A stretch of 63,785 nt of DNA from a virus. Lineage: Duplodnaviria > Caudoviricetes. The notes beneath the pieces are model-generated. The model was given only the letters and a program-made list of their open reading frames with translations, was not told the origin of the DNA and did no database searches. Both the position numbers and the translations under genes were made by a program. The DNA is taken from the IMG/VR virus record IMGVR_UViG_3300032157_000216, positions 1 through 63,785 of that record; one strand, given 5' to 3'. Positions 1 through 63,785 of this stretch are shown here, one piece after another; positions within the stretch are counted from its first letter, which is position 1; each line of letters opens with the position of its first letter.

Positions 1-642
1 TGATGCTGGAGTATCATGATGATTCCTATGCCATCCTTCACCAGCTTGTAAAAATCCTAATAACGGAACATTCTTAGGACCATTTTTATCATGACAAAAA
101 ATATTAATAGATGAACCTGCTGACCACATTAAAATTCCAGGAACAAGTAAAATAATCCAATATAAAAATACTGGAAGAAATATTAAACCTAACAAATGAG
201 CGGCAAACAAACCATATAGATAATACTTATGCTGGAATACATACCACGGCTTTCTTAAAAGATCCGGAACATATCTTATAATATTTACTTCGCCGGTTGG
301 GTTCCAATATATGCTAAACTTACTCCTAATCAAAGGATTATGTGGATCTTTTTCTGTATCTGAAAATCTATGATGCATTCTATGTAATGCTGCCCATGCC
401 AGCGCAGATCCTGATGCTCCTAACCATGAGACTAAAATTAGAATTTTTTCCATTACAGGATTTATTTCATTCTTATGAGCTGCGGTTCTATGATAGAATG
501 CTGTTCCACATGCTCCAACAAAAATTATCTGACAGATAATTATCACAGGTATAGTCATAAGTATCGGAAAATAAAATAATCCAATAAAAAACATGATGTG
601 AATATACACTTGTAAGAGTGTTAATAATTTCCTATAATCCAT
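1..642 (-). CDS. Delta-9-type fatty acid (acyl-CoA/acyl-lipid) desaturase, 3' end outside window
   Basis: Not in the ORF track. Manual translation from ATG at 642 (MDYRKLLTLLQ...) gives three His boxes, YHRTAAH, HRMHHRFSDTEKDPH and GEGWHRNHH, plus hydrophobic segments. Confidence 0.9.
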   Translation of the reverse strand, partial: MDYRKLLTLLQVYIHIMFFIGLFYFPILMTIPVIIICQIIFVGACGTAFYHRTAAHKNEINPVMEKILILVSWLGASGSALAWAALHRMHHRFSDTEKDPHNPLIRSKFSIYWNPTGEVNIIRYVPDLLRKPWYVFQHKYYLYGLFAAHLLGLIFLPVFLYWIILLVPGILMWSAGSSINIFCHDKNGPKNVPLLGFLQAGEGWHRNHHDTPAS

Positions 643-649
643 ACCGTAT

Positions 650-1384
650 TTATCGAACTAATTTATACAAAGAATCTTTCCATTTATCAACATCGGGGAT
701 ACCTTGAACTATTAATATAATTTTCGGTTTCACTAAATCTGCGCCATGTAGGAATTCACCATTGCTCATAACAAATGTATTCGAATCTTTTGGTAAATTT
801 ACATAAATTTTATCTTCTTGTGGAATATGTTCTAAAATATATGTTTGGTGCGGAATAACATCTATCTTTGTTATGGGGGGTTGAAAGAAACTTTCTTTTG
901 TCCAAGGCAACATATAAAATGTAGGCATTTCATTTGTATCCCACAACATAACGCGCAATGAATTAGGCCAAGGATACATTGTTGGATAAGGGTCTAGATG
1001 TGGCGGAACATCTTTTATATTCATCGACAATCTTATGTTGTCTATCCTGTTGAAGGGCATTGCTGATCTAATTCTTTCAAACATATTTGGAAAATAATCA
1101 GACCAATCGTTTATACCATATGGAAAATCTTTATGAATTGCGTCTTGACCATATTCTTTTGATGACCAAATACCTACACTTTCCCATACAGCAGATTTAC
1201 CCATTATAGATTTTTCTTTATTCCATAAATCCCAAAATAAATTCCAATCATCTGGTTCAATTTTAGATATGGGTAATACAATGTATGGAATATTAGTTAA
1301 AATAGAATCTATTTCAAGAATTTCTGGACATATTGGTGGAATTATTCCATTTGTAAATCTCTGAAGAAATTTTACATCTATCAT
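650..1384 (-). CDS. Hypothetical protein, possible DSBH/2OG-Fe(II) oxygenase-like
   Basis: 244 aa ORF with PPHLD and a distal HGA (HxD...H pattern). Confidence 0.5.
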   Translation of the reverse strand: MIDVKFLQRFTNGIIPPICPEILEIDSILTNIPYIVLPISKIEPDDWNLFWDLWNKEKSIMGKSAVWESVGIWSSKEYGQDAIHKDFPYGINDWSDYFPNMFERIRSAMPFNRIDNIRLSMNIKDVPPHLDPYPTMYPWPNSLRVMLWDTNEMPTFYMLPWTKESFFQPPITKIDVIPHQTYILEHIPQEDKIYVNLPKDSNTFVMSNGEFLHGADLVKPKIILIVQGIPDVDKWKDSLYKLVR

Positions 1385-1938
1385 ATCATAGCTGTAAGTT
1401 GAATTTGTATTAAATCATAATTTTCAGATTTAGAAATTGCACCATGTGCCATTAATGTAGGATACATAATAAATTCTGTTTTTCCAGGAATTCCGATCTG
1501 ATGAGATCCATCTTTCTGGCTCGACATAAACACCATTCCGTCAGATCCACTAACAACAATAGAAAGTATCGGTAATTCTCTTCCTATATCACCTTTATTA
1601 AGATCTGTATGCATCGGAACTATGGTATTTGAAAAAACACGTATTGCATTCATTAATGGTCTGTATTGTTCTATTTCTAATAAACGATAAATTTTTAATG
1701 TATTTCTAAGAGAAAAATTAAATACAGACATCATTGGTTTGCCATCATTTGTTCTTACAAGGTTATTATATCCTTGTTGAAAAATATTATGATAATCAAA
1801 TTCATGAGCATACTCGCCTACAGGATATGTAAGAAGGTAACTTACATTATTTTCGATATCAGAAAACTGAGAATTAAAAATAACAGAAAGTTTATTTCTA
1901 ATATCATCTGTTACTTTAACAACATTGTCAATAACCAT
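1381..1938 (-). CDS. Hypothetical protein, possible DSBH/2OG-Fe(II) oxygenase-like
   Basis: 185 aa ORF with PMHTD and a distal HGA; overlaps its neighbours operon-style. Confidence 0.5.
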   Translation of the reverse strand: MVIDNVVKVTDDIRNKLSVIFNSQFSDIENNVSYLLTYPVGEYAHEFDYHNIFQQGYNNLVRTNDGKPMMSVFNFSLRNTLKIYRLLEIEQYRPLMNAIRVFSNTIVPMHTDLNKGDIGRELPILSIVVSGSDGMVFMSSQKDGSHQIGIPGKTEFIMYPTLMAHGAISKSENYDLIQIQLTAMI

Positions 1939-2465
1939 TGTTTTGTTCCATTAAAAATTACAGGCTCATCTGTAGGTGTAAATGCATCTTTACCAAATAT
2001 TTTAGGAAGATGATATTTCGTTGTTATATCAAATAACTGTTTATTATATTCATTGAATGATAAAATTACAGATGAACATCCGAGAATTTTGGCTCTCTCT
2101 ATTTGATATTTAGTATTATATTGATGTATATATGATTTACTTCCGAGACCTGTATGTACTGTTCTAGTTTTAGAAAACATTCTGAATCCAGCCTGATAAA
2201 TCATACAATCATGATAATCTCTTATCATACCACCAGAACCGGCCCAGATTTTATCATCAACATATATTAATTGATAAGAATCTAATTTGTCATTTAATAT
2301 AGAATTTATCAAACTCCAATCATGTTTTCTTCCATAATTTTCAGGTAAATATTCTAAATCTACCTCAAATGTATCACATAATTCTTTCTCTAGAATAGAT
2401 AAAAAAGAATCTTTATTTTCCTTTGACAGTGTAAGTAATCTAACATCATTCATTAAATTTATCAA
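1911..2465 (-). CDS. Hypothetical protein (weak GNAT-like impression)
   Basis: 184 aa ORF packed in the operon; no diagnostic motif. Confidence 0.5.
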   Translation of the reverse strand: MINLMNDVRLLTLSKENKDSFLSILEKELCDTFEVDLEYLPENYGRKHDWSLINSILNDKLDSYQLIYVDDKIWAGSGGMIRDYHDCMIYQAGFRMFSKTRTVHTGLGSKSYIHQYNTKYQIERAKILGCSSVILSFNEYNKQLFDITTKYHLPKIFGKDAFTPTDEPVIFNGTKQWLLTMLLK

Positions 2466-4107
2466 CTAATATTCCAAGACTTAAAATCTGAGTTAATAGA
2501 ATTCGATTTGGTGGCAAGTCTGTTAAAATTCGATTTATATATTCGATTAATTTTCCTTTCTTAAAAATTCCTAAATTATGTAATTTGTCATTCTCAAATA
2601 TATATTGATGAAATAAATAAATCCATTCAGAATTTATTTTTGGAGATGTAAATGGCCTTTTAGGAATATCTGCCAATATTGGATTCCATTTTCTAACGAT
2701 ATTCCTTAAAACACTTTTAGATGGATAATTAGCAGATTCTAAGTTCTCTATAGAATTTACATAATTGACTAAATTTTTATCTAGATAAGGATATCTATGT
2801 TCCTGACCTAGAGAAGCTGATTGTGAATCACCTAATAATTTAAGACCATATTCAGACAACCAATATTTATAATACAGATCTCGAGAAGATCCATTTGATT
2901 CTTTCAAAATACATTCTAAATCAAAAATCTCTTTAATATCATCAGATAATAGATCAAAAACCTCTTTTCCTGTTCTAGAACTATCTATTATAAATTGATA
3001 ATCATTATCAGTATGAAAATGAGAATATCCATAGAATAATTCATCAGCACCATCCCCAGTCATACAAACTTTATATCCTTGTTTAATCATTTCCCGGTTT
3101 ACTAGATACTTTCCAACGGCATGAGGATTGATAGATAAATTTTCCGAATTTAATACAACCGTTGGAAAATATGAAATTAGGTCTCTATCAGAAACATCAA
3201 CAAATGTGGTTGATATGCCATGTAAATTACAGAAATTATTTATGTCTTTTGATTCAGAGTATTCTGATCCAGGAAAATCAATACTAAAACATCCAAATTT
3301 AACATTATTCTTTTTCAAATAATAAGCAATAGATGATGAATCAATTCCACTACTAAGAACTACTGCTAAATTCTGGTATTTAGGCACTCTCTTAAGAATA
3401 GACGATTCAAGAAAGTATTCAATTCCTTCAATGTGTTCATGAATACGATCAGTTTTTATTTTGTATGCTTCTATTGAAGTATTTAAACTAGAATCAACCG
3501 TAAGTATATGACATGGTGGTATTGTATATACATTAGAAAATAAAGTTTTTCCATTAGGAAGACATTGACTAGATAGACAAAACATACATGATTTCTTATC
3601 TATCTGTAAATCAATATCAAAAGCAGATAATGCTTTTATCGTTGACGAAATTAGAAATTGTTTTTCGCTAATATAATATCGTAACGGTTTAGTCCCAAAA
3701 GAATCTGTAGCGCAAATCCAAGTTTTAGATATTGTATTATATACGACGAAACAAAATTCACCATTTATATATTTTATAAAATCTTTTCCTCTCCAATGTA
3801 TGCCATGAATGATTACTTCTGAATCAGAATCTGTTTCAAAAGTATAGCCTCTTGTTTCAAGTAAGTATCTTAATATCTTATAATTGTAAATTTCCCCATT
3901 TACACAACCAACTAAAGATTTATCATTACTCCATAATGGTTGTGAGACTAAAGATGGAGAAGATATTGATAATAAGGTATGACCTAAAAACACATTATCT
4001 ATTTTTACATAATTTCGTGAATCAGGACCCCTATCTGAAAGTAAATTAAGAGCGGAAATTATCTTATTATCAGAAACACTTTTATTTCCACAAATAATTC
4101 CGCACAT
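2446..4107 (-). CDS. asnB: Asparagine synthetase B-like glutamine amidotransferase
   Basis: N-terminal MCGI (Ntn Cys), RGPD, NGEIYN, SDSEV, PP-loop SSGIDSS, TGDGADELFYGY and RYPYLD. Confidence 0.9.
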   Translation of the reverse strand: MCGIICGNKSVSDNKIISALNLLSDRGPDSRNYVKIDNVFLGHTLLSISSPSLVSQPLWSNDKSLVGCVNGEIYNYKILRYLLETRGYTFETDSDSEVIIHGIHWRGKDFIKYINGEFCFVVYNTISKTWICATDSFGTKPLRYYISEKQFLISSTIKALSAFDIDLQIDKKSCMFCLSSQCLPNGKTLFSNVYTIPPCHILTVDSSLNTSIEAYKIKTDRIHEHIEGIEYFLESSILKRVPKYQNLAVVLSSGIDSSSIAYYLKKNNVKFGCFSIDFPGSEYSESKDINNFCNLHGISTTFVDVSDRDLISYFPTVVLNSENLSINPHAVGKYLVNREMIKQGYKVCMTGDGADELFYGYSHFHTDNDYQFIIDSSRTGKEVFDLLSDDIKEIFDLECILKESNGSSRDLYYKYWLSEYGLKLLGDSQSASLGQEHRYPYLDKNLVNYVNSIENLESANYPSKSVLRNIVRKWNPILADIPKRPFTSPKINSEWIYLFHQYIFENDKLHNLGIFKKGKLIEYINRILTDLPPNRILLTQILSLGILVDKFNE

Positions 4108-4110
4108 TAT

Positions 4111-4752
4111 TCACGCCTTTATTGATTCAATGTAATAAATCAATCGTCCCTCTGTTGGATGACGATATTCTCCAAGAAAATGATTTATTATCTTCAATCC
4201 CGAATCATTAATCATTTTTTCAAATGTAGGTATTCCAGATGCCCAAGAAAATTCTTGTAATATTATAGATCCATTATCTGCTAAATAATTCACAGCATTT
4301 GAGTAAAAATTTATATGTATTTCCCAATTTTTATCCAAATATTTTCTAGGATCTTGCTTCATAATATATTGATAATAAGCATGTTCAGTAAAATGTGGAG
4401 GATTAGAAACAATTAAATCAAATCTTTTATCCTTTGGAATATTATCAAAATTATAAGAATTATATATAGATATCTTCTGATCTAAATTCGAATTTTTAGC
4501 AGACCACCGACATTGTTCTAATGCCGGTTCATAAATATCTGAAAAGGATACTTTTTTAGCAAGTCCTACACCGAGTATAGAATACCCAATAAATCCAGGA
4601 CCACTGCACCATTCTAAACATTCATTAAATATTCTATTAGGATGTAATCTTTGTATAGATGTAATATAATCATCTTTAAATAATATACCACCACCGTCAG
4701 TTTCTTTGGTATATTTTACATTAATACCATAACAATCAATAAATTGTTCCAA
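4111..4752 (-). CDS. Class I SAM-dependent methyltransferase (PrmC/small-MTase-like)
   Basis: Motif I-like LEWCSGPGFIG and FDLIVSNPPH. Confidence 0.85.
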   Translation of the reverse strand: MEQFIDCYGINVKYTKETDGGGILFKDDYITSIQRLHPNRIFNECLEWCSGPGFIGYSILGVGLAKKVSFSDIYEPALEQCRWSAKNSNLDQKISIYNSYNFDNIPKDKRFDLIVSNPPHFTEHAYYQYIMKQDPRKYLDKNWEIHINFYSNAVNYLADNGSIILQEFSWASGIPTFEKMINDSGLKIINHFLGEYRHPTEGRLIYYIESIKA

Positions 4753-4821
4753 TAAATTCTCCGAATTCTTATAATTATTTAGTCAAAAATAAATACCATT
4801 ATCACAACTAACATAGACATT

Positions 4822-5205
4822 TTATGATTTTTTAATTATCCACCGATCTTTTATCTTGCACGCAAACCCATCTCCTTCAAAAATCTTCTTACCTATGATT
4901 ATTGAATGAATAAAACTCTTGCAAACTGGTTTATTTGGTTGTTTTCTAGAAATAATTGTTGTCTTTCCAATAATAGTTGAACCTGGGCTCGACCATTCAA
5001 CCATACCTAATTCATCTATATTGTTTAATGCAAAATCAAATGCCTTAAAATATACTAAAATATCGTAATCATCTATAGTATTTGCAAAGTCATTACGCGA
5101 ATTCTTAAAAATAACTTCAAAACTTCTATTATCAGTTATACTGACATCAGCTGCGTGAGCCATGGCACTAAACAATAGAAATAATGTGTAGAAAATTTGT
5201 TTCAT
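4822..5205 (-). CDS. Secreted protein, 17-kDa surface-antigen-like domain
   Basis: Start moved to MKQIF (signal peptide ending AHA), downstream of a consensus promoter; W-x-S-P...C-K-S-F...G-F-A-C...W pattern; paralogue of the next gene. Confidence 0.6.
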   Translation of the reverse strand: MKQIFYTLFLLFSAMAHAADVSITDNRSFEVIFKNSRNDFANTIDDYDILVYFKAFDFALNNIDELGMVEWSSPGSTIIGKTTIISRKQPNKPVCKSFIHSIIIGKKIFEGDGFACKIKDRWIIKKS

Positions 5206-5242
5206 AAAAAAAGGGCGATGCACTATTATAGCACATCGCCCT
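5206..5242 (-). terminator. Rho-independent terminator
   Basis: AGGGCGATG / CATCGCCCT stem followed by a T run on the minus strand. Confidence 0.7.
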
Positions 5243-5253
5243 AGACTTGTCAA
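5225..5253 (-). promoter_or_regulatory. Sigma70-type promoter overlapping the terminator
   Basis: TTGACA-17 nt-TATAAT, perfect consensus. Confidence 0.8.
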
Positions 5254-5276
5254 GAACAGTGAATTTAGTTTCTATA

Positions 5277-5663
5277 TTATTTACTTATTACCCATTGCCC
5301 ATCACTAATACAAACAATGGCGTTGCCTTCATATTTCTTATCTTTAATAGACAATGTTTCCATAAAATTTCTACAAGCGGTATCTTTTTCTTCTTTAGTC
5401 GATAACATAACTACCTTTCCAGTTAAATCTGGATTTGGGCTGGTCCATTCCACCTCACTCTGATCCATAATGTTCATTAGAGCATACTCTAATCCTTTAA
5501 TGTGTATGTAAAAATCATATTCAGATAATGATTTATCAACAGATTCATAAGAATTTCCAAATATAAATTTCAAACTTTCCCTATCATTTAATCTCGGTCC
5601 ATCTGCCGCATAAGCAATAGACGAAAACATTAATAGAAGCGGAATTATGTATGTATATTTCAT
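5277..5663 (-). CDS. Secreted protein, 17-kDa surface-antigen-like domain
   Basis: Signal peptide ending AYA; WTSP...CRNF...GNAIVC...GQW pattern. Confidence 0.6.
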   Translation of the reverse strand: MKYTYIIPLLLMFSSIAYAADGPRLNDRESLKFIFGNSYESVDKSLSEYDFYIHIKGLEYALMNIMDQSEVEWTSPNPDLTGKVVMLSTKEEKDTACRNFMETLSIKDKKYEGNAIVCISDGQWVISK

Positions 5664-5674
5664 TAAAAATCCTT

Positions 5675-5700
5675 AAAAAAGTGCAACCGAAGTTGCACTT
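5675..5700 (-). terminator. Rho-independent terminator
   Basis: AAGTGCAAC-TTCG-GTTGCACTT followed by a T run. Confidence 0.85.
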
Positions 5701-5719
5701 ATTTATAGACGAAGTCTAT

Positions 5720-6556
5720 TTAGTTCTTTGTATATCCTGTAATACCTAATGCCGAGGCTGTTTGTTCATCAAGCTCGTCGTGTTGTCCAAGACCGTTGTC
5801 TGCCCTGAATTTATTCATAGCTGCAACAACATCAGGAGTAATTTCTGGTGTCATTGGACCAGCATAGTATCCTTTGGCCTTTAATGAAGACTTGAGTTCT
5901 CTTGGATCACATGTATACTTACCGCATGTTCCTTCTTCCCACTTCATATAACCAGGTTGAATGAGTTTCTTGGTTTTAAACTTCATGAATTCTGGTGGAA
6001 TCTCAGTTGTAAGAAGTTTTGGACCAGTTACTAACCTTCTAACTATGATCTGTTGAACTTCTGGTGGTAGAGATGTGGTTGTTGCTGTTGGTTCTTTATC
6101 AATTACTTGTTTAGTAATTGTCTTAAAAACTGGTGGATGTGATTTGAAGCAAGCTTGTTCACAAGATTTTCTCCAATCTGCATCAGAACCTTTATAGTGA
6201 TGTGGTTTGGCTGGACAGCAATCTACCTTCCAGAAACTTTCTGCAGGTTGAATTTCAATTTTTTCAGTAACATTCTTAAATGTTGCTTGAGAAACTCTAA
6301 TCTCATCAACTCCATCACGAACAGTTACATTAACTGTTTCATTTCTGAAGACTGCTGGAGTTACAGCGAATCTCCTATACCCTTCTTTAATAACAACGGA
6401 AATCTCACCTTGTTCCCAAGTAGGTGGATAGAACTTATGTATATAACATTGTCCTGGTTTTGGATTCAGTGGCAAGGATCCATCTCCTTCAGCTGCAAAA
6501 GCTGATGCACCGAATACAAACGATAACAGAACTGGAATTAACTTCACTAATTTCAT
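5720..6556 (-). CDS. Secreted protein with C-terminal peptidoglycan-binding domain
   Basis: Signal peptide; C-terminal LKAKGYYAG...AAMNKFRADNGL...TASALG resembles PG_binding_1. Confidence 0.7.
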   Translation of the reverse strand: MKLVKLIPVLLSFVFGASAFAAEGDGSLPLNPKPGQCYIHKFYPPTWEQGEISVVIKEGYRRFAVTPAVFRNETVNVTVRDGVDEIRVSQATFKNVTEKIEIQPAESFWKVDCCPAKPHHYKGSDADWRKSCEQACFKSHPPVFKTITKQVIDKEPTATTTSLPPEVQQIIVRRLVTGPKLLTTEIPPEFMKFKTKKLIQPGYMKWEEGTCGKYTCDPRELKSSLKAKGYYAGPMTPEITPDVVAAMNKFRADNGLGQHDELDEQTASALGITGYTKN

Positions 6557-6637
6557 ATTTATTCCCCCAAATCAAGTGATTCACTGACATGGTATTTATC
6601 AATTGGAGACAAAAATATGATTAATTGGTATGATAAT

Positions 6638-6712
6638 TGGAGCCGCCTAAAGGAATTGAACCCTCATCCCAAAGTTCGTAGCTTTGTATACTCTCCATTG
6701 TACTAAGGCGAC
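6638..6712 (-). tRNA. tRNA-Arg(ACG)
   Basis: Cloverleaf; CAAAG-CTACGAA-CTTTG; encoded CCA. Confidence 0.9.
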
Positions 6713-6716
6713 ATAT

Positions 6717-6792
6717 TGGCAGGGGATGTCAGGATCGAACTGACGCGTACCGACTTCAAAGGCCGGGGCCTTAACCGCTTGGCGAATCCCCA
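6717..6792 (-). tRNA. tRNA-Gln(TTG)
   Basis: Cloverleaf; CCGGC-CTTTGAA-GTCGG; CCA. Confidence 0.95.
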
Positions 6793-6801
6793 ATAATAAA
6801 T

Positions 6802-6867
6802 CAGAATGCAGTTTTTTACGTTTGATTTTCAGTCAAATTTTATGTAATTTTTGCAGGATGCATTCTT
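6802..6867 (-). ncRNA. CAGCAA-scaffold RNA copy E1, carrying a Phe(GAA) anticodon stem-loop
   Basis: AAG-AATGCATC-CTGCAA...TTTGA-CTGAAAA-TCAAA...TGCATTCTG. Confidence 0.75.
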
Positions 6868-6878
6868 TAGAATGAAAA

Positions 6879-6961
6879 CAGAATTCTTGTAACAAGCCCT
6901 GTTACAGGCCTGCTTGGAGTTGAACCAAGTTTATCCATAGGATGTTGCTGGAAGAATTCTT
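6879..6961 (-). ncRNA. CAGCAA-scaffold RNA copy E2, carrying a T-arm plus hairpin
   Basis: AAG-AATTCTTC-CAGCAA...CTTGG-TTCAACT-CCAAG...GAATTCTG. Confidence 0.75.
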
Positions 6962-6967
6962 TAAATT

Positions 6968-7044
6968 TGGTACCCCACCTCGGATTCGAACCGAGAACCA
7001 ACAGATTTTAAGTCTGTCCGCACTACCAATTAGCGTAGCAGGGC
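6968..7044 (-). tRNA. tRNA-Leu(TAA), short variable loop
   Basis: ACAGA-CTTAAAA-TCTGT; 5-nt variable loop; CCA. Confidence 0.9.
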
Positions 7045-7053
7045 AAAATAAGT

Positions 7054-7224
7054 GTCGAATATATGATTTATTTTAGGTAGCTCCTGCAGTGGACTTTTAT
7101 CTACCCTCACATGGTGTTCCCTTGATTAAGATGCCCTTAATATGTTCGGGAGTTTAAATCAGCCACGACAGAAATTTCCATCGAGTTTAAATTGACGTCA
7201 TCTCGATCTTTCCATATATTCAAC
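7054..7224 (-). ncRNA. Putative structured ncRNA of unknown family
   Basis: Terminal stem GTTGAATATATG / CATATATTCGAC with internal hairpins; no ORF. Confidence 0.5.
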
Positions 7225-7233
7225 TGGAAACTG

Positions 7234-7869
7234 TTATACTCTACCTTTTTTCCAGCCAGGTAAAATATCTATATCTTTCTTTACTTTCTTATTTATAATA
7301 CCATCTGTAATCCACATAGTACCATATTGTGAACTTTTCTCTCCACAACTTTGTGGACGCGGACCGGACATTTTCTTTTTTGTTTCATCAGTATGTTTCT
7401 TACCTTTAAAACTTGGTTCCCACCAAATGCCGCCGTGTTCCTTATATTTTTCTTTAAATACCTCGACACCTTTTTTATTTTGATTCTGCATTCTTTCTTT
7501 ATACGTCTTCAGTTCATCTCCCTCTAGAGATTTAACCTTATCGCTGAATGCCTTACCACCCAGTGTTGCTCCGCGAACACTATCTTCACGAACAAAACCT
7601 CCACGACCTCCCGGCTTTAAGTTGTAAACTTCCGGGTTTTTAAGAAACTCCTCATTTACAACAACTCTTTCTTTTAAAAGAGCAGATTCATAATCATCAA
7701 AATATTCTAAAATCTCTTTTTTAAAATTCTCTCTACCATATTTCTTAATAGCGTATCGAATTCTTTTTCCAGAACCCAGATACATATTATCTGTGGTTTT
7801 TGCTTTATGGATCCCAATATAAATCTTATTATTAATAAGATTGGTAGTTTTATACAAGTAAATAATCAT
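7234..7869 (-). CDS. GIY-YIG free-standing homing endonuclease (Seg-like, NUMOD3-type repeat)
   Basis: IYLYKTTNLINNKIYIG, YLGSG, YN and KGKKHTDETKKKMS. Confidence 0.9.
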   Translation of the reverse strand: MIIYLYKTTNLINNKIYIGIHKAKTTDNMYLGSGKRIRYAIKKYGRENFKKEILEYFDDYESALLKERVVVNEEFLKNPEVYNLKPGGRGGFVREDSVRGATLGGKAFSDKVKSLEGDELKTYKERMQNQNKKGVEVFKEKYKEHGGIWWEPSFKGKKHTDETKKKMSGPRPQSCGEKSSQYGTMWITDGIINKKVKKDIDILPGWKKGRV

Positions 7870-7894
7870 ACTTGTATTTATCTTTTTCCCAATG

Positions 7895-7983
7895 AGGCCA
7901 GGGTTGGATTCAAACCAACGATGTATACCAAGGTAGTTTCCCGCTTTGCAGACGAGTGCATTCGATCGCTTTGCTACCTGGCC
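7895..7983 (-). tRNA. tRNA-Cys(GCA) with long variable arm, CCA not encoded
   Basis: GGCCAGG/CCTGGCC acceptor, T73, CTCGT-CTGCAAA-GCGGG, about 20-nt variable region. Confidence 0.8.
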
Positions 7984-7985
7984 AT

Positions 7986-8366
7986 TTACTCTACTTCTTC
8001 ACCCAATTCCTCTTTCAGTTTCTTAAACATCTTGAGTTTGGACTCTCTATCTTTCAATTCTTTCTTCATCTTACGTGTAAGAGCTGCATCTTCACGCTTT
8101 TTCTTTTCTTCTGCTTCTCTTATTTCTTCTGCTTTCGAAATAGCAAGATAATCTTTAATTGTCTTGGCAACAAATGCTTTTGTATCAACTGGACGTTCTA
8201 AAAGTTGAAAATTCAACTTCTGAGAAGCAAATTTTAAAGTTCTGAATTCTTCATCAGATACTTCTTCCCAATCTGTAATTGATTCGACGATCTTATGATA
8301 GTCATCATCGTATTCTCCGGAGCAGTAAAACTCACGCGAGATAATAATTGCTATCTTATGTGACAT
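7986..8366 (-). CDS. Hypothetical protein with coiled-coil C terminus
   Basis: 126 aa ORF with an AGGAG RBS. Confidence 0.75.
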   Translation of the reverse strand: MSHKIAIIISREFYCSGEYDDDYHKIVESITDWEEVSDEEFRTLKFASQKLNFQLLERPVDTKAFVAKTIKDYLAISKAEEIREAEEKKKREDAALTRKMKKELKDRESKLKMFKKLKEELGEEVE

Positions 8367-8385
8367 ACTATCTCCTTAATAAAGT

Positions 8386-8449
8386 CAGAGTGCGCTTTCT
8401 TTTCAAGATAATGGTTTGAAATTTTTAATTGTTTGCGGTAAACACTCTT
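8386..8449 (-). ncRNA. CAGCAA-scaffold RNA copy E3, carrying a degenerate hairpin
   Basis: AAG-AGTGTTTA-CCGCAA...TTTCAA-ACCATTATC-TTGAAA...GCACTCTG. Confidence 0.7.
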
Positions 8450-8457
8450 TAGAAACT

Positions 8458-8541
8458 TGGTGGAGATAGCTGGAATCGAACCAACCGGGCGTTAACAGGT
8501 GATTTACAGTCACCCCCTGCTCCATACAGGTCTACATCTCC
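8458..8541 (-). tRNA. tRNA-Tyr(GTA)
   Basis: GGTGA-CTGTAAA-TCACC; extended variable region; CCA. Confidence 0.85.
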
Positions 8542-8547
8542 AAATTC

Positions 8548-8678
8548 AGTCGGTAATACGTTACCAGCGTGGAAAAGCATACAACTTATTCCAATAATAG
8601 GGCAATGGCTACACGTGGAATTGACCATTGCGTGTCCACTCGGCCGGAATTACTTCCGCGCATTCATCCACGACGACT
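8548..8678 (-). ncRNA. Putative structured ncRNA abutting the tRNA-Lys 3' end
   Basis: Nested stems AGTCG/CGACT, CGTGGA/TCCACG, CGGAA-GTAA-TTCCG and GCAATGG/CCATTGC. Confidence 0.55.
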
Positions 8679-8752
8679 TGGTAGGGCTGCAAGGAATCAA
8701 ACCTTGGTAGATCGGTTAAAAGCCGACTATTCTATCATTGAATTACAACCCC
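8679..8752 (-). tRNA. tRNA-Lys(TTT)
   Basis: GTCGG-CTTTTAA-CCGAT; CCA. Confidence 0.9.
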
Positions 8753-8922
8753 GAAACTGACATTCTACGTTTGATTTCAATGTGAATATCATAATATGTC
8801 ATTCCCATTTCCTTCAAGTAGGAAAACTCATCAACTGCTTCATAATGATTCCACTTCACAAACTCTTCATAGAGTTTAAGTAGTTCATCACCCGATAACT
8901 CTCTTAGTTCTTTGTTTGTCAT
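8743..8922 (-). CDS. Small hypothetical protein
   Basis: Start moved to MTNKEL because the longer ORF runs through tRNA-Ser. Confidence 0.55.
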   Translation of the reverse strand: MTNKELRELSGDELLKLYEEFVKWNHYEAVDEFSYLKEMGMTYYDIHIEIKRRMSVSGL

Positions 8923-8935
8923 TATTACTTTTATT

Positions 8936-9026
8936 TGGCGGATGACCGGGGGGTCGAACCCCGAAACCTGTTCATCACAAGTCGACAGTTTAGCAAACTG
9001 CTCCAATACCATTATGGGAGTCATCC
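8936..9026 (-). tRNA. tRNA-Ser(GCT)
   Basis: GCAGT-TTGCTAA-ACTGT; long variable arm; G73; CCA. Confidence 0.9.
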
Positions 9027-9034
9027 AAAATTCT

Positions 9035-9167
9035 TGCTGCCCTAAGGAGGAATCGAACCTCGAGTGTATCAGACTCTGAACCTTACCTTGTACCTACTAA
9101 GTGTTCAGTACTCTTTCCCTGATACGTACGAAATACGTACTAACCCTTCAGCGGTTCACATGGGGCA
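9035..9167 (-). ncRNA. Enlarged tRNA-like RNA without a normal anticodon loop
   Basis: Acceptor-like ends, T-arm GAGG-TTCGATT-CCTC, extra hairpin, long interrupted central arm. Confidence 0.6.
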
Positions 9168-9173
9168 TATGTA

Positions 9174-9491
9174 TTATAACTTGTCCGGGTACTTAGAGTC
9201 AAGTACATCAACCGCATGAAACGGACTTGTTCCAATGTCAAGGACTTGAATATTTATAAATCCATTCTCCTCTGTGATCAAACTGTCCTTCGAATCGATT
9301 GATCCACGATACTTGTCATGACCTTTCTTATTCATAAGATCGCCTGTAGCAGGATCAATCGATCCCCATTCAGTCTTGACATTACCCATTGGTTCAACAG
9401 CATAGGTTTTTCCTGTACGAGTAGAATGAATGATGAAACGTCCCGTCTCATCTGTGTTCGTTAAGAATTTTTGTCTTACGTCTTGTCTCAT
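9174..9491 (-). CDS. Hypothetical protein
   Basis: 105 aa ORF with a GAAGGGA RBS. Confidence 0.75.
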   Translation of the reverse strand: MRQDVRQKFLTNTDETGRFIIHSTRTGKTYAVEPMGNVKTEWGSIDPATGDLMNKKGHDKYRGSIDSKDSLITEENGFINIQVLDIGTSPFHAVDVLDSKYPDKL

Positions 9492-9516
9492 ACCATTTCC
9501 CTTCTGTTAAAATCCC

Positions 9517-9614
9517 TGTTCTACAGGTCTTGAACCTGTTACAACGAAGCTTATCGTTACACTTACTTCGCATTAGCTGCATTCTCTGGGGGTAACGCTC
9601 CAGCAAGCAGAACA
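9517..9614 (-). ncRNA. tRNA-like RNA
   Basis: TGTTCT/AGAACA terminal stem, T-arm ACAGG-TTCAAGA-CCTGT and two non-canonical arms. Confidence 0.5.
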
Positions 9615-9618
9615 TTTC

Positions 9619-9695
9619 TGGCAAGGCCTCTCGGACTCGAACCGAGGCATTCATGGCTCAGAACCATGCCGCTCTTCCCCTTAAGCTACGACCCA
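9619..9695 (-). tRNA. tRNA-Gln(CTG), weak acceptor stem
   Basis: CATGG-TTCTGAG-CCATG; G73; CCA. Confidence 0.75.
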
Positions 9696-9701
9696 ATAAA
9701 C

Positions 9702-9777
9702 TGGAGCTCCTAGGGGGAATCGAACCCCTCCTTTACACCTTGAAAGGGTGTCGTCCTCACCAATAGACGATAGAAGC
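9702..9777 (-). tRNA. tRNA-Glu(TTC)
   Basis: ACACC-CTTTCAA-GGTGT; CCA. Confidence 0.9.
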
Positions 9778-9784
9778 ATATACA

Positions 9785-10537
9785 CTAATCTAGACTTCCT
9801 GTAAAGTCCTTCGGAACAAAATGTAGAAAGACTCCTAAAGCACTTTCAAATGAATTAGGCATTGGATCTCTCCAATGTGGATCACGGGTTCCTGAATACA
9901 ACACTGCATCACCTGCGTCAAGTTCAACTCGATTTACTATCTGTTCACGTTCGATAAACAATGGCCATTCTCTTAATGAAATATTTGGTTTACCTTGTAG
10001 CATCATTGAGATATTATATTCACATTGTGGTCGATCAGTATGCTTAGGTAATACAGCACCAACCACATAAGCTGCGGTGAATGCATAACTTGCCTTGATA
10101 GGTTTATCTACGATATAATTTATCATCGTTTCAACATTCTGATGAATCAATCTCATCAACGGTAAGTTATGAACCCACAATCGTTTAGATATATGTCCAA
10201 ATTTGTGTAATTCCGGTTTTAACCAAAAATGATGAGCCATCACAGTTTCAGCATACTCTTTAGTTATCAACTGTGGTATCCTTACCCAACCTTGATTTCT
10301 CATCTGTTCGCGTAACTCTTCCCATGAAAGTCGTCCTTCGGGATTTTGATGCCTGAGGATAAATTCTAATTTCCCTTCCTCAAATGGGGAAGGATACCAT
10401 CCTTGGTAATAAGAATCATAAATCCAAATAATTGGTTTAATTAAGGAATCACTAATGGCCTGGTAATCAACACGATGTGCATTTTTGACGTCGAGTGGAA
10501 CATCATCAGATGTCTGAATTATGTATGTACTCATCAT
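9785..10537 (-). CDS. 2OG-Fe(II) oxygenase
   Basis: LPKHTDRPQCEY, GDAVLYSG, PHWR and FLHF; start placed 5 nt after GATAAATA. Confidence 0.8.
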   Translation of the reverse strand: MMSTYIIQTSDDVPLDVKNAHRVDYQAISDSLIKPIIWIYDSYYQGWYPSPFEEGKLEFILRHQNPEGRLSWEELREQMRNQGWVRIPQLITKEYAETVMAHHFWLKPELHKFGHISKRLWVHNLPLMRLIHQNVETMINYIVDKPIKASYAFTAAYVVGAVLPKHTDRPQCEYNISMMLQGKPNISLREWPLFIEREQIVNRVELDAGDAVLYSGTRDPHWRDPMPNSFESALGVFLHFVPKDFTGSLD

Positions 10538-10551
10538 AATTCTATTTATCA

Positions 10552-10623
10552 TGGCAAGGGCGGTGAGAATCTAACTCACTCCGACAAGGTTCAAAGCCTT
10601 GCGTCGCTACAAGCGTCACCCCA
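10552..10623 (-). tRNA. tRNA-Gln(TTG), compact non-canonical fold
   Basis: GCAAGG-CTTTGAA-CCTTGT 6-bp stem; 3-nt D loop; CCA. Confidence 0.7.
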
Positions 10624-10629
10624 ATTGTT

Positions 10630-10707
10630 TGGTATTCCCATCGGGATTTGAACCCGACTTTCCACCTTGAGAGGGTAGCGTCCTAAATGCCACTAGACGA
10701 TGGGAAT
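10630..10707 (-). tRNA. tRNA-Glu(CTC)
   Basis: CTACC-CTCTCAA-GGTGG; CCA. Confidence 0.9.
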
Positions 10708-10711
10708 GTAA

Positions 10712-10784
10712 TGGACCCTCGTGAAGGACTCGAACCTTCGTAAGTCGATTTCGTAGACCGACCACCAAATCCATTGGACGAGAG
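10712..10784 (-). tRNA. tRNA-Arg(ACG), compact non-canonical fold
   Basis: GTCGGT-CTACGAA-ATCGAC 6-bp stem; no acceptor-D linker; CCA. Confidence 0.7.
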
Positions 10785-11031
10785 ATTATTCGTTATAATG
10801 TCTGCAGAGATTTCTTCTCTGCATCATAAATTCTCTTTCAAGGCGTTCGACATCTCCATCATTTTGTGGATTGCCGGAAGTGATATATCTTTCCAAATCA
10901 TTTCTTATGATCGGATCATTAAACACACTTTTAAAAAATTCAATTATACTTTTCAACATATAAATCTCCTCAGTGTTTATACTGAGTATTTACCGATTTA
11001 CATGCTGCACTGCAACAAAATAGGCAAATTT

Positions 11032-11105
11032 TGGTGATGAGTACAAGAATCGAACTTGTGAATCTACCTTATGAGAGTAGCGTTATACCACTTAACTAAA
11101 TCATC
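11032..11105 (-). tRNA. tRNA(CAT), Met or Ile2
   Basis: CTACT-CTCATAA-GGTAG; CCA. Confidence 0.85.
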
Positions 11106-11111
11106 AATGTT

Positions 11112-11186
11112 TGGAGCGGGATGCGAGGATCGAACTCGCAACTAAACCTTGGCAAGGTCTCGTGTTACCACTAGCACCAATCCCGC
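11112..11186 (-). tRNA. tRNA-Gly(GCC)
   Basis: AGACC-TTGCCAA-GGTTT; GCG acceptor; T73; CCA. Confidence 0.95.
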
Positions 11187-11197
11187 AATGTTCTCTA

Positions 11198-11226
11198 ACT
11201 ATACGACTTATATAGACACATGTCAA
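11198..11226 (-). promoter_or_regulatory. Sigma70-type promoter directly upstream of tRNA-Gly
   Basis: TTGACA-17 nt-TATAGT. Confidence 0.75.
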
Positions 11227-11232
11227 CTGATT

Positions 11233-11763
11233 TTAAATCTTTACAAACTGTTTATCTTCTTCTAATAAAATTGATTGATAATAATCACACTCGTGACCAT
11301 ATGTAATTAAATTCCTTTGTCTAAGAATACCATAAATCTTATCCCATGGTTCCCTGAACGCAAGTTTTAATACAAGCCTATCGCGTGGTTCAGGTTCGAC
11401 ACTATGAATCTTTGAACCAACATCAATCAAAGCACATTCATATGCATATGAACATCCATTTATACGAATGGTGGGCATCCAATCATCTATTAGATTGATA
11501 TTGATACCAACTATTCTATCTATGTCAATATGTTCCGGTAATCTTGTATTCTTATATTGAAATGAAAATCTAGGTAATACATTTAATCCATATAAACCCA
11601 TATCTTGTAAAACAGGATTAACTAATTCCTTACCACCGAATAATTTTAGCCAATAATGTATTTCGCTACCCGAAGTTTGATGATGACGGGCTTTTAGAAA
11701 ATTCTTAAAGAAATATTCTCTTAATATTTGTTTATTGGCGTAATAATTTATGAAACAAAACAT
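11233..11763 (-). CDS. Hypothetical protein, DSBH/2OG-Fe(II)-like
   Basis: LPEHID...IHSV...RLVLK. Confidence 0.55.
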   Translation of the reverse strand: MFCFINYYANKQILREYFFKNFLKARHHQTSGSEIHYWLKLFGGKELVNPVLQDMGLYGLNVLPRFSFQYKNTRLPEHIDIDRIVGININLIDDWMPTIRINGCSYAYECALIDVGSKIHSVEPEPRDRLVLKLAFREPWDKIYGILRQRNLITYGHECDYYQSILLEEDKQFVKI

Positions 11764-12208
11764 CACTAATCTCTTCAAATGTCTTATCAAAGACACTTAT
11801 TTTAAATAATAACCTGTCAGATGAAACATTCAATACAGCATGTTCTACCTGAGTGTTTAATAAACCTGTTTTATAATAACAATCAAATTCTCTAAAATTT
11901 ATAACATCTAAATTATCTGATAAAAGAAAATTAAAACTACAAAGTGTTCCTCTATCTTTATGAAAACCTAGTGAAAATCCTGGCCTCTGAATATAAAATC
12001 TTGGTCTACAGTCTTTCAAATCAAATAATTTTTGAAAATGATCAGATAGTTCTTGAGCATATCCTGTATTGACTCTTTTTATTGCCCAACCATCAAACAC
12101 ATCGCCATTGAGAGGATCGACAAAAGGTTCATAACCTTCCATATCAGACGCTTGAGTTAATAATAACTCTTTATCAAAATCAAAATCAAATTCAATAATT
12201 GGCAACAT
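11732..12208 (-). CDS. Hypothetical protein, DSBH/2OG-Fe(II)-like, paralogue of its neighbour
   Basis: LGFHKD...EHAV...RLLFK. Confidence 0.55.
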   Translation of the reverse strand: MLPIIEFDFDFDKELLLTQASDMEGYEPFVDPLNGDVFDGWAIKRVNTGYAQELSDHFQKLFDLKDCRPRFYIQRPGFSLGFHKDRGTLCSFNFLLSDNLDVINFREFDCYYKTGLLNTQVEHAVLNVSSDRLLFKISVFDKTFEEISDVLFHKLLRQ

Positions 12209-12220
12209 ATGATATTTATC

Positions 12221-12290
12221 TGGAGGTAAGTAAGGATCGCGAATCCTCTCGCCGGGTGCGACCCAGCTCGTCCGCTGTCAACGACTTACC
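12221..12290 (-). ncRNA. Non-canonical tRNA-like RNA (nominal anticodon CGC)
   Basis: GGTAAGT/ACTTACC acceptor, mini D arm, GCTGG-GTCGCAC-CCGGC, T-loop TTCGCGA, TCCA end; lacks G3:U70. Confidence 0.55.
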
Positions 12291-12296
12291 ATAATA

Positions 12297-12389
12297 TGGC
12301 GGGTGAAGGGTCGTGTCGATCGCCTACCGGCTCATCACCGATACACTAGTTTTCAAGACTAAGACTGGGGCCGCCCAGCATCATCACCC
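12297..12389 (-). tRNA. tRNA-Ser(TGA) with 8/4-type, tRNA-Sec-like body
   Basis: 8-bp acceptor, D arm GCTGGG-CGGC-CCCAGT, TTAGT-CTTGAAA-ACTAG, long V arm, bulged 4-bp T stem, G73, CCA. Confidence 0.75.
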
Positions 12390-12445
12390 ATAAAAAGGAA
12401 GATCATAAAGCCATGCGACATCACGGCGCCTCTATGACCTATTAT

Positions 12446-12522
12446 TGGTACCTGGATAGAGAATCGAACTCTACTAATCCCATTTGTAAGAAGGGTGGCT
12501 TCACCAGCTGCACTCTCCAGGC
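12446..12522 (-). tRNA. tRNA-Val(TAC)
   Basis: Loop CTTACAA; CCA. Confidence 0.85.
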
Positions 12523-12532
12523 ATTGTTTGTT

Positions 12533-12602
12533 TACGCATTGCAGGATTCGAACCTGCGTCCCCACCGGGTCTGGTGGCGTTCTACCTTTGAACTAAATCC
12601 GT
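12533..12602 (-). ncRNA. tRNA-like RNA with a 6-nt loop in place of the anticodon loop
   Basis: Canonical D and T arms; CCACC-AGACCC-GGTGG; no CCA. Confidence 0.6.
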
Positions 12603-12684
12603 CTCTATATAAGACTGTCCCATACTATCAGGCGTGGAAGTGATACCTTCTCGCAGAGGGGAATATTAACACAGTCTTAGTGAA

Positions 12685-12760
12685 TGGTACCGATGACTGG
12701 GTTTGAACCAGCGACGCACAACTTTTCAAGCTGCCGCTCTACCAACTGAGCTACATCGGC
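12685..12760 (-). tRNA. tRNA-Phe(GAA)
   Basis: GCAGC-TTGAAAA-GTTGT; CCA. Confidence 0.95.
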
Positions 12761-12768
12761 ATAAATTT

Positions 12769-12845
12769 TGGTGGACACATGAGGGAATCGAACCCTCGAC
12801 ATCCTACTTGCAAGGCAGGCGTTCTCCCAACTGAACTAATGGCCC
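12769..12845 (-). tRNA. tRNA-Ala(TGC)
   Basis: CCTGC-CTTGCAA-GTAGG; G3:U70; CCA. Confidence 0.9.
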
Positions 12846-12995
12846 ATATCTAAAAAATCTACTAACTATTGCCACCTGTCCCCGGATCTATAATAATCGT
12901 CCCCGGGTTTGGACTTACACCGTGCTAACAGGCTATTTATCGGCAGAACTTTAACCATTAACCTGAGCTATAGTAGCAGACCCAGCGCCTGGTGG

Positions 12996-13559
12996 TCAAC
13001 CTGGCTTGTTTGCTGTTCTTTTTCGTTCTCTTATCCAAAGTGCAGCAATCCATTTTTCGCCTTTGGTAACAAGTCTGCCATGATGTGCAGTTGAACTTTT
13101 TATCTTCAAATCTGGATTGCTATAATCAAAGAAGAGAAATTTACCTTCTTCGGGTTCAACCCAAACATTGAGCAATGGAAAATCTGTAGCACCACCTTCA
13201 AAATTATCATTAAGATAAATTATTATTGTTGCTATTCTATTACCATTTTCCTCACACGCCTGCAGAGCTTCGAAACTTTTGAAAAAATCAGAATGAAGTT
13301 TAAATTCATCACCCATTTTATATCGGATAACTTCTAAGTCTTCAAATCGATCTTTATCTATTTCTAATATAGAACTGATTCTATCACAAATTTTTGATAC
13401 AAGTAAATTATTACTATCAGTTCTAGCACTCCATGATCCTCTCATTCCTTTCGGAATAGCGCCATATCCAGAGTAACTTAATAACGTGGAGTCTCTTAGC
13501 TTGTCTTTATATTCTTCAATTAAAGACTGACATTCTTCATGTGTAAGAAAATTCATCAT
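12996..13559 (-). CDS. Prolyl 4-hydroxylase-like 2OG-Fe(II) oxygenase
   Basis: FLTHEEC, RY..GDEFKLHSD, RIATIIIYLND.FEGGATDFP and H.GRLVTKGEKW. Confidence 0.9.
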   Translation of the reverse strand: MMNFLTHEECQSLIEEYKDKLRDSTLLSYSGYGAIPKGMRGSWSARTDSNNLLVSKICDRISSILEIDKDRFEDLEVIRYKMGDEFKLHSDFFKSFEALQACEENGNRIATIIIYLNDNFEGGATDFPLLNVWVEPEEGKFLFFDYSNPDLKIKSSTAHHGRLVTKGEKWIAALWIRERKRTANKPG

Positions 13560-13608
13560 TGTCTTAACAAGAGGAGATTCTCGATATAGTAAACTCTGAC
13601 ATTAAATG

Positions 13609-14181
13609 TTAATTTATTTTTCTCTTTGCTAATTCTTCTGCGTGCATTGGTCCTAACGGTTGCCCATCATAGGCAATAGTTGCACTAGACATAAAATTAT
13701 TCTTACTAACCCATTGTTCAATACTTAAAAAACATACACCACGGTCAAAAGTTCTAATAGAATGATACTCGCCGGGAATTAGTTTAAGACCATAATCTAA
13801 AAATTGATAATGAGGTTTATTTATATCCTTAATATCATCATTAAGCCTTCCAACAGAAGCTAATGATTCATATTCAAGATCAGCTATACCATCTATTTCT
13901 TCCGGTGTTTTACCTCTTAATCCAAACATTTCTCCGGAAACGAAAATAATTATATTGTTGAAATCAATGTGTTTATGCGGAGGGAAATATGAATTTGGTT
14001 TCATTAAATAATATTCGACCTGAAATACATCTTGTCGAAAAATTATTGAACTATAAGTTGTATCTGTCACATATACCCTGGCATCGACCGGAGGATAGAT
14101 TGGTGTCCCCATTGATAGGTACCAATCTGTAAATTCTTCAATCGATGCCCAAGTTTCAGGAATTGTATCCTTATCTTTCAT
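13609..14181 (-). CDS. Cupin-like hypothetical protein
   Basis: FPPHKH...PGEYH. Confidence 0.6.
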   Translation of the reverse strand: MKDKDTIPETWASIEEFTDWYLSMGTPIYPPVDARVYVTDTTYSSIIFRQDVFQVEYYLMKPNSYFPPHKHIDFNNIIIFVSGEMFGLRGKTPEEIDGIADLEYESLASVGRLNDDIKDINKPHYQFLDYGLKLIPGEYHSIRTFDRGVCFLSIEQWVSKNNFMSSATIAYDGQPLGPMHAEELAKRKIN

Positions 14182-14188
14182 AGGCAAA

Positions 14189-14365
14189 TCAATAAGTTGA
14201 TACTGGAGTTACCGGTGCAGTCGGTGCTGGACCTAAATTGATATTTGATGTTCTATCAAGATGTACAACTTTAAATGCAGGAGGAAGTGTATTTTTTGGC
14301 ACTTCTTTCTCTTTCATATTTCTTTCTATTTCTCTCTTGGCAATCTCATTATATTGAATATCCAT
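14189..14365 (-). CDS. 58 aa protein with a Pro-rich C terminus
   Basis: Manual translation MDIQYNEIAKRE...NLGPAPTAPVTPVSTY; fills the gap between two genes; AAGGAAG RBS. Confidence 0.65.
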   Translation of the reverse strand: MDIQYNEIAKREIERNMKEKEVPKNTLPPAFKVVHLDRTSNINLGPAPTAPVTPVSTY

Positions 14366-14366
14366 T

Positions 14367-15746
14367 TTACACTTCCTTATTGATGAAATATTTATTTCCT
14401 ATTTCTTCTCTATTTATCTTTGTAAATCCCCAACGCCGTTCCATACAATGCCAATTGCTACAAGGGTCATATAATGAGGTGTGATTTTTACCACATTTTG
14501 CGGTATACTCAAAAATATCTTCTAATCCCAATTGTATGATAGCATCAACAATATGATATTTCTTTAGAAGTAAGAATGGTAATCTCACATAATCAGGAAA
14601 ATTTGTTGGCCTTACTGGCCCACCATCGAGCCCACTCCCTGGACCGGGTATTTCATTAGAACCCGAAAAGAGAAACATATTATTAGAATATTTTCGTTTT
14701 TCATCAATATTAGTGAAATAATTATGTAACCCGGGTGGAACCTGATCCTGAGGAATTCTATCTACGGGTCCAGGATGAGTTGTAAGTTTTAAAATGTTAC
14801 CATTAACCTTATTTCTAATAATATCAATCATTAGTTCAGCATTGGCTTTATCATCGGTAATTGCTTGACTGTTGAGACTACCGTTATCGCTTGTAATCAT
14901 TATCGGTTTTATGAAATAAGGTACAACCTGTTGGCTATTAAGCCCTCCTAGAATATACAATAATAAAGAGCTATCCATTCCACCGGTAAATCCGACGATT
15001 ATAGTATTATCCGGTTCACGATTCACTGGCAATTCTACTTTCATTATCCGTCTATCGTTTTCCGGACCAACTTCTAGTTCAAACGACGTATCAACAAGTG
15101 GTGGATAAATTATAGGATTTATGTCAACATATTTACTATGATCTAAAAACAATGTAGTTCTTGAATATTCTCTAATCCAAATTGTAGCAAGCCATTTCTC
15201 ACCTTTAGTGACAAGTTTTCCACAATGTTCTGATGCCCGTTTTACGAACGGGTCTGGATCACTGTAATCAAAGTATAGAATACTTCCCTTTTTAGGAGAA
15301 ACCCATAATCTTAACCAAGGAAAATCTGTATCTCCACCTTCAAAATCATCATTGAGATACATCAAAACTGTTGCAATTCTATAACCACCTTTTTCAATAT
15401 TTTTAGCACCATTAGGCCCAGTAATATAATCGGTGTGTCTCTTAAATTCTTCACCAGGAAGATATCTTATAACAGTAATTTTATCAAATCTCGATTTATC
15501 AATTCCTATAATTTTAGAAATTTTATCTCTTATCTGTATACCTATTAAACTTTCATCATCTACAAACGATGCTGAACAATTTCTATGTTTAATAGAAACT
15601 TCAGGATCACCAGAATCTCCATAAATCTTACCGGGTACTAGGTTTGCTCTTGCTTCTTCTATTAATGAATTACATTCCTCATCAGTAAGAGCATTCTCCA
15701 TTAATTTAACTGGTGGTGTTATTCTTAATTCTTGAAATTCTGGCAT
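14367..15746 (-). CDS. Fusion of a prolyl 4-hydroxylase-like oxygenase and a QueC-like PP-loop ATPase domain
   Basis: N half HTD...HCG...KGEKW; C half FTGGMDSS and a Cys-rich tail KC-x10-CSNWHCMERR. Confidence 0.75.
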   Translation of the reverse strand: MPEFQELRITPPVKLMENALTDEECNSLIEEARANLVPGKIYGDSGDPEVSIKHRNCSASFVDDESLIGIQIRDKISKIIGIDKSRFDKITVIRYLPGEEFKRHTDYITGPNGAKNIEKGGYRIATVLMYLNDDFEGGDTDFPWLRLWVSPKKGSILYFDYSDPDPFVKRASEHCGKLVTKGEKWLATIWIREYSRTTLFLDHSKYVDINPIIYPPLVDTSFELEVGPENDRRIMKVELPVNREPDNTIIVGFTGGMDSSLLLYILGGLNSQQVVPYFIKPIMITSDNGSLNSQAITDDKANAELMIDIIRNKVNGNILKLTTHPGPVDRIPQDQVPPGLHNYFTNIDEKRKYSNNMFLFSGSNEIPGPGSGLDGGPVRPTNFPDYVRLPFLLLKKYHIVDAIIQLGLEDIFEYTAKCGKNHTSLYDPCSNWHCMERRWGFTKINREEIGNKYFINKEV

Positions 15747-15782
15747 AATAATCCCTGTTTAAGGTATTTATCTATATATTTT

Positions 15783-15859
15783 TGGTACCCCCGGTTGGAT
15801 TCGAACCTACAACCAATACTTTTTGAGAATATCCGCACTACCGATTAGCGTACGGGGGC
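15783..15859 (-). tRNA. tRNA-Leu(CAA), short variable loop
   Basis: ATATT-CTCAAAA-AGTAT; CCA. Confidence 0.9.
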
Positions 15860-15868
15860 ATAATAGTT

Positions 15869-16036
15869 AACTCTATGGGTTAGCTTCCATCCCTGCTTCC
15901 ACCAGAACAGCAGGGTGTCAAGGTTCCGCCCAAATGGGCAAAGAAGATTGAGTATGGTTCCCCAATCTCAACGGATTGCTAACGCCTCCACAGCGGTTTC
16001 AAACTGCTACACTCCCTGTAGCCCGGCCATAGAGTT
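15869..16036 (-). ncRNA. Putative multi-hairpin ncRNA of unknown family
   Basis: Perfect 10-bp terminal stem AACTCTATGG/CCATAGAGTT enclosing four or more hairpins. Confidence 0.65.
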
Positions 16037-16074
16037 TTTGAAATTTGGAGCCGGCACGTGGATTCACACGTGGA

Positions 16075-17052
16075 TCATCCGGCATTATCTCTTCTTTGTT
16101 GTTTAAGTAAACGATGTTCAGTCTGTTCAATGTATCTCATAATTTCTTGATACATTATTTTATGAAATCTCTTAAACACAGCATATTCTTTATAGTTATC
16201 AGGATTGTGAAATTTATTATTCACATACCATCTTAATTCCTGTGGTAATTCTTTTTTATATTCAGGAAAATGTCGTACATCCATATCATCTAAATCTGCA
16301 TTTTCAATAAACTTTAATGCTTCTTGTTGAGCAAATGCAGGTATTTCCTGAGGACTGGCCCTATATATCTTATCTTCTTCTGGAGTAGTCTCTTCACCAC
16401 GATGCATCTTGCTGATTATCGAATGAAACTTTTCTTTATTTGGTTCAAGATAACTTCTATATTCGGTACGTCCTCTACCTTGTCTCGATTGAGCTGAATG
16501 TTGCATAACATGCACAAGTTCATGCACAACTATCGATATTAATTTGTTTATCTCGCTATCTAATGAGCTTTTATAATACAAACCATAGTTATCTACCGTT
16601 TTGAAGGATCTAAACATTGTTTCAACTATTTTATGTTCCTCTTCGACATTATCTAATGTAACTTGATACATTGATTCAGATATTTCTTTTGCTAAATCAC
16701 TAAGATGGTTATTATTTATTGCCATATCGGTGCCGGATGCATAGCCACCGGTCTTCATATCTTCAAATCTAACACGGCAATCAATGCCAGTATGTGCTTT
16801 TATGATATTTGAAATGCCTTGAGATACCCTTACATCAAGTTGTTCCTTCAACCACTTCTCAACAAACTCCATTGGTTTAGACAATGAAACATTTTTATTT
16901 GCTTCTTCCTTTATTTCAGGATCAAGCTGTGGTTCTTTATAACCTATCTGATGAACACTATCTAAAATCTCGCTCTTTATTTCCTTTTTCAAAGAATTTC
17001 TCAAAGTGGTTGCACTAATCGCTTCAGATAATGAAAAATCAAATAATCTCAT
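16075..17052 (-). CDS. Hypothetical protein with a HExxH zinc-metallopeptidase motif
   Basis: VVHELVHVMQ and a distal EIPAFAQQ. Confidence 0.65.
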   Translation of the reverse strand: MRLFDFSLSEAISATTLRNSLKKEIKSEILDSVHQIGYKEPQLDPEIKEEANKNVSLSKPMEFVEKWLKEQLDVRVSQGISNIIKAHTGIDCRVRFEDMKTGGYASGTDMAINNNHLSDLAKEISESMYQVTLDNVEEEHKIVETMFRSFKTVDNYGLYYKSSLDSEINKLISIVVHELVHVMQHSAQSRQGRGRTEYRSYLEPNKEKFHSIISKMHRGEETTPEEDKIYRASPQEIPAFAQQEALKFIENADLDDMDVRHFPEYKKELPQELRWYVNNKFHNPDNYKEYAVFKRFHKIMYQEIMRYIEQTEHRLLKQQRRDNAG

Positions 17053-17079
17053 ACTGCTATTTATCAGTATTTTATTGTT

Positions 17080-17155
17080 TGGACGCTCGGGTGAGAATTT
17101 AACTCACACAATACCGTTTTGCAGACGGCCCCGTTAAACATTCCGGCACCGAGCG
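17080..17155 (-). tRNA. tRNA-Cys(GCA)
   Basis: GCCGT-CTGCAAA-ACGGT; T73; CCA. Confidence 0.85.
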
Positions 17156-17161
17156 ATTAAT

Positions 17162-17235
17162 TGGGGTGAGGGTGGGTTACGATCCCACGCCCGTCGTTTC
17201 ACAGACGACAATTCTGCCATTAAACTAACCTCACC
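17162..17235 (-). tRNA. tRNA-His(GTG)
   Basis: GTCGT-CTGTGAA-ACGAC; G-1:C73; CCA. Confidence 0.9.
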
Positions 17236-17242
17236 ATAATCT

Positions 17243-18016
17243 TTATTGATAATTTTCTGGTTGCATTATCCAGATATCATCTGTTAACCTTCTTGGATCT
17301 TCAAACCAACCATATGGCATCTTGAAATCTCCGTTAAGTCCCCAACCGGTTCCCCAAGAGTTTCTAACCCATACATATGGTTCTTTAACATCTCTTTCAT
17401 CATAACCAACTGCGGTTACAGCATGGCCGCCAACAATATAATCTTCGTCTGTTGGTAATCTAACCCATCCTGTTGTCGCAACTTCATCGCTCATAAAATA
17501 TTCAGGGACTGAGAATCCAAACACAACAGGTATTCTCAATGCCAATGCTGTCTTTATATCAGTGATGGTATCTAATCTTTGATAAGATCTAATCATCGGA
17601 GGTATAAGTTTAGCATTTTTATACGCTCTTGTCGACGGTTTCCTTGCAAATCTTTCAATGATGTATGGCCAAACTGCCTCAGTTGCTACGCCATACTTAC
17701 AAATACCTTTGATGACATCACGAATATATGCACCATCATCGTACTTTGTATTATTTTCTATTTTTCGAGCAGTATAATACGCCATCAACCTAGAATATTG
17801 AACACCTGTGCCCAATATTATTTCTAATGCTGTGGTTGCTGCATTTCCGGTGCAGGAACCTAACTGACCTTGATCTTCAACTTGATTATTTACACTCAAT
17901 GGAGCAATATAATCAGGAAGTATTACCGCTGAAGAGGCAGTAAAGAGCTTATCTCTATGATCTGCTACCTCCGGTTTCCATTTAAATACACGTGGTTTAA
18001 GCATGATGGCCTCCAT
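17243..18016 (-). CDS. Papain-family (C1A) cysteine peptidase
   Basis: DQGQLGSCTG, GGHAV and RNSWG..WG..G. Confidence 0.9.
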   Translation of the reverse strand: MEAIMLKPRVFKWKPEVADHRDKLFTASSAVILPDYIAPLSVNNQVEDQGQLGSCTGNAATTALEIILGTGVQYSRLMAYYTARKIENNTKYDDGAYIRDVIKGICKYGVATEAVWPYIIERFARKPSTRAYKNAKLIPPMIRSYQRLDTITDIKTALALRIPVVFGFSVPEYFMSDEVATTGWVRLPTDEDYIVGGHAVTAVGYDERDVKEPYVWVRNSWGTGWGLNGDFKMPYGWFEDPRRLTDDIWIMQPENYQ

Positions 18017-18052
18017 ATAAATTATTATTTATATGAATGACCTAAAATAAAA

Positions 18053-18156
18053 CAGGTTGTTGTTGCTAACCCGGGACTCGAACCCACGCAACACCCCCAG
18101 CGGGACAGGCACGAAAAGTTTTGGCTCGTATATTTTTGTTTGCTGTAATCAACCTT
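18053..18156 (-). ncRNA. CAGCAA-scaffold RNA copy E4, carrying hairpins and a T-loop module
   Basis: AAG-GTTGATTA-CAGCAA...TGTTGC-GT-GGG-TTCGAGT-CCC...GCAACA-A-CAACCTG. Confidence 0.7.
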
Positions 18157-18167
18157 CAGAAACTAAA

Positions 18168-18287
18168 CAGGATACCTTTTTAGATAGGCTATCAACCTAT
18201 TGCCAAACCATTTGGCGTACAACGCAGAAGCGTAGTGTTGGAATTGAACCAACTAGTCTTATTAAGACTTTTGCTGCATGTATCCTT
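18168..18287 (-). ncRNA. CAGCAA-scaffold RNA copy E5, carrying a circularly permuted tRNA-Ile(GAT)
   Basis: Inside the AGGATAC/GTATCCT stem the order is T arm, acceptor 3' strand, TTCT, acceptor 5' strand, D arm, anticodon arm. Confidence 0.75.
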
Positions 18288-18292
18288 CAAAC

Positions 18293-18369
18293 TGGTACCC
18301 CCGGAGAGATTCGAACTCCCATCCAACACGTTCTAAGCGTGTCCGCACTACCAATTAGCGTACGGGGGC
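18293..18369 (-). tRNA. tRNA-Leu(TAG), short variable loop
   Basis: ACACG-CTTAGAA-CGTGT; CCA. Confidence 0.9.
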
Positions 18370-18534
18370 AAAATAATTTTCGGAATAGCGGCGATGTAAG
18401 GTCACATACCTAGTCACATAATCCTGTTGGTCTGTTGTGTGGCCACACAACATTCCACGTTTGTTTCGAAGTAGGTACCCGTCTACCAGCCCATGTGGAC
18501 CCAATAGAACATCCTCGTATACTTCAAATTATAT

Positions 18535-18610
18535 TGGCCCGACCTCTCTGTTACGATCAGAGTTCTCATGTTCTTCAGACATGCGTGAGGACCACCTTCA
18601 CCAAGGTCGG
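18535..18610 (-). tRNA. tRNA-Phe(GAA), divergent body
   Basis: CATGT-CTGAAGA-ACATG; T-loop ATCGTAA; G73; CCA. Confidence 0.8.
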
Positions 18611-18613
18611 ATA

Positions 18614-18687
18614 TGCATACCATCGAGGATTCGAACCCCGACTTTAAGGTTTTGGAGACCCAACGACTGCCGTTATCTTAATGGTAT
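18614..18687 (-). tRNA. tRNA-Trp(CCA), CCA end not encoded
   Basis: Loop CTCCAAA; ATACCAT/ATGGTAT acceptor; G73. Confidence 0.8.
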
Positions 18688-19311
18688 ATTTTTCTTTATA
18701 TAATCCCAACTCAACTGAGTTTTATCTAGGATCATAATCATTATTTTATTTTGTTCTATTACTCTTTCAATCTTTTCTTTATCTAAAATGCGAACATACG
18801 GATTCTTCGGATCTAGATATAGATCATAATCTATTAAATAAAAATCAGGATAATATCTTCTCTTTTGATTATTTAAATCAAAATAAAGCAATGGTGATGG
18901 TCTATTCCATCTAACTTTATTTTTATCTAAATCAATCGCTAATTCATATTCCCAGTTTGATTCAAATCTAACACCATTATACAAAATTCTTTTAGATGCT
19001 GTATAACGATTTTCCATCTTACTCTGCATTATAGACGATATTCTTTCTTTACATTCCAAAGTATGAGGAGTTCTATGTGGAATATATTCACCAATTCGAA
19101 TCTTTTCTTTAAAAGTTAAAGATCCCTGCATTATACTTTCATCAGTAAACTTAGTTTTACCTTTTTTAGATGATATTTTTCCCTTCATCCCATTCACATA
19201 ATTTCTATTTGGATTTATCGGGCAACACCTTTCGTGATTTCTATGACTATTCTCATTATGACATTCTTTATCACAAAATCTACATGATAACATTAACTTC
19301 TCCGGTAGCAC
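18673..19311 (-). CDS. Putative free-standing PD-(D/E)xK (TnsA-like) endonuclease
   Basis: N-terminal CxxC...H...C; FESNWE, YYPDFYL and LYLDPK. Confidence 0.75.
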   Translation of the reverse strand: MLPEKLMLSCRFCDKECHNENSHRNHERCCPINPNRNYVNGMKGKISSKKGKTKFTDESIMQGSLTFKEKIRIGEYIPHRTPHTLECKERISSIMQSKMENRYTASKRILYNGVRFESNWEYELAIDLDKNKVRWNRPSPLLYFDLNNQKRRYYPDFYLIDYDLYLDPKNPYVRILDKEKIERVIEQNKIMIMILDKTQLSWDYIKKNIPLR

Positions 19312-19421
19312 AGTTATTTATCATAGACCGCTGTGCTACCGAGATATATTTGAATCAGGCTTCACACCTAAATTGTCTGTTGCCTAGTGCATTATTCAGG
19401 CTTACAGATAACCCCTCGATT

Positions 19422-19497
19422 TGGCTCCGCAAGAACGATTCGAACGCTCCTCACTTGGTTAACAGCCAAGGGTACTCACCGAGAATACGATTGCGGA
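19422..19497 (-). tRNA. tRNA-Asn(GTT)
   Basis: CTTGG-CTGTTAA-CCAAG; G73; CCA. Confidence 0.9.
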
Positions 19498-19508
19498 ATT
19501 GAATTATC

Positions 19509-19574
19509 TGATGTATATAGGAATCGAACCTAGACTTGGCTTTAGTTCAGCTTTGCCGTCCACGGCATACATCA
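19509..19574 (-). ncRNA. Miniature tRNA-like RNA or tRNA pseudogene
   Basis: TGATGTAT/ATACATCA terminal stem and TAGG-TTCGATT-CCTA T arm; degenerate anticodon arm; no CCA. Confidence 0.5.
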
Positions 19575-19578
19575 TATT

Positions 19579-19652
19579 TGGTAGGTCTTGAAGGAGTCAA
19601 ACCTTCGTAGGCCGCCTATCAAGCAGCTATTCTATCATTGAATTAAAGACCC
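19579..19652 (-). tRNA. tRNA-Ile(GAT)
   Basis: GCTGC-TTGATAG-GCGGC; CCA. Confidence 0.9.
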
Positions 19653-19743
19653 AAATTGGTGCCGAGCCAGGACTTAATGCATTACAGAAAGGGCCTGGCC
19701 TACCGGCGATCTGCTGAATGCAGTAACCTTTCTTGCTAAATTT

Positions 19744-19819
19744 TGGAGCAGGTGGCGGGAATCGAACCCGCGCCTTTAGTTTGGAAGACTATGATGCTAC
19801 CATTAGACACCACACCTGC
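19744..19819 (-). tRNA. tRNA-Gly(TCC)
   Basis: Loop CTTCCAA; T73; CCA. Confidence 0.9.
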
Positions 19820-19945
19820 ATATTCGTGCCTGGACTTAGTAACGCGCCTAACAGACTTGCGCGACTTACGGACGAGTATACATGTACAAGGTCTACTCGT
19901 CTATCTTTTGTTCTTACCAAGCCCTTTCGAGCTTGGATTTTTCAT

Positions 19946-20974
19946 TTAGACCGGAGCACCGATCCAAATCATCAGGCCCATGCCCTTGGTAAGCTTACGG
20001 TTAACCGACGTCGATTGGACGTAGATTTCATAGTTACCATGCTGGCCCGGAGCAACCTTAACATCACCGGAATGCGGCAAGCCGAGAAGATCACGCGCAC
20101 CATATCCGCTGTAAACAGCACCAGTCGTCTTATCACGAACGGCAATCTGTTTATAGCCTTGAACAGTTTCGGTCTTCTTCAGTTCATAAAATGCACAACC
20201 CTTAACAAAGGTAACGCCTTGATCATTCACGAAGTCACGAATCTGGCAACCGTCCCACTGAGCATCCACTTCATACACATCCACCTGCTTAGAAATATCA
20301 ACCAGAGTGGCTTTTACTTCCTTCAGGCTGACATTACTCATGTCAGTATAGAATTTGTCAGTGCTCCTTACACCAGTAGCACGAGCTGCATAGAAGCCCT
20401 TGAACGCACTCTTGGTAGCAGCGGTAGAAACTTGAACACCACGTTCAGATTGTTCCCATTCCTGAATGTTACCATCAGGAATACCATATTGGGTAAGCGA
20501 ACGCTTATAACCCTTCGGTACACGGAACACAAACGTCCAACGATCAGTTGCTTGAAGTTCCTTGATCATCTTTGCAACGGATGAACCCGAATGCTTACAG
20601 CTTGCATTTTCCTCACCATCAGTGGTGGTAAACACAACAAAAGAAACATCAGGATCATCGGCATCCGGAACAGCTTTCAATTGCTCAACCAAGTCACCCA
20701 CCGCATCAAACAACGGAGTTCCGTGGCCCCTGGCGCTATAACTCGATTCGGTAATCGGCTTCAACGCAGTGACAGACGAATTCTTGATAACGGTACGTAC
20801 CTGATTGGTATTACCATATCCAAGTTCAACAACCGATACAATAGTATCGATGCCATGATTGGCTGCTTCCTCTTTGATCGACACAATGTTATCATTGTAG
20901 TCACGTGCGGCGTGACGTGCAATAGTAGCCATCGAGCCGGAGTGATCTCGTGCAAAACCAATGTAGTTCTTCAT
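19946..20974 (-). CDS. von Willebrand factor A (vWA) domain protein
   Basis: MIDAS motif DHSGSM, GTPLFDAV and TDGEEN; GAAAGG RBS. Confidence 0.85.
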   Translation of the reverse strand: MKNYIGFARDHSGSMATIARHAARDYNDNIVSIKEEAANHGIDTIVSVVELGYGNTNQVRTVIKNSSVTALKPITESSYSARGHGTPLFDAVGDLVEQLKAVPDADDPDVSFVVFTTTDGEENASCKHSGSSVAKMIKELQATDRWTFVFRVPKGYKRSLTQYGIPDGNIQEWEQSERGVQVSTAATKSAFKGFYAARATGVRSTDKFYTDMSNVSLKEVKATLVDISKQVDVYEVDAQWDGCQIRDFVNDQGVTFVKGCAFYELKKTETVQGYKQIAVRDKTTGAVYSGYGARDLLGLPHSGDVKVAPGQHGNYEIYVQSTSVNRKLTKGMGLMIWIGAPV

Positions 20975-21006
20975 GTATACCTTTCTGTGTAGTAATGTAC
21001 TCTCTT

Positions 21007-21035
21007 ACTATACAATAAGTACATCACTTTGTCAA
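21007..21035 (-). promoter_or_regulatory. Sigma70-type promoter of the vWA gene
   Basis: TTGACA-17 nt-TATAGT. Confidence 0.75.
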
Positions 21036-21547
21036 CTGGTGTCGCTAATTCGTTTTAATGCTTTTCGCCCCTTGCCTTTATTCTTAGCACCAAAAGTTGG
21101 TGTTTGTGAATGGCAATTTGGACACAATAATCTAACGTTAGATGGCAAATTATTATTTGAAAATCCATTGATATGATCTAAATGAAGACTCAATGGTTCT
21201 CCCGACCAATCTGATATTCCACATTTCATACATTTGTATCCAAATCTTTCAATTAAGACTTGTTTTATTGTCGAATTTTCTACTAATTCGCCTTTATCAA
21301 ATTTTTCTGATCTTCGTTTTTTACAAGTATCTATTCTTTGTTCTACATTCTTAGACACCAATAATGATTTTTCTGTCCTAATCTTATTAGTCTTTCTATT
21401 AGACTCTAATAGTCTAGAGGATTGTTTAGCCGAAATAGATTTCTTTAGTTTATCTTTATCTGTCCATGTTCTACTATTAGCACATTTTCTACAACAATAA
21501 ACCCCAGGCTTATTATGTAAATTTGGACATTTAGGACATTGTTTCAT
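21032..21547 (-). CDS. HNH homing endonuclease
   Basis: CMKCG, LHLDHING..NN...N.RLLCPNCH. Confidence 0.9.
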   Translation of the reverse strand: MKQCPKCPNLHNKPGVYCCRKCANSRTWTDKDKLKKSISAKQSSRLLESNRKTNKIRTEKSLLVSKNVEQRIDTCKKRRSEKFDKGELVENSTIKQVLIERFGYKCMKCGISDWSGEPLSLHLDHINGFSNNNLPSNVRLLCPNCHSQTPTFGAKNKGKGRKALKRISDTS

Positions 21548-21601
21548 AATCGAACTCCGATAAAAAGTTAATACACTATTTATCTAAGTTCGATTAACAT
21601 T

Positions 21602-21722
21602 TGGTGTCGCTGGACGGAGTCGAACGCGTCATCACTTCCTTATGATGGAATGATTTTGATTGCTGTATGTATCCTTGTCAGGATCACTTTCTTTAAGTGT
21701 GTTACCCTTACACTACAGCGAC
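21602..21722 (-). tRNA. tRNA(CAT) interrupted by a 46-nt permuted CAGCAA-scaffold copy (E6)
   Basis: Removing 21651-21696 gives a 75-nt cloverleaf with CTTCC-ATCATAA-GGAAG and CCA. Confidence 0.75.
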
Positions 21723-21824
21723 ATTATTGGAGCACCTATCTAATATAGTTAATAGAGACTAGGGAAGGAGCATTGATTGAGAGGGCCTATCTAATATAGA
21801 TTAGAGATCGATAGGCTCAAATTT

Positions 21825-21900
21825 TGGTGGGTTGCCAGGGAGTCAAACCCTGCTGAGTCTCCTTAAGAGGGAGGTACATCTGTCGCTCTGTCAACAACCC
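21825..21900 (-). tRNA. tRNA-Lys(CTT)
   Basis: CTCC-CTCTTAA-GGAG; CCA. Confidence 0.85.
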
Positions 21901-21904
21901 GAAA

Positions 21905-21979
21905 TGGTATCGCGTACGGGAATCGGACCCGTCTACACTGGTTGAAAGCCAGTTGACCTCACCAAAAGTCAAACGCGAT
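21905..21979 (-). tRNA. tRNA-Glu(TTC), second copy
   Basis: ACTGG-CTTTCAA-CCAGT; CCA. Confidence 0.85.
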
Positions 21980-21985
21980 GTAATG

Positions 21986-22060
21986 TGGATCACCCAGCTG
22001 GGTTCGAACCAGCATCCTGAGGGCCAAAACCTCATGTCCTACCAATTAGACGACAGGTGA
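21986..22060 (-). tRNA. tRNA-Gln(TTG), third copy
   Basis: TGAGG-TTTTGGC-CCTCA; CCA. Confidence 0.8.
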
Positions 22061-22067
22061 ATAAATT

Positions 22068-22141
22068 TGGTCCCTCCGCCAAGAATTGAACTTGGAATTA
22101 GCGATTATCGGTCGCTTAGTATACCATTTACTTAAAGAGGG
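22068..22141 (-). tRNA. tRNA-Ile(GAT), second copy (C33)
   Basis: AGCGA-CCGATAA-TCGCT; CCA. Confidence 0.85.
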
Positions 22142-22146
22142 AAATC

Positions 22147-22220
22147 TGGTCAGTCTAGCAAGAATCGAACTTGCGCTTCCACGCTCCGAAGGTGGGATGA
22201 TACCATTTCATCATAGACTG
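22147..22220 (-). tRNA. tRNA-Pro(CGG)
   Basis: Loop TTCGGAG; C1:G72; A73; CCA. Confidence 0.85.
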
Positions 22221-22322
22221 AAATAAAAACTGTTAGGTTCGACTTTCATCACATACCATCGTGTTATACTTACGTAGAGCGAACCGGGATAGTATCGACT
22301 TTATAATTACTCTAACAAAACT

Positions 22323-22396
22323 TGGTCAGGGTAGGTGGAATCGAACCACCGTCGTCCGGTTCCAGGCCGGGGAGTCTACCATTGATTTACACCCTG
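22323..22396 (-). tRNA. tRNA-Pro(TGG) (C33, A37)
   Basis: CCGG-CCTGGAA-CCGG; CCA. Confidence 0.85.
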
Positions 22397-22415
22397 AATA
22401 TAGATAAATATCATT

Positions 22416-23033
22416 ATGAACTTATCTGAAATACGATCACATCCTGATCAAAATCCAAAACTTAAAACTATCGACGTTATAAAACAAAATGAAAAAATAT
22501 ATGGCGATAAACTATTTGTTCATTTTAGTCGAATTGATAAACTTGGAATAAATCCAAATTATGGCTGGGAATTTACACCAGCTGGTCTCTATGCTAGATC
22601 AGTTGAAGAAGCACTTCATGATCTACAAAGTAATTATTTCTATGATCAATATAAATTTGCAACACTTCTAACATTCAGTTCATCTGCAAAAATACTCAAC
22701 CTTTCATCTACAAATCAAAATACATTAAACAATCTTATGAGATTAGCTTATGATTTCTATAAGAAAAAAACGAATATTACTGATAAAAATGCTAAACCAT
22801 TCTTGGATATGAATGTCAGAGAAACATGGCATAAAATTGCAGGAATCTTTATGGATCTCTGGGACAAAGATCAACGAAGTCCTTTCTACTGGAATGCAAT
22901 CGTTCGTAAATTAGGATATAATGTCTTAATGGATAATGACGGAATCATTCATGAAGATCACACCACTCAAGTTGTATTCTTAACACCAGACTCTTATAAA
23001 GTTATCACACAAGAAATAATTAGAAGAAAATAA
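22416..23033 (+). CDS. Hypothetical protein, antisense to the tRNA cluster
   Basis: 205 aa ORF starting 5 nt after GATAAATA. Confidence 0.7.
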   Translation: MNLSEIRSHPDQNPKLKTIDVIKQNEKIYGDKLFVHFSRIDKLGINPNYGWEFTPAGLYARSVEEALHDLQSNYFYDQYKFATLLTFSSSAKILNLSSTNQNTLNNLMRLAYDFYKKKTNITDKNAKPFLDMNVRETWHKIAGIFMDLWDKDQRSPFYWNAIVRKLGYNVLMDNDGIIHEDHTTQVVFLTPDSYKVITQEIIRRK

Positions 23034-23035
23034 AT

Positions 23036-23109
23036 TGGAGCCCCATGACCGAATCAAACGATCGTCCTCTGACTACAAAACAGTTATTCTATCACTGAAC
23101 TAATAGGGC
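23036..23109 (-). tRNA. tRNA-Thr(TGT)
   Basis: Loop TTTGTAG; CCA. Confidence 0.85.
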
Positions 23110-23115
23110 ATTATT

Positions 23116-23523
23116 CTAACACCGACCGAAAATGTCGGATTTTATTTCTTTTTCTAACATTCTCAATTTCGAATGTTTTGATAAAGCTTCTTTAACAATC
23201 GGAGTGTTCATTACAGTTTCATGAATTTCGTTATGTCTTTTTTTATTTTCTAATTCTAATGGAGTACCATACATAATCTCATCCCATGACATTCCAAATT
23301 CTTTTTCTACTATAACATTTGATTCAGACTCGGAGAAACCTAAATTACCTAATTCACCCAATCTTCTCAAACATTTTAATGATCGACTAAATGTAATGTT
23401 ACTTATATCGAGTTCTCTCCTTAATTCCATTAATTTCTGTAATTCTACATTATTCTCAATCTTTTTATGTAAAAAAATTACTCTCTTCCTTAATTTAAGA
23501 ATCTTCTTTTCTTTTCTTTGCAT
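23116..23523 (-). CDS. Hypothetical protein
   Basis: Start at MQRKEK preceded by GGAG. Confidence 0.6.
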   Translation of the reverse strand: MQRKEKKILKLRKRVIFLHKKIENNVELQKLMELRRELDISNITFSRSLKCLRRLGELGNLGFSESESNVIVEKEFGMSWDEIMYGTPLELENKKRHNEIHETVMNTPIVKEALSKHSKLRMLEKEIKSDIFGRC

Positions 23524-23560
23524 ACACTTCTCCGTATTGCAAATATTTAGCAAACTAAAA

Positions 23561-23617
23561 CAGAGTACACATTTGGCTTCATTTACAGTGAATTTTTGGA
23601 TTGCTGAAGGTACTCTT
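23561..23617 (-). ncRNA. CAGCAA-scaffold RNA copy E7, carrying a Tyr(GTA) anticodon stem-loop
   Basis: AAG-AGTACCTT-CAGCAA...TTCA-CTGTAAA-TGAA...GTACTCTG. Confidence 0.8.
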
Positions 23618-23623
23618 TAAACT

Positions 23624-23699
23624 TGGCGCCGCTGAAGGGAATCAAACCCTCCTAAATCCGCTAGACAGGCGGTTGCACTCATCAGAATGCGACAACGGC
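23624..23699 (-). tRNA. tRNA-Asp(GTC) (T37)
   Basis: CCGC-CTGTCTA-GCGG; G73; CCA. Confidence 0.85.
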
Positions 23700-23708
23700 A
23701 TGATAAAA

Positions 23709-23763
23709 CAGTGTTCTTATTTTCAATTAAAAGTTGAATTTTGAATTTGCTGAACGAACACTT
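23709..23763 (-). ncRNA. CAGCAA-scaffold RNA copy E8, carrying a Lys(TTT) anticodon stem-loop
   Basis: AAG-TGTTCGTT-CAGCAA...TTCAA-CTTTTAA-TTGAA...GAACACTG. Confidence 0.8.
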
Positions 23764-23789
23764 TAGAAAACTTTATTGTATTGTAGTAT

Positions 23790-23948
23790 TTGTCAGGTTA
23801 TTGTTCTACAACATTACGACGCAACATTAGGCAGGATTTTCACCCTTTCGCAACCGCGCGCCTAACTCCACTGCTCGATACCACCACCTAGTTTACATGT
23901 ATAGAAACAGTTGCGTTATATATACACAACACTAGGCTGTCCGGACAA
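23790..23948 (-). ncRNA. Putative structured ncRNA
   Basis: TTGTC.GG / CC.GACAA terminal stem; CCTAG/CTAGG and TTAGGC/GCCTAA arms. Confidence 0.45.
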
Positions 23949-23954
23949 TAAATA

Positions 23955-24029
23955 TGGTGGAGGCCGTCGGTATCGAACCGAACTAGACAGCAATCTTGCA
24001 AGGATCACCCGCAGCCCTCTGCTGCCCCC
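23955..24029 (-). tRNA. tRNA-Ala(TGC), compact non-canonical fold
   Basis: G3:U70, A73, no acceptor-D linker, GTGATC-CTTGCAA-GATTGC 6-bp stem; CCA. Confidence 0.75.
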
Positions 24030-24040
24030 ATAAATAAAAT

Positions 24041-24172
24041 TCTTGAGACTATTTTTCAATAGTTGTCGTCTCGAAAGAGCGAGTTTTAACAAACCATACT
24101 TCACGTTAAAACCAGTGCCTGGCTTTCGCCGGCATCGTTACTTGGGACTCTAGCACTTCGTCTATCTCAAGA
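24041..24172 (-). ncRNA. Putative structured ncRNA
   Basis: TCTTGAGA/TCTCAAGA terminal stem; two GAAA-capped hairpins; GTTTTAAC/GTTAAAAC arm. Confidence 0.55.
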
Positions 24173-24177
24173 AAAAT

Positions 24178-24262
24178 TGGTGGACCCTGATAGATTTGAA
24201 CTACCGAAACCAGAAGGTGCCATCTTCACTGATGGTGGGTTTGCCCGCTCCCCTAAAGGCCC
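24178..24262 (-). ncRNA. tRNA-like RNA with an Ala-type acceptor and a 6-nt loop
   Basis: GGGCCTT/AGGGTCC (G3:U70), A73, CCA; CCATC-AGTGAA-GATGG. Confidence 0.65.
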
Positions 24263-24269
24263 ATAAACT

Positions 24270-24357
24270 TGGTGTGTCTTGATGGAATCGAACCACTTGC
24301 CTACCTCCCACCTTATTTTGGCTACAGTTTTACAGACTGCAAGCGGGGACAAGACAC
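24270..24357 (-). tRNA. D-armless tRNA-Tyr(GTA)-like gene
   Basis: 8-bp acceptor, TGCAGT-CTGTAAA-ACTGTA, large V loop, 4-bp T stem; CCA. Confidence 0.7.
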
Positions 24358-24520
24358 ATAAACATAATATTTCTTAAAAACTAATTCATAATTCTTAAAA
24401 AATATGCATACACGTCGTATGCCTGTCTCTTGATAGTTGATACTATCTCCAGAACCCCCTGCTCATTGCTGCGCTTTATTATAGTGTATTGCTGTTATAC
24501 AGGTATACTTACACTCTTTT

Positions 24521-25075
24521 CTATTCGTTTACGGAATAGAAAATATTTAAGGAAGTCGTAACATCAATCTTAAACCATTCGCCAACTCTTTTAAGAGTAG
24601 ACAGATTCATTTTATCTATGATAAAAGATTCCATCTTTCTACGATCAGTTACCCATCGAAGTCCTACAATAGCATATCGTTTTTCAGGATCATATTGATT
24701 ATAGACGCTAAGTCTCTTTTCATAATCAAAAGCCATTCCAACTTTGACCCAACCTGGAAATGATTCATTCTCAATCAAATAAACAAAACCTTCTTTAATC
24801 AAAGTCTGTTCACCGTGAACTCGAATTTCGTCTTTATATTTTTGACGATTATCCAGGAGTTTTCTATATAATATTTCTTCGTTAGTAACCATTGGTTTAG
24901 TTACTGGTCTTACTTTCTCCTTAAAATTTACAATTCTCTTCTTAGATTCGATTATCTTAATCTTATCTTTCTTTTTCTTCTTAAGTTGCCCAGTTTCGAT
25001 CAAAAATCTATTATGGATCTTTGTTTTATAGTAAAGATCAGCATAATTACCAATGCTCGAAATTTTCTTACTCAT
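24521..25075 (-). CDS. T5orf172-type (GIY-YIG superfamily) protein
   Basis: GFVYLIEN..FPGWVKVG.A....KRL..YN and GEWF; start moved to MSKK, downstream of the terminator. Confidence 0.75.
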   Translation of the reverse strand: MSKKISSIGNYADLYYKTKIHNRFLIETGQLKKKKKDKIKIIESKKRIVNFKEKVRPVTKPMVTNEEILYRKLLDNRQKYKDEIRVHGEQTLIKEGFVYLIENESFPGWVKVGMAFDYEKRLSVYNQYDPEKRYAIVGLRWVTDRRKMESFIIDKMNLSTLKRVGEWFKIDVTTSLNIFYSVNE

Positions 25076-25088
25076 ATATTTAATATCA

Positions 25089-25120
25089 ACAAAAAAGCCG
25101 CTTAGTTTCCTATGCGGCTT
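25089..25120 (-). terminator. Attenuator terminator
   Basis: AAGCCGC...GCGGCTT followed by TTTTGTT; its 5' arm is shared with the antiterminator. Confidence 0.85.
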
Positions 25121-25151
25121 CCTTTTATAAGTGTTCTGGATACTTTTATCT

Positions 25152-25313
25152 TTAGTTTCCAGACTCCTTGTAGAAGGAAGCCATCGTAATTGGATCTTGT
25201 TCATTACTAGGTGTGAACCCAAACGACCAATAACCTTTGCCGGCGCAGAGGCGCTTGGAGGCTAAGGCCACCATATGCATCTCATTAGCAGTTTTCAGTT
25301 GTCGTTCAATCAT
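25152..25313 (-). CDS. Putative 53 aa attenuator leader peptide containing all 20 amino acids
   Basis: MIERQLKTANEMHMVALASKRLCAGKGYWSFGFTPSNEQDPITMASFYKESGN; its 3' codons form one arm of an antiterminator. Confidence 0.7.
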   Translation of the reverse strand: MIERQLKTANEMHMVALASKRLCAGKGYWSFGFTPSNEQDPITMASFYKESGN

Positions 25314-25430
25314 TTTAGTCTTTCAAAATCTCAAGTTAAGTTAAGGTTTGTAAACTTTCGTTTACATAAAGTTATTTATCATCTTAGGTAAAAACACCGT
25401 ATTATTTGTGTCTTTTCCCATCAAGCCGCA

Positions 25431-25459
25431 AGTTTAACAAGTTATAGTTAGTCTGTCAA
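25431..25459 (-). promoter_or_regulatory. Sigma70-type promoter (proximal) for the leader and tRNA cluster
   Basis: TTGACA-17 nt-TAAACT followed by GC-rich TGCGGC. Confidence 0.75.
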
Positions 25460-25523
25460 GTTACTCAAGTTATCTTCTTAGAGACAGACATATTGCTTGC
25501 GCTATATTTATTTATCATCTGTG

Positions 25524-25552
25524 ATTCTAACGTTGTTTTAGATAGGTGTCAA
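25524..25552 (-). promoter_or_regulatory. Sigma70-type promoter (distal) for the leader and tRNA cluster
   Basis: TTGACA-17 nt-TAGAAT. Confidence 0.75.
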
Positions 25553-25822
25553 GCTCAATTTACGCTTGGCTTTAAAGTTTTTACTCATTTATTTATTCAA
25601 CAGCACCATAAAACAACAGTAACAAATAGCGATAGAGGACGGCAACATACCGTTACACCCTGCCTACTTCATATCTTTTTACCCTGGCAGCTATTTGTAT
25701 TATGCACACTACACACTAATATGTCTAGTGTTCATCAAAACCATCTTGCTTTGTATTGGTCCCGGAGTTTGACGTTACTCTATCCGAACTCGAACATACG
25801 CCGCAACAAGTCTCTACTATAT

Positions 25823-26506
25823 TTATACAGTTGTGCTCTTGTCAACTACTTCAGCAACTTCAGTTGGTTTCCATTCAAAAACAGAAGTTCCAATATGATA
25901 AATCTCTCTTGAGGCATCACAATCAACAGCAATAATATACCCAAATTCAATTAATTTTCGACAGAAATTAAAATCTTCACCGAGATAATCATTAATTTCA
26001 GCATCATATGTTATTGGAAACCAAGGCTTTTGAACATCATATAATACACTAGTCTTTACCAGAGCGCATCCTAAACCAACACCCTCAACAGAAATAATTC
26101 CAGTTTCGTCAGTACTAATAAATGAATTCCAATTTCCAAGTTCACTATAAGCAACACATTTTCTAGGCAATGTTCTAGTAGAATAATTACAGGCTATAAA
26201 ATCGAGATTATGTGATAGTAAAGTTTCGCCAATTGTCTTTGGAAACATCATATCACTGTCTAACCAAAGTATATGAGTTGCTCCAATTTCTAATGCCTTA
26301 TCAGCTATCTTTTCTCTTTGATTACCAATGAGCGTTCCCATATTAAATTCGACCTGTGTATCAATTCCACGACGTGCATGATACTCGACAATCTCTTGTA
26401 AACAATATGCAAAATGACTATACATCATATCTCTACAAGGAACACCGAGAAGAATTTTAACCTTTGGTTTTGATAAAGTTGGAATAAAAGTATCTTGTAT
26501 ACTCAT
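25823..26506 (-). CDS. GT-A fold glycosyltransferase-like protein
   Basis: HILWLDSDM (DxD), GLGCALVK and GEDFNFC. Confidence 0.75.
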   Translation of the reverse strand: MSIQDTFIPTLSKPKVKILLGVPCRDMMYSHFAYCLQEIVEYHARRGIDTQVEFNMGTLIGNQREKIADKALEIGATHILWLDSDMMFPKTIGETLLSHNLDFIACNYSTRTLPRKCVAYSELGNWNSFISTDETGIISVEGVGLGCALVKTSVLYDVQKPWFPITYDAEINDYLGEDFNFCRKLIEFGYIIAVDCDASREIYHIGTSVFEWKPTEVAEVVDKSTTV

Positions 26507-26982
26507 TTGTGTCTTGGCATATTTTCTGGAATTGGTGCAATCGACATCGCTTCAGCATATGATGAAATCATTACCAATTTAGTTGTAATTCCAGCTGCAA
26601 TTTGCATTATCATTCTGAAATCTTCTTCCTCAACACATAATAGCAACTCTAATGTTTCAGGACGAATTCTACCATACGAATTAATTTCAATTGCTGATCT
26701 TCTTGCAAGTTCATTTATCCAATATTTAGATTCAACAAACTCAAGATCATTTAGCTCATTCTTATCATATTCTGATAACTTATCATCAATCATCTCGATT
26801 AACTTGATATATTCTTTTTTCTTATATTCAAATTTTGTTTCTGCAAGAGCAGAAGTTGCTAACTCTTTTCTTTTTAAAAGATCAGCAATCATATGTGGAA
26901 CAGAATGATGTGCTCCAATTATAAATGTATCAAAATAATATTGAGTTGAAGGGATATCTATTAAAGGATTAGATGTACTCAT
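26503..26982 (-). CDS. Hypothetical protein
   Basis: 159 aa ORF overlapping the glycosyltransferase start by 4 nt. Confidence 0.7.
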   Translation of the reverse strand: MSTSNPLIDIPSTQYYFDTFIIGAHHSVPHMIADLLKRKELATSALAETKFEYKKKEYIKLIEMIDDKLSEYDKNELNDLEFVESKYWINELARRSAIEINSYGRIRPETLELLLCVEEEDFRMIMQIAAGITTKLVMISSYAEAMSIAPIPENMPRHK

Positions 26983-27016
26983 AGTTATATTTATACTTAA
27001 TCAAACAGATCAAGTA

Positions 27017-27217
27017 TTAATATGTGAACGGAGTAGTGCGACCACCAAAGGTCGCACTAAAGGCTGTATTTATGGCACCACGACCAATCTGTGCATTGAG
27101 GCTTATACCTGCTGAACCACCGAAACTAACATTCTGACCTCCAGGTGCTACATTATTATATGCTTGGCCAGCCCTACCCATAGAAATTTGAGATCCACTT
27201 GGTGGTAAAACACCCAT
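27017..27217 (-). CDS. Small Gly-rich protein, probably virion-associated
   Basis: 66 aa ORF with a GAGGA RBS directly after the fibre gene. Confidence 0.65.
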   Translation of the reverse strand: MGVLPPSGSQISMGRAGQAYNNVAPGGQNVSFGGSAGISLNAQIGRGAINTAFSATFGGRTTPFTY

Positions 27218-27220
27218 ATA

Positions 27221-30200
27221 TTATCCTCTCAAAGACTTAATTTCGACTTTAAGACTTTCAACTTTTTCGTTAAGCTCTTTTATTGCTTCAATTAGAAGAC
27301 CAACCATATTACCGTATGCAACAGTTTTTTTATCTACTATATCATCTTCTTTAGGTGGTTCGGCTCCGGGACCTATGATAGAAACAACTTCTGGTAAAAT
27401 TTCTTCAACCTCCTGAGCTATAACACCAATATGTCTTTTAGTATCATCACCTAAATCAGTTCTATTAAATGATACTCCTCGAAGTTGTAAAACTTTATTT
27501 AGTGCATCAGGTATAACTTCGATATTTTTCTTTACTCTAATATCAGAATAAGCTATCACATCACCGCCTACAACTAAACTTGAAGAAGGCATACTATAAT
27601 TTACACTATCAAAATATAAATATCTACCAGTATTACCGAGAAAGATAACACCTGTCGCTGGGCTTGATGTTCTCGAAACATTAATATCACCTGCCGTACC
27701 ATTTGGGCCTGATGCTCCAACACCAAGAGAATTTAGTATCTGAACTCTACCATCATATGTTACTGTAAATACCGCCGATGTGGCACCATTGGCAACAACA
27801 AGTGAAAGGTTTCCGCCGGCGGCTGAACCATTATCCCAATTTAAATAAACAGTATTACCAGTGCCCGCAGCATTAATATGAAAATTAGGTGTTAAGCGAA
27901 TTGCATTATTTGTTGGTGTAAGACCGCCTATTGTTGTAATAGATCCACCGATCGAAAGACCACCCTTTGTATAAAAGTTACCAGAAGTATCACTTTGAAA
28001 TCTATATACGCTTGTACCATCAGACCAGCCACCAAGTCTAAACCAATTATCAGAGTCAAGACCCATATTTAATCCAAAAGCTGTATTACGAAATGATAAA
28101 GTTCCGGTGGAAGTCGTTGGTGACCCTGTAATTAAATATCCGGAGTTAGTATTAACTCCTACAGCACCAGTAGTGCTAAAATACTGAACACCGGTCCAAG
28201 TATTAGATGATGCTTGGGCAGTTGCTGATAATGCATTTGTTGATGATGAAGTTCCAGATAATGTTGCGGTAATTGTACCAGCAGAGAAATTACCGCTTGA
28301 ATCACGTATTACAACCTTACTTGCTGTATTAGCACTTGCTGTATCATTCAATGTCAATACCTGATACCAATTCATAGCTGTAGTACCAAGAGTATCTGTT
28401 GTCTTAAATGTGGTAGCAAATTTCAAACCACCCTGTGCTGTTCCTTGATCAATATTAACTGCGCCACCTCCAATTTCAGAAGAGGTATCAGCATCTGTCG
28501 TTCTAGTTAAAAGAATTGCTGAGCCAACACCAGACACAACATAAATTCCATTATCATTAGCACCAGTACCAGCGACACCACTGGTACTATCTTTAACAAG
28601 AATACGATCATTATTAGCAAATGTAATACCATCAATTGTTAATGCAGTTCCACCAACAGTAAGTGTAGTCGCGGTGCGAGCCGTTATTACTGTCACCGCG
28701 GTAGTTGCTGCTTTGACAGATTTCTTTACCCAAGAGTCTGGAAGATATGTAAGATCAATAGTTGCCCAAGTCGGTGCGGACGCCACATTACTTATTAGAA
28801 CTTGATTTTGTGTACCAGCTGCTGTACTTCCATATTGAGTTGCACTTGAACCATAAATCACTCCACCTGCGACTGGAGCGGCAGAACCCGAATAGATAGT
28901 TCCGGTTGTTGGTAAGGTAATACTAGTTGTATTGGTAACATTAAGTGTGGTAGCGAATGCACCAGTTGTGGTAAGATTACCAGCAAGTGTAATTGTTCTG
29001 CCTGTGTTGGCAACACCAGTACCACCATATTGTCCAGCAATCACACTTGCATTCCAAGTACCTGTAGTAACTGTACCTAAAGTAGTAAGAGATGCAGATC
29101 CAGCAAGAGGTGAAGCTCCAAGTGTATTATATGAAAGAGTTTGTGCGGTACTACCATTAAATGTAGTACCTGATGCAGCACCAGAACCACTGTTATTCAT
29201 CGTCAATGCATTTGTTGTATTCGCAGTGATTGTAATATCTGCAGATCCATTGAATGAAACTGTATTGATAAGCCTTGCAGTTTGTAAAGTAGTCGCGGTG
29301 GTAGCATTACCAGTTAATGCGCCCGTGAAAGTTGTAGCCGAAACAGATGTAAGTCCAGACGGAGTGCTTGACCATGCAGGTGCTGATGCACCACCGATTA
29401 GTACCTGACTTGCTGTTCCGGCAGTCAGGAATGCAGTTGTATTTGCAGCTGATTGATATACTAATGCTCCTGTTGTTCCACCTGTTATATTTGTTGCAGA
29501 TGATGCTGAAATTGTAGCAGTTGAAACTGCTGTAATCAATCCTTTAGCATTTACGGTAATAATAGGCACCACTGTGGCTGAACCAAATGAACCTGTGTTC
29601 GAATTGACTGTTGCAAGTGTTAATGGAATTGATGCTGCGGCTGATCCATCGAAAGTACCCGATGTACCAGTTGCATCACCAGTTGCAGAAATTGTTCTAC
29701 CAGTTTGTAAAGTTGTTGCAGTTGTTGCATTTCCAGACAATGCTGCTGTAATAGTACCGGCTGCAAAATTTCCGCTTCCATCACGTAATACAAGTTTATT
29801 AATAGTATTGGTACTTGTAGCATCATTTGAACTTAAGAGTTGATACCAATTCATTGCTGTAGTGCCAACTGTACTTGTTGTCTTGAAATCGTTAGTGAAA
29901 ACTAATCCACCATTAACTGTTCCTTGGTCAACATTAACTGTTGCACCACCCAATTCACTTGCCGTATCAGCATCTGAAGATCTAGTGAAAACAACTGATG
30001 TTCCAATACCAGATACGACATAAATACCGTTATCATGAAGACCAGAACCAGTTCCGCTGGTGCTATTCTTAACTAAAACACGATCACCGTTTACTAACGC
30101 TACACCATCATACGTAAGGGCAGTTCCACCAATTGTTAATGTGGTTGCTGTTCTTGCTGTAATTGGTTGAATCGCTGTAGATGCAACACGTACTGCTTTC

Positions 30201-31258
30201 TTTACCCAGGCATCCGGAATATATGTTAAATCGAGAGTTGTCCAGGTCGGTGCTGCTGCTGCGTTACTGGTTAATACTTGATTCTGTGTACCGACCGCCG
30301 TACTTCCATACTGAGTTGCACTTGAACCATAAATCACTCCACCTACAACCGGAGCGGCAGAACCCGAATAGATAGTTCCGGTTGTTGGCAAAGTTATCGA
30401 TGTGTTACCAGTAATAGTAAATGTAGTTGTGAATGCTCCAGTAGTAGTTAATTTTCCACCAAGTGCTAAATTGGCTGCTGCAAGATTTCCTGTTACAGTT
30501 AAATTTCCGGAATCAGTCAATGTTAATATAATTGTACTATATGCACTATTACCAACTTCTAAATTACCAGAACTAGAACGAATATATTTGTTCGGGGTAC
30601 CACCAGTTCCTACTAGTTTTATATTAGGACCATTTGCACCTAGATCGGTAACAGTTATAGAACCTGTTGAACCGGAAGTGGTTACAGATACTATACCCCC
30701 AAAATTATGTGTTCCTGCGGTATAAGAAATGAAACCAGTATCTACAGTCGAATTAGTATTAGTAGCACCAATAAACCCTTGTCGGATACCACCAGTTGCT
30801 GACATAAATTCGAGAAATCCCGAAATTGTAGCATTACCTGGTTGCATATTAATAAATCCATCTGTAGAAGTAGAAGATCTTGCTTGTACAATAGTTCTAC
30901 CTGTAATAGTTCCCGGAACTATCAATCCAGAATTATTCAATGTGGCAATATTGGTTATACCAGAATACCATTTATGTGATGCTGTTGCATCCTTTACAGA
31001 ATACCACATCGCATCGGTTTCGATACCAAGAGCATAATCTACCGAAGAAGCACCAACAGAAGGATATAAAACTAATTTCGTACCGGCACTTCGTGTATTA
31101 AATGTTGGAGGACCAATTCCGCTTGTGGTCCAAGTTATAGGAACGCTAAGTGATATATTAGAAGAGGTATCAACTTGCCACGCAACACCATTCCATTTCC
31201 ATGTTGTGCCGCTAAATGTATATAGCTGGTTTAATGCCGGAGAACTAGGAAAATCCAT
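27221..31258 (-). CDS. Tail fibre protein with a C-terminal intramolecular chaperone (peptidase S74) domain
   Basis: Thr/Gly/Ala-rich repeats; YSDIRVKKNI, GVIAQEVE and VAYGNMVGLLIEAIKEL. Confidence 0.85.
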   Translation of the reverse strand: MDFPSSPALNQLYTFSGTTWKWNGVAWQVDTSSNISLSVPITWTTSGIGPPTFNTRSAGTKLVLYPSVGASSVDYALGIETDAMWYSVKDATASHKWYSGITNIATLNNSGLIVPGTITGRTIVQARSSTSTDGFINMQPGNATISGFLEFMSATGGIRQGFIGATNTNSTVDTGFISYTAGTHNFGGIVSVTTSGSTGSITVTDLGANGPNIKLVGTGGTPNKYIRSSSGNLEVGNSAYSTIILTLTDSGNLTVTGNLAAANLALGGKLTTTGAFTTTFTITGNTSITLPTTGTIYSGSAAPVVGGVIYGSSATQYGSTAVGTQNQVLTSNAAAAPTWTTLDLTYIPDAWVKKAVRVASTAIQPITARTATTLTIGGTALTYDGVALVNGDRVLVKNSTSGTGSGLHDNGIYVVSGIGTSVVFTRSSDADTASELGGATVNVDQGTVNGGLVFTNDFKTTSTVGTTAMNWYQLLSSNDATSTNTINKLVLRDGSGNFAAGTITAALSGNATTATTLQTGRTISATGDATGTSGTFDGSAAASIPLTLATVNSNTGSFGSATVVPIITVNAKGLITAVSTATISASSATNITGGTTGALVYQSAANTTAFLTAGTASQVLIGGASAPAWSSTPSGLTSVSATTFTGALTGNATTATTLQTARLINTVSFNGSADITITANTTNALTMNNSGSGAASGTTFNGSTAQTLSYNTLGASPLAGSASLTTLGTVTTGTWNASVIAGQYGGTGVANTGRTITLAGNLTTTGAFATTLNVTNTTSITLPTTGTIYSGSAAPVAGGVIYGSSATQYGSTAAGTQNQVLISNVASAPTWATIDLTYLPDSWVKKSVKAATTAVTVITARTATTLTVGGTALTIDGITFANNDRILVKDSTSGVAGTGANDNGIYVVSGVGSAILLTRTTDADTSSEIGGGAVNIDQGTAQGGLKFATTFKTTDTLGTTAMNWYQVLTLNDTASANTASKVVIRDSSGNFSAGTITATLSGTSSSTNALSATAQASSNTWTGVQYFSTTGAVGVNTNSGYLITGSPTTSTGTLSFRNTAFGLNMGLDSDNWFRLGGWSDGTSVYRFQSDTSGNFYTKGGLSIGGSITTIGGLTPTNNAIRLTPNFHINAAGTGNTVYLNWDNGSAAGGNLSLVVANGATSAVFTVTYDGRVQILNSLGVGASGPNGTAGDINVSRTSSPATGVIFLGNTGRYLYFDSVNYSMPSSSLVVGGDVIAYSDIRVKKNIEVIPDALNKVLQLRGVSFNRTDLGDDTKRHIGVIAQEVEEILPEVVSIIGPGAEPPKEDDIVDKKTVAYGNMVGLLIEAIKELNEKVESLKVEIKSLRG

Positions 31259-32676
31259 TAGAACAAGAGTATCCTAAAGAGTGTTGGTTGTGTTGCTGTA
31301 ATATAATATATCCAGCGAATAACTGTTGCACCATCTGTATATACAATATCAAACAACCGATCTCCTATCGCCGCAGCTCCTTGTGTATACCAGAGATGTG
31401 AAACTGCGTCTAAATTGTAACCAGGAACATCAAAAGCCACTATACGACCAGTTGTTAGCATCGCATAGATCTTATCTTGTATATAAGAATAAGATGTACC
31501 AGCCACCATCGTATCAACTTTTGGAGCGTATGCAATATCATTCTCCCATGCGTTTGTAGTGATGTTGTATCTATCCATCACAGCAGTAGTACCACGAAAT
31601 GAATAGATAAAATTACCATTCAAGAAACCCAATGGTTGAGTGGTAGCACTTTCATCTTTCCAAGCAGGATTTGTGACATCATAAATCCAAGTAGCACTCA
31701 TACCAGCAACAGCCGCGCCGGCTCTTGCCACACCCGGAGACACAGTAGCCCATGAGTTACCAGCAAGGCTATATTTGTACATTGTTATTGCGTTATTCCC
31801 CAAGAAATAAAGATTATCATCGTTACCTTCAATTACGTATTCTGATGTAGCATCAGGTGTTATAGTCCACGCAACAGAAACAGTTAATGCTGTCGCCGTA
31901 TTCGATGAAATTGTTCTGAATTGACCTGCTCCTGTACCAGCAGTAATTCGAGTTTGGTAATTTGTCCAAGTATTAACAACCCAGTTCTTGCTGGTGTTAT
32001 TGAGAGTTGTTGTTGTGTTCGTACCAGTTGATGTACCTGTAACGAAGCTTATCCATCCGCCCGGTGTTGACACTAACTTTCCATCTGTACCAATCGTTGC
32101 TGGAAGGCCAGTTTGAGTTGCATTAGTCCAAACGTTAGTTGCGAAATCATAATATTTGAAGGAACCAGCGGCTAAAGTACCGGCGTTTATGACCCAGACG
32201 CGCCCGCTCATGATAATGAATTCTGAAGCAGTTGTAATGGTTGTCAACGTCGTGGTGAATGTAACAACGGAGTTAGCACCAACGGTATTCGACTTAATAG
32301 TTGCTTCAGTACCAGCATTAGGTCCAGCGATAAAACGAACCTTATAACCATCCAGACTGCGTTGGATGTTTAAGTTTGTCGTCATTGTTGTGGTTGTGCC
32401 AGCAGTTGGGAAGCCGCGCGGACCGTAGATATGACGAGCACCACAAGAACCGGCACCAAAAGTACCAGCTAAAGCCGGTGATGGAAGTTGGATCCAACCG
32501 TCTTCGGTTGGATCATACATGTATGCTGTGGTCGCATTGACAATGTAGAATTGGTATTGATCTCCCGAATTGCTGGAAACAACAAACGAACCGGCCTGTG
32601 AGTTCACAGGAGCTAAGTTGCACATTTCCCATTGCTTGCGGTCTAATATTCTTCTAAGATTTACTGTTGTTGGCAT
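31258..32676 (-). CDS. Kelch-like beta-propeller virion protein
   Basis: Repeated Y..Y......W blades; located in the fibre operon. Confidence 0.6.
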   Translation of the reverse strand: MPTTVNLRRILDRKQWEMCNLAPVNSQAGSFVVSSNSGDQYQFYIVNATTAYMYDPTEDGWIQLPSPALAGTFGAGSCGARHIYGPRGFPTAGTTTTMTTNLNIQRSLDGYKVRFIAGPNAGTEATIKSNTVGANSVVTFTTTLTTITTASEFIIMSGRVWVINAGTLAAGSFKYYDFATNVWTNATQTGLPATIGTDGKLVSTPGGWISFVTGTSTGTNTTTTLNNTSKNWVVNTWTNYQTRITAGTGAGQFRTISSNTATALTVSVAWTITPDATSEYVIEGNDDNLYFLGNNAITMYKYSLAGNSWATVSPGVARAGAAVAGMSATWIYDVTNPAWKDESATTQPLGFLNGNFIYSFRGTTAVMDRYNITTNAWENDIAYAPKVDTMVAGTSYSYIQDKIYAMLTTGRIVAFDVPGYNLDAVSHLWYTQGAAAIGDRLFDIVYTDGATVIRWIYYITATQPTLFRILLF

Positions 32677-32677
32677 A

Positions 32678-32956
32678 TTAGCTCACTATGATTTGATTAC
32701 GAATTGCGTTAGCGCCAATCATTATTTGTTCATATTGATCATACTGTGCATTGGTACTACCAATAGCGGCAATGTTACTCAATGTAGAAACTGTAGTAAC
32801 TGTTGTCACAGTACCAGACGAAATTACAGTTCGCAAGTTACCACCAGAATCGGGATAGGTGCGCCCCAAAGATGAAGAAAGTTGTTCGAGATAGATTGCG
32901 ATCCTCTGAAGTGTTTCATCAAGAGCGATATCAGCAAATGCGTTTTTTAATGTCAT
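32678..32956 (-). CDS. Small hypothetical virion protein
   Basis: 92 aa ORF with a GAGGA RBS. Confidence 0.65.
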   Translation of the reverse strand: MTLKNAFADIALDETLQRIAIYLEQLSSSLGRTYPDSGGNLRTVISSGTVTTVTTVSTLSNIAAIGSTNAQYDQYEQIMIGANAIRNQIIVS

Positions 32957-32969
32957 TATTTGTCCTCAA

Positions 32970-35900
32970 TTAAACTATATTTATCCAGAAGGTAAAGTCC
33001 TCACCTGTATCACCTAACCCTGTCTGAACCCATAGATATGCTGATTCAATAGTTGGTTGTGCATCTTGTATAAACAACGGCGTAGTTGGAACTGAAAATA
33101 CTGGACTTTTTCCAAATTCAACCCATTGAGCTGAACTACCATCATTAAAATAGGTATATAATATTCCATCAGAATCATTTAGCCATCTATCACCATCTAT
33201 CGGATTTATTGGAACTGCAACAGAATATGTAAATCCACCTTCTGTGGAACTAACAGAATACCATGCGGTTGTTGTGCCTGCTGTAAAAAGTTTTGCTTCT
33301 CCTGCTGATAAAGATATTGAAGTATTTACAGTTCGACCATCAATAGATGCTCCTGAAGCTGGATAAACATTAACCGGATTAGCCGTTCTATTTGATAATG
33401 CAATGGTACGACCTACGGTTGCTGTCGGTAATGTAACACCGCCCGGATTGTTCACATTAACAGTAATTATGCTGAAATCACTAGTTAAGGCACCCTGTCC
33501 TTGAGCGTTTGTTCCTGCTGTAACTGTAGCCGATACACCAACTGTACCAGCGTTAATCTGTGGTGCTGTTAATGTTTTATTGGTTAATGTTTCAACACCG
33601 TCTAAAGTAGCTAATGTTCCTGTAGTTGGTAAGGTAACGCTGGTATTATTAGTTACAATTAAATTGGTTGTGAAGGCTCCGGTGGTTGTAAGATTACCAC
33701 CAATTGTAATTGTCTTACCTGTATTGGCAACACCCGTTCCACCATATTGTCCAGCAATAATACTACCGTTCCATGTACCAGAAGTAATTGTACCAACAGT
33801 GGTAATACTAGAACTACCCGCGGCAGGAGCAGCATATGTTGAAAAATTTCCAGCATGTAACATTATCCGCCAATTTGTCCAAGTATCAACTGTTGTGAAA
33901 CCTGTTACTTTTCTAAAATATATGGATTCATCGACACCGGTTGTCGAATGAAGTTGAAAAGTTCCTGCATCGGATGAACTTCCAGAATTCCGTCTAGATT
34001 CAATTGTATTACCAAATTCTGTTGGAAAATTTACACTGGAGGTAGTGTTTACAAAGGTAGTTACACCAACTCCTCTATCTACGTTAGCATCTGTTGCGGC
34101 TACCTGTTGAAGTCTATTTGCAGTACCTGCAGTTCCAGTAATGCTAATAGCCCAGGATCCTGTTGCTCCTGTTCCTGTTGTGGTAACCAAGGTTCCTGAT
34201 GCCGGCAAGGTAACGTTAGTATTAGCACCAACCGTTAAAGTAGTAGTAAAAGCACCTGATGTTGTAAAGTTACCGCCAATGGTAATAGTTCTGCCTGTAT
34301 TAGCGACACCAGTTCCACCATATTGACCAGCAATAATACTTCCATTCCATGTTCCAGAAGTAATTGTACCAACTGTAGCAATAGAACCAGATCCAGCAAG
34401 TGGAGATGCACCGATTGTATTATAACTAATAGTTTGTGCGGCACTACCGTTGAATGTAGATCCAGATGCGGCACCTGCACCGCCATTGTTCATTGTTAAT
34501 GCATTTGTGGTATTCGCTGTGACTGTAATATCTGCAGATCCGTTAAATGAAACACCATTGATAAGCCTTGCTGTTTGCAAAGTGGTTGCAGTGGTGGCAT
34601 TTCCACCAATACTCAAACTTGCTGCTGTACCCGTTAAGCTAGTGCCTGCTCCAGAGAACGTACCGGCCGTCATTGTACCTGAAATTGTTACCGCACTTGG
34701 TAAACTAAATGTCACTGCACCAGTAGCGGCTGATACAGCAATTTGACTGGCTGTACCTATTGCAGATGTTACACCTGTATTTCCAATTGTTACGTTACCT
34801 GTCGCACCAGATACACTAATACCTGTACCGGCAATATTACTCAAAACACCTGTATTAGAAATTACATTACCTGTAATATCAATTCCAGTACCTTCAGTAA
34901 AAGTCCCTGGACCCGATAATTGAGTAAAGACAAGACCTGTTGTTCCTATTGTAATTGGTGCTGCTGTTGTTAGCACCCAGTTAGTTCCAGCAAGTGTTCC
35001 CGATGAAATAAATGTAAAATCACCACCATCAACTTCACCAGAAGGAGAATTATCAAAATCAGTTGCTCTTGTTAGAATAGTTGCAGAAGTTCTTACATAG
35101 ATACCATTATTGGCTTGAGTTGCTTCATCTTTAACTAATATACGGTTACCGTTTGTTGTTGCAAATCCGCCGATGGTATTAAAGTTACCTGTGGTTGTTA
35201 ATGTTGCTCCAACACCGGCTGTTCCGTTTGCATAGGTAACTGTTCCTCCCGAAGAAACTGCAAGAGTGGCGGTAGTTGCTGTGTTACAAGAAGCTTTTGC
35301 GGCCAATCCTGCAGCTACGCTATCAACATATTGTTTCGTTGCTGCACCCAATGCGGCAACAGGATCAGCACTCAATACTAACAAACCAGTCATTGTATCA
35401 CCGTTCTTATTGACAGGTGTAAATCCTAATGCTGTTGTAATATCTGCTGCTAATACAGCTGAAGTTGTTGTTGTTAAACCTTTACCGTTAACAGTTATCT
35501 TCCTGAATGTATCAGACTGTGGAGAAGCATTAACTGTAGCAAGAGTTAGTGCTGAGGAAACATCTGTTGAGCCATTAAAACTTACCGTCCAGGTTGCGTC
35601 GCCCGATGCAGAAATATTTCTTGCAGTTGTTAATGTTGCAGCACTACCAGTAACACTAATGCCCCAGGATCCTGATGCGCCCGTGCCCGTAGTTGATGGC
35701 GCACCAATAGTATTATATGAAATAGTTTGAGCCGCGGCACCAGTATAAGTAGTTCCTGATGCTGCACCGGAACCACTATTATTCATTGTTAATGCATTTG
35801 GATTAGCTGCTGTAATTGTAATATCAGCAGATCCATTGAATGAAACTCCGTTAATAAGTCTAGCTGTTTGAAGTGTTGTTGCTGTAGTAGCATTTCCAGA

Positions 35901-38900
35901 TAATGCTGCTGTAATTGTACCAGCAGCAAAGTTTCCACTTCCATCTCGTTGAACAACCTTATTGGCTGTGTTAAGACTTGTAGCATCATTTGAACTTAAA
36001 AGTTGATACCAATTCATTGCTGTGGTACCAACAGTGCTGGTTGTCTTGAAGTCATTAGTGAAAGTTAATCCGCCATTAACCGTACCTTGATCAACATTAA
36101 CTGTTGCTCCACCTAATTCACTCGCTGTATCAGCATCAGCAACACGAGTAAATACAACCGAAGTACCAATTCCAGATACAACATAAATGCCATTATCGTG
36201 AAGACCGGAACCAGTGCCGCTGGTGCTATTTTTAACTAATACTCGATCACCATTGGCTAATGCCACACCATCATATGTTAACGAAGTTCCACCAATTGTT
36301 AATGTGGTTGCGGTTCTAGCAGTGATTGGTTGAATTGCTGTAGATGCAACTTTTACAGCTTTCTTTATCCATGCATCTGGAAGATATGTTAAATCAAGTG
36401 TTGTCCAAACTGGAGAGGTAGTACCAGTGCTGGTTAATGATTGTCCCGTTGTTCCTGCTGCTGTGAATAAGGTGGTACTCGGTGCCGATTGATAAGGAAC
36501 TGAGCCTGCTACACCACCAGCTAAATTAGCCACAGTAGTAACTGACAATGAAGAAGTGGTAACAGCGGTAATCAAACCTTTAGCATTTACAGTTATTATT
36601 GGTATTAACGTGCTTGATCCAAATGTTCCTATATTACTATTAACTGTTGCAAGTGTTAACGGAATTGTTGCCGCTGCCGAACCATCAAATGCCGCTGATG
36701 TACCAGTACCGTCACCCGATATACTAAATGTTCTACCAGTTTGTAAAGTTGTTGCAGTTGTCGCAGATGTTGCAGTTGTCGCAGATGTTGCATTTCCAGA
36801 TAATGATGCTGTAATAGTACCTGCGGAAAAATTACCCGAGCTGTCACGTATAACAAGTGTGCTAGGAGTATTAGCCGATGCGACGGCAGTTCCTGTTACT
36901 GTACCATTTATAATTGGAGAAGTTAATGTTTTACCAGAAAGAGTTTCTGTTCCAGTTGTTGTTGAACCACGGTACCAAGTATCTGTGTTTCTAGAGCGCC
37001 ACCACAGTTGATCAGTGCTGGTTCCCATAAGTTCGAAACCACGCTGAGTAACATCTCCGCCTCCCATGCCGAATAGATAACCTTGACCTGTTGCTGTTGG
37101 TGGACTAGTTGAAGTGCTTAGGTTGACAAATTTTGTTTCATATACTAAGATATATGTAGTGAAATCATGAGCAACATATGGGTTTAACGATGATCCCATT
37201 GGCTTCGTTGCAATAACAGTTCCAGAAACCGGAAGTGTCAATGATGTTGATCCTGTTGCAGTGAGAGTGATTGGACCGCCACCAGAAAATGTAACGTTAC
37301 CTCCGGTCGTTAAGTTACCAGCAAGTGTAAACGTCCTGCTTCCGTCAAGAAGATCAAAGAACAATGTACGATCAGCAGTGAGTGTTCCACCATGACGAAT
37401 ACCAAAGTTGAATGCACCTGTACCGGTATTGCGAAGTCTTAGATCACCACCCAGTACAGTAATATCTCCGCCGAGTGTCACATCAGTAGAAAAAGATGCT
37501 GTACCAGTAACTTGAAGTTTATTAGTAAGGTCGTCATTATTACTACCCATAAGGATACGACCAACATTTGATATTTGATATGCCGGAGTTGCTGTTGCTG
37601 TAGAAAAACTCAGAGTACCAGTCGGAGTACCGGTTGTCGGAACAGAAAACATAATAATAGAGGTGGCTGCTGTTCCTCCAAGACCGTGCATATCAAGAGT
37701 CATAGATGTGAACGAGCCGGCATCAAATACAGCCCAAACAGATACAGATCCATCCGCTTCTGTGTAAATATCAATATGTGATTGACGTGGTGCGCCCTTC
37801 TCGTATTGTACGGTTAGGGCATTTCTATTACTTGCAAGAATTCTAAATGTTGTCTTATTCAAAGAACTCCAGCCAGAATCAAATACACCATCGATCACTA
37901 AATGATCGAAAGTACCACCAGTAGAGATAGGTAACGTTGCAATTTTATAATTCGTTAATGCTCCGCCTGAAGCAACAAATTTAACGCCAAGAACTGCTCC
38001 ACCTGTGCCAGCATTATTCGTAGCGCCCGAACTAACATATGCTGGGAAAGTTGAATTAATAGCACCAGCAACCTGTAACTGATGAATACCATCATCAACT
38101 GTGGTGTTGATAAGAACGCGGCCGCCACGACGAATTGTTAAGCGATCTGCACCTGTTTCTGTAATTCGGAATGTACCTTCACCATTGCCTGTACCGGCAC
38201 CAGAACCATTAACATTGCCGCCACCAACAACAACTTGCCACTGTCTATCAAATGAACCGCCAGCAGTAGATCCGAGCTGGAGTGTGGCATTATTCGTACT
38301 ATTATTAATTGAAATATCAATAGTTGAACCAGCAGTACCATTTAGAACATTAAATCTAGTAGTAACTTCAGAAGCCTCATTAGATACACCTTGTGTCCCA
38401 ACTTTGAATCTAGCACTGTTTGGATTCGCTGTTGTCCCAACTAATAGGTTACCAGTATATGTCAATCTCATACGTTCGGTATTCGCAGTTGCTACAACAA
38501 AATCAGGTTGATTAGAAAACGCTAACTGGGATTCTGAATAAAGATAAACTCCTTTTGCACCTTCTGTGGCATCACTTTCAAAACTCTGTTTAAATGCAAT
38601 ACCGAGTCGACGAGTTGCAACCGTTGCATCAGTGTTTGAATGACGAATCGTCATTAATTCATTGTACGAACCGGCGGCAGAACCTGTTGTTACTTCTACC
38701 TTTGGTATTACACTAGCAAAAGGTCCGCTTGCGAATAAAGTTGTTGGAGATGCACCTGCACCAAGATTCCAGTCACCATTTGCGTCTAATCTACCACGAG
38801 ACCCACTGTTTGACCAAAAATCCATATATTCATTTGCAGTTGAACTACCACGAATAAAACTGAGACCAGCAGCCATAGTTCCTGCGCCTGTAAAGCGTGT

Positions 38901-40364
38901 ACCAAAGCTTGCAATTTCTTGACCGGAAGCATTAGTATTAGATCCATTTGCTGCCCACAATTTAAAGTTAGTGTCAGCGCCTGTACCCATGCTGGCCAGT
39001 TGAGCTGTTTGAGTAAGTGCCGTTGTTGATGACATTGCTAATGTACTGGTAAAGTTCGATGCTGCAATAGAATTTGTAGCTTGCTTCCAGATACGAGCCT
39101 GCCATACATCACCGGCGGTACCAGTAGTTGTAGTAAATGCAACTACAATACCATTACTTAATGTTGTATTACCGGTTGTAATTGGGAGACCTGATGCCAC
39201 AATCGGCCCAGTGTTATATGAGCCAGTTCCATGAGAGAATGTTGTTCCACCTACATCAATCTTAATCCAAATTACATCACCGAGACCACCACCGGTATAA
39301 CCCGATACTGTAAACACTGTAAGATCAAGTGTACTACCAATAATACGAAGCTTAGATAAAGTATTAAAAAATTGTTGAAATTGTAATGTTGTTCCAGTTC
39401 CCGGATTGGCTGTTGAATAATAAATTCCAGATGATTGTGATAATGCTGCACGTAAATCAATACTTGTTCCTAAAAATCTAAGTGATTTACCACCCATCCA
39501 CAATGGAACCCACAAACCATTTGCACCTTGATGATCTGTGAAACGCCATTGAAACATATCCGAAGGTGAATCAGGGTTGTCGTACATCGTGAACTCATAC
39601 ATCGTCTGATCAGATAATGTTTCTGTGACAGAAATACCGGCGCCATCTGTAGAACGAGTAAATGTGAAACCATTAGAAAAACCAATACCAGGATCAGCAA
39701 TTGTCAAGAAGTTATTCTGACCAGCCATACCGGTACCCATTGTTAATGGACCCCTGGTAGATAAAGAACCAAATGGATTCAATGTCATTGTATTTGTGAT
39801 GCCACTGTACCACTTAAAGTTACCATTTGTTGTATCGGAAGCACTAAACCACAAGGCTCCCGATTCAGCACCTATTCCATAATCAACAGCAGTTCCAGAT
39901 AATGTTTCATAAAGAACAAGTTTAGTACCAACACTTCTAGTAGTAAACGTTGGAGCTCCAAGCCCGATAGCATTGAAGTCAATCCAATTCATTGTTGAAC
40001 CATTAAGATTCAATGATGGAACAGTTGTGCTACCAGTAGCGGTAATTGTCTGTGGTCCAGTGAAAGTATTAGAACCAGTTGTAGCTCTATCAGCAAATGA
40101 TAAAATACCTGTACCATCAGTTATAAGAACTTGTCCGCTGAAACCAGTACCTGTTGGAATTGTGAGATTGTTTAATTTAGGAGCTAACCATACGCCGCCA
40201 ATTCGAGTGTTAAGCTTATTCGTTCCGTTATCAAGCCAATAATCTCCATTCTTAATAGTATTTGAACCAACTGGATCAACTGAACCTTGATAGATTGTGG
40301 TACCGGCTTTACCAATCGTGAAGGCTGGTACACTCGTGCCTTTGGCATTGATTGTAACTGACAT
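32970..40364 (-). CDS. Very long (2464 aa) tail fibre / adhesin-like protein
   Basis: Thr/Gly/Ser-rich; shares repeated modules with 27221-31258. Confidence 0.85.
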   Translation of the reverse strand: MSVTINAKGTSVPAFTIGKAGTTIYQGSVDPVGSNTIKNGDYWLDNGTNKLNTRIGGVWLAPKLNNLTIPTGTGFSGQVLITDGTGILSFADRATTGSNTFTGPQTITATGSTTVPSLNLNGSTMNWIDFNAIGLGAPTFTTRSVGTKLVLYETLSGTAVDYGIGAESGALWFSASDTTNGNFKWYSGITNTMTLNPFGSLSTRGPLTMGTGMAGQNNFLTIADPGIGFSNGFTFTRSTDGAGISVTETLSDQTMYEFTMYDNPDSPSDMFQWRFTDHQGANGLWVPLWMGGKSLRFLGTSIDLRAALSQSSGIYYSTANPGTGTTLQFQQFFNTLSKLRIIGSTLDLTVFTVSGYTGGGLGDVIWIKIDVGGTTFSHGTGSYNTGPIVASGLPITTGNTTLSNGIVVAFTTTTGTAGDVWQARIWKQATNSIAASNFTSTLAMSSTTALTQTAQLASMGTGADTNFKLWAANGSNTNASGQEIASFGTRFTGAGTMAAGLSFIRGSSTANEYMDFWSNSGSRGRLDANGDWNLGAGASPTTLFASGPFASVIPKVEVTTGSAAGSYNELMTIRHSNTDATVATRRLGIAFKQSFESDATEGAKGVYLYSESQLAFSNQPDFVVATANTERMRLTYTGNLLVGTTANPNSARFKVGTQGVSNEASEVTTRFNVLNGTAGSTIDISINNSTNNATLQLGSTAGGSFDRQWQVVVGGGNVNGSGAGTGNGEGTFRITETGADRLTIRRGGRVLINTTVDDGIHQLQVAGAINSTFPAYVSSGATNNAGTGGAVLGVKFVASGGALTNYKIATLPISTGGTFDHLVIDGVFDSGWSSLNKTTFRILASNRNALTVQYEKGAPRQSHIDIYTEADGSVSVWAVFDAGSFTSMTLDMHGLGGTAATSIIMFSVPTTGTPTGTLSFSTATATPAYQISNVGRILMGSNNDDLTNKLQVTGTASFSTDVTLGGDITVLGGDLRLRNTGTGAFNFGIRHGGTLTADRTLFFDLLDGSRTFTLAGNLTTGGNVTFSGGGPITLTATGSTSLTLPVSGTVIATKPMGSSLNPYVAHDFTTYILVYETKFVNLSTSTSPPTATGQGYLFGMGGGDVTQRGFELMGTSTDQLWWRSRNTDTWYRGSTTTGTETLSGKTLTSPIINGTVTGTAVASANTPSTLVIRDSSGNFSAGTITASLSGNATSATTATSATTATTLQTGRTFSISGDGTGTSAAFDGSAAATIPLTLATVNSNIGTFGSSTLIPIITVNAKGLITAVTTSSLSVTTVANLAGGVAGSVPYQSAPSTTLFTAAGTTGQSLTSTGTTSPVWTTLDLTYLPDAWIKKAVKVASTAIQPITARTATTLTIGGTSLTYDGVALANGDRVLVKNSTSGTGSGLHDNGIYVVSGIGTSVVFTRVADADTASELGGATVNVDQGTVNGGLTFTNDFKTTSTVGTTAMNWYQLLSSNDATSLNTANKVVQRDGSGNFAAGTITAALSGNATTATTLQTARLINGVSFNGSADITITAANPNALTMNNSGSGAASGTTYTGAAAQTISYNTIGAPSTTGTGASGSWGISVTGSAATLTTARNISASGDATWTVSFNGSTDVSSALTLATVNASPQSDTFRKITVNGKGLTTTTSAVLAADITTALGFTPVNKNGDTMTGLLVLSADPVAALGAATKQYVDSVAAGLAAKASCNTATTATLAVSSGGTVTYANGTAGVGATLTTTGNFNTIGGFATTNGNRILVKDEATQANNGIYVRTSATILTRATDFDNSPSGEVDGGDFTFISSGTLAGTNWVLTTAAPITIGTTGLVFTQLSGPGTFTEGTGIDITGNVISNTGVLSNIAGTGISVSGATGNVTIGNTGVTSAIGTASQIAVSAATGAVTFSLPSAVTISGTMTAGTFSGAGTSLTGTAASLSIGGNATTATTLQTARLINGVSFNGSADITVTANTTNALTMNNGGAGAASGSTFNGSAAQTISYNTIGASPLAGSGSIATVGTITSGTWNGSIIAGQYGGTGVANTGRTITIGGNFTTSGAFTTTLTVGANTNVTLPASGTLVTTTGTGATGSWAISITGTAGTANRLQQVAATDANVDRGVGVTTFVNTTSSVNFPTEFGNTIESRRNSGSSSDAGTFQLHSTTGVDESIYFRKVTGFTTVDTWTNWRIMLHAGNFSTYAAPAAGSSSITTVGTITSGTWNGSIIAGQYGGTGVANTGKTITIGGNLTTTGAFTTNLIVTNNTSVTLPTTGTLATLDGVETLTNKTLTAPQINAGTVGVSATVTAGTNAQGQGALTSDFSIITVNVNNPGGVTLPTATVGRTIALSNRTANPVNVYPASGASIDGRTVNTSISLSAGEAKLFTAGTTTAWYSVSSTEGGFTYSVAVPINPIDGDRWLNDSDGILYTYFNDGSSAQWVEFGKSPVFSVPTTPLFIQDAQPTIESAYLWVQTGLGDTGEDFTFWINIV

Positions 40365-40494
40365 AAGTTCTCCCGTTCAGGTTTTACCCTGTCTAGCATT
40401 GATGCTAGTCATCTCTTATTCATTATTTATCAATAAATAGAATTATTACATTTGTATAAAATCATTTTAGATAAATACATGAATAAGGAGTTAT

Positions 40495-41871
40495 ATGGGT
40501 AGAATTTCACTTTGGAATCCAGTTAAAGGGGCAGATTATTTGTTCGTAGATCAAACTATAGGTGAAAACTTTAGAATTTCTGGAGATGCAGTTTTAGTAC
40601 ATATGTATGAAGGACCAACAACTGATGCACAAGGAAATCCTAATCCAGGTATCGGTTCAATTCAGGATGTTCTTTTTCTTACTAATACCAATCGCATATA
40701 TAATCCAAATGTTATTGAACTAAGAGGTCATCATGAACCACAGGATGTGACTTATGATCTTTCACAGTTTGGTGTATTCTTAAGTTCAGATGTAATTCGT
40801 ATTACATTTCATTATAATGATATGCTCGATGCGTTAGGAAGAAAACTTATTGCTGGAGATGTTTTAGAGTTTCCAAGCATGAGAGATGTTCCAATCTTTG
40901 ATAATGCAGTCGGTATAAATAGATATTACGCTGTTCAAGATGCTCTATATGCTGCCAAAGGATATGGACAAAAATGGTTCCCACACATTTGGTTGGTGAG
41001 AGCAAAACAAATGACTTCGTCCCCAGAATTTTCTCAGATTATTGATCAGGCAGGATCAGGACAAACTGCTGGAGGTGTAGGACAAGGTATTGGTGTAATG
41101 CCACCAGGCTTCACTGATACATCAGATCCAAGTGGTAATCCGGGAATAGGATGTGATCCAAATATTAGAAACTCATTAGACTTATTCTGCGAAATTATTA
41201 AGATTGGTGATGAAGTTGTAGCAGAAGCACAAAGAAATGCTTTCTTTGATCCTAAATTCTTTGAAAGTGCAAATCTTTATATCTATTTGGATCCTAATAC
41301 CGGGGATCCAAATGATCAAACCACATGGTATCCTATAATAGGTAGTAACTATTTTAGTGGAGATGGTGCTCCACCAAACTTATCAACAAACAATCTTCAG
41401 AACTTGGTACCGTCGGGGCCACTTGTTGGTGCTGGTGTTTCTTTTCCAGAAGGAATGACAGATGGACAATACTATTTGAGGCTTGATTATTATCCAGAAA
41501 GATTATTCCAAAAACAAGGTAACTGTTATAAACTTATCGAGGTAAATGTTTTGAAAATATGGACTGCATACAACAGAGTGCTTGATACATTCATTGATAA
41601 CAATAGAGATACTGTTCTGTCTGATGGAACTATTATTCCAGAAAAACAAGCCATATCTCAAGTTATAAAACAAAAAGTTGATTTATATGCAGCAAGAAAA
41701 GTTAAAGTTCTTGCCGATGAAAAGGTACGTTCTGATGAAGCTGAAAGAAGAGCAGCACTTCGAGGGAATAGTTCTAACGAAGGCGCACCGGGCATTCCAC
41801 CGCAAGGAACTCCTATTCCAGGAGTGGGAGATCCCATTATAAATCCTAACGATCCATTCAATAACATATAA
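40495..41871 (+). CDS. Putative neck / head-closure protein (T4 gp14-like)
   Basis: DLSQFG.FL..D.I.I.FH motif, GDVLEFP; position before the gp15-like gene. Confidence 0.6.
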   Translation: MGRISLWNPVKGADYLFVDQTIGENFRISGDAVLVHMYEGPTTDAQGNPNPGIGSIQDVLFLTNTNRIYNPNVIELRGHHEPQDVTYDLSQFGVFLSSDVIRITFHYNDMLDALGRKLIAGDVLEFPSMRDVPIFDNAVGINRYYAVQDALYAAKGYGQKWFPHIWLVRAKQMTSSPEFSQIIDQAGSGQTAGGVGQGIGVMPPGFTDTSDPSGNPGIGCDPNIRNSLDLFCEIIKIGDEVVAEAQRNAFFDPKFFESANLYIYLDPNTGDPNDQTTWYPIIGSNYFSGDGAPPNLSTNNLQNLVPSGPLVGAGVSFPEGMTDGQYYLRLDYYPERLFQKQGNCYKLIEVNVLKIWTAYNRVLDTFIDNNRDTVLSDGTIIPEKQAISQVIKQKVDLYAARKVKVLADEKVRSDEAERRAALRGNSSNEGAPGIPPQGTPIPGVGDPIINPNDPFNNI

Positions 41872-42721
41872 GAGGTAGACTTGAATAATCTTTATCTCTT
41901 ACATAGAGAAATTTATATCCTTTAGATATAATTAATCTCTCTTTTATTTTTAGTAATCCAGGACATCTTTTTTCTTGTAAATTTTCTATATACCAAGATT
42001 TTATCTCAATAATATATTCATCATCTAAAATATAATCTGGAGCATAGAAATTATATGGATAATCTTCGGAGGTAAAACACGGAGAATTTTTAATTCTCAA
42101 TAATAGATTGTTTTTTTCACAAAATTCTAAAAAATCTAATTCATAACTTGATTGATAAATTAAATTTGTATCTTTATATTTCTTTTTCTTAAATCTTGTT
42201 TCTTTATTATGTAATCCTAATTCGCTATTTTTAATATATGTTTCTTTTTTCTTTAATTGACAATCTTCAATATAATTTGGATTATTATCTTTAAATCTCT
42301 TACTCCTCTTTTTTTGTTCATTTGAACCAATATATCTTTCCTTAAAATATTTCTTTACACATAGGTCTAATCCAGATTTGTGTTGTTCTTTTGCTTTATC
42401 TGATTGTGATTTTCTATATTCAGCGCTTCTATCAGATTCAAGAAATTCCCTTGATGCTTTTATTCTCTTTTCCTGAAAATCTTTATTATTTAAATTTAAG
42501 TTTCTCATTGTATTTGAACGCAGGTCTTTTGCTGCTGAAGACATTAATGGAGCATTAGGAAATTTTTCTTGATATTCTTTTTTTGTAATATTGTAATTTT
42601 TCTTTAATGTTCTTTCTTGTATAATCTTTCTCTTACTTCCGTCTATTAGACAAACTATTAATTCATAGGTATGGTCAGGAAAATTTATATCTATATCTTT
42701 TGGGTTAGGTCCATTATACAT
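41858..42721 (-). CDS. Putative free-standing PD-(D/E)xK (TnsA-like) endonuclease
   Basis: YQSSYELDF and YAPDY......IIEIK; very AT-rich; inserted antisense between structural genes. Confidence 0.75.
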   Translation of the reverse strand: MYNGPNPKDIDINFPDHTYELIVCLIDGSKRKIIQERTLKKNYNITKKEYQEKFPNAPLMSSAAKDLRSNTMRNLNLNNKDFQEKRIKASREFLESDRSAEYRKSQSDKAKEQHKSGLDLCVKKYFKERYIGSNEQKKRSKRFKDNNPNYIEDCQLKKKETYIKNSELGLHNKETRFKKKKYKDTNLIYQSSYELDFLEFCEKNNLLLRIKNSPCFTSEDYPYNFYAPDYILDDEYIIEIKSWYIENLQEKRCPGLLKIKERLIISKGYKFLYVRDKDYSSLPLICY

Positions 42722-42811
42722 TTTTTTAGATCGCCTTATTTGTGTATCGTAAATTATTTATCATCAATAAGATAAATAGTCGTATATTATTGATTAAGGA
42801 GTTTCCATCCA

Positions 42812-44254
42812 ATGGATTTCTTTTATGACGGCCAAATTCGTCGTTATCTCGTCCAATTTCAAAGAATTTTCTCTGATATAAAAATCAGAAATGGCCCCGA
42901 TGCGAATGGACTTTATACAATTCAAAGAGTTCCAATCTTATATGGTGATCCATCTTGGGTTGTAGCACAACTTATCAAAGGCGGTAGTGAAAATACATTA
43001 TTACCATCTCCATTGTTCAGTTATTGGATTGATAGCATTGATATATCTCCAAAGCGTAGACAAGATACTCAATATGTCGGTAAGTTATCCACAGTAGAAA
43101 GAGAGTTTACTGGTAGCGAGTATACCAATCAACCCGGTGTAAGGCAGGATGTAGAAAGATATATGCCTGTTCCATATGATGCGACATTCAAACTTGATCT
43201 ATGGACAACAAACGTAAATACCAAACTCCAAATTGTAGAACAAATTCTAACAATTTTCAATCCATCTGTACAAATTCAACAGAATAGTAATATTCTCGAT
43301 TGGACAAGTATTTTTGAAGTTTGGTTAGAAGGATACACTTGGACTAATCGTTCTATTCCACAGGGCGGGGAAGATGTCCGTGACGTCACAAGTTTCAAGT
43401 TTAAGGTTCCAATTTGGATCAATCCACCTGCTAAACTTAAGAGAAGTGGTCTTATTGCTCAGATTGTTGAAAGAGTTTATAATGTAGCAGATGTTGATTA
43501 TGTTAGGGATCATCTTGATAAAGAATATGACCCATTCTCGTGCTTTGATAACATACCAATACAGATTGTTACCACTGAAGGAAACCATAAGATCTCTGTA
43601 GAGAGAAGTGGCGCTATTGAGAAAATCACATTGCTTAACGAATTTGGGCAGGCGGATCCGCTACTTAGTTGGTTCGACCTCATACAAAAATACGGGCAGA
43701 TTACACCGAATATCACTAAAATTCGGCTAAAACTTGACCCTGATCTTGACGTCACAGACACAGACGTTATAGGCGGCATAGAGCAAGATCCTGATCATCA
43801 AAATGTCTTGTTTTTTACGCCTGATTTAGATACATTACCACCAAATACAATTCTGCCTATTACAGCTATCATTGATCCTGCAGAAGTATGGCCGGGAAAT
43901 GGATTACCATTGGCCGCTTCTGGTCAAAGGTATTTGTTGACTTCTTCGACAAGTGCAGGAGAGGAGCCTGCAATTCCTCCAAATGTTCCCACAAATCCTT
44001 GGGGACAATTTATAATTGCTTATCCAAATGATATTATTGAATATAACGGTATAGGTTGGAGAGTTGTATTTGATTCACAAAATTCTACTGGTGTAAATTA
44101 TGTTATAAATAATGCAAACTCGAGCCAATACCAATTTAATTCTGAAACTCAAGAATGGACATATACCTATTATGGACAATATGGTCCCGGCTATTGGCGC
44201 ATAGATAATATAATACATGCACCAGATGGAACAACAGTTCACAACTACGAATAA
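42812..44254 (+). CDS. Tail completion / sheath stabiliser (T4 gp15-like)
   Basis: FFYD.QIRRY..QF..IFS.I, VPI.YG, MPVPY and QI.EQIL..FNP. Confidence 0.8.
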   Translation: MDFFYDGQIRRYLVQFQRIFSDIKIRNGPDANGLYTIQRVPILYGDPSWVVAQLIKGGSENTLLPSPLFSYWIDSIDISPKRRQDTQYVGKLSTVEREFTGSEYTNQPGVRQDVERYMPVPYDATFKLDLWTTNVNTKLQIVEQILTIFNPSVQIQQNSNILDWTSIFEVWLEGYTWTNRSIPQGGEDVRDVTSFKFKVPIWINPPAKLKRSGLIAQIVERVYNVADVDYVRDHLDKEYDPFSCFDNIPIQIVTTEGNHKISVERSGAIEKITLLNEFGQADPLLSWFDLIQKYGQITPNITKIRLKLDPDLDVTDTDVIGGIEQDPDHQNVLFFTPDLDTLPPNTILPITAIIDPAEVWPGNGLPLAASGQRYLLTSSTSAGEEPAIPPNVPTNPWGQFIIAYPNDIIEYNGIGWRVVFDSQNSTGVNYVINNANSSQYQFNSETQEWTYTYYGQYGPGYWRIDNIIHAPDGTTVHNYE

Positions 44255-44678
44255 GACAGGCGTTGGTACAATCTTTGTTTCAACTAAAACACATCGAATT
44301 CTTTTAAATCTCCGGGCCCCACATAAGACACATTCTATGTGTTGGTCATTGTGGGGTGGAATGATTGAAAATGGAGAACAACCTAAGGATGCATTACTCA
44401 GGGAACTAACTGAAGAAATGGGAAGTGTACCTGATATTGAAAAGATTTATCCTTTTGACGTTTATCAAAGTAGAGATAAACATTTCAAATATTACTCATT
44501 TGTTAGTGTTGTTGAAGATGAATTTATACCAGTGCTAAATTCAGAAAGTTGTGGCTATTGTTGGATTGATCTCGGAGAGTGGCCGAAGCCGATGCATCAA
44601 GGTGCTAAGATAAGTTTCTGTAGTTTGAAATCTATCGAAAAGATTAAACTAATAATCAATCAACATCCTATCTCTTAA
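44217..44678 (+). CDS. NUDIX hydrolase
   Basis: Nudix box GGMIENGEQPKDALLRELTEEMG. Confidence 0.9.
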   Translation: MHQMEQQFTTTNKTGVGTIFVSTKTHRILLNLRAPHKTHSMCWSLWGGMIENGEQPKDALLRELTEEMGSVPDIEKIYPFDVYQSRDKHFKYYSFVSVVEDEFIPVLNSESCGYCWIDLGEWPKPMHQGAKISFCSLKSIEKIKLIINQHPIS

Positions 44679-45294
44679 CTTTGTAAACTATTTCAAAATC
44701 TGAACATTGTGCAAACATATCGGGTGTTAGCTTTTTATTAGCCACCACCATCTTTTCAAATTCTACAAAATCAGTTTTATAATTTGGTTCACCCGATAAT
44801 GCAAGACGAACAAGTTCTACACAATTAATTTCTTTATCACTTTTTAAATCAAATAGATTATCATATGGACGACCAAAATATGTTTTCGATCTGTCAAGTG
44901 CTGCGGTCCATTCATCAATTGTCATACTCTTCGGTTTAATAAGTGCAACAGCATCTACAGCACCAAATACCTCTTCAAAATTTGAATAACGAACGCCGGT
45001 TCCTACAGCTTCAATAAAACGATAATCATCATCTGTCTTAACAGTATCTTCGAGATTCATAAGTACATGACTATAAAATCCCCATTTCTGAGTTAAAAGA
45101 AAATTACCCAATACAATAAAAAATGTTGTCGCATAATTACTCTTTCGAGTTGCTATAACATAATAATCTTTTGCAAGTCGTTCCTTAAGAGCAATTTTAT
45201 CTTCTGGAGATATTGGGTGTTTTTGTTCCCAATGAAATTTAGTTAATAATTTAATAAACCAAATCTGTACTTTTTGAAAAAATGTATATTGCAT
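44668..45294 (-). CDS. Permuted papain-like (YiiX/YebB, NlpC/P60) amidase family protein
   Basis: YSHV, IEA, GRPYD, NCVELV and TPD, with His preceding Cys. Confidence 0.75.
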   Translation of the reverse strand: MQYTFFQKVQIWFIKLLTKFHWEQKHPISPEDKIALKERLAKDYYVIATRKSNYATTFFIVLGNFLLTQKWGFYSHVLMNLEDTVKTDDDYRFIEAVGTGVRYSNFEEVFGAVDAVALIKPKSMTIDEWTAALDRSKTYFGRPYDNLFDLKSDKEINCVELVRLALSGEPNYKTDFVEFEKMVVANKKLTPDMFAQCSDFEIVYKVKR

Positions 45295-45320
45295 GATATA
45301 CCTCCAGTGTTTTTATGCCT

Positions 45321-47720
45321 TTACGGTGAAATTTCCATTATAGTAAATCTACCAATATTTGCCGTGCCACCATATGCAGCGGTTCCTGGCGTACCCGGAA
45401 CCCCATTAATAGTAATTGCTTGAGTTGCGTTAGGTCCCATTCTTCCAGAATATGTCCTTACAGTGGTTGAACCTGAAACCTGTGATGTTATTACATTAAA
45501 TTGTCTTCCTTCACCTGTGTTTGTAGTCCAACCTACCATCGAAGCACCGATACAAGTTGTACCATTAAATGTTGCTACTGTGGTATATAAATCAGTTGTA
45601 CTGGCTGTTGAATAGAACCCTGTAGAAGTTATAACAATGGTGCTTGTTGCCAATATCGGTGTAAAAGCTTGTGTCCAAATTTGTGTACCTTCTGTTGATA
45701 AGGGAGCGGTATTATCAAATGGTATTATTGTTCCTGCTACAGGTGTAAAATTCGAGAAAGGTATATTTCCAATAACTTGTTGAATTACTGTTCCGCTAGG
45801 AACCCAAGCAGTTCCTGTATAAGTTTCATTTCTACCAATGGTTGTATTGAAACGCATCATTCCAACTGTTGGAACTGCCGGACGCTGTGCAGTAGTTCCA
45901 GTTGGTAATGTTACTGATCCTGTTCCCGGTAATACTGGATCAGTTGTTACACCAACTGTAATGGAACCGGCAGCATTGATTACTGAAATTGCTGTACCAG
46001 CGGTAACAGTTTTATATTCAAAGGCAGTTGCACCTGTATTCACACCAACAATTTGATTTGCTATTCCTAATGTTGTTAAATTTGTACCACCATTTACTAC
46101 AGGTAGTGTTCCAGTAACATGAGTTGTAAGTCCAATCTTTCCATAGCTTGGTGCTGCACCGACTCCACCCGAAATTAAAGCATTACCAGTAGCTACATCT
46201 GCTAATTTCGATAATGCTGTTGTTGTTGATGCAAAAAGAATGTCACCAATTACATATACAGTTTGTCCGGTACCACCACTAACGGCATTTAAAGTTCCTG
46301 TAATAGTTAAATTCGGTGTCGAAGTTGGAGTTGTAATTGTGTTCGTAAGTCCAGTCGTTCCTGCAGCACTTGTTACTGTTGTAACTGTTCCGCCACCACC
46401 CGTTGCTGAAATTGTTGGATTACCTGCAACTCCATCACCATTGGTAATAGAAATTCCTGCACCAGCAGTTAATGTTCTATTTGCAAATGTACCTACTCCT
46501 GTTTTTGTTATTATTCCTACAGGAAGAGAATCAAGACTAGAAACAAGTGAATTTTGAAGAAAAGTTAAATGATAATATTCATCAATTGTTCCGCCTTGTA
46601 ATCCACCAAGTTCATTGTGAGGTGTAACTGCACCTCCGGTAAAGACTACATTAAATGCGCTACTAATTTCTGCAAATGTTGCTGTATTTCTCTCAATAAT
46701 TATACGACCAAGAAGAACTGCTGTTAATAATGTGTTTGGTGGATTCGGCGGCGGTTGGCTTGCTTGAGAATTAACTAAACTTGTATTAGTTATACCATAA
46801 ACAACATTTAACCCACCATCTGATGACAGATAAATCCAATGAGTACCAAAGGCTTTATTACTGAGATTCGCAAGTCCTGTATTTGGATTATTATATTGTG
46901 CATTATTTATTTGTGTCTGTCCGGGAACAGAAACCCAAGTTGTTGGATTACTTCTATACCAATATGTAAATGTATCACCGGTGGCAGTATTTTTCGCTGA
47001 GTACGAAAGTCGATCAATTCCTTCCCAAAATACACCATCACTAATAGCAAAATTTCTTGTTCCCGTTGCAGATATTGCAGCACCACTTTCATGCTGGAAA
47101 GGGTTTACTGTCTGAAATCTATTAATTATACCGACAAACGAATTATCAAGTTTAAGACGTGTCCACTGATTAATTGTAAGTGTTGTTCCACTACGATATA
47201 CCTGCCCTATAATAACCTTATTTGCGGTAAAGTCGGGACCTGCAATAGCAACAATCCTAATATTTCCACCATTATAATCAACAAAGATATTATTTAATGC
47301 ATTATCAATTAATGGAACAACAGGTGTTGCAGGAAAATCTAAGAAAAACAAACGACTTAAGGTCGAATCAACTGGGTGAATCATTCCTGTTCCACCAGAG
47401 ACAGCAATTGTTCCATCACCATTATCGGTAAATTCACCGCCGGTAAATGTTCCACGAGATCCCATAATATCTATAAAGTTTTGTATAGTCTTATAGGTAG
47501 ATCCCGGAAGATATAATGCATCAGTATAATTAGTCCATTGAATTCCTTGGAATACTTCAAATCTATCTAGATCAGTATTATATCTAATTGTTCCATTAAT
47601 GGCCGCAACCGGACGTTGGGCAGTTGTTCCTATTGAAATTTCTAAACCACCTGTGCCACCAATGGTTAATACATTGGTGGCATCAGGTGTGATAGTTTCT
47701 GTTGTGAAATTAAAATCCAT
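45321..47720 (-). CDS. Virion structural / fibre protein
   Basis: MDFNF start shared with the next gene; GTTAQRP...G.IRYN repeats. Confidence 0.75.
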   Translation of the reverse strand: MDFNFTTETITPDATNVLTIGGTGGLEISIGTTAQRPVAAINGTIRYNTDLDRFEVFQGIQWTNYTDALYLPGSTYKTIQNFIDIMGSRGTFTGGEFTDNGDGTIAVSGGTGMIHPVDSTLSRLFFLDFPATPVVPLIDNALNNIFVDYNGGNIRIVAIAGPDFTANKVIIGQVYRSGTTLTINQWTRLKLDNSFVGIINRFQTVNPFQHESGAAISATGTRNFAISDGVFWEGIDRLSYSAKNTATGDTFTYWYRSNPTTWVSVPGQTQINNAQYNNPNTGLANLSNKAFGTHWIYLSSDGGLNVVYGITNTSLVNSQASQPPPNPPNTLLTAVLLGRIIIERNTATFAEISSAFNVVFTGGAVTPHNELGGLQGGTIDEYYHLTFLQNSLVSSLDSLPVGIITKTGVGTFANRTLTAGAGISITNGDGVAGNPTISATGGGGTVTTVTSAAGTTGLTNTITTPTSTPNLTITGTLNAVSGGTGQTVYVIGDILFASTTTALSKLADVATGNALISGGVGAAPSYGKIGLTTHVTGTLPVVNGGTNLTTLGIANQIVGVNTGATAFEYKTVTAGTAISVINAAGSITVGVTTDPVLPGTGSVTLPTGTTAQRPAVPTVGMMRFNTTIGRNETYTGTAWVPSGTVIQQVIGNIPFSNFTPVAGTIIPFDNTAPLSTEGTQIWTQAFTPILATSTIVITSTGFYSTASTTDLYTTVATFNGTTCIGASMVGWTTNTGEGRQFNVITSQVSGSTTVRTYSGRMGPNATQAITINGVPGTPGTAAYGGTANIGRFTIMEISP

Positions 47721-47735
47721 TAATTAACCCTTAGT

Positions 47736-50384
47736 TTAGTTTGTTACTTCAGTCGTTTGAACTGTTGCAACCCAATTAATTGTTTTAGCAGCTTCACCAG
47801 TAACCTGAACAGCTAATGCACCAGTAGTAAGATTTACAGAAACTGTTGCATCCCATGGAGTATCTGTTTCTCCAATGGTTGTCTTAGATGGTGTTCCGAC
47901 AAATGTTACAGATCCTGTGGTAGTATCTTTCTTTGCAACTCCGAGGAATTTAAAGCCGGCGCCGCCACCGACGTCGTCTGTTCTACGACCACCCACATAA
48001 ATGTCAAAGACAAATAATGAATTATCAGGAAGAACAATTTGTTCTGTGAGTCCATCAAGGAATAATTCAGTTATTGTGGCATCTGTTGTAGCATTACGCA
48101 AAACATAAATACCGTGTTGTGCGTCACCAGGTACGGCAAAACTACCATTTGCATAAGCTTTTTGCCCATAAATTCGTGCAAATGCGCCATCTCCCTCAGC
48201 AAAACTACCTGTAGCTTCAGCTGTTGAACCAGAACCTATTGCTACTGCATTATCGCCAGTAGCAGAAGGAGAAACAGGAGTTACAGGGTTTTCTTTGTAA
48301 AGTTGAATTGCACCGCTTATATCATCTATTGTTAATGCACGGAAGGTTGGTTCAGCATCAACTCCTGTTGCCGGTCCTGCAAATACAGTATTGGCTACCT
48401 GTGTAAGTAGAGTGATAGATGCTGTTACATCACCTGTTGTTGCTACTGTTGGAACAGTTGTATAAATCGGAACTACAGAATCATCTGTTAAGATTACCGA
48501 CAATACACCAGTGTTATTGAATGTTACTACATTAGCACCATGAACAACAGATATACCTGGACCAGCAGATAATGTTTTATATTCGGCTGCTGTTGCTCCA
48601 GCATTTACACCAAGAACTTGATTTGCAGTTCCAAGAGCTGTTAATCCAGTACCACCACTTGCCACATTTAATGTTCCGGCTAATGTAATCACACCTGCTG
48701 ACGTTACTGGTCCACCAGATGTTGTCAATCCAGTTGTGCCACCCGAAACATCTACAGAAGTTACTGTTCCAACATTTCCTGCTGTACTAATTGTAATTGT
48801 TCCAGGACCATTAGTAATTGTGACACCAGTGCCAGCAGTAAGCGTATTTGGCACTGGAGCAAGACCGGTGGCACCAATAAGTACCTGTCCATCTGTTAAT
48901 GCAACACTTGTTAAATCACCAACATCATCAATATAAACAATACTAAATGGATCAAATCCTGAAACATTTATAATTCCAGGAATTTCTAAAATAGCTGGTA
49001 AACTTAATGTAACAGCACCGGTTGTTGGTGATACATCAATTTGACCCGGTGTTCCTGTTACTGATAATACACCTGTATTAGCAATCGTAATTGATCCGGA
49101 GGCACTTGTAATTCCGATACCTGCTCCTTGAGTTAAGGCTGCTGGTACATATGCACCACTGGTCTGACCTATAAGTACCTGGCCTGCCAAAGGTGCTGTT
49201 GTAGTTCCTGTACCACCCAATGTAGTTAATACAGGAGATGTTAAAGAAAATTCAGTTCCAGTTAATGTTAATCCAGTACCTGCGGTATAAGTTCCTGCGG
49301 CGGAGAATTGAGACCAAACAATAGATGTGGTACCTATTGTAATAGGACCTTGAGTTATTTGAGCCCAGGATGTTTTTCCATTAAGTGTTCCAGATTCAAC
49401 AAAAACAAAAGCACCGACTAATTCATCACCTGTATCAGAATCAGAAGACCTAACCCATGCACCTGCTGCTGCATCATAAATACCATTTTCCGTATCATTG
49501 GTTTGATTCTTAACAAGTACACGATTACCAGCTACAAGAACAATACCATCAACAGTTAATAAACCACCTGTTACTAAATCAATGTTTCCATCTGCTGCTG
49601 TAGTTGCTGCTATTACAGCTTCTTTGAAATTAAATCCTTGTGCAACGGCATCAACATAAGCTTTATTTGCAGCATCTGTTCCTGCTGTCGGTGCATCAGG
49701 TAAAGTAACAACTGTTCCAGTAGACATAACAAGACTACCAGTCATTGTATCACCATCGACATTTACATAAATATCGTCAAGTATTGTAGTAATATCACCG
49801 GAAACAACCGCAGATGTTGCTGTTACACGACCAAAAGTATCAGTTGTAATTTTTACAAATGCATCTATTACTGGAGTTCCTACTGTAGCAAGATTTATTG
49901 TTGGATTACCTAAAGTACCATCACCATTTGTTACAACTATATTGCCAGCCGTACCGGTAATTGTTACTGGTATAACACCACCAGCACCATCACTTACAAG
50001 AATGCCTGCCGGGCTATTAACAATATCAGTAAGACTTTCATCTAATGTAAGTGTGATTGTACCAGAACTTGTGATTGGTGAACCAGTAACTGTTATTCCA
50101 TCTGGACTGGCGATCGCAACAGAAGTTACTGTTCCTCCACCCGATGTCGGTTGAACCCAAGCAGTTCCATTATAATATTCAATTACATTTGACTCAGAAT
50201 TGTATCGAGTCATACCCGCAGCAGGAACCGCCGGTCTTTCTGCTGTTGTTCCTGAATTAAGTTTAAGAGCACCAGTGCCGACAACAGTTAGGACACCAGC
50301 CTGACCACCAAGTGGTGGAAGTGTTGTTACATCTAAGGTTTGAAGCCCACCACTAATCGTACCCGTATCAAAATTGAAATCCAT
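47736..50384 (-). CDS. Virion structural / fibre protein
   Basis: GGTVTSV repeats, AANKAYVD and RVLVKNQ..ENGIY module. Confidence 0.75.
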   Translation of the reverse strand: MDFNFDTGTISGGLQTLDVTTLPPLGGQAGVLTVVGTGALKLNSGTTAERPAVPAAGMTRYNSESNVIEYYNGTAWVQPTSGGGTVTSVAIASPDGITVTGSPITSSGTITLTLDESLTDIVNSPAGILVSDGAGGVIPVTITGTAGNIVVTNGDGTLGNPTINLATVGTPVIDAFVKITTDTFGRVTATSAVVSGDITTILDDIYVNVDGDTMTGSLVMSTGTVVTLPDAPTAGTDAANKAYVDAVAQGFNFKEAVIAATTAADGNIDLVTGGLLTVDGIVLVAGNRVLVKNQTNDTENGIYDAAAGAWVRSSDSDTGDELVGAFVFVESGTLNGKTSWAQITQGPITIGTTSIVWSQFSAAGTYTAGTGLTLTGTEFSLTSPVLTTLGGTGTTTAPLAGQVLIGQTSGAYVPAALTQGAGIGITSASGSITIANTGVLSVTGTPGQIDVSPTTGAVTLSLPAILEIPGIINVSGFDPFSIVYIDDVGDLTSVALTDGQVLIGATGLAPVPNTLTAGTGVTITNGPGTITISTAGNVGTVTSVDVSGGTTGLTTSGGPVTSAGVITLAGTLNVASGGTGLTALGTANQVLGVNAGATAAEYKTLSAGPGISVVHGANVVTFNNTGVLSVILTDDSVVPIYTTVPTVATTGDVTASITLLTQVANTVFAGPATGVDAEPTFRALTIDDISGAIQLYKENPVTPVSPSATGDNAVAIGSGSTAEATGSFAEGDGAFARIYGQKAYANGSFAVPGDAQHGIYVLRNATTDATITELFLDGLTEQIVLPDNSLFVFDIYVGGRRTDDVGGGAGFKFLGVAKKDTTTGSVTFVGTPSKTTIGETDTPWDATVSVNLTTGALAVQVTGEAAKTINWVATVQTTEVTN

Positions 50385-50396
50385 TTTACATTTTCC

Positions 50397-51638
50397 TTAG
50401 TTTGTAATTTCTACTGTTTCTACCAATGCGAGCCAACGAATTATTTTAGAATTTTCCCCAGTAACAAGTATTCTAAGTGCTCCATTTACAGTATTAGCAT
50501 TTATATTTATATCCCAACTTGGATTTGACTCCGCTAACACTATTTTATTCACCGCTCCTTGAATTGTTGTTGTAGCTACACCCGAGCCTCTGTAAATAAC
50601 TCCAGAGGCTGTGTACCCTGCATGACCATCTCCTAAATCTGTCCTGTGTCCTGTTACGGTAATTTTGAAGGTCCAAGTTGAATTATCAGGTAAATTCAAT
50701 CGTACCGTACCACCAGTTCCATCAACAAAAAGTTCTTGTGGAATATTACTAGTGGTATTACCACGTAATAAATATCGACCAGTTTGAGCATCACCGTTAT
50801 TAGAAAATCTTCCACTAGCTTGAACTACGCCACCCGGTGTTCTAGCCAATGATTGAAGCCCAATAGCAAGCGAACCTTGTGCAGATGTTGCTGTTTCTGC
50901 TCCTGAACCTATTGCTACAGAATTTGTTGCGGCCGCTACAGGTGCTGTAAATCCATTAATCTTTTCATCATATAAATTAGCCTTGGTTGCTACAACCGCC
51001 CAAACAGCACCATCATAAAAATAAATTCCATCACCATTAGTAACCGCACGATCAATGTAAATCGCACCTAAGGTATCAGTTCCTGTAGGAACTCCCGAAC
51101 CTTCTCTGATACTCGGAGCACCACCTGCATTGATAACTTGCAAGGCATTCGTGACATTTCCTAAACCTACTTGTGATGGCGTAATAGAAATGCTAGAGGT
51201 AGATGCAGAAGTTATTATTCCTTTGTCATTTACTGTAAAAACTCCTACGGCTGAAGATGATCCGTATGTTGCTGGAATCACACTCGATAATGGAAGATCA
51301 ATATCAAAGGTTCCATCGATTGTGATTGGGCTCGGAGTCCCCGAAATAGAAATACTAGATCCTGAACTAATAAGTCCAATTGATGTTACAGTTCCACCGC
51401 CGCCGGTAACAGGAACCCATTCTCCATCTGAGCGTAAGAAGTTAGTTTGGACTGGGCCTGCTGCAGGAACAACACCGGGTATTGTAGATGAGAAACCATT
51501 TACAGTTACTAGAATATTTCCAGAACCGGTAATAGGACTATTGTCAATAATCAATGAGTCTGCATTAGTGCCGGCTGTGATAACTCCAACCGAAGTTACA
51601 GAGCCAGCTTTTAATAATTCGCTAACCTTAATTGCCAT
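50397..51638 (-). CDS. Virion structural / fibre protein
   Basis: C-terminal domain paralogous to that of 47736-50384. Confidence 0.7.
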   Translation of the reverse strand: MAIKVSELLKAGSVTSVGVITAGTNADSLIIDNSPITGSGNILVTVNGFSSTIPGVVPAAGPVQTNFLRSDGEWVPVTGGGGTVTSIGLISSGSSISISGTPSPITIDGTFDIDLPLSSVIPATYGSSSAVGVFTVNDKGIITSASTSSISITPSQVGLGNVTNALQVINAGGAPSIREGSGVPTGTDTLGAIYIDRAVTNGDGIYFYDGAVWAVVATKANLYDEKINGFTAPVAAATNSVAIGSGAETATSAQGSLAIGLQSLARTPGGVVQASGRFSNNGDAQTGRYLLRGNTTSNIPQELFVDGTGGTVRLNLPDNSTWTFKITVTGHRTDLGDGHAGYTASGVIYRGSGVATTTIQGAVNKIVLAESNPSWDININANTVNGALRILVTGENSKIIRWLALVETVEITN

Positions 51639-51682
51639 ATTATGCTAAATCTCCATTATTGTCAGGAAATGCCATAGATAGG

Positions 51683-52237
51683 TTACCATGGTGTGGTTCC
51701 CGCCGGGCTGAACAGTGGTGCCATGATCGAAACAACTTTGGGTGAATAGCACGTGGCAAACGGAAAGTAAGTGCCTGCCGCTAATACCACGGTGCGTTTC
51801 TCCACGCCATCGAGATATAGAGAAGTCGTGTTGGTGCCGAAGTTAAACGATACTCCCACCCGAACTGCTGCTGGTCCGTAGACAGATCCAGCATTAAACG
51901 AGCCGGTTGATCCGTCCCTATAATAAAAACCACCGGGCGAAAACAGGACATAAGTTCCACCCTTCGTAGTTTCCAAGCCATTACCCAACGCCGTGGTGGC
52001 GGTGCAAATGCCTACACCTAAATTGTTATTGGAACCGTCAGCGTCGGTGGCGAATTCTATATAAGGCCACCCCGAACTTTTCGTTCTGATACCTTTCACA
52101 CAGTTATTCGTAGACGCACCCCCGGTGGCAGTAGTATCTCCGTTACTCAAACTTAAATTGATACCTTTGTTTGCCGGGTCCCATGTATTGAGTGCTACTA
52201 TCGGAGTAAACCTGTATGGATTAACAATCATCGACAT
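51683..52237 (-). CDS. SPRY/concanavalin-like domain protein
   Basis: TWDPANKG..LSLSNG, SSG..Y.E, VGV, Y..G and YFP pattern. Confidence 0.6.
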   Translation of the reverse strand: MSMIVNPYRFTPIVALNTWDPANKGINLSLSNGDTTATGGASTNNCVKGIRTKSSGWPYIEFATDADGSNNNLGVGICTATTALGNGLETTKGGTYVLFSPGGFYYRDGSTGSFNAGSVYGPAAVRVGVSFNFGTNTTSLYLDGVEKRTVVLAAGTYFPFATCYSPKVVSIMAPLFSPAGTTPW

Positions 52238-55200
52238 TTAAACGTTTCCTATCAGAGTAACTTTCAAACCTTTGGCCGTACCATCTCCAACTTGATCAAC
52301 ATCTATAGTCATTTCATCATCATTTGCAAGGGCTGTTATTGAAAGCACTGGAAGTATAGCTGCTGTAAAACTAGTTTTTTCAGTATTATCTATTGTTAAT
52401 TTCGTACTAAAAACTGTTGTTCCATTTTGTTTTACATTCATTGTTAAGATTGTTCCACTAGTTTGAGCTGTAGTCAATGACCCACGAATAGATGTAAGCG
52501 TCATTGCATACGGCATACGGAAAGTTACCTTTGCAGTTCCAGTTGTAATTGCAGTTGTTTCATCACCACAAGCTACAATTATGGAATTTTTAATTAATTG
52601 ATCACCGGTATTTGTACCTGAACTTGATCCGCTAAAGTTACTTGCAGTTAATGTACTGGTAGATGATAAGGTTCCTGTCACTGCAAGACCGGCAGATGTC
52701 CATCGAGATTTTTCTACACCACCAATAGACATTGTTACATTACCAGCAGAGGGAAGAGCTAAACCAGAGGTAGTTTCGCCACTAAATGCATAACTTGGAA
52801 TAGCTATAGATGGTCCACTAGCACGCAACTTTCCAATAACTATTGTATCCCCGCCATCCCACCTCATAGCTTCTGAACCACCTGTAGAAATACTTACAAT
52901 ATTGCTTGCACTAGCATAAAGCCCGGTATTGGTACCACCTGTAAAAGCATATGTTGGTGCTGAATTTGTACCATTTGGTCCTCTAAAAGTTCCAAGTGTA
53001 ATAATATTGCCAGAAGCATCAAGTCGAAGTCTTTCTGTACCATTAGTAGTAAAACTAATAACATCTGCAGAATTCCAATACATACCTGTATTTGGATCAG
53101 TAGTAAAAGATAATGATGGTGCTGATACGGAACCAGCACCTAAAACAATATTTCCACCATTAGTAGGTGTTAAATCAATCCAACTGCCATTACGAATATA
53201 TAACTTATTATTTGTGGTGTCATAAACTATCGGAACATTACCAGTCAGACTCTGGGCCGGGGTGCCGGTAGGAGCGCCAGCGACAGTCGGAATTTCAAAA
53301 AATCCTCCAATAGCAGCATTAGCTAGAACAACACCTGTTCCATTAGCATATATATTTCCCCGAGCGGAAGTACCTGATCCTCCTGTAAACTGAATAGCAC
53401 CACCAAAAGCAGAACTACTTGTGCCTCCCACGATTGTCACAAGTCCGCCATTACCGACATTATTATTTGTTCCACCTTGAATTGTTACAATTCCAGGAGT
53501 GGAACCGGCCTGTCCTCCTTGAACTGTAACATTTCCTCCGGTTCCACTAGTACCAGCACCACCACCCAACAATGTTGCGGTACCACCAGAAGACGTTGTA
53601 TTAAGGGCATCGCCACCCCTCAATATGGCGGTACCACCAGGTCCGCCACCTGCATTGCCATTTCCACCAGAAAGAGTTATATTACCAGCATTGAATCCTG
53701 CGCCGCTTTGACCTCCTCTTACAATCGTATTACCACCTGCACCAGTGGCTCCACCTGTACCACCTGTAATAGTCACCCCGCCTCCAGCGTTGGCACTGGT
53801 GCTCGATGTTCCACCCGTTACAGTCGCATCACCACCTTGTGCTGCATTTGTACCTTGAACTGCTGTAGGAACGCCGGCACCTCCCGATGTATCAATCCAA
53901 GCTGTATTACCAATATTACGAATATATAACTTATTACCAGTTGAATCGTATATCATCGGTACTTGGCCGACGGCAAGATTTGCCGGGACACCAGTCGGAG
54001 TACCTGCAACAGCTGGAATAGTAATAAATCCACCGGTAGTGGTAGTTGCTAATGTACCACCAGATATACCGCCTATGTTTACATTTCCTCTTACACCACT
54101 AGATGCAGGAGCACCACCAAAAATCGAAATATTTCCGCCAACACCTGTCGTGCCGCCACCTTGTCCAGCAGTTAAAGTTATATTTCCTCCCGACGAGTTA
54201 GTACCACCAGTTCCACCAGTTAGAACTATATTACCGGCAGGACCTGTTCCAGATGCACCTGATGTAAGAATATTAACATGACCACTTGAACTTGCTCCAG
54301 TTCCCGATGGACCGCCTTGAAGATAAAGTGAACCACCTGTTACTGTAGACACAGAATTTCCGGGCTGTATAAATAAATCCGATACATTATTACCACTACC
54401 ATCCGGTGTTATTATTCCAGCAATTGACCCTGGAACACCTAATATTAGTCTGCCTCCTGCCGGTACCTTATTAAAAGAAAATCTTGCATCACCGGCAAAT
54501 ACACCACCATCATTAAACTGAACGTTTGTATTAGCACCACCTGGCGTACCTCCGCCGCCGGTTCCACTTGATGCTGCGGTAATTAATCCTTTCTCATTAA
54601 CAGTTATAGTTGCATTTGTAAATGTTCCTACATTTGCATTTGAATTTTTAAGAATTGTCGGAACTGTGCCTGTGCCTGTGCCTGTTACATCACCTGTTAA
54701 TGTAATTGATGATATACTAATATCATTCCAGAGTACCGGTAAACCGGGTCCCGCTGAAGTTAATACCTGCCCAGCAAGACCTGGATCTTCATCGAGTTCT
54801 AATTCACCAGTATTAAGAAGACCGAAATGTATAGTTTCGTTTACATCATCGGCCTTAATAAAAAATGAACCAGCCAATTGAAGTGTTGAATTATTACCAA
54901 CTATTCTTCCTCTAAGGTAGGCTGAATAAATTGCCGGATCCCTAACATTTTCATTATTGACAATAAATTGATCTTGTAGATCTCCACCACCATTTATTGC
55001 CTGTTGTCTGCCAGCTTGATATCCAATAAGTATATTGTTATCTCCGGTTACAACATCTCGACCAGTTTCTATACCAACAAAAACATTATTACTACCTGTT
55101 GTAGCATTACCACCAGCAAGTGCTCCAATTATAACATTTCCTGTACCACCCGAAAAGTTAACTCCTGCACTCGGACCAACAAAAATATTCTTATTACCAC

Positions 55201-55633
55201 TAAGTGAATCTATAAATATGTCGCTGACAGAAAATCTATCAGTTGAGTTTAACTGAAATGTAATTTGATTACCATTTATTATTAAATCTTCAGGATTTGC
55301 ATCTATTACTGCTGTACCAGTTCCTTCAATAATCAGCGAAGGTGTATGTATAATTAAATCTTCACCGTCAGTGTCAATAAATGCTGTTCCGGCAGCTTCA
55401 ACTGACATAGTTCCTGTATTAGGATCAAATTGAAATCTTGGATCTGATGTAATTCCAAGTCCAGTTCCAAAAGCAACCTCATTTAGTGGTAATACTCCAC
55501 CCCCACCACCAGATCCATTTGTTGCCGCAGTAATTCTACCTGCAGAATCTACAGTAAGGTTGGCCGATGAATAACTTCCCGGTGTAACTCCAGTATCTGT
55601 TAACTGATTACTTTGAATTTTTTGTTGTGCCAT
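52238..55633 (-). CDS. Gly-rich fibre / virion protein
   Basis: GG.I.L.GG repeats and APS.SF..D.NTG.Y repeats. Confidence 0.75.
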   Translation of the reverse strand: MAQQKIQSNQLTDTGVTPGSYSSANLTVDSAGRITAATNGSGGGGGVLPLNEVAFGTGLGITSDPRFQFDPNTGTMSVEAAGTAFIDTDGEDLIIHTPSLIIEGTGTAVIDANPEDLIINGNQITFQLNSTDRFSVSDIFIDSLSGNKNIFVGPSAGVNFSGGTGNVIIGALAGGNATTGSNNVFVGIETGRDVVTGDNNILIGYQAGRQQAINGGGDLQDQFIVNNENVRDPAIYSAYLRGRIVGNNSTLQLAGSFFIKADDVNETIHFGLLNTGELELDEDPGLAGQVLTSAGPGLPVLWNDISISSITLTGDVTGTGTGTVPTILKNSNANVGTFTNATITVNEKGLITAASSGTGGGGTPGGANTNVQFNDGGVFAGDARFSFNKVPAGGRLILGVPGSIAGIITPDGSGNNVSDLFIQPGNSVSTVTGGSLYLQGGPSGTGASSSGHVNILTSGASGTGPAGNIVLTGGTGGTNSSGGNITLTAGQGGGTTGVGGNISIFGGAPASSGVRGNVNIGGISGGTLATTTTGGFITIPAVAGTPTGVPANLAVGQVPMIYDSTGNKLYIRNIGNTAWIDTSGGAGVPTAVQGTNAAQGGDATVTGGTSSTSANAGGGVTITGGTGGATGAGGNTIVRGGQSGAGFNAGNITLSGGNGNAGGGPGGTAILRGGDALNTTSSGGTATLLGGGAGTSGTGGNVTVQGGQAGSTPGIVTIQGGTNNNVGNGGLVTIVGGTSSSAFGGAIQFTGGSGTSARGNIYANGTGVVLANAAIGGFFEIPTVAGAPTGTPAQSLTGNVPIVYDTTNNKLYIRNGSWIDLTPTNGGNIVLGAGSVSAPSLSFTTDPNTGMYWNSADVISFTTNGTERLRLDASGNIITLGTFRGPNGTNSAPTYAFTGGTNTGLYASASNIVSISTGGSEAMRWDGGDTIVIGKLRASGPSIAIPSYAFSGETTSGLALPSAGNVTMSIGGVEKSRWTSAGLAVTGTLSSTSTLTASNFSGSSSGTNTGDQLIKNSIIVACGDETTAITTGTAKVTFRMPYAMTLTSIRGSLTTAQTSGTILTMNVKQNGTTVFSTKLTIDNTEKTSFTAAILPVLSITALANDDEMTIDVDQVGDGTAKGLKVTLIGNV

Positions 55634-55687
55634 ATGGTAAACCTATTGTTTTCTATATTTATCAAAAATACAGAAATAAAGGATTCA

Positions 55688-55713
55688 CAAAAAAAGGCCC
55701 GAAGGCCTTTTTT
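55688..55713. terminator. Bidirectional Rho-independent terminator
   Basis: A run-GGCC-CGAA-GGCC-T run. Confidence 0.85.
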
Positions 55714-55727
55714 GAAGCATATTAAAA

Positions 55728-56921
55728 TTATGCAAATCCATAAATTACAACATCAGATCCTGGTGCTATACCATTATTGAAAGTAATTTGAAATGGTCCG
55801 GTAACCGTGTATTCTTTTGTTGCTCCTTCTTGTTGAAATATTCCGTTAACAAATACTTGTAGATAACTCTTTGTACCAGATTTTGGAACAGTTCTAATCA
55901 TTGTATCAAAAACTGTTTGTCCTGGAGATGCTGGAAATTCTTGATAGTCAGGTGTATTTGTATTACGCCATTGACTATTAGTATAGAAATAAACCTTATT
56001 ATCAACTAAATCCACAGTGATAGGAGTCTTACCTTGAACTGGTCCCGTATTACCAATTGGAACAATCGGTATACCAACAGGCATACCGGGCATACTATTT
56101 AAATATAAAAATTGAGTAACATCGGTAACTTGTAAACCGAAATTTCCACCTATTGAAACATTTCCTTGAGTGTCTAACAAAAGATTAGAAAAACCAGCAC
56201 CAGTACTTCCACCAACACCGTTTGTAATATAAAACGGTACATGTGTACCTGATCCTCGAACAAAATTCTGAATGCCACATGCTCTATCATTAATAAAGAA
56301 TCCAGAACCTGCACAGTCTACACCCGATTCTTTATTTTCAAGTGACCAAGCTGCGGTTGAACTAGTACCATCCGGTCTTGCAATAATAACTGTCTGATTA
56401 TCTACAGCACCTGTTTTAAATGTAGTTCTAAAGGTCGAAGCTGGATTACTAAAATCACCAAGAATCTTATTACTACCACCATTTAATGCAAGACTGCCAA
56501 GTAATATAATATTTCCAGGTGTATTAACTGACAATGGAGTAATATCTCCGAGGCCGACAGATATATCTCCACCGGATGTAATAGGTCCACCCACTGATGT
56601 AATACCACTTAATCCAACAATACCAACACTTGTTACACTACCGCCACTTGATCCGCTCATAACTGAAGTTATTCTGCCTGTAGAATCAACAGTGAGGTTA
56701 GAATTTGTGTATGAACCAGGCATTACTCCTGTGTTTGATAAGGTAGTAGTAACAATATTATTTAAACCTTGACCAGTTACATCACCTATTAAAGTAACAT
56801 TTGGAAGTTCAAAGAATTGTAAGGTATCAAGATCTTGAACTCCTAAATACATTCCTGGAACCGGTGTCACAGAACCGTCGGGCCATGATACACCATTTAA
56901 AACTGTTCTACCATTTGCCAT
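55728..56921 (-). CDS. Virion-associated protein
   Basis: LSNTGV.PGSY...LTVD..GRIT motif and a C-terminal VFVNG..Q module. Confidence 0.7.
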   Translation of the reverse strand: MANGRTVLNGVSWPDGSVTPVPGMYLGVQDLDTLQFFELPNVTLIGDVTGQGLNNIVTTTLSNTGVMPGSYTNSNLTVDSTGRITSVMSGSSGGSVTSVGIVGLSGITSVGGPITSGGDISVGLGDITPLSVNTPGNIILLGSLALNGGSNKILGDFSNPASTFRTTFKTGAVDNQTVIIARPDGTSSTAAWSLENKESGVDCAGSGFFINDRACGIQNFVRGSGTHVPFYITNGVGGSTGAGFSNLLLDTQGNVSIGGNFGLQVTDVTQFLYLNSMPGMPVGIPIVPIGNTGPVQGKTPITVDLVDNKVYFYTNSQWRNTNTPDYQEFPASPGQTVFDTMIRTVPKSGTKSYLQVFVNGIFQQEGATKEYTVTGPFQITFNNGIAPGSDVVIYGFA

Positions 56922-56957
56922 GATAATCCTCCATTAATACTATATTTATCGGAAAAT

Positions 56958-56984
56958 AAAAAAAGGACTCCGAAGAGTCCTTTT
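56958..56984 (-). terminator. Terminator after the major capsid gene
   Basis: GGACTC-TTCG-GAGTCC followed by a T run. Confidence 0.9.
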
Positions 56985-57011
56985 AGATTTTTTACTAATC
57001 CTGGAGTCGGA

Positions 57012-58184
57012 TCAGTAAAATTTGAGAGTACTCGAATCTATCCCAACCTTGGATAGATAGTCAGCTGCGTTACCAAACGAATTTGCTGTATTGGTAAGTT
57101 CCAAATATCCATAACGTGTCATGAACGAAACAACAGGCTCAAAAGTCTGTGGATCCATAACTGGACCAACGCTCATTAATGGAATGTATGGGCAGTAGTA
57201 AGCTGCGGCATCTGTTTCTGTTGGGCCTTTGTAGCCAATAAGAACTGCTTCACCATCGCTTGCATACTGGTCAACATAAACACGCATGGTGCTATTCAAT
57301 GTACCAACAAATTTTGTATTTGTTGGAGCTTCGAATGTACCTTCTGTGGTGCGTGCGAACGAAGATGTAGTAGCTGTCTGGAGGATTGTCAACGCTGTTG
57401 GCGAAACAACTGCCCAGTTAGCTGCACCACGACGTGTACGTGCTGCAATTAGGTTAGCTTGTTGATTGATCATAACTGCAAGGGCAGCATGTTCATCACC
57501 TACATATGTTGCTGTTCCAGATACGGCTGCTTGGTTGAATGTTGTTGGAGCAACAGGAACCAATGCGCGAAGTTTGAACAACATTTCTTGGTCGATTTCA
57601 ACTGTAATTTCTTGTGCGAGTGCCTGCATAATTTCAGCTTCGATGTCAATTCCATGAATTGCATTAGCATCTTGTGCTGCCTCGAAAGTCCAACGTGCCG
57701 ATAGCCTACGTGTACGGGCCTCAACTGTTTCTTTCAAGATTTGGATGCTAACTTTGTTACCTGGTACACCTTCAAGACGCGCTGTTGCTGCTGCGCCTGG
57801 ATCTGCGACTACTTCGTTACCCGAATATGCTTTAGCAATTTCGAATGGGCCAAGTGCTTCTGTACCAGCTGTAACACCAGCTGCTGTGTTTGCGTAACGT
57901 ACACGCAATGTGTGAATTTGACCGACTGGACCTGTCATAGGCTGAACACCCATGATTTCGTTTGCAATAACGGTTGGCATCACACGTCTAATAAGTGGTA
58001 GCATGACTTTGTTAAGTACAGCGATGTTACCTGCTTGGGTTGCGCCTGCGGTTGCCGATTCAGCTAAGTACCTACGAGTGTTTTCAAACACTACGTCCAT
58101 AGACTGACGACGGGTTCCTTTAAGGCCTTCTAAAAGGGCTTCTTTGGTGTTTGCCCAGTTTGATTCAAATAGCTTTGTTGCCAT
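57012..58184 (-). CDS. Major capsid protein (T4 gp23-like)
   Basis: GVQPMTGPVGQI, R.L.A.WT.E.AQD..A.HG.D.EAE, YCPYIPL and FMTRYG. Confidence 0.95.
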   Translation of the reverse strand: MATKLFESNWANTKEALLEGLKGTRRQSMDVVFENTRRYLAESATAGATQAGNIAVLNKVMLPLIRRVMPTVIANEIMGVQPMTGPVGQIHTLRVRYANTAAGVTAGTEALGPFEIAKAYSGNEVVADPGAAATARLEGVPGNKVSIQILKETVEARTRRLSARWTFEAAQDANAIHGIDIEAEIMQALAQEITVEIDQEMLFKLRALVPVAPTTFNQAAVSGTATYVGDEHAALAVMINQQANLIAARTRRGAANWAVVSPTALTILQTATTSSFARTTEGTFEAPTNTKFVGTLNSTMRVYVDQYASDGEAVLIGYKGPTETDAAAYYCPYIPLMSVGPVMDPQTFEPVVSFMTRYGYLELTNTANSFGNAADYLSKVGIDSSTLKFY

Positions 58185-58201
58185 TGTAAGTTTCTCCTAG
58201 A

Positions 58202-59323
58202 TTACTTTCTAATTCCGGCTAAGGACAAAATATGCTTTAATTCAGATGTCTCTTCTGAAATCTCTTCTTCTTGAGCGGTTCTCGCTCTATCGCCTGTCTT
58301 GGCTGACAATGTCGCCTCAGTTAACTGAGTCTTTTGTGGCTCAGGTTTACGTACAGCGGCTTCATTTAGAACGCTAGGCAAATACTTGTTGTATTGGCTT
58401 TGCAAATTCTTTGTCTGGACCGATTCAAGCAATTCTTTCATTACTACTTTCTTGTCCTTAGACAACGGAGCAAGTAATTCGCTCATAACTTTCTGTCTTT
58501 CAACAAGATCTTGAGTTGCTCTCAACTTGGTATCTAATCCTTCCATCAAGCTCTTGCTCTTCTTGGCAGATTCTGTTAGAGTAGCTAGTTCCTTGTTCTT
58601 AGATTCGACGACCTTTTGTAGCTTCTTAAGCTCTGTACCTTCATTTAGGTACGAAGTCATAAATTCAGCAGCAACGCTTTCGAAAATCTTACGACCAAAA
58701 TCGTTTTCACGGGCAACACGAATGTCTTCCTTGAATTGACCAATTTCTGTGCGTAGAGTCTTTTCAATATTAGACTCAATGATTTGTGCGGCGCGCTTGA
58801 TAAATTGTGCCTTTGTTTCTTGTAGCTTCAGCTTACCTTCGGTAACCATTTTGACTTTTTGTTCCACTAAGGACTTTTTGTCAGCACGGAATTCACGGAT
58901 TTCTTCTGCTAGTTGCTTCAATAAGAAGTTTTCTAGTTTTACGAAGTTTTCTTTCATTACCTTTTTCTCAGCATAGAACTCTTTCATTTCTTTAGCTACG
59001 GCTTCTGTGATGAATTTGTTTAACATTCCTGTGTGCTCAGTCAGTTTACGCTTGTAGGCGACCCTTTCTGTGACAAGTTTTCTCTTGTCTTCGGCGAATT
59101 CTTCGAGTTCAACGCGGACTTTATCTGTTAAGAAACGATCCATAGATTCCACTAGAACACCTTTGTCATGTTCAAACTTACGTGCGAATTCCTCGCGGAG
59201 TGTCGACGCAACTTCTTCACGAGCTTCGGTTAGTCTAGATTCCCACAAACCAATAATTTGATTTCTGATATCTTCGGATAATCCAACGCTTTCGCTCAAG
59301 ATCTCATCAATTTTTTTTGCCAT
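58202..59323 (-). CDS. Prohead core scaffold (T4 gp22-like)
   Basis: Glu/Lys coiled coil lying between the protease and capsid genes. Confidence 0.85.
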   Translation of the reverse strand: MAKKIDEILSESVGLSEDIRNQIIGLWESRLTEAREEVASTLREEFARKFEHDKGVLVESMDRFLTDKVRVELEEFAEDKRKLVTERVAYKRKLTEHTGMLNKFITEAVAKEMKEFYAEKKVMKENFVKLENFLLKQLAEEIREFRADKKSLVEQKVKMVTEGKLKLQETKAQFIKRAAQIIESNIEKTLRTEIGQFKEDIRVARENDFGRKIFESVAAEFMTSYLNEGTELKKLQKVVESKNKELATLTESAKKSKSLMEGLDTKLRATQDLVERQKVMSELLAPLSKDKKVVMKELLESVQTKNLQSQYNKYLPSVLNEAAVRKPEPQKTQLTEATLSAKTGDRARTAQEEEISEETSELKHILSLAGIRK

Positions 59324-59335
59324 CTTGAGTTCCCC

Positions 59336-59980
59336 TTAAATTTTCAACTCGTTGATAAATTTCTGAATATCTTTTACAAGCTGTTTCTGTGCTGCGGCTT
59401 CAGTTAATGCAGACCTTGCGGTATCCATCACATTATGACCACCTTTCATGTTGTAAAGACTTTCATATATTGTTCTAGGAAACGCATTAGGAGCACTTGG
59501 TTGTGCAACGATGTCAACAGTGATAATCTCGAAATCCGAAACTGCACCATCATCACCAACATTTCCAGAACCACGGGAAGAAACGCCCAGCTTTGCGCCC
59601 GATTGAAGCAATGTCTTAACTATGCCTCCCATCGGAGTTGGGACAATTTTCAACTTACCGTATCCATCTGCACCTTCCATCCACATTTCTGTGATAAGGT
59701 GACTCACGCGGTCCAAGTTAATGGAGAGCTCTTCCGGATGGTCGAGTTCTCCCATTACTGATTGACCGCCGCTTAATTTCTCAGTAATTGAATTTACAGC
59801 CCTTGCAATTTCACGAACAGGATAAACACGTTGGTTTTGATTTCTTACGTCACCCTGAATAAAGATCCCTTTCATACAGAGATCTTTACCACCCATCTTG
59901 TTATCTTCTTCTAAAAGTTGTACGTGTGCCCTATCAAATGAAAGGTACTCGTATAATTTATTTGCCATGGCCATCATCAA
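59336..59980 (-). CDS. Prohead maturation protease (T4 gp21-like)
   Basis: GELDHP, VSH.I, GVSSRG.G and DIVAQPSAP.A. Confidence 0.95.
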   Translation of the reverse strand: MMMAMANKLYEYLSFDRAHVQLLEEDNKMGGKDLCMKGIFIQGDVRNQNQRVYPVREIARAVNSITEKLSGGQSVMGELDHPEELSINLDRVSHLITEMWMEGADGYGKLKIVPTPMGGIVKTLLQSGAKLGVSSRGSGNVGDDGAVSDFEIITVDIVAQPSAPNAFPRTIYESLYNMKGGHNVMDTARSALTEAAAQKQLVKDIQKFINELKI

Positions 59981-59984
59981 TCCC

Positions 59985-60989
59985 TTAAGTTGGCTTCTTG
60001 GTTAGAGGAGACTTTGTAAAACCTTCACCTGCAGACTTTCCGCCGGTCCACTTTGCAGTGGTATCAGCATGAACACTATTTTTCTTAGGCTCAACTTTTA
60101 CATTGTCAGAAGGTGTATCATTCTTTGCGGAATCACCCTTCCACTTTCCATATTCGCCGCCGGTAGGTCCACCGCCTAGAATATTTTTCGCTGTGCCACC
60201 ATAATCCTTACGAGTTGGGGCATGTGTATAAGGAGACTGAGTTTGTTCAGCACCAAGTGGTGTATTCTTACCAGTACCAACTAAACCTGCCTTACCTTTT
60301 TGACCAGTATCAGCAACTTTATTTAGAAACTGTGTTTCTTCATCTACTTTCTTATCTTTCTTTGCATCTTTCTTCTGTGGTGCAACTTCTAGCTTCTTGT
60401 CCTTCTTTTTCTCGAACATTGTTGCTACAACTTCACCGACGACTTTCTCTTCACCGCCCATACCGCCCATATCAGGTGCGCCACCGCCGAAGTCATCTTC
60501 ACCACCAAAATCATCAGCAGGTTCAACTTCATCTCCACCGAACTCATCACCTGCTAAATCAGCATGTTCTGGCTCTTGCATTTCTTCACCCATTAGTGCG
60601 TCAAATTCTGCACGAAGTTCAGCAAGTTGAGACTCTAGATCTTCAACACGATCTTCAACGCTTCCTTCATCTTCGCCGCCTTCTTCATCTCCGCCAAACG
60701 GATTATCTCCATCTTCATCTTCGCCGTCTTCATCATCGGCTTCATCTCCACCAGCTTCACCACCGTTTTCTTCATCGGAATCAACTTCTTCCTTATCGGA
60801 AGCAATTTCATCGGTAAAATCTTTATTTGGTTCACCACCGACATCATCCTCTTCTTCTACGATTGTTTCGTAAATTACGCGAGCTTTCTCTACAATGATT
60901 TGGTGAAGAAGTTCAGCTGCCTGGTCAGAGTCTTCTGATAAGAGAAGATCCAAAACCGTTTCAAGCTTTTTTTGTTGTGACATGCCCAA
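59985..60989 (-). CDS. Acidic prohead core-like protein
   Basis: Asp/Glu/Gly-rich; lies between portal and protease. Confidence 0.7.
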   Translation of the reverse strand: MGMSQQKKLETVLDLLLSEDSDQAAELLHQIIVEKARVIYETIVEEEDDVGGEPNKDFTDEIASDKEEVDSDEENGGEAGGDEADDEDGEDEDGDNPFGGDEEGGEDEGSVEDRVEDLESQLAELRAEFDALMGEEMQEPEHADLAGDEFGGDEVEPADDFGGEDDFGGGAPDMGGMGGEEKVVGEVVATMFEKKKDKKLEVAPQKKDAKKDKKVDEETQFLNKVADTGQKGKAGLVGTGKNTPLGAEQTQSPYTHAPTRKDYGGTAKNILGGGPTGGEYGKWKGDSAKNDTPSDNVKVEPKKNSVHADTTAKWTGGKSAGEGFTKSPLTKKPT

Positions 60990-61158
60990 TCTCTCCTTGA
61001 TTAGTTAAAGTTCTAAAATTCCACACACAGTGGTATTCTAGGTATTTAACCTGGAGAAGGGAAATATAGTTGAATATAGCCTAAAAAGAGACTATTTTTG
61101 AAAAAGACGTAGTCTAGCTAATATTTAGCCTCGGTCGACAAGAGATAAAAAACTGCTT

Positions 61159-61383
61159 TTATAGCCCACCAGGTGCTGCGCCTTCTTCAGGTGGTGGAGC
61201 ATACATATCTGGGAGAAAAGTGAGATGCTGCGCTGTTTCATACTTTTCAGCATCTCTGGCTTTCCTAAGTTTTTGAAGATGAAGCATAGTCAAGCGTGGA
61301 CGACGTGTATCATCCATTTTTGCTTTTCCCAATTCATCATCGGCTGGGTCATAATATTCAACGAGGAGATCTTTTGCTTTCAT
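61159..61383 (-). CDS. Small hypothetical protein of the head module
   Basis: DTRRPRLT..L.KLRK; start 5 nt after GATAAATA. Confidence 0.7.
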   Translation of the reverse strand: MKAKDLLVEYYDPADDELGKAKMDDTRRPRLTMLHLQKLRKARDAEKYETAQHLTFLPDMYAPPPEEGAAPGGL

Positions 61384-61394
61384 ATCTATATTTA

Positions 61395-63179
61395 TCAAGA
61401 TCCGAAATTATCTACTTCAGTGTCTGAGACTTCTGCTCCGCCTTCTGGTGCCTCACCGCCCTCTTCACCCTCTGGTGCCATATCATCTATTCCGGAACTT
61501 GTGATTCCTACATCAGATAAGCCTGCCGCTGCGGTATCGCCACCGCCCATATCTCCGCCCATGCCGCCTCCCATTCCACCACCGAGACCTCCACCCATGC
61601 CACCGCCACCAGCACCTCCGGCGCCGCCTGGACCAAATGTCTTGGTAAGGCGACTGCGTTCTTCTTTCCACATACGCTCATTTTCTTCAAGCTCTGCTTC
61701 AGTCCAACCAAGATAACGTTTCAATATAAAACGTTTAGAAACAAAAGAAATATCTGTTAATGCAGTGAAAGTATTAATCTTTGCAGAATCAAGTTCAAGC
61801 TGACGATATTCAGAGAATGATTGTGCTGGTGTAAACGCAAGTTCAAATAAACTATTATCAATAGTTATACCACGACGCTTTAAGAAAAGTTTAAATTCTA
61901 AATCGATAGGATCAATAATCTGCTGTTGGTGACGAGTAATAACCTTTGCAAATCTAAACTCTTGCATAAATGCTGAGCCAACTCTACCATCACTAACTGC
62001 TGTTGTTCCATCTTCCGGACCTGTCGGCAAATACGAACTCGGAACACCCAAGGCACGCAACATCTTATTGTTGAAATACTTCAAATCGTCAATATCGCCT
62101 AAGTTCTCACCGCCCGGTAATACTTCAACTTTAGATCCACGGCCTTCACTTGTTACAGCAAAGAAATAATCTTCCAAAATAGACATAGGATTATATGTTG
62201 AGTCAACCACATTAGCTCCGCCGCCAGTTCTACTTGGAATGCGTTTCTGCTGTACTTCATAACGAACACGTTCAAGATACTGTTGTGCCTTGTTCGGTGG
62301 CATAGTACCTACGTCAATAAAAAACACACGACGCTCTGGCGCACGGTGGACTCGATAGATCAAAATAGAATCTTCTAAGAGCTCTTTTTGCTTATAAACC
62401 TTATAAATTTGCTCTAAGATGCTAAGACCGAAGGGCCATGCAGCATTCATGCCGTCGGATAACGACAATTGCACAATATGTTCGGCGTCGATTGCTGTAG
62501 CTGCACCATCTTGATAATTTGCTGTTCCTGCTCCTCCATAACCTGCAGAAATGTAATTTACATTACCCTGCATTGGTGGAGAGAATACAATACTATTGGA
62601 ACCAAAGGCCTCATTAGAAAGTCTATTTAATTGATTTGTTGCAACCAATCCTTTGATATTTAAATCAATATCTTTAACAAAATATGATTCAATTTTCTTA
62701 CCATTAGATTCATTCACAATAACTTTTTCTACTTTAGCTGGATCAATCCAGTACAGTACAAATGTTTCTGGATCACGTAAAAAGAATTGATCTCCGTACA
62801 CAAGCGTTGAACGAAACATTGACCAAATGCGCTTATTCAATTTATTAAGTCTGCACCACTGACTTAAAGTTTTTTCTAAAATCTGAATTTCAGAAGGTGT
62901 TGGTTCATCATTATATTTTAGAATTAATGGTAATTCTGTTACGCCATCTGGTTCTGTACCAAAGTCAGCAAGAGTATCTAAAGCCGCATGAATTTCATGA
63001 TCGAAATTCATTTGATCATAAACTGCGTATCTTTGTAATCTATCAGGAGGACCTGCATAAACTTCTGGAAGCCAATTGCTATATTTCGATGTAGAAGCAT
63101 AGGCTGACGTCCCGTCAAGTGTCCTTTGATTTACTGGTAAAACCGAATTAACAGGTTTAAAAAATTTACGCCATGTCAT
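61395..63179 (-). CDS. Portal protein (T4 gp20-like)
   Basis: LLED..LIYR..RAPERRVF.IDVG.MP, EDYF and LPGG.NLG.IDD..YF. Confidence 0.95.
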   Translation of the reverse strand: MTWRKFFKPVNSVLPVNQRTLDGTSAYASTSKYSNWLPEVYAGPPDRLQRYAVYDQMNFDHEIHAALDTLADFGTEPDGVTELPLILKYNDEPTPSEIQILEKTLSQWCRLNKLNKRIWSMFRSTLVYGDQFFLRDPETFVLYWIDPAKVEKVIVNESNGKKIESYFVKDIDLNIKGLVATNQLNRLSNEAFGSNSIVFSPPMQGNVNYISAGYGGAGTANYQDGAATAIDAEHIVQLSLSDGMNAAWPFGLSILEQIYKVYKQKELLEDSILIYRVHRAPERRVFFIDVGTMPPNKAQQYLERVRYEVQQKRIPSRTGGGANVVDSTYNPMSILEDYFFAVTSEGRGSKVEVLPGGENLGDIDDLKYFNNKMLRALGVPSSYLPTGPEDGTTAVSDGRVGSAFMQEFRFAKVITRHQQQIIDPIDLEFKLFLKRRGITIDNSLFELAFTPAQSFSEYRQLELDSAKINTFTALTDISFVSKRFILKRYLGWTEAELEENERMWKEERSRLTKTFGPGGAGGAGGGGMGGGLGGGMGGGMGGDMGGGDTAAAGLSDVGITSSGIDDMAPEGEEGGEAPEGGAEVSDTEVDNFGS

Positions 63180-63194
63180 GCTTCTTTCCTTTTA

Positions 63195-63785
63195 TCATGC
63201 TTGCATCTGAGTAGCCATAAGAATCTTTTCATTGACTGAAAGCAGTCTATTAGAATTTTCATAAATTTGTTGCAAAATTGTCCCCTGATCCTTCAATACG
63301 CTATTTATATCGGATAAATCAATCACGGTGTTGGTACCGGAGTGACTAGATTTACCTGGAGTGTTACTTGAGGACCCACCCATTCCTTGTTCATCCGGTG
63401 TTTCCGCTGATGAACCGCCAATCGAGGATCCTGAAGGTCCACTAATAGTACCCCAATTTTGATATAATCCATACCCTGCACCTGCCACTCCACCGAGGGC
63501 GGCCCCGATCGCGGTTCCTGGTCCAGGGGCAATCATGCTTCCAATTAATGCACCTGTACTTCCTAAAGACAAGGCACTCGAGGCTATAGAGGCCGTTGCC
63601 GCCGCTTGTTCATGTCCTGCTTCTGCTAATTCGTCAGCAGCCATATCGAGGGCAAATCCGCCAATTAAACCACCTACACTTCCGGCAATCTTTCCTTTAG
63701 GGACACCACCACCTCTGGGACCTCCACCACCTCTCGGGCTTCCTCCCCTTCCTCGATTACCCCTTCCTCGGCCGCCGCGACCGCG
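63195..63785 (-). CDS. C terminus of a long Gly/Ala-rich protein (tape-measure-like), 5' end outside window
   Basis: The frame stays open to the window edge; RGG-rich stretch then GA.IG..I.PG.GTAIG. Confidence 0.55.
   Translation of the reverse strand, partial: RGRGGRGRGNRGRGGSPRGGGGPRGGGVPKGKIAGSVGGLIGGFALDMAADELAEAGHEQAAATASIASSALSLGSTGALIGSMIAPGPGTAIGAALGGVAGAGYGLYQNWGTISGPSGSSIGGSSAETPDEQGMGGSSSNTPGKSSHSGTNTVIDLSDINSVLKDQGTILQQIYENSNRLLSVNEKILMATQMQA

Follow-up and report, generated by a model that had tools for sequence, protein, structure and literature searches.

Our study reports on a 118-nt element from the tRNA gene array of a jumbo myovirus, in which the arms of a complete tRNA are laid out in permuted order on a helix formed by the two ends of the RNA. 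The element runs from position 18286 to 18169 on the minus strand of the window, by which we mean the whole 63,785-nt stretch of viral DNA that was analyzed. Judged from the conservation of its pairing across related phage sequences, it is a real, conserved small-RNA gene. We favor, with modest confidence, the reading that it is a sealed and non-decoding tRNA mimic, a small-RNA gene that carries tRNA parts on a frame common to a wider family.

The window is a fragment of the genome of an uncultured virus and represents about 19% of it by completeness rating. The presence of genes for a tail sheath, a portal and a major head protein identifies the virus as a myovirus; its major capsid protein shares 79.2% identity with its counterpart in Pseudomonas jumbo phage PA5oct, which is the nearest isolate by this protein and gave no match to covariance model R1. 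About 35 tRNA genes lie on the minus strand between 6.6 and 24.3 kb of the window, with duplicated tRNAs in the array and with homing-endonuclease genes (GIY-YIG, HNH and T5orf172) and other small genes interspersed; CCA is templated in 26 of the 29 tRNA genes examined. Immediately upstream of the element is a tRNA-Leu(UAG) gene with templated CCA (18293-18369, minus strand), called by ARAGORN and matched by the Rfam tRNA model at 57.6 bits, from which the element is separated by a 6-nt spacer, GTTTGA (18292-18287). The next open reading frame downstream is a protease gene (17243-18016), and a scan of the minus strand from the tRNA-Leu to this frame for promoter-like and terminator-like sites found none. 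Two ordinary tRNA-Ile(GAU) genes, both with A73-CCA, are found elsewhere in the array, at 19582-19652 and 22068-22141.

Read from 5' to 3', the element consists of a terminal stem, the motif CAGCAA, a small hairpin, a T arm, a loop-closed acceptor, a D arm and an anticodon-type arm. The 5' strand of the terminal stem, AGGATAC (18280-18286), pairs over 7 bp with GTATCCT at 18175-18169 and is followed by AUG-CAGCAA-AA, which places CAGCAA (18271-18276) 3 nt past the stem. The same offset is seen in 16 of the 27 aligned relatives, the remaining 11 rows having no exact CAGCAA at the usual offset; the motif is invariant in alignment A1, for which the search pattern had itself selected CAGCAA. The small hairpin GTCTT-AAT-AAGAC (18256-18268) is variable or absent in relatives, and the T arm that follows it, GTTGG-TTCAATT-CCAAC (18237-18253), has a stem that is 100% paired in the 27 relatives. 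The two acceptor strands, ACTACGC (18236-18230) and GCGTTGT (18225-18219), are joined by the loop TTCT into a single hairpin (18219-18236), whose 7-bp stem forms six of its seven pairs, the one mismatch being a U-U at pair 5-68 in tRNA numbering; at the would-be RNase P site of this acceptor, U stands before and G after. The dinucleotide AC, with A at position 8, leads into the D arm GCCA-AATGGTT-TGGC (18202-18216), which is followed by A26 and then by the anticodon-type arm ATAGG-TTGATAG-CCTAT (18184-18200) with U33, GAU and A37. Both sets of elbow nucleotides, the GG in the D loop and the UUC in the T loop, are retained. An A-rich joiner, CTAAAAAG, connects the last arm to the 3' strand of the terminal stem (joiner and strand together 18169-18183), after which comes GTTTAG; this downstream GTTT(T)A recurs after the copies in relatives.

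The original prediction, made from the letters of the window, had described these arms and a scaffold at the position of the variable region. Both a reading of the sequence and the minimum-energy fold place every claimed arm where it had been put on the minus strand, and the acceptor with six of seven pairs was borne out. The 7-nt loop of the anticodon-type arm, UUGAUAG, is indeed identical to that of the ordinary tRNA-Ile gene at 19582-19652; the terminal stem leaves from the variable region, as described; and the scaffold is real, in that the frame of stem plus CAGCAA recurs elsewhere in the window.

The minimum-energy structure of the element contains all six expected helices at -36.5 kcal/mol, compared with -23.2 +/- 3.0 kcal/mol for shuffled sequences. 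This corresponds to a z-score of -4.46, and none of 200 shuffles was as stable, which indicates that the fold is more than chance. Standard tools pass over it. ARAGORN in linear mode does not call the element as a tRNA, and in circular mode returns 0 genes on it, a null result explained by the 48-nt insert in the variable region, which lies beyond the ARAGORN model. The Rfam tRNA model has no match over 18169-18286 at E-values up to 10, and no tmRNA-family Rfam model has a match covering the element. A crude count of T arms followed by a closable 7-bp hairpin gave six in the window and a mean of 0.72 in shuffles, and is too loose a measure, four of the six lying around ordinary tRNAs.

Plain sequence searches found no relatives: neither megablast of positions 17000-20000 nor blastn of positions 18054-18292 gave a match in 50,697 phage records, so relatives had to be gathered by a motif pattern combined with covariance models. 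The pattern, CAGCAA followed by a gap and a T arm, was derived from the two T-arm copies of the window and returned 51 loci in a scan of viral contigs, about half of which have the same architecture; a second pattern, without CAGCAA, added further relatives. The first covariance model was built on four well-aligned sequences (alignment A3), the MAFFT alignments A1 and A2 having misplaced several acceptor 3' strands, and with it 27 distinct sequences were gathered at an E-value of 1e-6 or better.

In the alignment of these 27 sequences, which was fitted to the model and thus favors the structure, and in which one row (window 6803-6960) runs across two neighboring copies, 97.5% of the 680 pair cells are paired, compared with 66.6% in shuffles and 35-48% in controls with the partner slid by 1 to 3 columns. 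Changes on both sides are seen in 25 of the 28 pairs. They include all seven pairs of the terminal stem (helix 1; 97.4% of cells paired), all seven of the acceptor (helix 3; 95.7% paired), all four of the D stem (helix 4) and all five of the anticodon-type stem (helix 5), the last in the 12-16 rows having that stem. The T stem changes on both sides in two of its five pairs and never varies in the other three, an invariance that is partly built in, as the search patterns fixed the T arm. The acceptor is closed in all 27 relatives, and G-U pairs are tolerated on the element strand.

A covariance model from which the window was left out gives the same answer. This model, R2, was built from 25 rows of other phages (24 places, one of them fetched twice) and recovers the element over its whole length at 91.0 bits (E = 3.3e-20), where T4 tRNA dimers set a noise level of 30.7-31.8 bits. 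At a score of at least 39 bits, R2 matches 27 of the 51 viral pattern loci, 15 of which had contributed to the model, and none of 80 prokaryote loci, taken with the same pattern from species-representative genomes (80 loci out of 114 pattern matches; best score 29.8 bits). Among cultured phages, Erwinia phage pEa_SNUABM_19 has two unannotated copies, at 304383-304502 and 303595-303723, both of which carry the T arm, closed acceptor and D arm. As far as these searches reach, the family is confined to the tRNA arrays of large phages.

Comparison of the copies indicates that the frame of the family is the terminal stem plus CAGCAA, and that the tRNA parts are exchangeable cargo. Four frame copies lie in the window at 6803-6866, 8387-8448, 23562-23616 and 23710-23762. 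The simplest cargo is a single hairpin, the whole frame then measuring 53-66 nt; such frames fold weakly one by one (z-scores of -0.9 to -2.1), and their support is thus their recurrence. Nine of 12 seven-nt loops in simple frames read Y-U-NNN-A-N. A form with hairpin, T arm and closed acceptor occurs in six relatives and in the window itself, where a short sister copy behind a tRNA-Leu(UAA) gene (6880-6960, minus strand) has these parts on the frame and no D or anticodon arm; its z-score is -3.09, and R2 scores it at 44.1 bits over 6855-6960. Longer forms add the D arm and then the anticodon-type arm, and nine full forms are found: the window element and copies at loci L004, L048, L057, L089, L085, L024, L083 and L022. 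There is also a second permutation, with the T arm placed after an anticodon-type hairpin (L014 9724, L048 4836, L026 3855, L039 6769, L040 6303 and others). Copies occur in tandem and next to tRNAs, with GTTT(T)A-like linkers between them.

Downstream of the element lies another scaffold module of weaker form (18054-18155, minus strand). It has the layout AGGTTG...CAGCAA...CAACCT, encloses a hairpin resembling a T arm, and extends as far as the protease gene's ribosome-binding site. A look-alike of this module follows the L048 copy; the module itself is not more stable than shuffles (z-score of +1.06) and is not found by R2. A transposon-like reading of the frames, with the terminal stem as terminal inverted repeats, was rejected: copies within the same genome share pairing and motif, not sequence, and G-U pairs occur.

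The anticodon position of the nine full forms reads GAU, UGU, CAU, UCA, AAA, CAU, UUG, CUU and UAA (that of L024 re-read by eye). Y32-U33 is kept in all nine and position 37 is a purine in eight, the AAA reading coming with C37. Counterparts of the element, whose orthology is judged from their neighbors only, have either another anticodon or none: the L048 copy, which has the stem, T arm and following module in common with the window element, reads CAU, and at L014 a copy (9855-9965) that lies 5 nt past a tRNA-Leu(UAG) carries, in place of an anticodon loop, a 4-bp hairpin whose loop is 5 nt long. In the element, the acceptor 3' strand is followed by TTCT and no CCA; U would serve as its discriminator, in contrast to the A73-CCA of both ordinary tRNA-Ile(GAU) genes, and position 8 is A, where 21 of the 27 relatives have U. 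Given an anticodon that varies or is absent in counterparts, two tRNA-Ile(GAU) genes in the same array, the lack of CCA and the A at position 8, the element probably does not decode, and a working permuted tRNA-Ile gene appears unlikely.

The original prediction had left a choice between a permuted tRNA gene, maturing through a circular intermediate, and an unchargeable mimic of a full tRNA. The mimic fits what was found: compensatory changes, an acceptor closed in every relative, an anticodon that is not conserved, and ordinary tRNA-Ile(GAU) genes present twice over. The circle-maturing gene finds no support in the sequence. The two ends pair as a continuous 7-bp helix, which its flanks (A before, G after) do not extend, and no bulge-helix-bulge motif is seen there, in the sequence or in the minimum-energy fold; CCA and the usual U8 are lacking too. 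A permuted tRNA gene of the algal and archaeal type was rejected on the same absence of a bulge-helix-bulge, though the 3' half does precede the 5' half. Other features nevertheless point towards a tRNA-like life cycle and away from a decoy that simply stays sealed. The length of the acceptor is constant at 7 bp; U(-1) is found in 14 and G(+1) in 17 of the 27 sequences, and both in the element; and in L085 and L083, which are related to each other, the acceptor loop begins with U-CCA. These are the features expected if the stem were opened and given a CCA end.

Our data suggest a model for the element as a sealed mimic. It would be co-transcribed with tRNA-Leu(UAG), which is plausible given that no promoter-like or terminator-like site was found up to the next open reading frame, and nucleases that process the array would cut it out at the U-rich linkers. 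The RNA would then fold into an L shape with the acceptor sealed by the 4-nt loop, its closed ends protecting it from exonucleases and from charging. Through mimicry it may titrate or recruit proteins that read the tRNA shape and the anticodon loop, so that its role, as far as the sequence allows one to say, is probably that of a protein decoy. Candidate targets include host tRNA-directed nucleases and other tRNA-binding defense or modification enzymes; this target class is a guess, without a gene-neighborhood link to any defense nuclease. By analogy with Mycobacterium smegmatis YrlA, RNase P might open the sealed acceptor, a step to which we give a tentative place, thinking it more apt to be absent than present. 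A broader proposal, which we regard as doubtful, is that jumbo phages maintain a library of decoy RNAs, in which the frame displays cargo ranging from ASLs (Lys, Tyr, Phe, Val, Asn and others) to whole sealed tRNA bodies, and which would absorb or misdirect host anticodon nucleases and other tRNA-targeting defenses outside translation; the element would be the full-length isoleucine version. In a bolder variant of this proposal, RNase P opens the acceptor and the RNA is a natural two-piece tRNA.

Other explanations account for parts of these observations. An array rich in homing-endonuclease genes and duplicated tRNAs is a setting in which recombination or homing-endonuclease traffic could leave a scrambled tRNA pseudogene, and the element might be such non-functional debris; the compensatory changes in all five helices across 27 sequences, the 91 bits from a model of other phages and the tolerance of G-U pairs on the element strand make this reading hardly credible. 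It is less improbable, though still unlikely, that the element acts in cis, as tRNA-shaped punctuation that recruits RNase P, RNase Z or RNase E, or as a stabilizer, with no function as a free RNA. Its position, 6 nt past the tRNA-Leu and ahead of the protease gene in a stretch where no promoter-like or terminator-like site was found, would suit such a role, as would the U-rich GTTT(T)A linkers that flank copies, and an ARAGORN tRNA ends within 60 nt upstream on the same strand in 12 of 38 family copies, six of the 12 being tRNA-Leu. However, the other 26 copies have no tRNA called just upstream (ARAGORN misses some), tandem copies occur, and a processing signal needs no canonical anticodon arm, no D arm with its elbow and no conserved CAGCAA. 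At the opposite extreme, the element would be a working two-piece or permuted tRNA-Ile: RNase P would cut 5' of G+1, the loop would be trimmed to U73 and CCA added, and the product, whether two chains kept paired by the acceptor and terminal stems or a ligated circle that had been opened in its acceptor, would be charged and decode AUY. The four arms with their elbow nucleotides, the canonical U33-GAU-A37 loop, the 7-bp acceptor with U(-1) and G(+1), the U-CCA at the right place in L085 and L083, and a permuted tmRNA gene in the related array L032 are all in keeping with this. We nevertheless hold it to be very unlikely, as CCA is untemplated where 26 of 29 ordinary genes template it, the discriminator would be U and position 8 is A, the product would be redundant with two tRNA-Ile(GAU) genes, the anticodon is unconserved (including AAA with C37) or absent in counterparts, and many family members lack the D arm, the anticodon arm or both. 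Circle formation of the algal and archaeal kind would call for the missing bulge-helix-bulge and for a tRNA splicing endonuclease, an enzyme not known from bacteria. A precedent for a working product is M. smegmatis YrlA, which has a 7-bp acceptor, is an RNase P substrate in vitro and acquires CCA in vivo (Chen et al., 2014; PMC4201824).

YrlA (RF02553) is a tRNA-like Y RNA of bacteria and phages, and phage-encoded examples have been described (Chen et al., 2014; PMC4201824). The element could accordingly be taken for a YrlA-type Y RNA that binds the host Ro60/Rsr ring and tethers it to an exoribonuclease, and the likeness that the original prediction had drawn holds for topology, the same order of T arm, closed acceptor and D arm being set on a terminal stem. 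It does not extend to membership of the family, which we rejected on sub-threshold Rfam scores, the lack of the Rsr-binding motif and the lack of a Ro60 gene. In the window, the only match of the YrlA model, at 18243-18349, is out of register and scores 15.8 bits (E = 6.7), far under the model's gathering score of 69, and no match at gathering level was found in 15 more loci. The model does align end to end with L014 9851-9966 at 26.4 bits, its second, Ro-binding helix being unpaired in that alignment, and partly with L026 at 29.6 bits, the best score among relatives. The Rsr-binding module of YrlA has a conserved GNCGAAN0-1G on its 5' strand, according to Chen et al. (2014; PMC4201824); this motif is absent from the element and from the 5' half of all 27 sequences, and is found near the 3' end of one. 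Neither the window nor any of 24 related virus records yielded a TROVE (Ro60/Rsr) gene, which is weak evidence because most of these records are fragments, two being rated 100% complete. The anticodon arm, and the family members that carry an ASL only, have no place in the Y RNA model, and we consider a Y RNA quite unlikely.

The arrays of tRNA genes in phages are usually read as spare parts for codon usage or against host defenses, and annotation pipelines record standard tRNAs only. Our analysis highlights that the gaps between these tRNAs contain tRNA-derived RNAs forming a conserved, modular class, which neither tRNA finders nor Rfam models call and which includes a complete tRNA shape that, as encoded, cannot be charged. 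Should the mimic titrate tRNA-binding proteins, it would be a new type of counter-measure for phages in their contest with hosts over tRNAs; should its acceptor be opened by RNase P, it would be a natural split tRNA. Permuted tRNA mimics are already known from YrlA. What is new is that the form is complete and includes an anticodon arm, that its terminal helix is placed at the variable region, and that a CAGCAA frame carries tRNA parts as exchangeable cargo. This frame is absent from Rfam 15, and the papers listed by our literature searches, judged by titles and abstract openings, hold nothing on permuted tRNA genes of phages or on CAGCAA-framed phage RNAs, although the supplement of Chen et al. 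(2014; Table S2 and Fig. S1), where the phage YrlAs are listed, might include related forms.

Set beside known systems, the element shares single features with several of them. With YrlA it has in common the permuted domain of T arm, loop-closed acceptor and D arm on a stem made by the ends of the RNA, the retained elbow nucleotides and, for some YrlAs, the encoding by phages. Unlike YrlA, it adds an anticodon-type arm, its terminal stem lies in the variable region instead of replacing the anticodon stem, its frame is CAGCAA without GNCGAAN0-1G and without the Ro-binding helix, and it sits in a tRNA array. The small stable RNAs of phage T4, species 1 and 2 (rnaC and rnaD; NC_000866), likewise lie at the end of a tRNA cluster, and rnaC has a T arm at its end; they are without the stem-CAGCAA frame and the closed acceptor. 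As members of the family they were rejected, R2 with filters off giving 9.6 bits (E = 1.5) at 2866-2952, which overlaps rnaC, and nothing over rnaD.

A different set of parallels comes from genes for split or rearranged tRNA-like molecules. Circularly permuted tRNA genes were reportedly described by Soma and colleagues in 2007 in the red alga Cyanidioschyzon merolae, and are said to occur also in some archaea. They too encode the T arm and the acceptor 3' strand before the 5' half; they carry a bulge-helix-bulge at the joined termini, are made into a circle by splicing endonuclease and ligase, and yield ordinary tRNAs. The element differs in its plain terminal helix, in the 4-nt linker between its halves and in a breakpoint that lies in the variable region. 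Two-piece, circularly permuted tmRNA, the biology of which Keiler and colleagues are said to have described in 2000, is a precedent, from bacteria and phages, for a permuted tRNA-like domain in which processing opens the acceptor and leaves two base-paired chains, and the permuted tmRNA gene of the related array L032 (RF04321, 125.2 bits) is of this kind. The tag reading frame, the pseudoknots and the charging with alanine belong to tmRNA, and none is found in the element. Engineered 'tRNA scaffolds' are used to express RNAs; a tRNA body carried on a variable-region helix is the inverse of this arrangement, which gives it practical interest.

The frame itself, apart from its cargo, resembles the Class I RNAs of Dictyostelium (RF01414), which in Kjellin et al. 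(2021; PMC7919456) are described as unique to dictyostelids and as 42-65 nt long, with a DUSE promoter, an AAG start, a CUGU end and an 11-nt motif beside the 5' strand. The likeness lies in a short terminal stem (A)AG...CUGU, in CUU(A)CAGCAA by the 5' strand and in an A/U-rich variable interior. The element matches the 11-nt motif only partially (AUGCAGCAA), with the stem, the CAGCAA core and the ...CCUGU end present, and it differs from the Class I RNAs in its setting in a phage tRNA array and in its 118 nt with a tRNA body as cargo. Simple copies in the window match the whole RF01414 model at 31.3 and 23.8 bits, and the best score overall is 36.7 bits, all of them under the gathering score of 41.5. 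The likeness of frame between the phage RNAs and the Class I RNAs offers a second system in which to ask what the motif does.

A second permutation type occurs in relatives of the window, in which the frame is followed by an anticodon-type hairpin, the T arm, the closed acceptor and the D arm, in that order. This arrangement is seen on five related viral contigs (L014 9724-9838, L048 4836-4949, L026 3855-3968, L039 6769-6884 and L040 6303-6419), where the anticodon-type hairpins read GCA, UCC, GAA, GCU and UGU; the acceptor loop TTGGTC is kept in four of the five loci despite their differing stems.

Within the window, a second frame (18054-18155, minus strand) lies immediately 3' of the permuted tRNA-Ile-like element and encloses a T-arm-like hairpin, GTGGG-TTCGAGT-CCCGG, in a TGTTGC/GCAACA stem. 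Its predicted folding shows no gain in stability over shuffled sequences; a similar module occupies the same place in L048. Four simple copies of the frame, each of 53-64 nt on the minus strand, have a hairpin as their sole content (23562-23616, 23710-23762, 6803-6866 and 8387-8448). Their hairpin loops include CTGTAAA, CTTTTAA and CTGAAAA, which look like the anticodon loops of Tyr, Lys and Phe. The Dictyostelium Class I RNA model (RF01414) aligns over its whole length with two of these four frames, scoring 31.3 and 23.8 bits, both short of the 41.5-bit threshold. The sole hint of the frame family outside viral contigs comes from a Eubacteriaceae MAG contig (L180 6134-6266, 29.8 bits), which carries two TTACAGCAA/TAACAGCAA frames with a T arm in one of them; this contig may belong to a prophage or be phage sequence assigned to the wrong bin.

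The tRNA array of the window is broken up by protein genes: GIY-YIG, HNH and T5orf172 homing-endonuclease-like genes (7234-7869, 21032-21547 and 24521-25222), two 2OG-Fe(II) oxygenase genes (12996-13559 and 14367-15746) and a papain-family protease gene (17243-18016). One tRNA gene, at 23627-23699, is flanked by two frames (36.7 bits, in an Rfam scan of a small region only), and ARAGORN reports two 'tRNA-???' genes with two-base anticodons (12533-12602 and 24178-24262). The same program finds tRNAs with the stop-reading anticodons CUA and UCA, and one tRNA with AAA, in the arrays of the related contigs L004 and L057.

In related tRNA arrays (L037 7888-8305, L032 8466-8886 and L032 2201-2542), GOLLD RNAs score 201 and 196 bits, and a tmRNA gene of the permuted, two-piece type scores 125 bits; related phage contigs carry a group I intron (L048 2807-3016, 77.2 bits) and a RAGATH-18 RNA (L016 1547-1621, 62.2 bits). 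In phage T4, rnaC (species 1 RNA; L220 2909-3047) has a canonical T arm at its end, and its predicted fold is highly stable (z -4.57); this RNA of a phage tRNA cluster is likewise tRNA-derived but distinct from the window family.

Follow-up and report, generated by a model that had tools for sequence, protein, structure and literature searches.

Positions 21602-21722 of the viral DNA analysed here (63,785 nt in all, referred to below as the window) hold what resembles a tRNA gene with anticodon CAU interrupted within its anticodon arm by 46 nt, which raises the question of whether the insert is an intron that is removed to yield an ordinary tRNA or a domain that the RNA keeps. The minus strand reads TTAAAGAAAGTG-ATCCT-GACA-AGGAT-ACATA-CAGCAA-TCAAAATCA, then TTCC-ATCATAA-GGAAG and then the T arm, exactly as an original prediction made from the letters alone had described it. 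The parts of the gene are as follows.

21602..21722, minus strand: whole 121-nt tRNA-shaped gene with its insert; anticodon CAU, encoded ACCA; 27 further homologues aligned
21716..21722, minus strand: acceptor stem 5' strand, GTCGCTG; partner CAGCGAC at 21606-21612
21699..21713, minus strand: D arm, GTGT-AAGGGTA-ACAC; 4 pairs, 100% paired, 3 covarying (28 sequences)
21695..21697, minus strand: CTT (tRNA nt 27-29), the anticodon-stem half that lies upstream of the insert; partner 21635-21637
21649..21694, minus strand: 46-nt insert, equivalent to 21651-21696 through a TT ambiguity
21685..21694, minus strand: linker 1, purine-rich AAAGAAAGTG; 7-17 nt long among homologues (by eye)
21671..21684, minus strand: P1 hairpin ATCCT-GACA-AGGAT with a GNNA cap; 44.6 bits, E 2.6e-10 with model R2, whose training set includes this hairpin sequence
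21660..21670, minus strand: conserved single strand ACATACAGCAA with core C-N-GCA-A
21649..21659, minus strand: linker 2; 7-12 nt long among homologues (by eye)
21635..21648, minus strand: CC, anticodon loop ATCATAA and GGAAG; CAT at 21642-21644
21613..21630, minus strand: T arm GACG(C)G-TTCGACT-CCGTC with a bulged C
21602-21605, minus strand: ACCA 3' end

The original prediction had set the insert between the D arm and the anticodon stem. The 46 nt are the same within the 2-nt ambiguity that it allowed, but this placement did not hold, as comparative alignment shows that the insertion interrupts the anticodon stem within its 5' strand, separating tRNA nt 29 from nt 30.

The intact gene receives no call from ARAGORN and no match to the Rfam tRNA model RF00005 at gathering or at E<=10. 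Comparison with 28 insert-bearing homologues (window included), drawn from viral contigs, metagenomes and an isolated cyanophage, nevertheless finds the elements of an RF00005 cloverleaf, namely covarying acceptor, D, split anticodon and T helices, a 7-nt loop with U33 and the CCA end. The seven acceptor pairs are 95.9% paired with both-sided changes at 7/7, and the bulged C of the T stem (GACG-C-G / CCGTC) is retained in L060, L069 and L051 together with a compensatory A-U to C-G change. The split anticodon stem, which closes across the insert, is 98.8% paired with strong covariation: pair 27-43 is CG in 15 and AU in 13 of the 28, pair 28-42 is CG in 13, UA in 12 and GC in 3, and pair 29-41 is UA in 25 with single instances of GC, UG and another combination. 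Selection thus maintains anticodon-stem pairing across the insert, and the covariation shows that tRNA frame and insert are both under selection.

The anticodon loop has the form N-U-NNN-A-A over 7 nt in 23 of the 28 homologues, and three have 8-nt loops (both by eye), with positions 34-36 varying between CAU, UAC, CAC, GAU, UGU, GUC, UCC, UGG, GCU and GUU. The GUC members and the GUU member carry discriminator G, and the UGG member carries C1-G72 and A73, choices that agree with tRNA identity rules. By eye, the T-stem 5' strand is one base longer than usual in 10 of the 28, and the acceptor 3' strand in 4.

Members of this family were found in soil and freshwater metagenomes and in the cultured T4-like phages KVP40, nt-1, Aeh1 and BUCT-ZZ01, the last of which was recovered by a relaxed nucleotide search only; the family is thus spread over very distant phages, among them a soil jumbo phage, a freshwater cyanophage, vibriophages and an Aeromonas phage. 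KVP40 carries four of these genes, BUCT-ZZ01 (host Synechococcus elongatus PCC 7942) and Aeh1 carry two each, and the stretch of nt-1 (host Vibrio natriegens) that was analysed has three module matches. Members in cultured phages are unannotated or labelled pseudo-tRNA/tRNA-OTHER, tRNA-Val or tRNA-Phe/Asn, and KVP40 tRNA-Pseudo-4 and -5 with two unannotated neighbours belong among them. 'Pseudo' tRNA counts for Aeh1 and 44RR are listed in PMC1524935 (Table 4), and the literature passages retrieved for KVP40-type genes give labels only, with no analysis of them. A literature word search for the motif returned noise only, no Rfam family contains the module, and no module unit was present among 45 exact-word matches to prokaryote genomes (596 Gb searched), so that it appears restricted to phages so far. 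Searches of the gene's neighbourhood against phage records with megablast and blastn gave nothing at E<=1e-5, and no relatives emerged through a protein anchor at 24521-25222 of the window. Insert-free alleles, which the original prediction had proposed seeking in relatives, did not appear either: all true homologues reached with a 5'-exon word (6/6) or a 3'-exon word (2/2) carry the insert.

The insert is itself a permuted, loop-capped copy of a scaffold that recurs in the array, as had been suspected, with ATCCT-G..A-AGGAT-ACAT(A)CAGCAA agreeing at 17 of 18 bases with the copy at 18168..18287 (start 18289) along its 5' strand. Its 25-mer is unique within the window (chance expectation 0), and a scan with R2 places the single capped copy of the window at 21671..21684. 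The seven other copies that had been claimed also exist; a regular expression with a fixed 19-nt spacing finds exactly seven more on the minus strand, and covariance model R1 recovers the identical seven (E 2.4e-13 to 0.072; three outside its training set), with a weak additional variant at 19685-19734. These free-standing copies are listed below.

23561..23617, minus strand: hairpin loop CUGUAAA; R1 57.9 bits
23709..23763, minus strand: hairpin loop CUUUUAA; R1 57.5 bits
18168..18287, minus strand: large cargo with a T-arm-like hairpin; R1 16.4 bits, E 0.072
18053..18156, minus strand: large cargo of minihelix and T arm; R1 25.3 bits, outside the training set
8386..8449, minus strand: R1 47.5 bits; RF01414 23.1 bits
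6879..6961, minus strand: T-arm-like cargo; R1 25.6 bits, outside the training set
6802..6867, minus strand: hairpin loop CUGAAAA; R1 46.3 bits; RF01414 25.3 bits, E 0.0069 in 201 nt

Free-standing units begin 5-8 nt past tRNA CCA ends, and 79 matches to them occur in 426 kb of tRNA-array sequence. Most enclose just a short hairpin, the commonest loops being CUUUUAA and CUGUAAA. Such a hairpin would make an implausible exon, which leaves unsupported the idea that the other seven copies circularise their cargo. By eye, the large units of L004, L005, L006 and L008/L009 have the order of a circularly permuted tRNA gene, with the 3' half (T arm and acceptor 3' strand) ahead of the 5' half and the module linking the two; the gene at 21602-21722 is not itself circularly permuted. 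Homing-endonuclease ORFs are also dense in the tRNA array.

Alignments of the capped and free-standing forms define the module as helix P1, with A-AG...CU-G on its flanks, and a single strand, (U)ACAGCAA, that comes after it at constant spacing. In all 37 curated capped modules the cap is G-N-N-A, P1 covaries, and cap and C-N-GCA core stand at a fixed 10-nt spacing (37/37). Across 46 free-standing units AAG, C-N-GCAA and CTG are invariant (within the core, C, G, C, A and A), the flanks are mostly G-TTTT and the P1 sequence varies freely; in an alignment of 74 distinct units fitted to the model, P1 comprises 7 pairs that are 100% paired with many pair types. The insertion point differs by lineage (by eye), being 28/29 in the KVP40-1/2, F86, L064 and L065 types and 29/30 in the window type. 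Capped modules also stand where the anticodon loop would be, on a CCGGC/GCCGG stem that is itself intact (three cases: KVP40, nt-1 and V07), or where a tRNA-like RNA would have its entire anticodon arm (two cases: L045 and L052), and one lies within a 6-bp microhelix with a GCCA end; a D-arm word search for the arm-replacing variant gave four matches, with the module in L045 only. Excision from these 6 of the 37 would leave no anticodon loop and no decoder, so the module cannot be an intron there.

The nearest look-alike is the Dictyostelium Class I RNA (RF01414). As given in the passages retrieved from PMC7919456, Class I RNAs start with AAG, join their ends in a short stem, carry a motif next to the 5' stem strand, end in CUGU and measure 42-65 nt. 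The free-standing phage units show this layout in the alignment of 46 units, with an AAG start, a C-U-G(U) end, a length of about 55-70 nt, a 6-7-bp end-joining stem whose structure is kept and sequence is not, a conserved UUACAGCAA strand right after the 5' stem strand and a variable A/U-rich middle. Twelve phage units score 23.1-38.1 bits against RF01414 (best, L045:3318-3372), and none reaches the gathering score of 41.5, the window copies standing at 25.3 and 23.1 bits; all ten RF01414 matches in one scan coincide with units found independently by regular expression. The two differ in setting: Class I RNAs are eukaryotic and Pol-driven, with a DUSE promoter about 60 nt upstream, and the passages retrieved describe them as dictyostelid-only, whereas the phage units lie in tRNA arrays, often with an anticodon-like hairpin, and their capped, tRNA-embedded form is without a Dictyostelium counterpart.

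A tRNA frame that carries a foreign functional RNA domain is also familiar from YrlA/Y RNA, the tRNA-like domain of tmRNA and the engineered 'tRNA scaffold', with the domain in or instead of the anticodon arm, and the L045/L052 and KVP40-3 variants have exactly this design; unlike tRNA-like non-coding RNAs, the window gene keeps an anticodon hairpin beside its insert. No Rfam match to such RNAs is significant: the four matches to YrlA (RF02553) score 20.9-28.2 bits against a cut-off of 69, none of them falls at a module, and two coincide with ordinary tRNA calls or adjoin them. No Rfam match at gathering or E<=10 was obtained for hammerhead, twister, pistol and hatchet ribozymes or for the HDV-like theta ribozymes that occur next to phage tRNAs. 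HDV ribozymes fold as a nested double pseudoknot in which the P1 3' strand directly follows P3, whereas the strands of the unit run P1 5', motif, hairpin, P1 3'. Also set aside were a box C/D look-alike (GTGATGA and CTGA; SNORD41 17.4 bits, E 1.9), which is not kept in relatives; a CsrA-like or Shine-Dalgarno-like AAGGA in P1, given that P1 varies freely; and the T4 species 1 and 2 RNAs (rnaC, rnaD), which contain no module, T4 giving 0 matches to R1.

Taking this evidence together, we consider it more probable that the insert is a functional domain which the RNA keeps than that it is a small intron of a new kind, and from comparative sequence we would give an even chance to the gene encoding a tRNA-shaped RNA that permanently keeps the hairpin-capped module as an extra domain. 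Stem nt 27-29 and 41-43 still close across the module, so that a three-way junction arises next to an anticodon loop whose 7 nt are intact. The tRNA body (acceptor, CCA, D and T arms) would serve as a frame for maturation and stability in a polycistronic tRNA transcript, through RNase P and 3' trimming, and the module would be the working part, a docking site for a trans-acting partner that is most likely a protein. The 16S rRNA contacts P-site tRNA at base pairs 29-41 and 30-40. An insert in the backbone at 29/30 should therefore clash with the ribosomal P site, and the RNA would be expected to accumulate at about 121 nt and not to act as an ordinary decoder. Our working guess is that the anticodon hairpin is displayed next to the module; more speculatively, it could be a decoy or platform for anticodon-loop-directed enzymes, a role that the commonest free-standing loops, CUUUUAA and CUGUAAA, would fit.

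Of the two outcomes that the original prediction left open, splicing or a built-in handle, the handle is the better supported, since the capped module can replace the anticodon loop or arm or sit in a microhelix and since Class I RNAs are kept whole (they accumulate intact, according to the passages retrieved from PMC7919456); splicing itself found no support, although the intron survives as an alternative. Retention is further favoured by the presence of the insert in all 28 homologues, with no insert-free allele, by the fixed and covarying anatomy of the module, by the 6/37 capped contexts that cannot yield a decoder and by the free-standing units, whose short hairpins provide no exons to join. 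The non-canonical bodies point the same way, as do the 8 of 26 homologues that ARAGORN calls a tRNA under no deletion, and the splicing endonuclease PF01974 is absent from all four complete module-bearing phage genomes. Against retention, the N-U-NNN-A-A loop with varied positions 34-36 is what real tRNA families have, and the discriminators of the GUC, GUU and UGG members fit the identity rules. Moreover, in the unspliced window RNA (minimum free energy -30.9 kcal/mol) the energy model puts the split-stem cloverleaf at -20.8 to -21.4 kcal/mol and a contiguous extended hairpin at -28.9, so the split stem is about 8 kcal/mol worse, yet covariation backs it; this is most easily explained if the pairing matters after the insert has been removed.

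A neighbouring 342-aa protein is predicted to have a von Willebrand A fold in its N-terminal half (mean pLDDT 64.2). It was rejected as partner of the module, having no Pfam or PDB sequence match and a link to the RNA that consists of synteny in one lineage only.

The second explanation is a new kind of small structured intron, which we regard as possible though rather doubtful. Here the module would be recognised and cut at both flanks by a phage or host endonuclease or by itself, and a phage ligase would seal the exons into a 75-nt tRNA(CAU), the exon ends being kept in register by the unbroken 3' strand of the anticodon stem, with Pnk healing if needed; permuted units would mature via identical cuts. 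In its general form, which we hold just as tentatively, the module would be a small intron or processing cassette (~45-55 nt) placed at several anticodon-arm sites and permuted-gene junctions and removed by an endonuclease or self-cleavage. We examined every deletion spanning the hairpin in silico (15,832 variants over 26 homologues) with ARAGORN. Removal of the 46 nt at RNA positions 27-72 (21651-21696) leaves a 75-nt product called tRNA-Met(cat), in line with the original prediction; five deletion variants of the window sequence receive this call, and deletion gives a tRNA with the expected anticodon in 18/26 homologues, a result that counts for excision and against retention. Covariation of the split stem at 27-43 and 28-42, where the contiguous alternative has none, likewise supports an intron, as do the resemblance of loop signature and anticodons to a working tRNA family, the lineage-dependent insertion point and the modules that join the ends of permuted tRNA-like genes, an arrangement like that in archaea and red algae, whose intron-containing and permuted tRNA genes have one splicing motif in common. 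All four complete module-bearing genomes also encode an Rnl2-family RNA ligase; T4, which has no module, encodes one too. Neither RNA ligase nor RtcB was found in the window, which is an estimated 19% of the genome.

Several observations stand against excision. No cleavage enzyme was found, with the splicing endonuclease family PF01974 in 0/4 genomes and absent from the window fragment, and no Rfam ribozyme family matches. By eye, the linkers that separate the module from the presumed splice sites range from 7 to 17 and from 7 to 12 nt, which leaves no simple ruler, the module is not an intron in 6/37 capped contexts nor in hairpin-only free-standing units, and the exon-word searches gave no insert-free allele. 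The passages retrieved from 10.1101/356790 report 'enigmatic', unexplained introns in Lak megaphage tRNAs, a precedent of a kind, but the Lak-A1 genome has 0 matches to R1 or R2, so those introns are something else and were rejected as the same element.

Known tRNA introns offer partial parallels. Like archaeal and eukaryal tRNA introns and permuted tRNA genes, the phage element places one cassette at several anticodon-arm positions and permuted junctions. Bulge-helix-bulge introns carry, where exon and intron meet, a 4-bp helix with a 3-nt bulge on either side; no suitable pairing surrounds 21694/21649 (by eye), as the original prediction had noted, no splicing endonuclease family occurs in the four complete genomes, and the phage cassette, unlike those introns, has conserved primary sequence and also occurs in exon-free contexts. 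Bacterial tRNA group I introns likewise interrupt a bacterial-type tRNA gene in the anticodon arm. Group I introns have a conserved P1-P9 catalytic core and measure roughly 200 nt or more, whereas this insert has 46 nt, no P1-P9 core and no Rfam intron match in the window or the 701-nt neighbourhood, which upholds the earlier statement that it is neither a group I nor a group II intron.

A third, improbable explanation is that the insert is kept and the RNA switches between two folds, one the split-stem cloverleaf and the other the extended hairpin that runs contiguously through linker 2 and the variable loop, so as to gate the anticodon loop or CAGCAA. Two mutually exclusive pairings are indeed available in the window sequence. 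In addition, the first three nt of linker 2 (TCA) and the last A of CAGCAA (21660) can pair with TGAT in the variable loop (21631-21634), and this helix after CAGCA is 80.2% paired among the 28 homologues with some two-sided changes; it would make a pseudoknot with the split stem, though this is suggestive only. The contiguous pairing, however, finds no support in covariation, its outer pair is unpaired in 20/28 homologues and the ATCA duplication that enables it is specific to the window's close relatives; as the outer pairs fail in most homologues, such a switch is not a family feature. Least of all do we credit a dead tRNA(CAU) gene broken by repeat spreading in the tRNA cluster and giving at most a junk transcript, a very unlikely reading that could draw on rejection by tRNA finders, the bulged T stem, the tRNA-Pseudo or tRNA-OTHER labels of relatives (KVP40 'pseudo-tRNA') and the DNA traffic implied by crowding homing-endonuclease ORFs, but the interrupted gene and its insert are conserved across very distant phages, compensatory changes run through the acceptor, D, split anticodon and T stems and P1, and decay would not preserve pairing in 92.4% of cells over all helices of the 28-sequence alignment against 37-50% in slid controls.

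Collectively, these findings mean that conserved, interrupted tRNA-shaped genes have sat in the cultured phages KVP40, nt-1 and Aeh1 as pseudo-tRNAs, plain tRNAs or unlabelled sequence, and that the insert belongs to an undescribed, abundant phage RNA family outside Rfam whose architecture matches that of the Class I RNAs of Dictyostelium, which have been published as exclusive to social amoebae. Were the insert excised, it would represent a type of tRNA intron new to the bacterial world; a stem nick on a continuous template strand would be a fitting substrate for an Rnl2-type ligase with Pnk, T4-like RNA repair enzymes would gain a housekeeping role, and a phage RNA element of this kind would be tied to the Class I RNAs. 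If, as we favour, the insert is kept, phages would be presenting a small docking RNA on a tRNA frame, beside an anticodon hairpin, which would bear on how phage tRNA clusters counter tRNA-directed host defences.

The minus-strand gene at 21602-21722 agrees exactly in sequence with its description in the original prediction, and in intact form it gives no call with ARAGORN or the Rfam tRNA model. We submitted every deletion spanning the hairpin to ARAGORN (15,832 variants, 26 homologues) and found that five variants of the window sequence were called tRNA-Met(cat), among them the proposed 46-nt excision (RNA positions 27-72; 21651-21696), which restores a 75-nt tRNA as anticipated. R2, our covariance model of capped modules, identifies this insert as the sole hairpin-capped module copy in the window. 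The same 46 nt had been placed between the D arm and the anticodon stem; an alignment of 28 sequences (MAFFT, no structure fitting) instead puts them inside the 5' strand of that stem. The three bases following tRNA position 26 lie 5' of the insert and form pairs with positions 41-43, 3' of it, in 98.8% of cells (27-43: CG 15, AU 13; 28-42: CG 13, UA 12, GC 3; 29-41: UA 25, GC 1, UG 1, other 1), whereas in the rival pairing, built on the bases immediately 5' of the loop-proximal CC, the outer pair is broken in 20 of 28. Together, these patterns indicate that the insert breaks the strand between nt 29 and 30; by eye, the KVP40-1/2 and F86 types and those of two related loci (L064, L065) are broken one position earlier, between 28 and 29. 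Four bases, starting with the final A of CAGCAA, could pair with the 4-nt variable loop (80.2% paired, with some two-sided changes); this would make a pseudoknot together with the split stem, but is no more than suggestive.

All seven remaining scaffold copies proved real: R1, a covariance model built from 46 free-standing units drawn from many contigs, recovers all of them, three from outside its training set, along with a weak variant.

Free-standing module units in the window (R1)
6802-6867, minus strand, free-standing copy
6879-6961, minus strand, free-standing copy
8386-8449, minus strand, free-standing copy
18053-18156, minus strand, free-standing copy
18168-18287, minus strand, free-standing copy
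23561-23617, minus strand, free-standing copy
23709-23763, minus strand, free-standing copy
19685-19734, weak variant copy

Four of the free-standing copies start 5-8 nt past a tRNA CCA end, and there are two tandem pairs. The units are laid out as A-AG, the P1 5' strand, C-N-GCAA at a fixed distance, a variable part, and the P1 3' strand followed by CU-G, with TTTT usually directly after. Applied to 426 kb of fetched sequence, R1 returned 79 units, and in the 74 distinct ones every one of the 7 P1 pairs forms in all cases (100%) with a wide variety of pair types, in an alignment fitted to the model. The variable part is frequently a hairpin whose 7-nt loop resembles that of an anticodon arm, with the triplet UUU 12 times and GUA 5 times in a simple regex search of 59 small units, a few of them spurious. 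Inspection by eye suggests that larger units, of 113-144 nt each in the loci L004, L005, L006, L008 and L009, are circularly permuted tRNA-like RNAs: they run from T arm and acceptor 3' strand through a short closing loop of 5-14 nt to the acceptor 5' strand and D arm, with an anticodon arm also present in L004, and their outer ends are joined by the module.

No Rfam family matches the free-standing unit; below threshold one family alone recurs, RF01414, Dictyostelium Class I RNA, with 25.3 and 23.1 bits for two window copies and 24.1-38.1 bits for ten units in nine other loci (gathering score 41.5); all ten of the latter coincide with independently defined units. Class I RNAs are described as about 60 nt long, beginning with AAG and ending in CUGU, with a short stem that joins the ends and is conserved only in structure, and with a motif of approximately 11 nt adjoining the 5' strand of that stem (PMC7919456); the phage units share these features with both that description and the Rfam consensus. 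That source reports none outside Dictyostelia, and in later literature on Class I RNA we found nothing concerning phages. RF01414 membership of the phage units is not established, although the likeness appears too detailed to dismiss.

A 17-nt insert word matched 38 loci in viral contigs, 33 of them in tRNA arrays (30 free-standing units, 3 inside tRNA-like genes) and five in coding sequence, apparently matching by chance. Prokaryote genomes (596 Gb) contain the word at 45 places, and the P1 3' strand follows at none of these, suggesting that the module is so far a phage element. With a 5' word blind to the insert, six viral-contig homologues came up, every one with the insert, and 26 metagenome loci matched a capped-module word. 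Relaxed BLAST revealed unannotated genes in an isolated Synechococcus phage, BUCT-ZZ01 (ON615601).

Unannotated elements in BUCT-ZZ01
2992-3107, interrupted tRNA-like gene, in tandem with the next
3122-3238, interrupted tRNA-like gene
1247-1309, free-standing unit

ARAGORN's intron search called only the second of the pair, with an arbitrary intron. BLAST seeded with these copies led to the T4-like cultured phages KVP40, phi-pp2, nt-1, F86, V07 and Aeh1, whose records label such genes tRNA-Pseudo-4/-5, tRNA-OTHER, tRNA-Phe/Asn, tRNA-Val or not at all. Across whole genomes, R2 found 5 capped modules in KVP40, 2 in BUCT-ZZ01 and 2 in Aeh1, and R1 found 1, 3 and 2 free-standing units, respectively; R1 found none in T4.

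The window, an entire IMG/VR viral contig (63,785 nt, 38% G+C, CheckV completeness 19%), carries portal, T4-type long-tail-fibre and other structural genes and is therefore only part of the genome of a very large tailed phage. Its minus-strand tRNA array, from about 6.6 to 24.3 kb, holds 29 genes by ARAGORN and a few more by Rfam, with homing-endonuclease and other ORFs scattered through it. Further odd tRNA-like elements, two of them ARAGORN calls with undetermined anticodons, include one whose anticodon stem has just 3 bp (loop CTTGCAA) and one that has an acceptor and T arm but lacks normal D or anticodon arms.

Other features of the window
23955-24030, minus strand, odd tRNA-like element
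19500-19580, minus strand, odd tRNA-like element
24178-24262, minus strand, odd tRNA-like element
12533-12602, minus strand, odd tRNA-like element
21032-21547, minus strand, HNH endonuclease ORF
19946-20974, minus strand, gene for a 342-aa protein

Between tRNA-Lys and the interrupted gene, the spacer (21735-21815, minus) contains two copies of CTATATTAGATAGG 38 nt apart, which could be promoter or processing signals. A 240-nt direct repeat (13015-13254 and 15157-15396, 71% identity) sits in or beside two ORFs matching 2OG-Fe(II) oxygenase. In other loci, module units share their tRNA array with a phage-encoded tmRNA (L021 1885-2252, 168 bits) and with an above-threshold wcaG RNA (L003 3628-3721, 44.9 bits). 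In seven related contigs (L027, L045, L046/L017/L053, L047, L049, L062) a gene for a 240-342-aa protein lies at most about 70 nt past the RNA gene, with a TTGACA-N17-TAnnnT promoter between them in five, by eye; in the window the HNH ORF separates the two. The 342-aa protein belongs to phrog_26613 and has a DHSGSM motif; its N-terminal half is predicted to adopt a von Willebrand A fold.

The original prediction posed a choice between an intron and a built-in handle, and the evidence divides: removing the insert in silico leaves a recognisable tRNA in 18 of 26 homologues, and exon-less module contexts support a handle. We give roughly even odds to the insert being retained. The ribosomal P site should not accommodate an insert at 29/30. 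An RNA that keeps its insert would be no decoder; its tRNA frame would provide for maturation and stability, and the module would be the working part. Excision, with the insert as an intron, seems possible but rather doubtful. It is favoured by an N-U-NNN-A-A loop kept in 23 of 28 sequences although the anticodon varies, by discriminator bases that by eye suit some anticodons under tRNA identity rules, by an Rnl2-family ligase in all four complete genomes examined, and by apparently permuted tRNA-like genes also being joined by the module cassette. Moreover, the split stem is under selection, yet is not the most stable precursor fold: for the window sequence the energy model favours a contiguous extended hairpin (-28.9 kcal/mol) over the split-stem cloverleaf (-20.8 to -21.4). 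On the side of retention, cap-to-core spacing is constant across 37 curated capped modules, 30 of which lie within split anticodon stems by our reading of the alignments and one outside any tRNA. Against excision, three stand in for the anticodon loop with the stem intact and no canonical loop recoverable, and three others occupy contexts listed here.

Capped modules in related loci L045 and L052
L045, about 3427-3532, minus strand, whole anticodon arm replaced, rest tRNA-like
L052, about 2125-2230, plus strand, whole anticodon arm replaced, rest tRNA-like
L045, about 3385-3440, minus strand, module enclosed by a 6-bp microhelix ending GCCA, beside the arm-replacing gene

Excision also fits poorly with free-standing units mostly lacking exons, Dictyostelium look-alikes accumulating as whole units, irregular tRNA bodies (additional bases in the T stem or acceptor and, in three cases, 8-nt loops), eight of 26 homologues never being called tRNA whatever the deletion, and linker lengths that differ between homologues, so that no ruler is evident. 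The splicing endonuclease family was not found in the phage genomes examined, nor was an insert-free allele seen with our searches, which are ill suited to detecting one. A conformational switch is improbable, and a dead gene highly so.

'Enigmatic introns' have been described in megaphage tRNAs (10.1101/356790); the Lak-A1 megaphage genome gave no match with R2 or R1. For T4-like phages, published work gives only counts of 'pseudo' tRNAs (PMC1524935), and our literature search found no account of the module, its tRNA-embedded form or its likeness to Class I RNA. The free-standing copies are members of an extensive RNA family of phages, absent from Rfam, that resembles Dictyostelium Class I RNA.

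What the first reader, a model, noticed from the sequence alone, without database searches (positions are those of the whole stretch)
25089..25313. Pan-amino-acid leader-peptide attenuator at the head of the tRNA cluster
Seen: a 53-codon ORF (25313-25152), absent from the ORF track. Its first 10 residues are all different, all 20 amino acids appear by codon 40, and it uses 38 distinct sense codons including all four Gly codons. Codons 44-49 (GGCTTCCTTCTACAAG, 25182-25167) pair at 14 of 16 positions with CTTATAAAAGGAAGCC (25131-25116), extended by TCTGGA/TCCAGA. That second strand includes the 5' arm of the terminator AAGCCGC...GCGGCTT-TTTT, so the two hairpins are mutually exclusive. Known: this is trp/his attenuator logic, but those leaders are enriched for one amino acid. 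Inference: a ribosome reaching the stop favours termination, while stalling at any hungry codon allows read-through, so tRNAs are made on demand. Caveats: the Shine-Dalgarno is weak, and amino-acid completeness alone is only suggestive.
Basis: partly seen in the sequence, partly recalled or inferred. Interest (0 to 1): 0.9.

Follow-up and report, generated by a model that had tools for sequence, protein, structure and literature searches.

The report
All-amino-acid leader gating phage tRNAs
A large uncultured phage places a tiny gene that spells out all 20 amino acids, wired to a switchable transcription stop, in front of its tRNA genes, so it probably makes more tRNAs whenever ribosomes slow down for lack of any one of them.

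Summary

- **Conserved ORF.** The 53-codon ORF belongs to a family of about 50-codon ORFs. A search anchored on the upstream promoter, blind to the ORF, found it intact in 30 of 30 loci long enough to judge.
- **Always before tRNAs.** A same-strand tRNA array follows in 20 of 20 loci scanned.
- **Complete alphabet.** All 20 amino acids lie upstream of the hairpin's 5' arm in 87 of 95 distinct peptides (median 41 aa). Composition alone predicts about 0.2%.
- **More than inheritance.** Two tree-based nulls give 0 of 2000 and 1 of 5000 replicates matching the first set, where 54 of 54 are complete. Single-copy residues such as Cys, Val, Ile and Asp move position but are kept.
- **Switch.** The hairpin and the terminator both covary and share AAGCC. 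Naked RNA folds as the antiterminator in 24 of 24 tails. Blocking the 5' arm, as a ribosome at the stop codon would, lets the terminator form.

No expression data exist. In this window a T5orf172 gene sits between the terminator and the tRNAs. The closest known system is the mycobacterial whiB7 uORF attenuator. I found no published case controlling tRNA genes.

The parts
25524..25552 (-). Promoter-like site P1 (TTGACA-17-TAGAAT)
   Evidence: 11 of 12 consensus matches. It aligns with TTGACA..TA[GT]AAT in 6 of the 7 related loci.
25508..25519 (-). Motif GATGATAAATAA, copy 1, right after the -10 of P1
   Evidence: Three exact copies in the window against 1.08 expected for matches with up to one mismatch. 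All are on the - strand. Conserved in relatives.
25431..25459 (-). Promoter-like site P2 (TTGACA-17-TAAACT with an upstream TG)
   Evidence: 10 of 12 matches plus TG. Its -35 region is part of the 25-nt anchor pattern that retrieved 45 loci.
25372..25383 (-). Motif GATGATAAATAA, copy 2, in the 5' untranslated region
   Evidence: Conserved as AGATGATAAATAAC in the relatives.
25152..25313 (-). Leader ORF: 53 sense codons plus TAA
   Evidence: 35 database homologues and 47 cluster representatives. Intact in 30 of 30 assessable promoter-anchored loci.
25185..25313 (-). Proposed sensing segment: codons 1-43, which hold all 20 amino acids
   Evidence: No conserved RNA structure. Codon identity is conserved.
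25158..25182 (-). Antiterminator 5' arm, inside codons 44-52 (MASFYKESG)
   Evidence: Pair counts and covariation. It is part of the minimum-energy fold in 24 of 24 tails.
25152..25154 (-). Stop codon TAA, in the apical loop of the antiterminator
   Evidence: The stop lies 30-33 nt after the start of the arm in 24 of 24 tails.
25116..25140 (-). Antiterminator 3' arm (TCCAGA ... CTTATAAAAGGAAGCC), in the untranslated region
   Evidence: 92.2% of cells paired, and 5 of 22 pairs have changes on both sides.
25091..25120 (-). Intrinsic terminator: AAGCCGC, UAG-GAAA-CUA, GCGGCTT, then a run of six T. Its first five bases (AAGCC) belong to the antiterminator 3' arm.
   Evidence: 96.3% paired, and 3 of 10 pairs have changes on both sides. 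The full stem forms only when the 5' arm is blocked.
24521..25075 (-). T5orf172-domain gene (homing-endonuclease-like) between the terminator and the tRNA array. It is specific to this window.
   Evidence: PF10544, E 2.4e-07, and phrog_5032. In the relatives a structured spacer RNA follows the terminator directly.
24178..24262 (-). First tRNA-like gene of the array
   Evidence: ARAGORN could not assign its anticodon. The gene order after it matches the order that follows tRNA-Tyr in the relatives: Ala, Asp, Thr, Pro, Pro, Ile.

Best explanation
This is a ribosome-mediated transcription attenuator that gates a phage tRNA array. Its leader ORF acts as a sensor of the general supply of charged tRNA.

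Proposed mechanism:
1. Two strong sigma-70-like promoters, and possibly two phage-type promoter motifs, drive transcription into a leader of about 50 codons.
2. The first 39-50 codons are unstructured and contain every one of the 20 amino acids. Most rare ones occur as a single, codon-conserved copy.
3. The last nine codons form the 5' arm of a long hairpin of about -27 kcal/mol. Its 3' arm sequesters the first five bases of an intrinsic terminator.
4. On naked RNA, or when a ribosome is stalled anywhere in the first part, the long hairpin forms. The terminator cannot form, and RNA polymerase reads on into the tRNA genes.
5. If the ribosome runs smoothly to the stop codon, which lies in the hairpin's apical loop, it covers the 5' arm. 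The terminator then folds and transcription ends.

The outcome would be negative feedback: the tRNA array is transcribed more when decoding of any amino acid is slow.

Shown here:
- the conserved ORF;
- the complete alphabet;
- both helices, with covariation;
- the shared bases and the fold energies;
- the fixed position in front of tRNA arrays.

Inferred:
- that the ORF is translated;
- that ribosome position decides the fold;
- that read-through supplies the tRNAs.
For: **The ORF is kept as an ORF**
- It is intact in 30 of 30 promoter-anchored loci that reach 431 nt or more past the anchor. Seven shorter stretches cannot be judged.
- Pre-arm lengths run from 117 to 150 nt in steps of three, with many separate indels, all in frame.

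**Complete alphabet upstream of the 5' arm**
- First set: 55 of 55 distinct peptides.
- After adding 41 new cluster representatives: 87 of 95.
- Composition expectation is 0.001-0.002.
- LG model with site rates on the maximum-likelihood tree: a mean of 18.5 of 54 leaves stay complete, and 0 of 2000 replicates reach 54.
- Conservative null with site-specific alphabets: mean 38.8, and 1 of 5000 replicates reaches 54.
- Residues are mostly single-copy: Cys in 53 of 54 sequences, Trp in 54, Tyr in 51, His in 48.
- Lost copies are replaced elsewhere: Cys at two other columns, Val alone at four different columns, and Ile and Asp each relocated several times.

**Antiterminator**
- 22 pairs, 92.2% paired, 5 pairs with double changes, 0 of 500 shuffles as high.

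**Terminator**
- 10 pairs, 96.3% paired, 3 pairs with double changes, 1 of 500 shuffles as high.

**Fold energies**
- The minimum-energy fold is the antiterminator in 24 of 24 distinct tails.
- Mean energies are -26.8 kcal/mol for the hairpin and -13.8 for the terminator.
- With the 5' arm and stop region blocked, the full terminator forms.
- A terminator that is masked by default yet conserved implies that something unmasks it.

**Context**
- Same-strand tRNA arrays follow in 20 of 20 loci.
- No promoter-like site scoring 10 of 12 or better lies between the terminator and the first tRNAs in the two loci scanned, L212 and L222.
- The window's array holds tRNAs for all 20 amino acids.

**Sensing segment**
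- It has no conserved RNA structure.
- Codon identity is nevertheless conserved: 29 of 37 codons, against 75 of 149 in the neighbouring gene of the same genome pair (per column).

**Experimental precedent**
- In the whiB7 uORF attenuator one codon is enough. Removing the single Trp codon removed Trp sensing (PMC10274678, passages read).
Against: - No direct evidence of translation, termination or read-through. No RNA run is listed for this sequence.
- The Shine-Dalgarno is weak at -2.7 kcal/mol.
- Eight of 95 family members lack one or two amino acids: C twice, V three times, L twice, G twice and P once. Completeness is strongly favoured but not absolute.
- In the broader set alone the rate is 33 of 41. 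That is close to the per-leaf rate of the most conservative null, 0.55-0.86.
- The peptide has conserved motifs (RLCAGYW, EQDPI) and conserved codons. A pure composition sensor does not need these, so there may be a second constraint.
- In this window a T5orf172 gene and a second terminator-like hairpin (24422-24406) lie between the switch and the tRNAs.
- Later parts of the arrays have promoter-like sites of their own, for example a 12 of 12 site in L222.
- The sole Ile codon is often only 5 nt from the hairpin, at the edge of what a stalled ribosome would leave free.
Confidence: 0.6

Rival explanations
1. This is an ordinary small phage protein gene. Its mRNA ends in a protective hairpin followed by a terminator, and the complete alphabet is a by-product of conserved functional residues.
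For: - The peptide has well conserved motifs.
- Gene callers predicted it in many metagenomes.
- AlphaFold2 predicts an N-terminal helix with pLDDT 72-78.
- The most conservative null gives each leaf a 0.55-0.86 chance of staying complete.
- Eight of 95 members are incomplete.
Against: - No Pfam or PHROG family matches.
- The model has low confidence overall: mean pLDDT 62.5, pTM 0.31.
- This reading does not explain why single-copy Cys, Val, Ile and Asp move but are kept.
- It does not explain why the joint retention exceeds both nulls.
- It does not explain why a conserved, covarying terminator is masked by a stronger hairpin in 24 of 24 tails.
- It does not explain why two or three strong promoters feed a 50-codon gene that always faces a tRNA array.
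- The frameshifted members P0025 and P0031 keep the hairpin DNA but change the C-terminal peptide.
Confidence: 0.15
2. This is a translation-dependent switch as described above, but it reports only whether ribosomes are loading and moving at all. Examples would be an early-to-late switch or a response to host shut-off. It would not report the supply of each amino acid, and the alphabet would be secondary.
For: - The same structural evidence applies.
- With no 1:2 hairpin, any failure to translate gives read-through.
- Two kinds of promoter motif feed the leader.
Against: A simple on/off sensor does not need all 20 amino acids in 39-50 codons. It also does not need their retention through relocation or conserved codon identity.
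Confidence: 0.15
3. The long two-part hairpin is an RNA processing or stability signal, for example an RNase III-type site. It would separate the small mRNA from the tRNA precursor, and its overlap with the terminator would be incidental.
For: - The hairpin has a 16-pair lower stem, an internal loop and a 6-pair upper stem.
- From recall, this resembles phage RNase III sites.
- It covaries.
- tRNA precursors need processing.
Against: - The five shared bases are invariant or compensated in 24 of 24 tails, and the terminator is always the weaker competing fold.
- This reading does not explain the alphabet or the fixed position of the stop codon in the apical loop.
Confidence: 0.1

Closest known systems
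whiB7 5' leader uORF attenuator of mycobacteria (PMC10274678; abstract and passages read)
   Same: - Efficient translation of a uORF lets a rho-independent terminator form.
- Stalling anywhere in the uORF gives an antiterminator and read-through.
- The uORF is long and diverse. [quoted passage not shown]
- Its composition decides which starvations are sensed, and a single codon suffices.
   Different: - whiB7 is a cellular gene and controls a transcription factor, not tRNA genes.
- Its uORF is enriched in Ala, varies in which amino acids it holds, and is not kept complete.
- No sequence relationship was tested or is expected.
- Here the alphabet is compressed into about 41 codons and maintained by relocation of residues.
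Leader-peptide attenuators of amino-acid operons (trpL, hisL, leuL, pheL, thrL, ilv leaders; recalled textbook knowledge)
   Same: - A short leader ORF is followed by mutually exclusive antiterminator and terminator hairpins.
- The position of the ribosome selects the fold.
- A ribosome reaching the stop codon favours termination.
   Different: - Those leaders carry runs of one to three cognate amino acids. Here there is no enrichment, but one of everything.
- Those leaders have a 1:2 pause or anti-antiterminator hairpin, so no translation gives termination. None is conserved here.
- Their targets are biosynthetic enzymes. Here the targets are tRNA genes of a phage.
Codon-matched leader-peptide attenuators in front of phage tRNA blocks, noted earlier in this scan (AI notes e1-2978539, e1-5836933 and others; unpublished and mostly unchecked)
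   Same: - A promoter, a tiny ORF spelled in the amino acids of the tRNA block behind it, and a switchable terminator.
- Here the array covers all 20 amino acids, and so does the leader.
   Different: - Those leaders list a subset of amino acids for a subset block and come from other, unrelated genomes.
- I did not examine their loci.
- This family is the complete-alphabet extreme, and here it has family-wide statistics behind it.

Membership tests
Ribosome-mediated (leader-peptide) transcription attenuators | A short ORF in the transcribed leader, upstream of the regulated genes and conserved as an ORF | tested here: met
   Intact in 30 of 30 assessable promoter-anchored loci. All length variants are in frame.
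Ribosome-mediated (leader-peptide) transcription attenuators | The ORF is actually translated | not testable with these tools
   No RNA or ribosome-profiling data. Frame conservation is only indirect support. The Shine-Dalgarno is weak.
Ribosome-mediated (leader-peptide) transcription attenuators | An intrinsic terminator between the leader ORF and the regulated genes | tested here: met
   A GC stem with a GAAA loop and a run of six T. 96.3% paired, and 3 of 10 pairs have compensatory changes.
Ribosome-mediated (leader-peptide) transcription attenuators | An antiterminator that is mutually exclusive with the terminator, with its 5' strand within reach of a ribosome at the end of the ORF | tested here: met
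   Shared AAGCC. The antiterminator is the minimum-energy fold in 24 of 24 tails, and the terminator forms when the 5' arm is blocked. The stop codon lies in the apical loop.
Ribosome-mediated (leader-peptide) transcription attenuators | Read-through responds to ribosome stalling | not testable with these tools
   This needs reporter, Term-seq or in vitro coupled assays.
trp/his/leu-type amino-acid operon attenuators (narrow sense) | Regulatory codons: a run or enrichment of the cognate amino acid | tested here: not met
   No enrichment. Most rare residues are single-copy and all 20 are present.
trp/his/leu-type amino-acid operon attenuators (narrow sense) | An upstream 1:2 hairpin, so that an untranslated leader terminates | tested here: not met
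   RNAalifold on 26 pre-arm sequences gives -0.27 kcal/mol and two pairs. The naked RNA folds as the antiterminator.
trp/his/leu-type amino-acid operon attenuators (narrow sense) | The regulated genes are amino-acid biosynthesis genes | tested here: not met
   tRNA genes lie downstream in 20 of 20 loci. In the window a T5orf172 gene comes first, then the tRNAs.
uORF attenuators that sense general translation stress (whiB7 type) | A diverse uORF. Efficient translation gives the terminator, and stalling or no translation gives the antiterminator. | tested here: inconclusive
   The architecture and fold logic agree. Function was not tested. Homology to whiB7 leaders was not tested and is not claimed.
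Any Rfam family (T-box, tmRNA, known leaders) | A match to a curated covariance model | tested here: not met
   No match in the leader region at the gathering threshold. None at E up to 1 in 10 loci.

The most novel reading that the evidence does not exclude
A phage-encoded closed-loop tRNA homeostat. A minimal test message containing one codon for every amino acid monitors the whole pool of charged tRNA. It switches on a complete viral tRNA array whenever any one species runs short. Causes could include host tRNA decay during infection or cleavage by host anticodon nucleases, which would make it an inducible counter-defence. Together with the subset-matched leaders noted elsewhere in this scan, it would define a widespread and undescribed class of regulation of viral tRNA genes.
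Probability: 0.45. Interest if true: 0.9.

Novelty: new variant of a known kind. Interest (0 to 1): 0.85.

Why it matters
Why phages carry large tRNA arrays, and how they control them, is an old open question. Recent work links phage tRNAs to escape from tRNA-cleaving host defences (PMC10264068, abstract read; other titles seen only in the listing).

A leader that tests every amino acid and gates the array would show that these tRNAs are made on demand, through feedback from the ribosome itself. That makes the question directly testable with a reporter of about 450 nt.

It would also extend leader-peptide attenuation from amino-acid synthesis to the supply of tRNAs. And it would be a natural example of a minimal complete-alphabet sensor, which could serve as a general reporter of translation stress.

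Tried and rejected
- **Known RNA families.** Rfam found nothing in the leader or in the spacer.
- **tmRNA idea.** The stretch ANEMHMVALAS recalls tmRNA tag peptides (recalled, not from a call). I rejected this: ARAGORN finds no tmRNA, Rfam gives no tmRNA hit there, and the frame continues for 35 more codons.
- **RNA structure inside the ORF.** I looked for it as an explanation of the conserved synonymous sites. RNAalifold finds none.
- **Named phage genomes.** blastn of 2.2 kb gave no match.
- **A 15-nt core pattern.** The pattern used was too unspecific. It returned 116 stretches, almost all unrelated, and I did not use them.
- **A chance hit.** L089 is unrelated and was dropped.
- **More distant relatives.** A family HMM searched against small ORFs of 79 loci, found through the neighbouring 227-aa gene (L007-L085), gave no member. 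The leader is therefore confined to a narrower clade, or it is not next to that gene in those phages.
- **Expression.** No RNA holder is listed, so I laid no reads.
- **Peptide structure.** The AlphaFold2 model has low confidence, so I made no fold search.
- **Spacer RNA in the window.** blastn of window 24600-23500 against the relatives' spacer RNA gave no hit.
- **Codon matching to the window's tRNAs.** By my own reading against the tRNA set, nearly all leader codons are readable by the array. This does not discriminate, because the array is nearly complete.
- **Earlier notes.** There are none on this genome, either by place or by sequence.
- **Literature.** Searches for a complete-alphabet leader or an attenuator of tRNA genes found nothing relevant. 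Supplementary files were not consulted.

Full report
**What is in the window**

The window is a 63.8-kb viral contig that CheckV rates as 19% complete, so it comes from a very large phage. On the minus strand, ARAGORN finds 29 tRNA genes between 24262 and 6638. Rfam adds a few more.

Upstream of them lie, in order:
- two sigma-70-like promoter sites, at 25552-25524 (11 of 12 matches) and 25459-25431 (10 of 12 plus TG);
- the 53-codon ORF at 25313-25152;
- a long hairpin whose 5' arm is formed by codons 44-52;
- a GC-rich hairpin followed by a run of six T.

The two hairpins share AAGCC (25120-25116).

**The ORF belongs to a family and is kept as an ORF**

- A protein search found 35 homologues of 45-74 aa, none of them named.
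- A profile search of 1.84 billion cluster representatives found 47.
- To avoid selecting for intact frames, I anchored a DNA search on the promoter region instead of the ORF.
- That search gave 45 loci and 37 unique stretches.
- All 30 stretches that reach 431 nt or more past the anchor carry the ORF, starting about 165 nt after the start of the anchor.
- The other seven stretches are cut at 312 nt or less and cannot be judged.
- The part of the ORF before the hairpin ranges from 117 to 150 nt, always in steps of three, with many separate indels.
- Two database members, P0025 and P0031, are frameshifted near the end. They keep the hairpin DNA but read it in another frame. The constraint on the last nine codons is therefore on the RNA.

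**The complete alphabet is a family property**

- All 36 database proteins of the first search hold all 20 amino acids.
- A sharper result: all 20 lie upstream of the hairpin's 5' arm in 55 of 55 distinct peptides from the first two searches. Most of these are 39-47 residues long.
- Adding the 41 new, more divergent representatives and trimming N-terminal extensions gives 87 of 95 (median length 41).
- The eight exceptions lack one or two residues: C twice, V three times, L twice, G twice and P once.

Expectation from composition alone:
- 0.001 for 39 residues and 0.0022 for 43 residues, using the window's proteome composition.
- Even a uniform composition gives only 0.03 and 0.06.
- 43 of 15198 sliding 43-residue windows of the phage's own proteins are complete.
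- 30 of 2358 random small ORFs in related loci are complete.

Because the sequences are related, I ran two tree-based nulls. Both are rooted on the window's peptide.
- Under LG with site rates estimated from the same data, a mean of 18.5 of 54 leaves stay complete. The maximum is 42, and 0 of 2000 replicates reach 54.
- Under a deliberately conservative model, each column evolves within its own observed alphabet and invariant columns stay fixed. The mean is 38.8, and 1 of 5000 replicates reaches 54.

The reason for the excess is visible in the alignment.
- Cys, Trp, Tyr, His, Arg, Asp and Ile are single-copy in most members.
- When the usual copy is lost, another appears elsewhere.
- Cys moves to two other columns. 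Val is the sole copy at four different columns in four lineages. Ile and Asp each relocate several times.
- By eye, further Cys relocations appear in the sequences.

Against my reading: in the broader set taken alone, 33 of 41 are complete. That is near the per-leaf rate of the conservative null.

**The two hairpins are real and compete**

I counted pairs on 24 distinct tails (alignment A3).
- The long hairpin has 22 pairs and 92.2% of cells paired.
- Five of its pairs have changes on both sides, for example UAU/AUA, UAC/GUA, UGU/ACA, and UCUGGA/UCCAGA becoming UCUAGA/UCUAGA.
- 0 of 500 shuffles score as high, and slid controls reach 56.1% paired or less.
- The terminator has 10 pairs, 96.3% paired, and three pairs with double changes. 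1 of 500 shuffles scores as high.
- Two sequences with a shifted register count as broken in these figures.

In all 24 tails the minimum-energy fold is the long hairpin (mean -26.8 kcal/mol), which leaves only a stub of the terminator. When I block the 5' arm, the stop codon and 11 nt beyond it, as a terminating ribosome would, the full terminator forms (-13 to -18 kcal/mol). The stop codon sits 30-33 nt after the start of the arm, in the apical loop, in 24 of 24.

A terminator that is masked by default and yet conserved with covariation makes sense only if something unmasks it. A ribosome finishing the ORF is the obvious candidate.

**The sensing part looks like message, not structure**

- RNAalifold on 26 pre-arm sequences finds no conserved structure (-0.27 kcal/mol).
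- Codon identity is nevertheless conserved (counts are over the sequences that hold the consensus residue at that column): CAT 23 of 23, TAT 27 of 27, CAA 27 of 27, GAA 26 of 26, ATT 22 of 22, TGC 23 of 23.
- A few third positions (Ala18, Pro63, Leu8) use all the alternatives.
- In one genome pair, 29 of 37 identical degenerate residues keep the same codon in the leader. In the neighbouring 227-aa gene the figure is 75 of 149.
- The leader favours codons that are rare in the phage's own genes: TGC 93% against 21%, CGC 77% against 6%, GGG 40% against 3%, GTG 42% against 8%.

This fits selection on which tRNA reads each position. Other nucleotide-level constraints are not excluded.

**Context**

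- In 20 of 20 relatives scanned, a same-strand tRNA array follows (also three of four loci, the fourth being cut).
- The array usually starts with tRNA-Tyr. In ten loci it begins 215-293 nt after the terminator.
- That spacer is itself a structured RNA. 27 of its 49 predicted pairs have compensatory changes, and it has no Rfam match.
- In the two loci I scanned (L212, L222), strong promoter-like sites cluster upstream of the leader. Up to and including the first tRNA genes, no site scoring 10 of 12 or better follows the terminator. A 12 of 12 site occurs deeper in the L222 array.
- The window's array encodes tRNAs for all 20 amino acids. Seventeen types come from default ARAGORN. Asp, Thr and Val come from relaxed ARAGORN and are backed by Rfam hits.
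- The window differs from its relatives in one respect. A T5orf172-domain gene (25075-24521; PF10544, E 2.4e-07) sits directly after the terminator. It is followed by a terminator-like hairpin at 24422-24406 and then by the first tRNA-like gene at 24262-24178. This looks like the insertion of a homing-endonuclease-like gene.

**Mechanism and its status**

My best explanation, at 0.6, is a ribosome-mediated attenuator.
- A ribosome stalled at any of the 20 kinds of codon in the first 39-50 codons, or the absence of a ribosome, leaves the 5' arm free. The long hairpin then forms and transcription continues.
- A ribosome that reaches the stop covers the arm, and the terminator forms.

Shown here:
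- the ORF;
- the alphabet;
- both helices;
- the shared bases and energies;
- the position before tRNA arrays.

Inferred:
- translation of the ORF;
- coupling of ribosome position to the fold;
- dependence of the tRNAs on read-through.

The last amino-acid type to appear lies 2-7 codons before the arm. From recalled knowledge of the spacing of frameshift-stimulating structures, a structure 5 nt or more past the A-site codon can stay folded. The geometry is therefore tight but feasible.

**Rivals**

- An ordinary small protein with a protective hairpin (0.15). This leaves the relocations, the masked terminator and the promoter cluster unexplained.
- A plain translation on/off switch (0.15). This does not need a complete alphabet.
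- A processing site (0.10). This does not explain the overlap with the terminator or the placement of the stop codon.
- The AlphaFold2 model is of low confidence (pLDDT 62.5, pTM 0.31). This fits a leader peptide but does not prove it.

**Comparison with what is known**

- The logic is that of leader-peptide attenuation. However, it fails three narrow trp/his-type criteria: there are no cognate-codon runs, there is no 1:2 hairpin, and the targets are not biosynthetic genes.
- The closest published system is the whiB7 uORF attenuator (PMC10274678, abstract and passages read).
  - Efficient uORF translation gives termination, and stalling gives read-through.
  - Removing its single Trp codon removes Trp sensing.
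  - This gives experimental precedent for sensing by a single codon.
- What is new here:
  - the target, a viral tRNA array;
  - the compact complete alphabet;
  - evidence that completeness itself is maintained.
- Six literature searches found no description of such a leader or of attenuation of tRNA genes. Supplementary files were not consulted.
- Earlier AI notes of this scan describe leaders matched to subsets of tRNAs in other phages. I did not check those loci. They are leads, not support, but this family fits the same rule at its extreme.

**Verdict**

- It is a new variant of a known kind of regulator.
- Interest is high.

Noticed in passing
window 24521-25075 (-): A T5orf172 / MUG113-like gene (PF10544, E 2.4e-07; phrog_5032) sits directly after the leader's terminator. 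In the relatives a structured spacer RNA follows the terminator instead. This looks like the insertion of a homing-endonuclease-like gene into the leader-to-tRNA junction.
   Followed up: partly
L212:3600-3822 (-), and the equivalent stretch in L215, L220, L235, L222, L239, L207, L211, L092, L221: The 215-293 nt between the terminator and the first tRNA (Tyr) form a conserved structured RNA. 27 of its 49 predicted pairs have compensatory changes, and it has no Rfam match. Its function is unknown. blastn did not detect it in the window.
   Followed up: partly
window 25508-25519, 25372-25383, 42754-42765 (-), and upstream of several genes: The motif GATGATAAATAA occurs three times exactly, always on the gene strand. 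GATAAATA-like words lie 5-10 nt before the ATG of at least 8 of 43 long ORFs that lack a Shine-Dalgarno. This may be a phage-specific promoter resembling the T4 late promoter TATAAATA (recalled), giving very short leaders.
   Followed up: no
window 25185-25313 (-) and homologues: The leader strongly prefers codons that are rare in the phage's own genes: TGC 93% against 21%, CGC 77% against 6%, GGG 40% against 3%, GTG 42% against 8%, GTC 36% against 8%.
   Followed up: partly
window 24178-24262 (-): The first tRNA-like gene of the array is 85 nt long, and ARAGORN cannot assign its anticodon. It occupies the place held by tRNA-Tyr(GTA) in the relatives. It may be an unusual or decayed tRNA-Tyr.
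   Followed up: no
window 24406-24422 (-): A terminator-like hairpin, GCATACGACGTGTATGC followed by a T-rich tail, lies after the T5orf172 gene and before the tRNAs.
   Followed up: no
L219:283-435 (+) and L229: The leader carries an in-frame tandem triplication of a 12-nt unit, giving CAGY CAGY CAGYW. It lengthens the ORF to 60 codons without breaking the frame or the alphabet.
   Followed up: no
P0025, P0031 (database proteins): Two family members are frameshifted just before the hairpin arm. They end in RLPSTRSLETK, which is the same hairpin DNA read in another frame. All 20 amino acids are still present upstream.
   Followed up: partly
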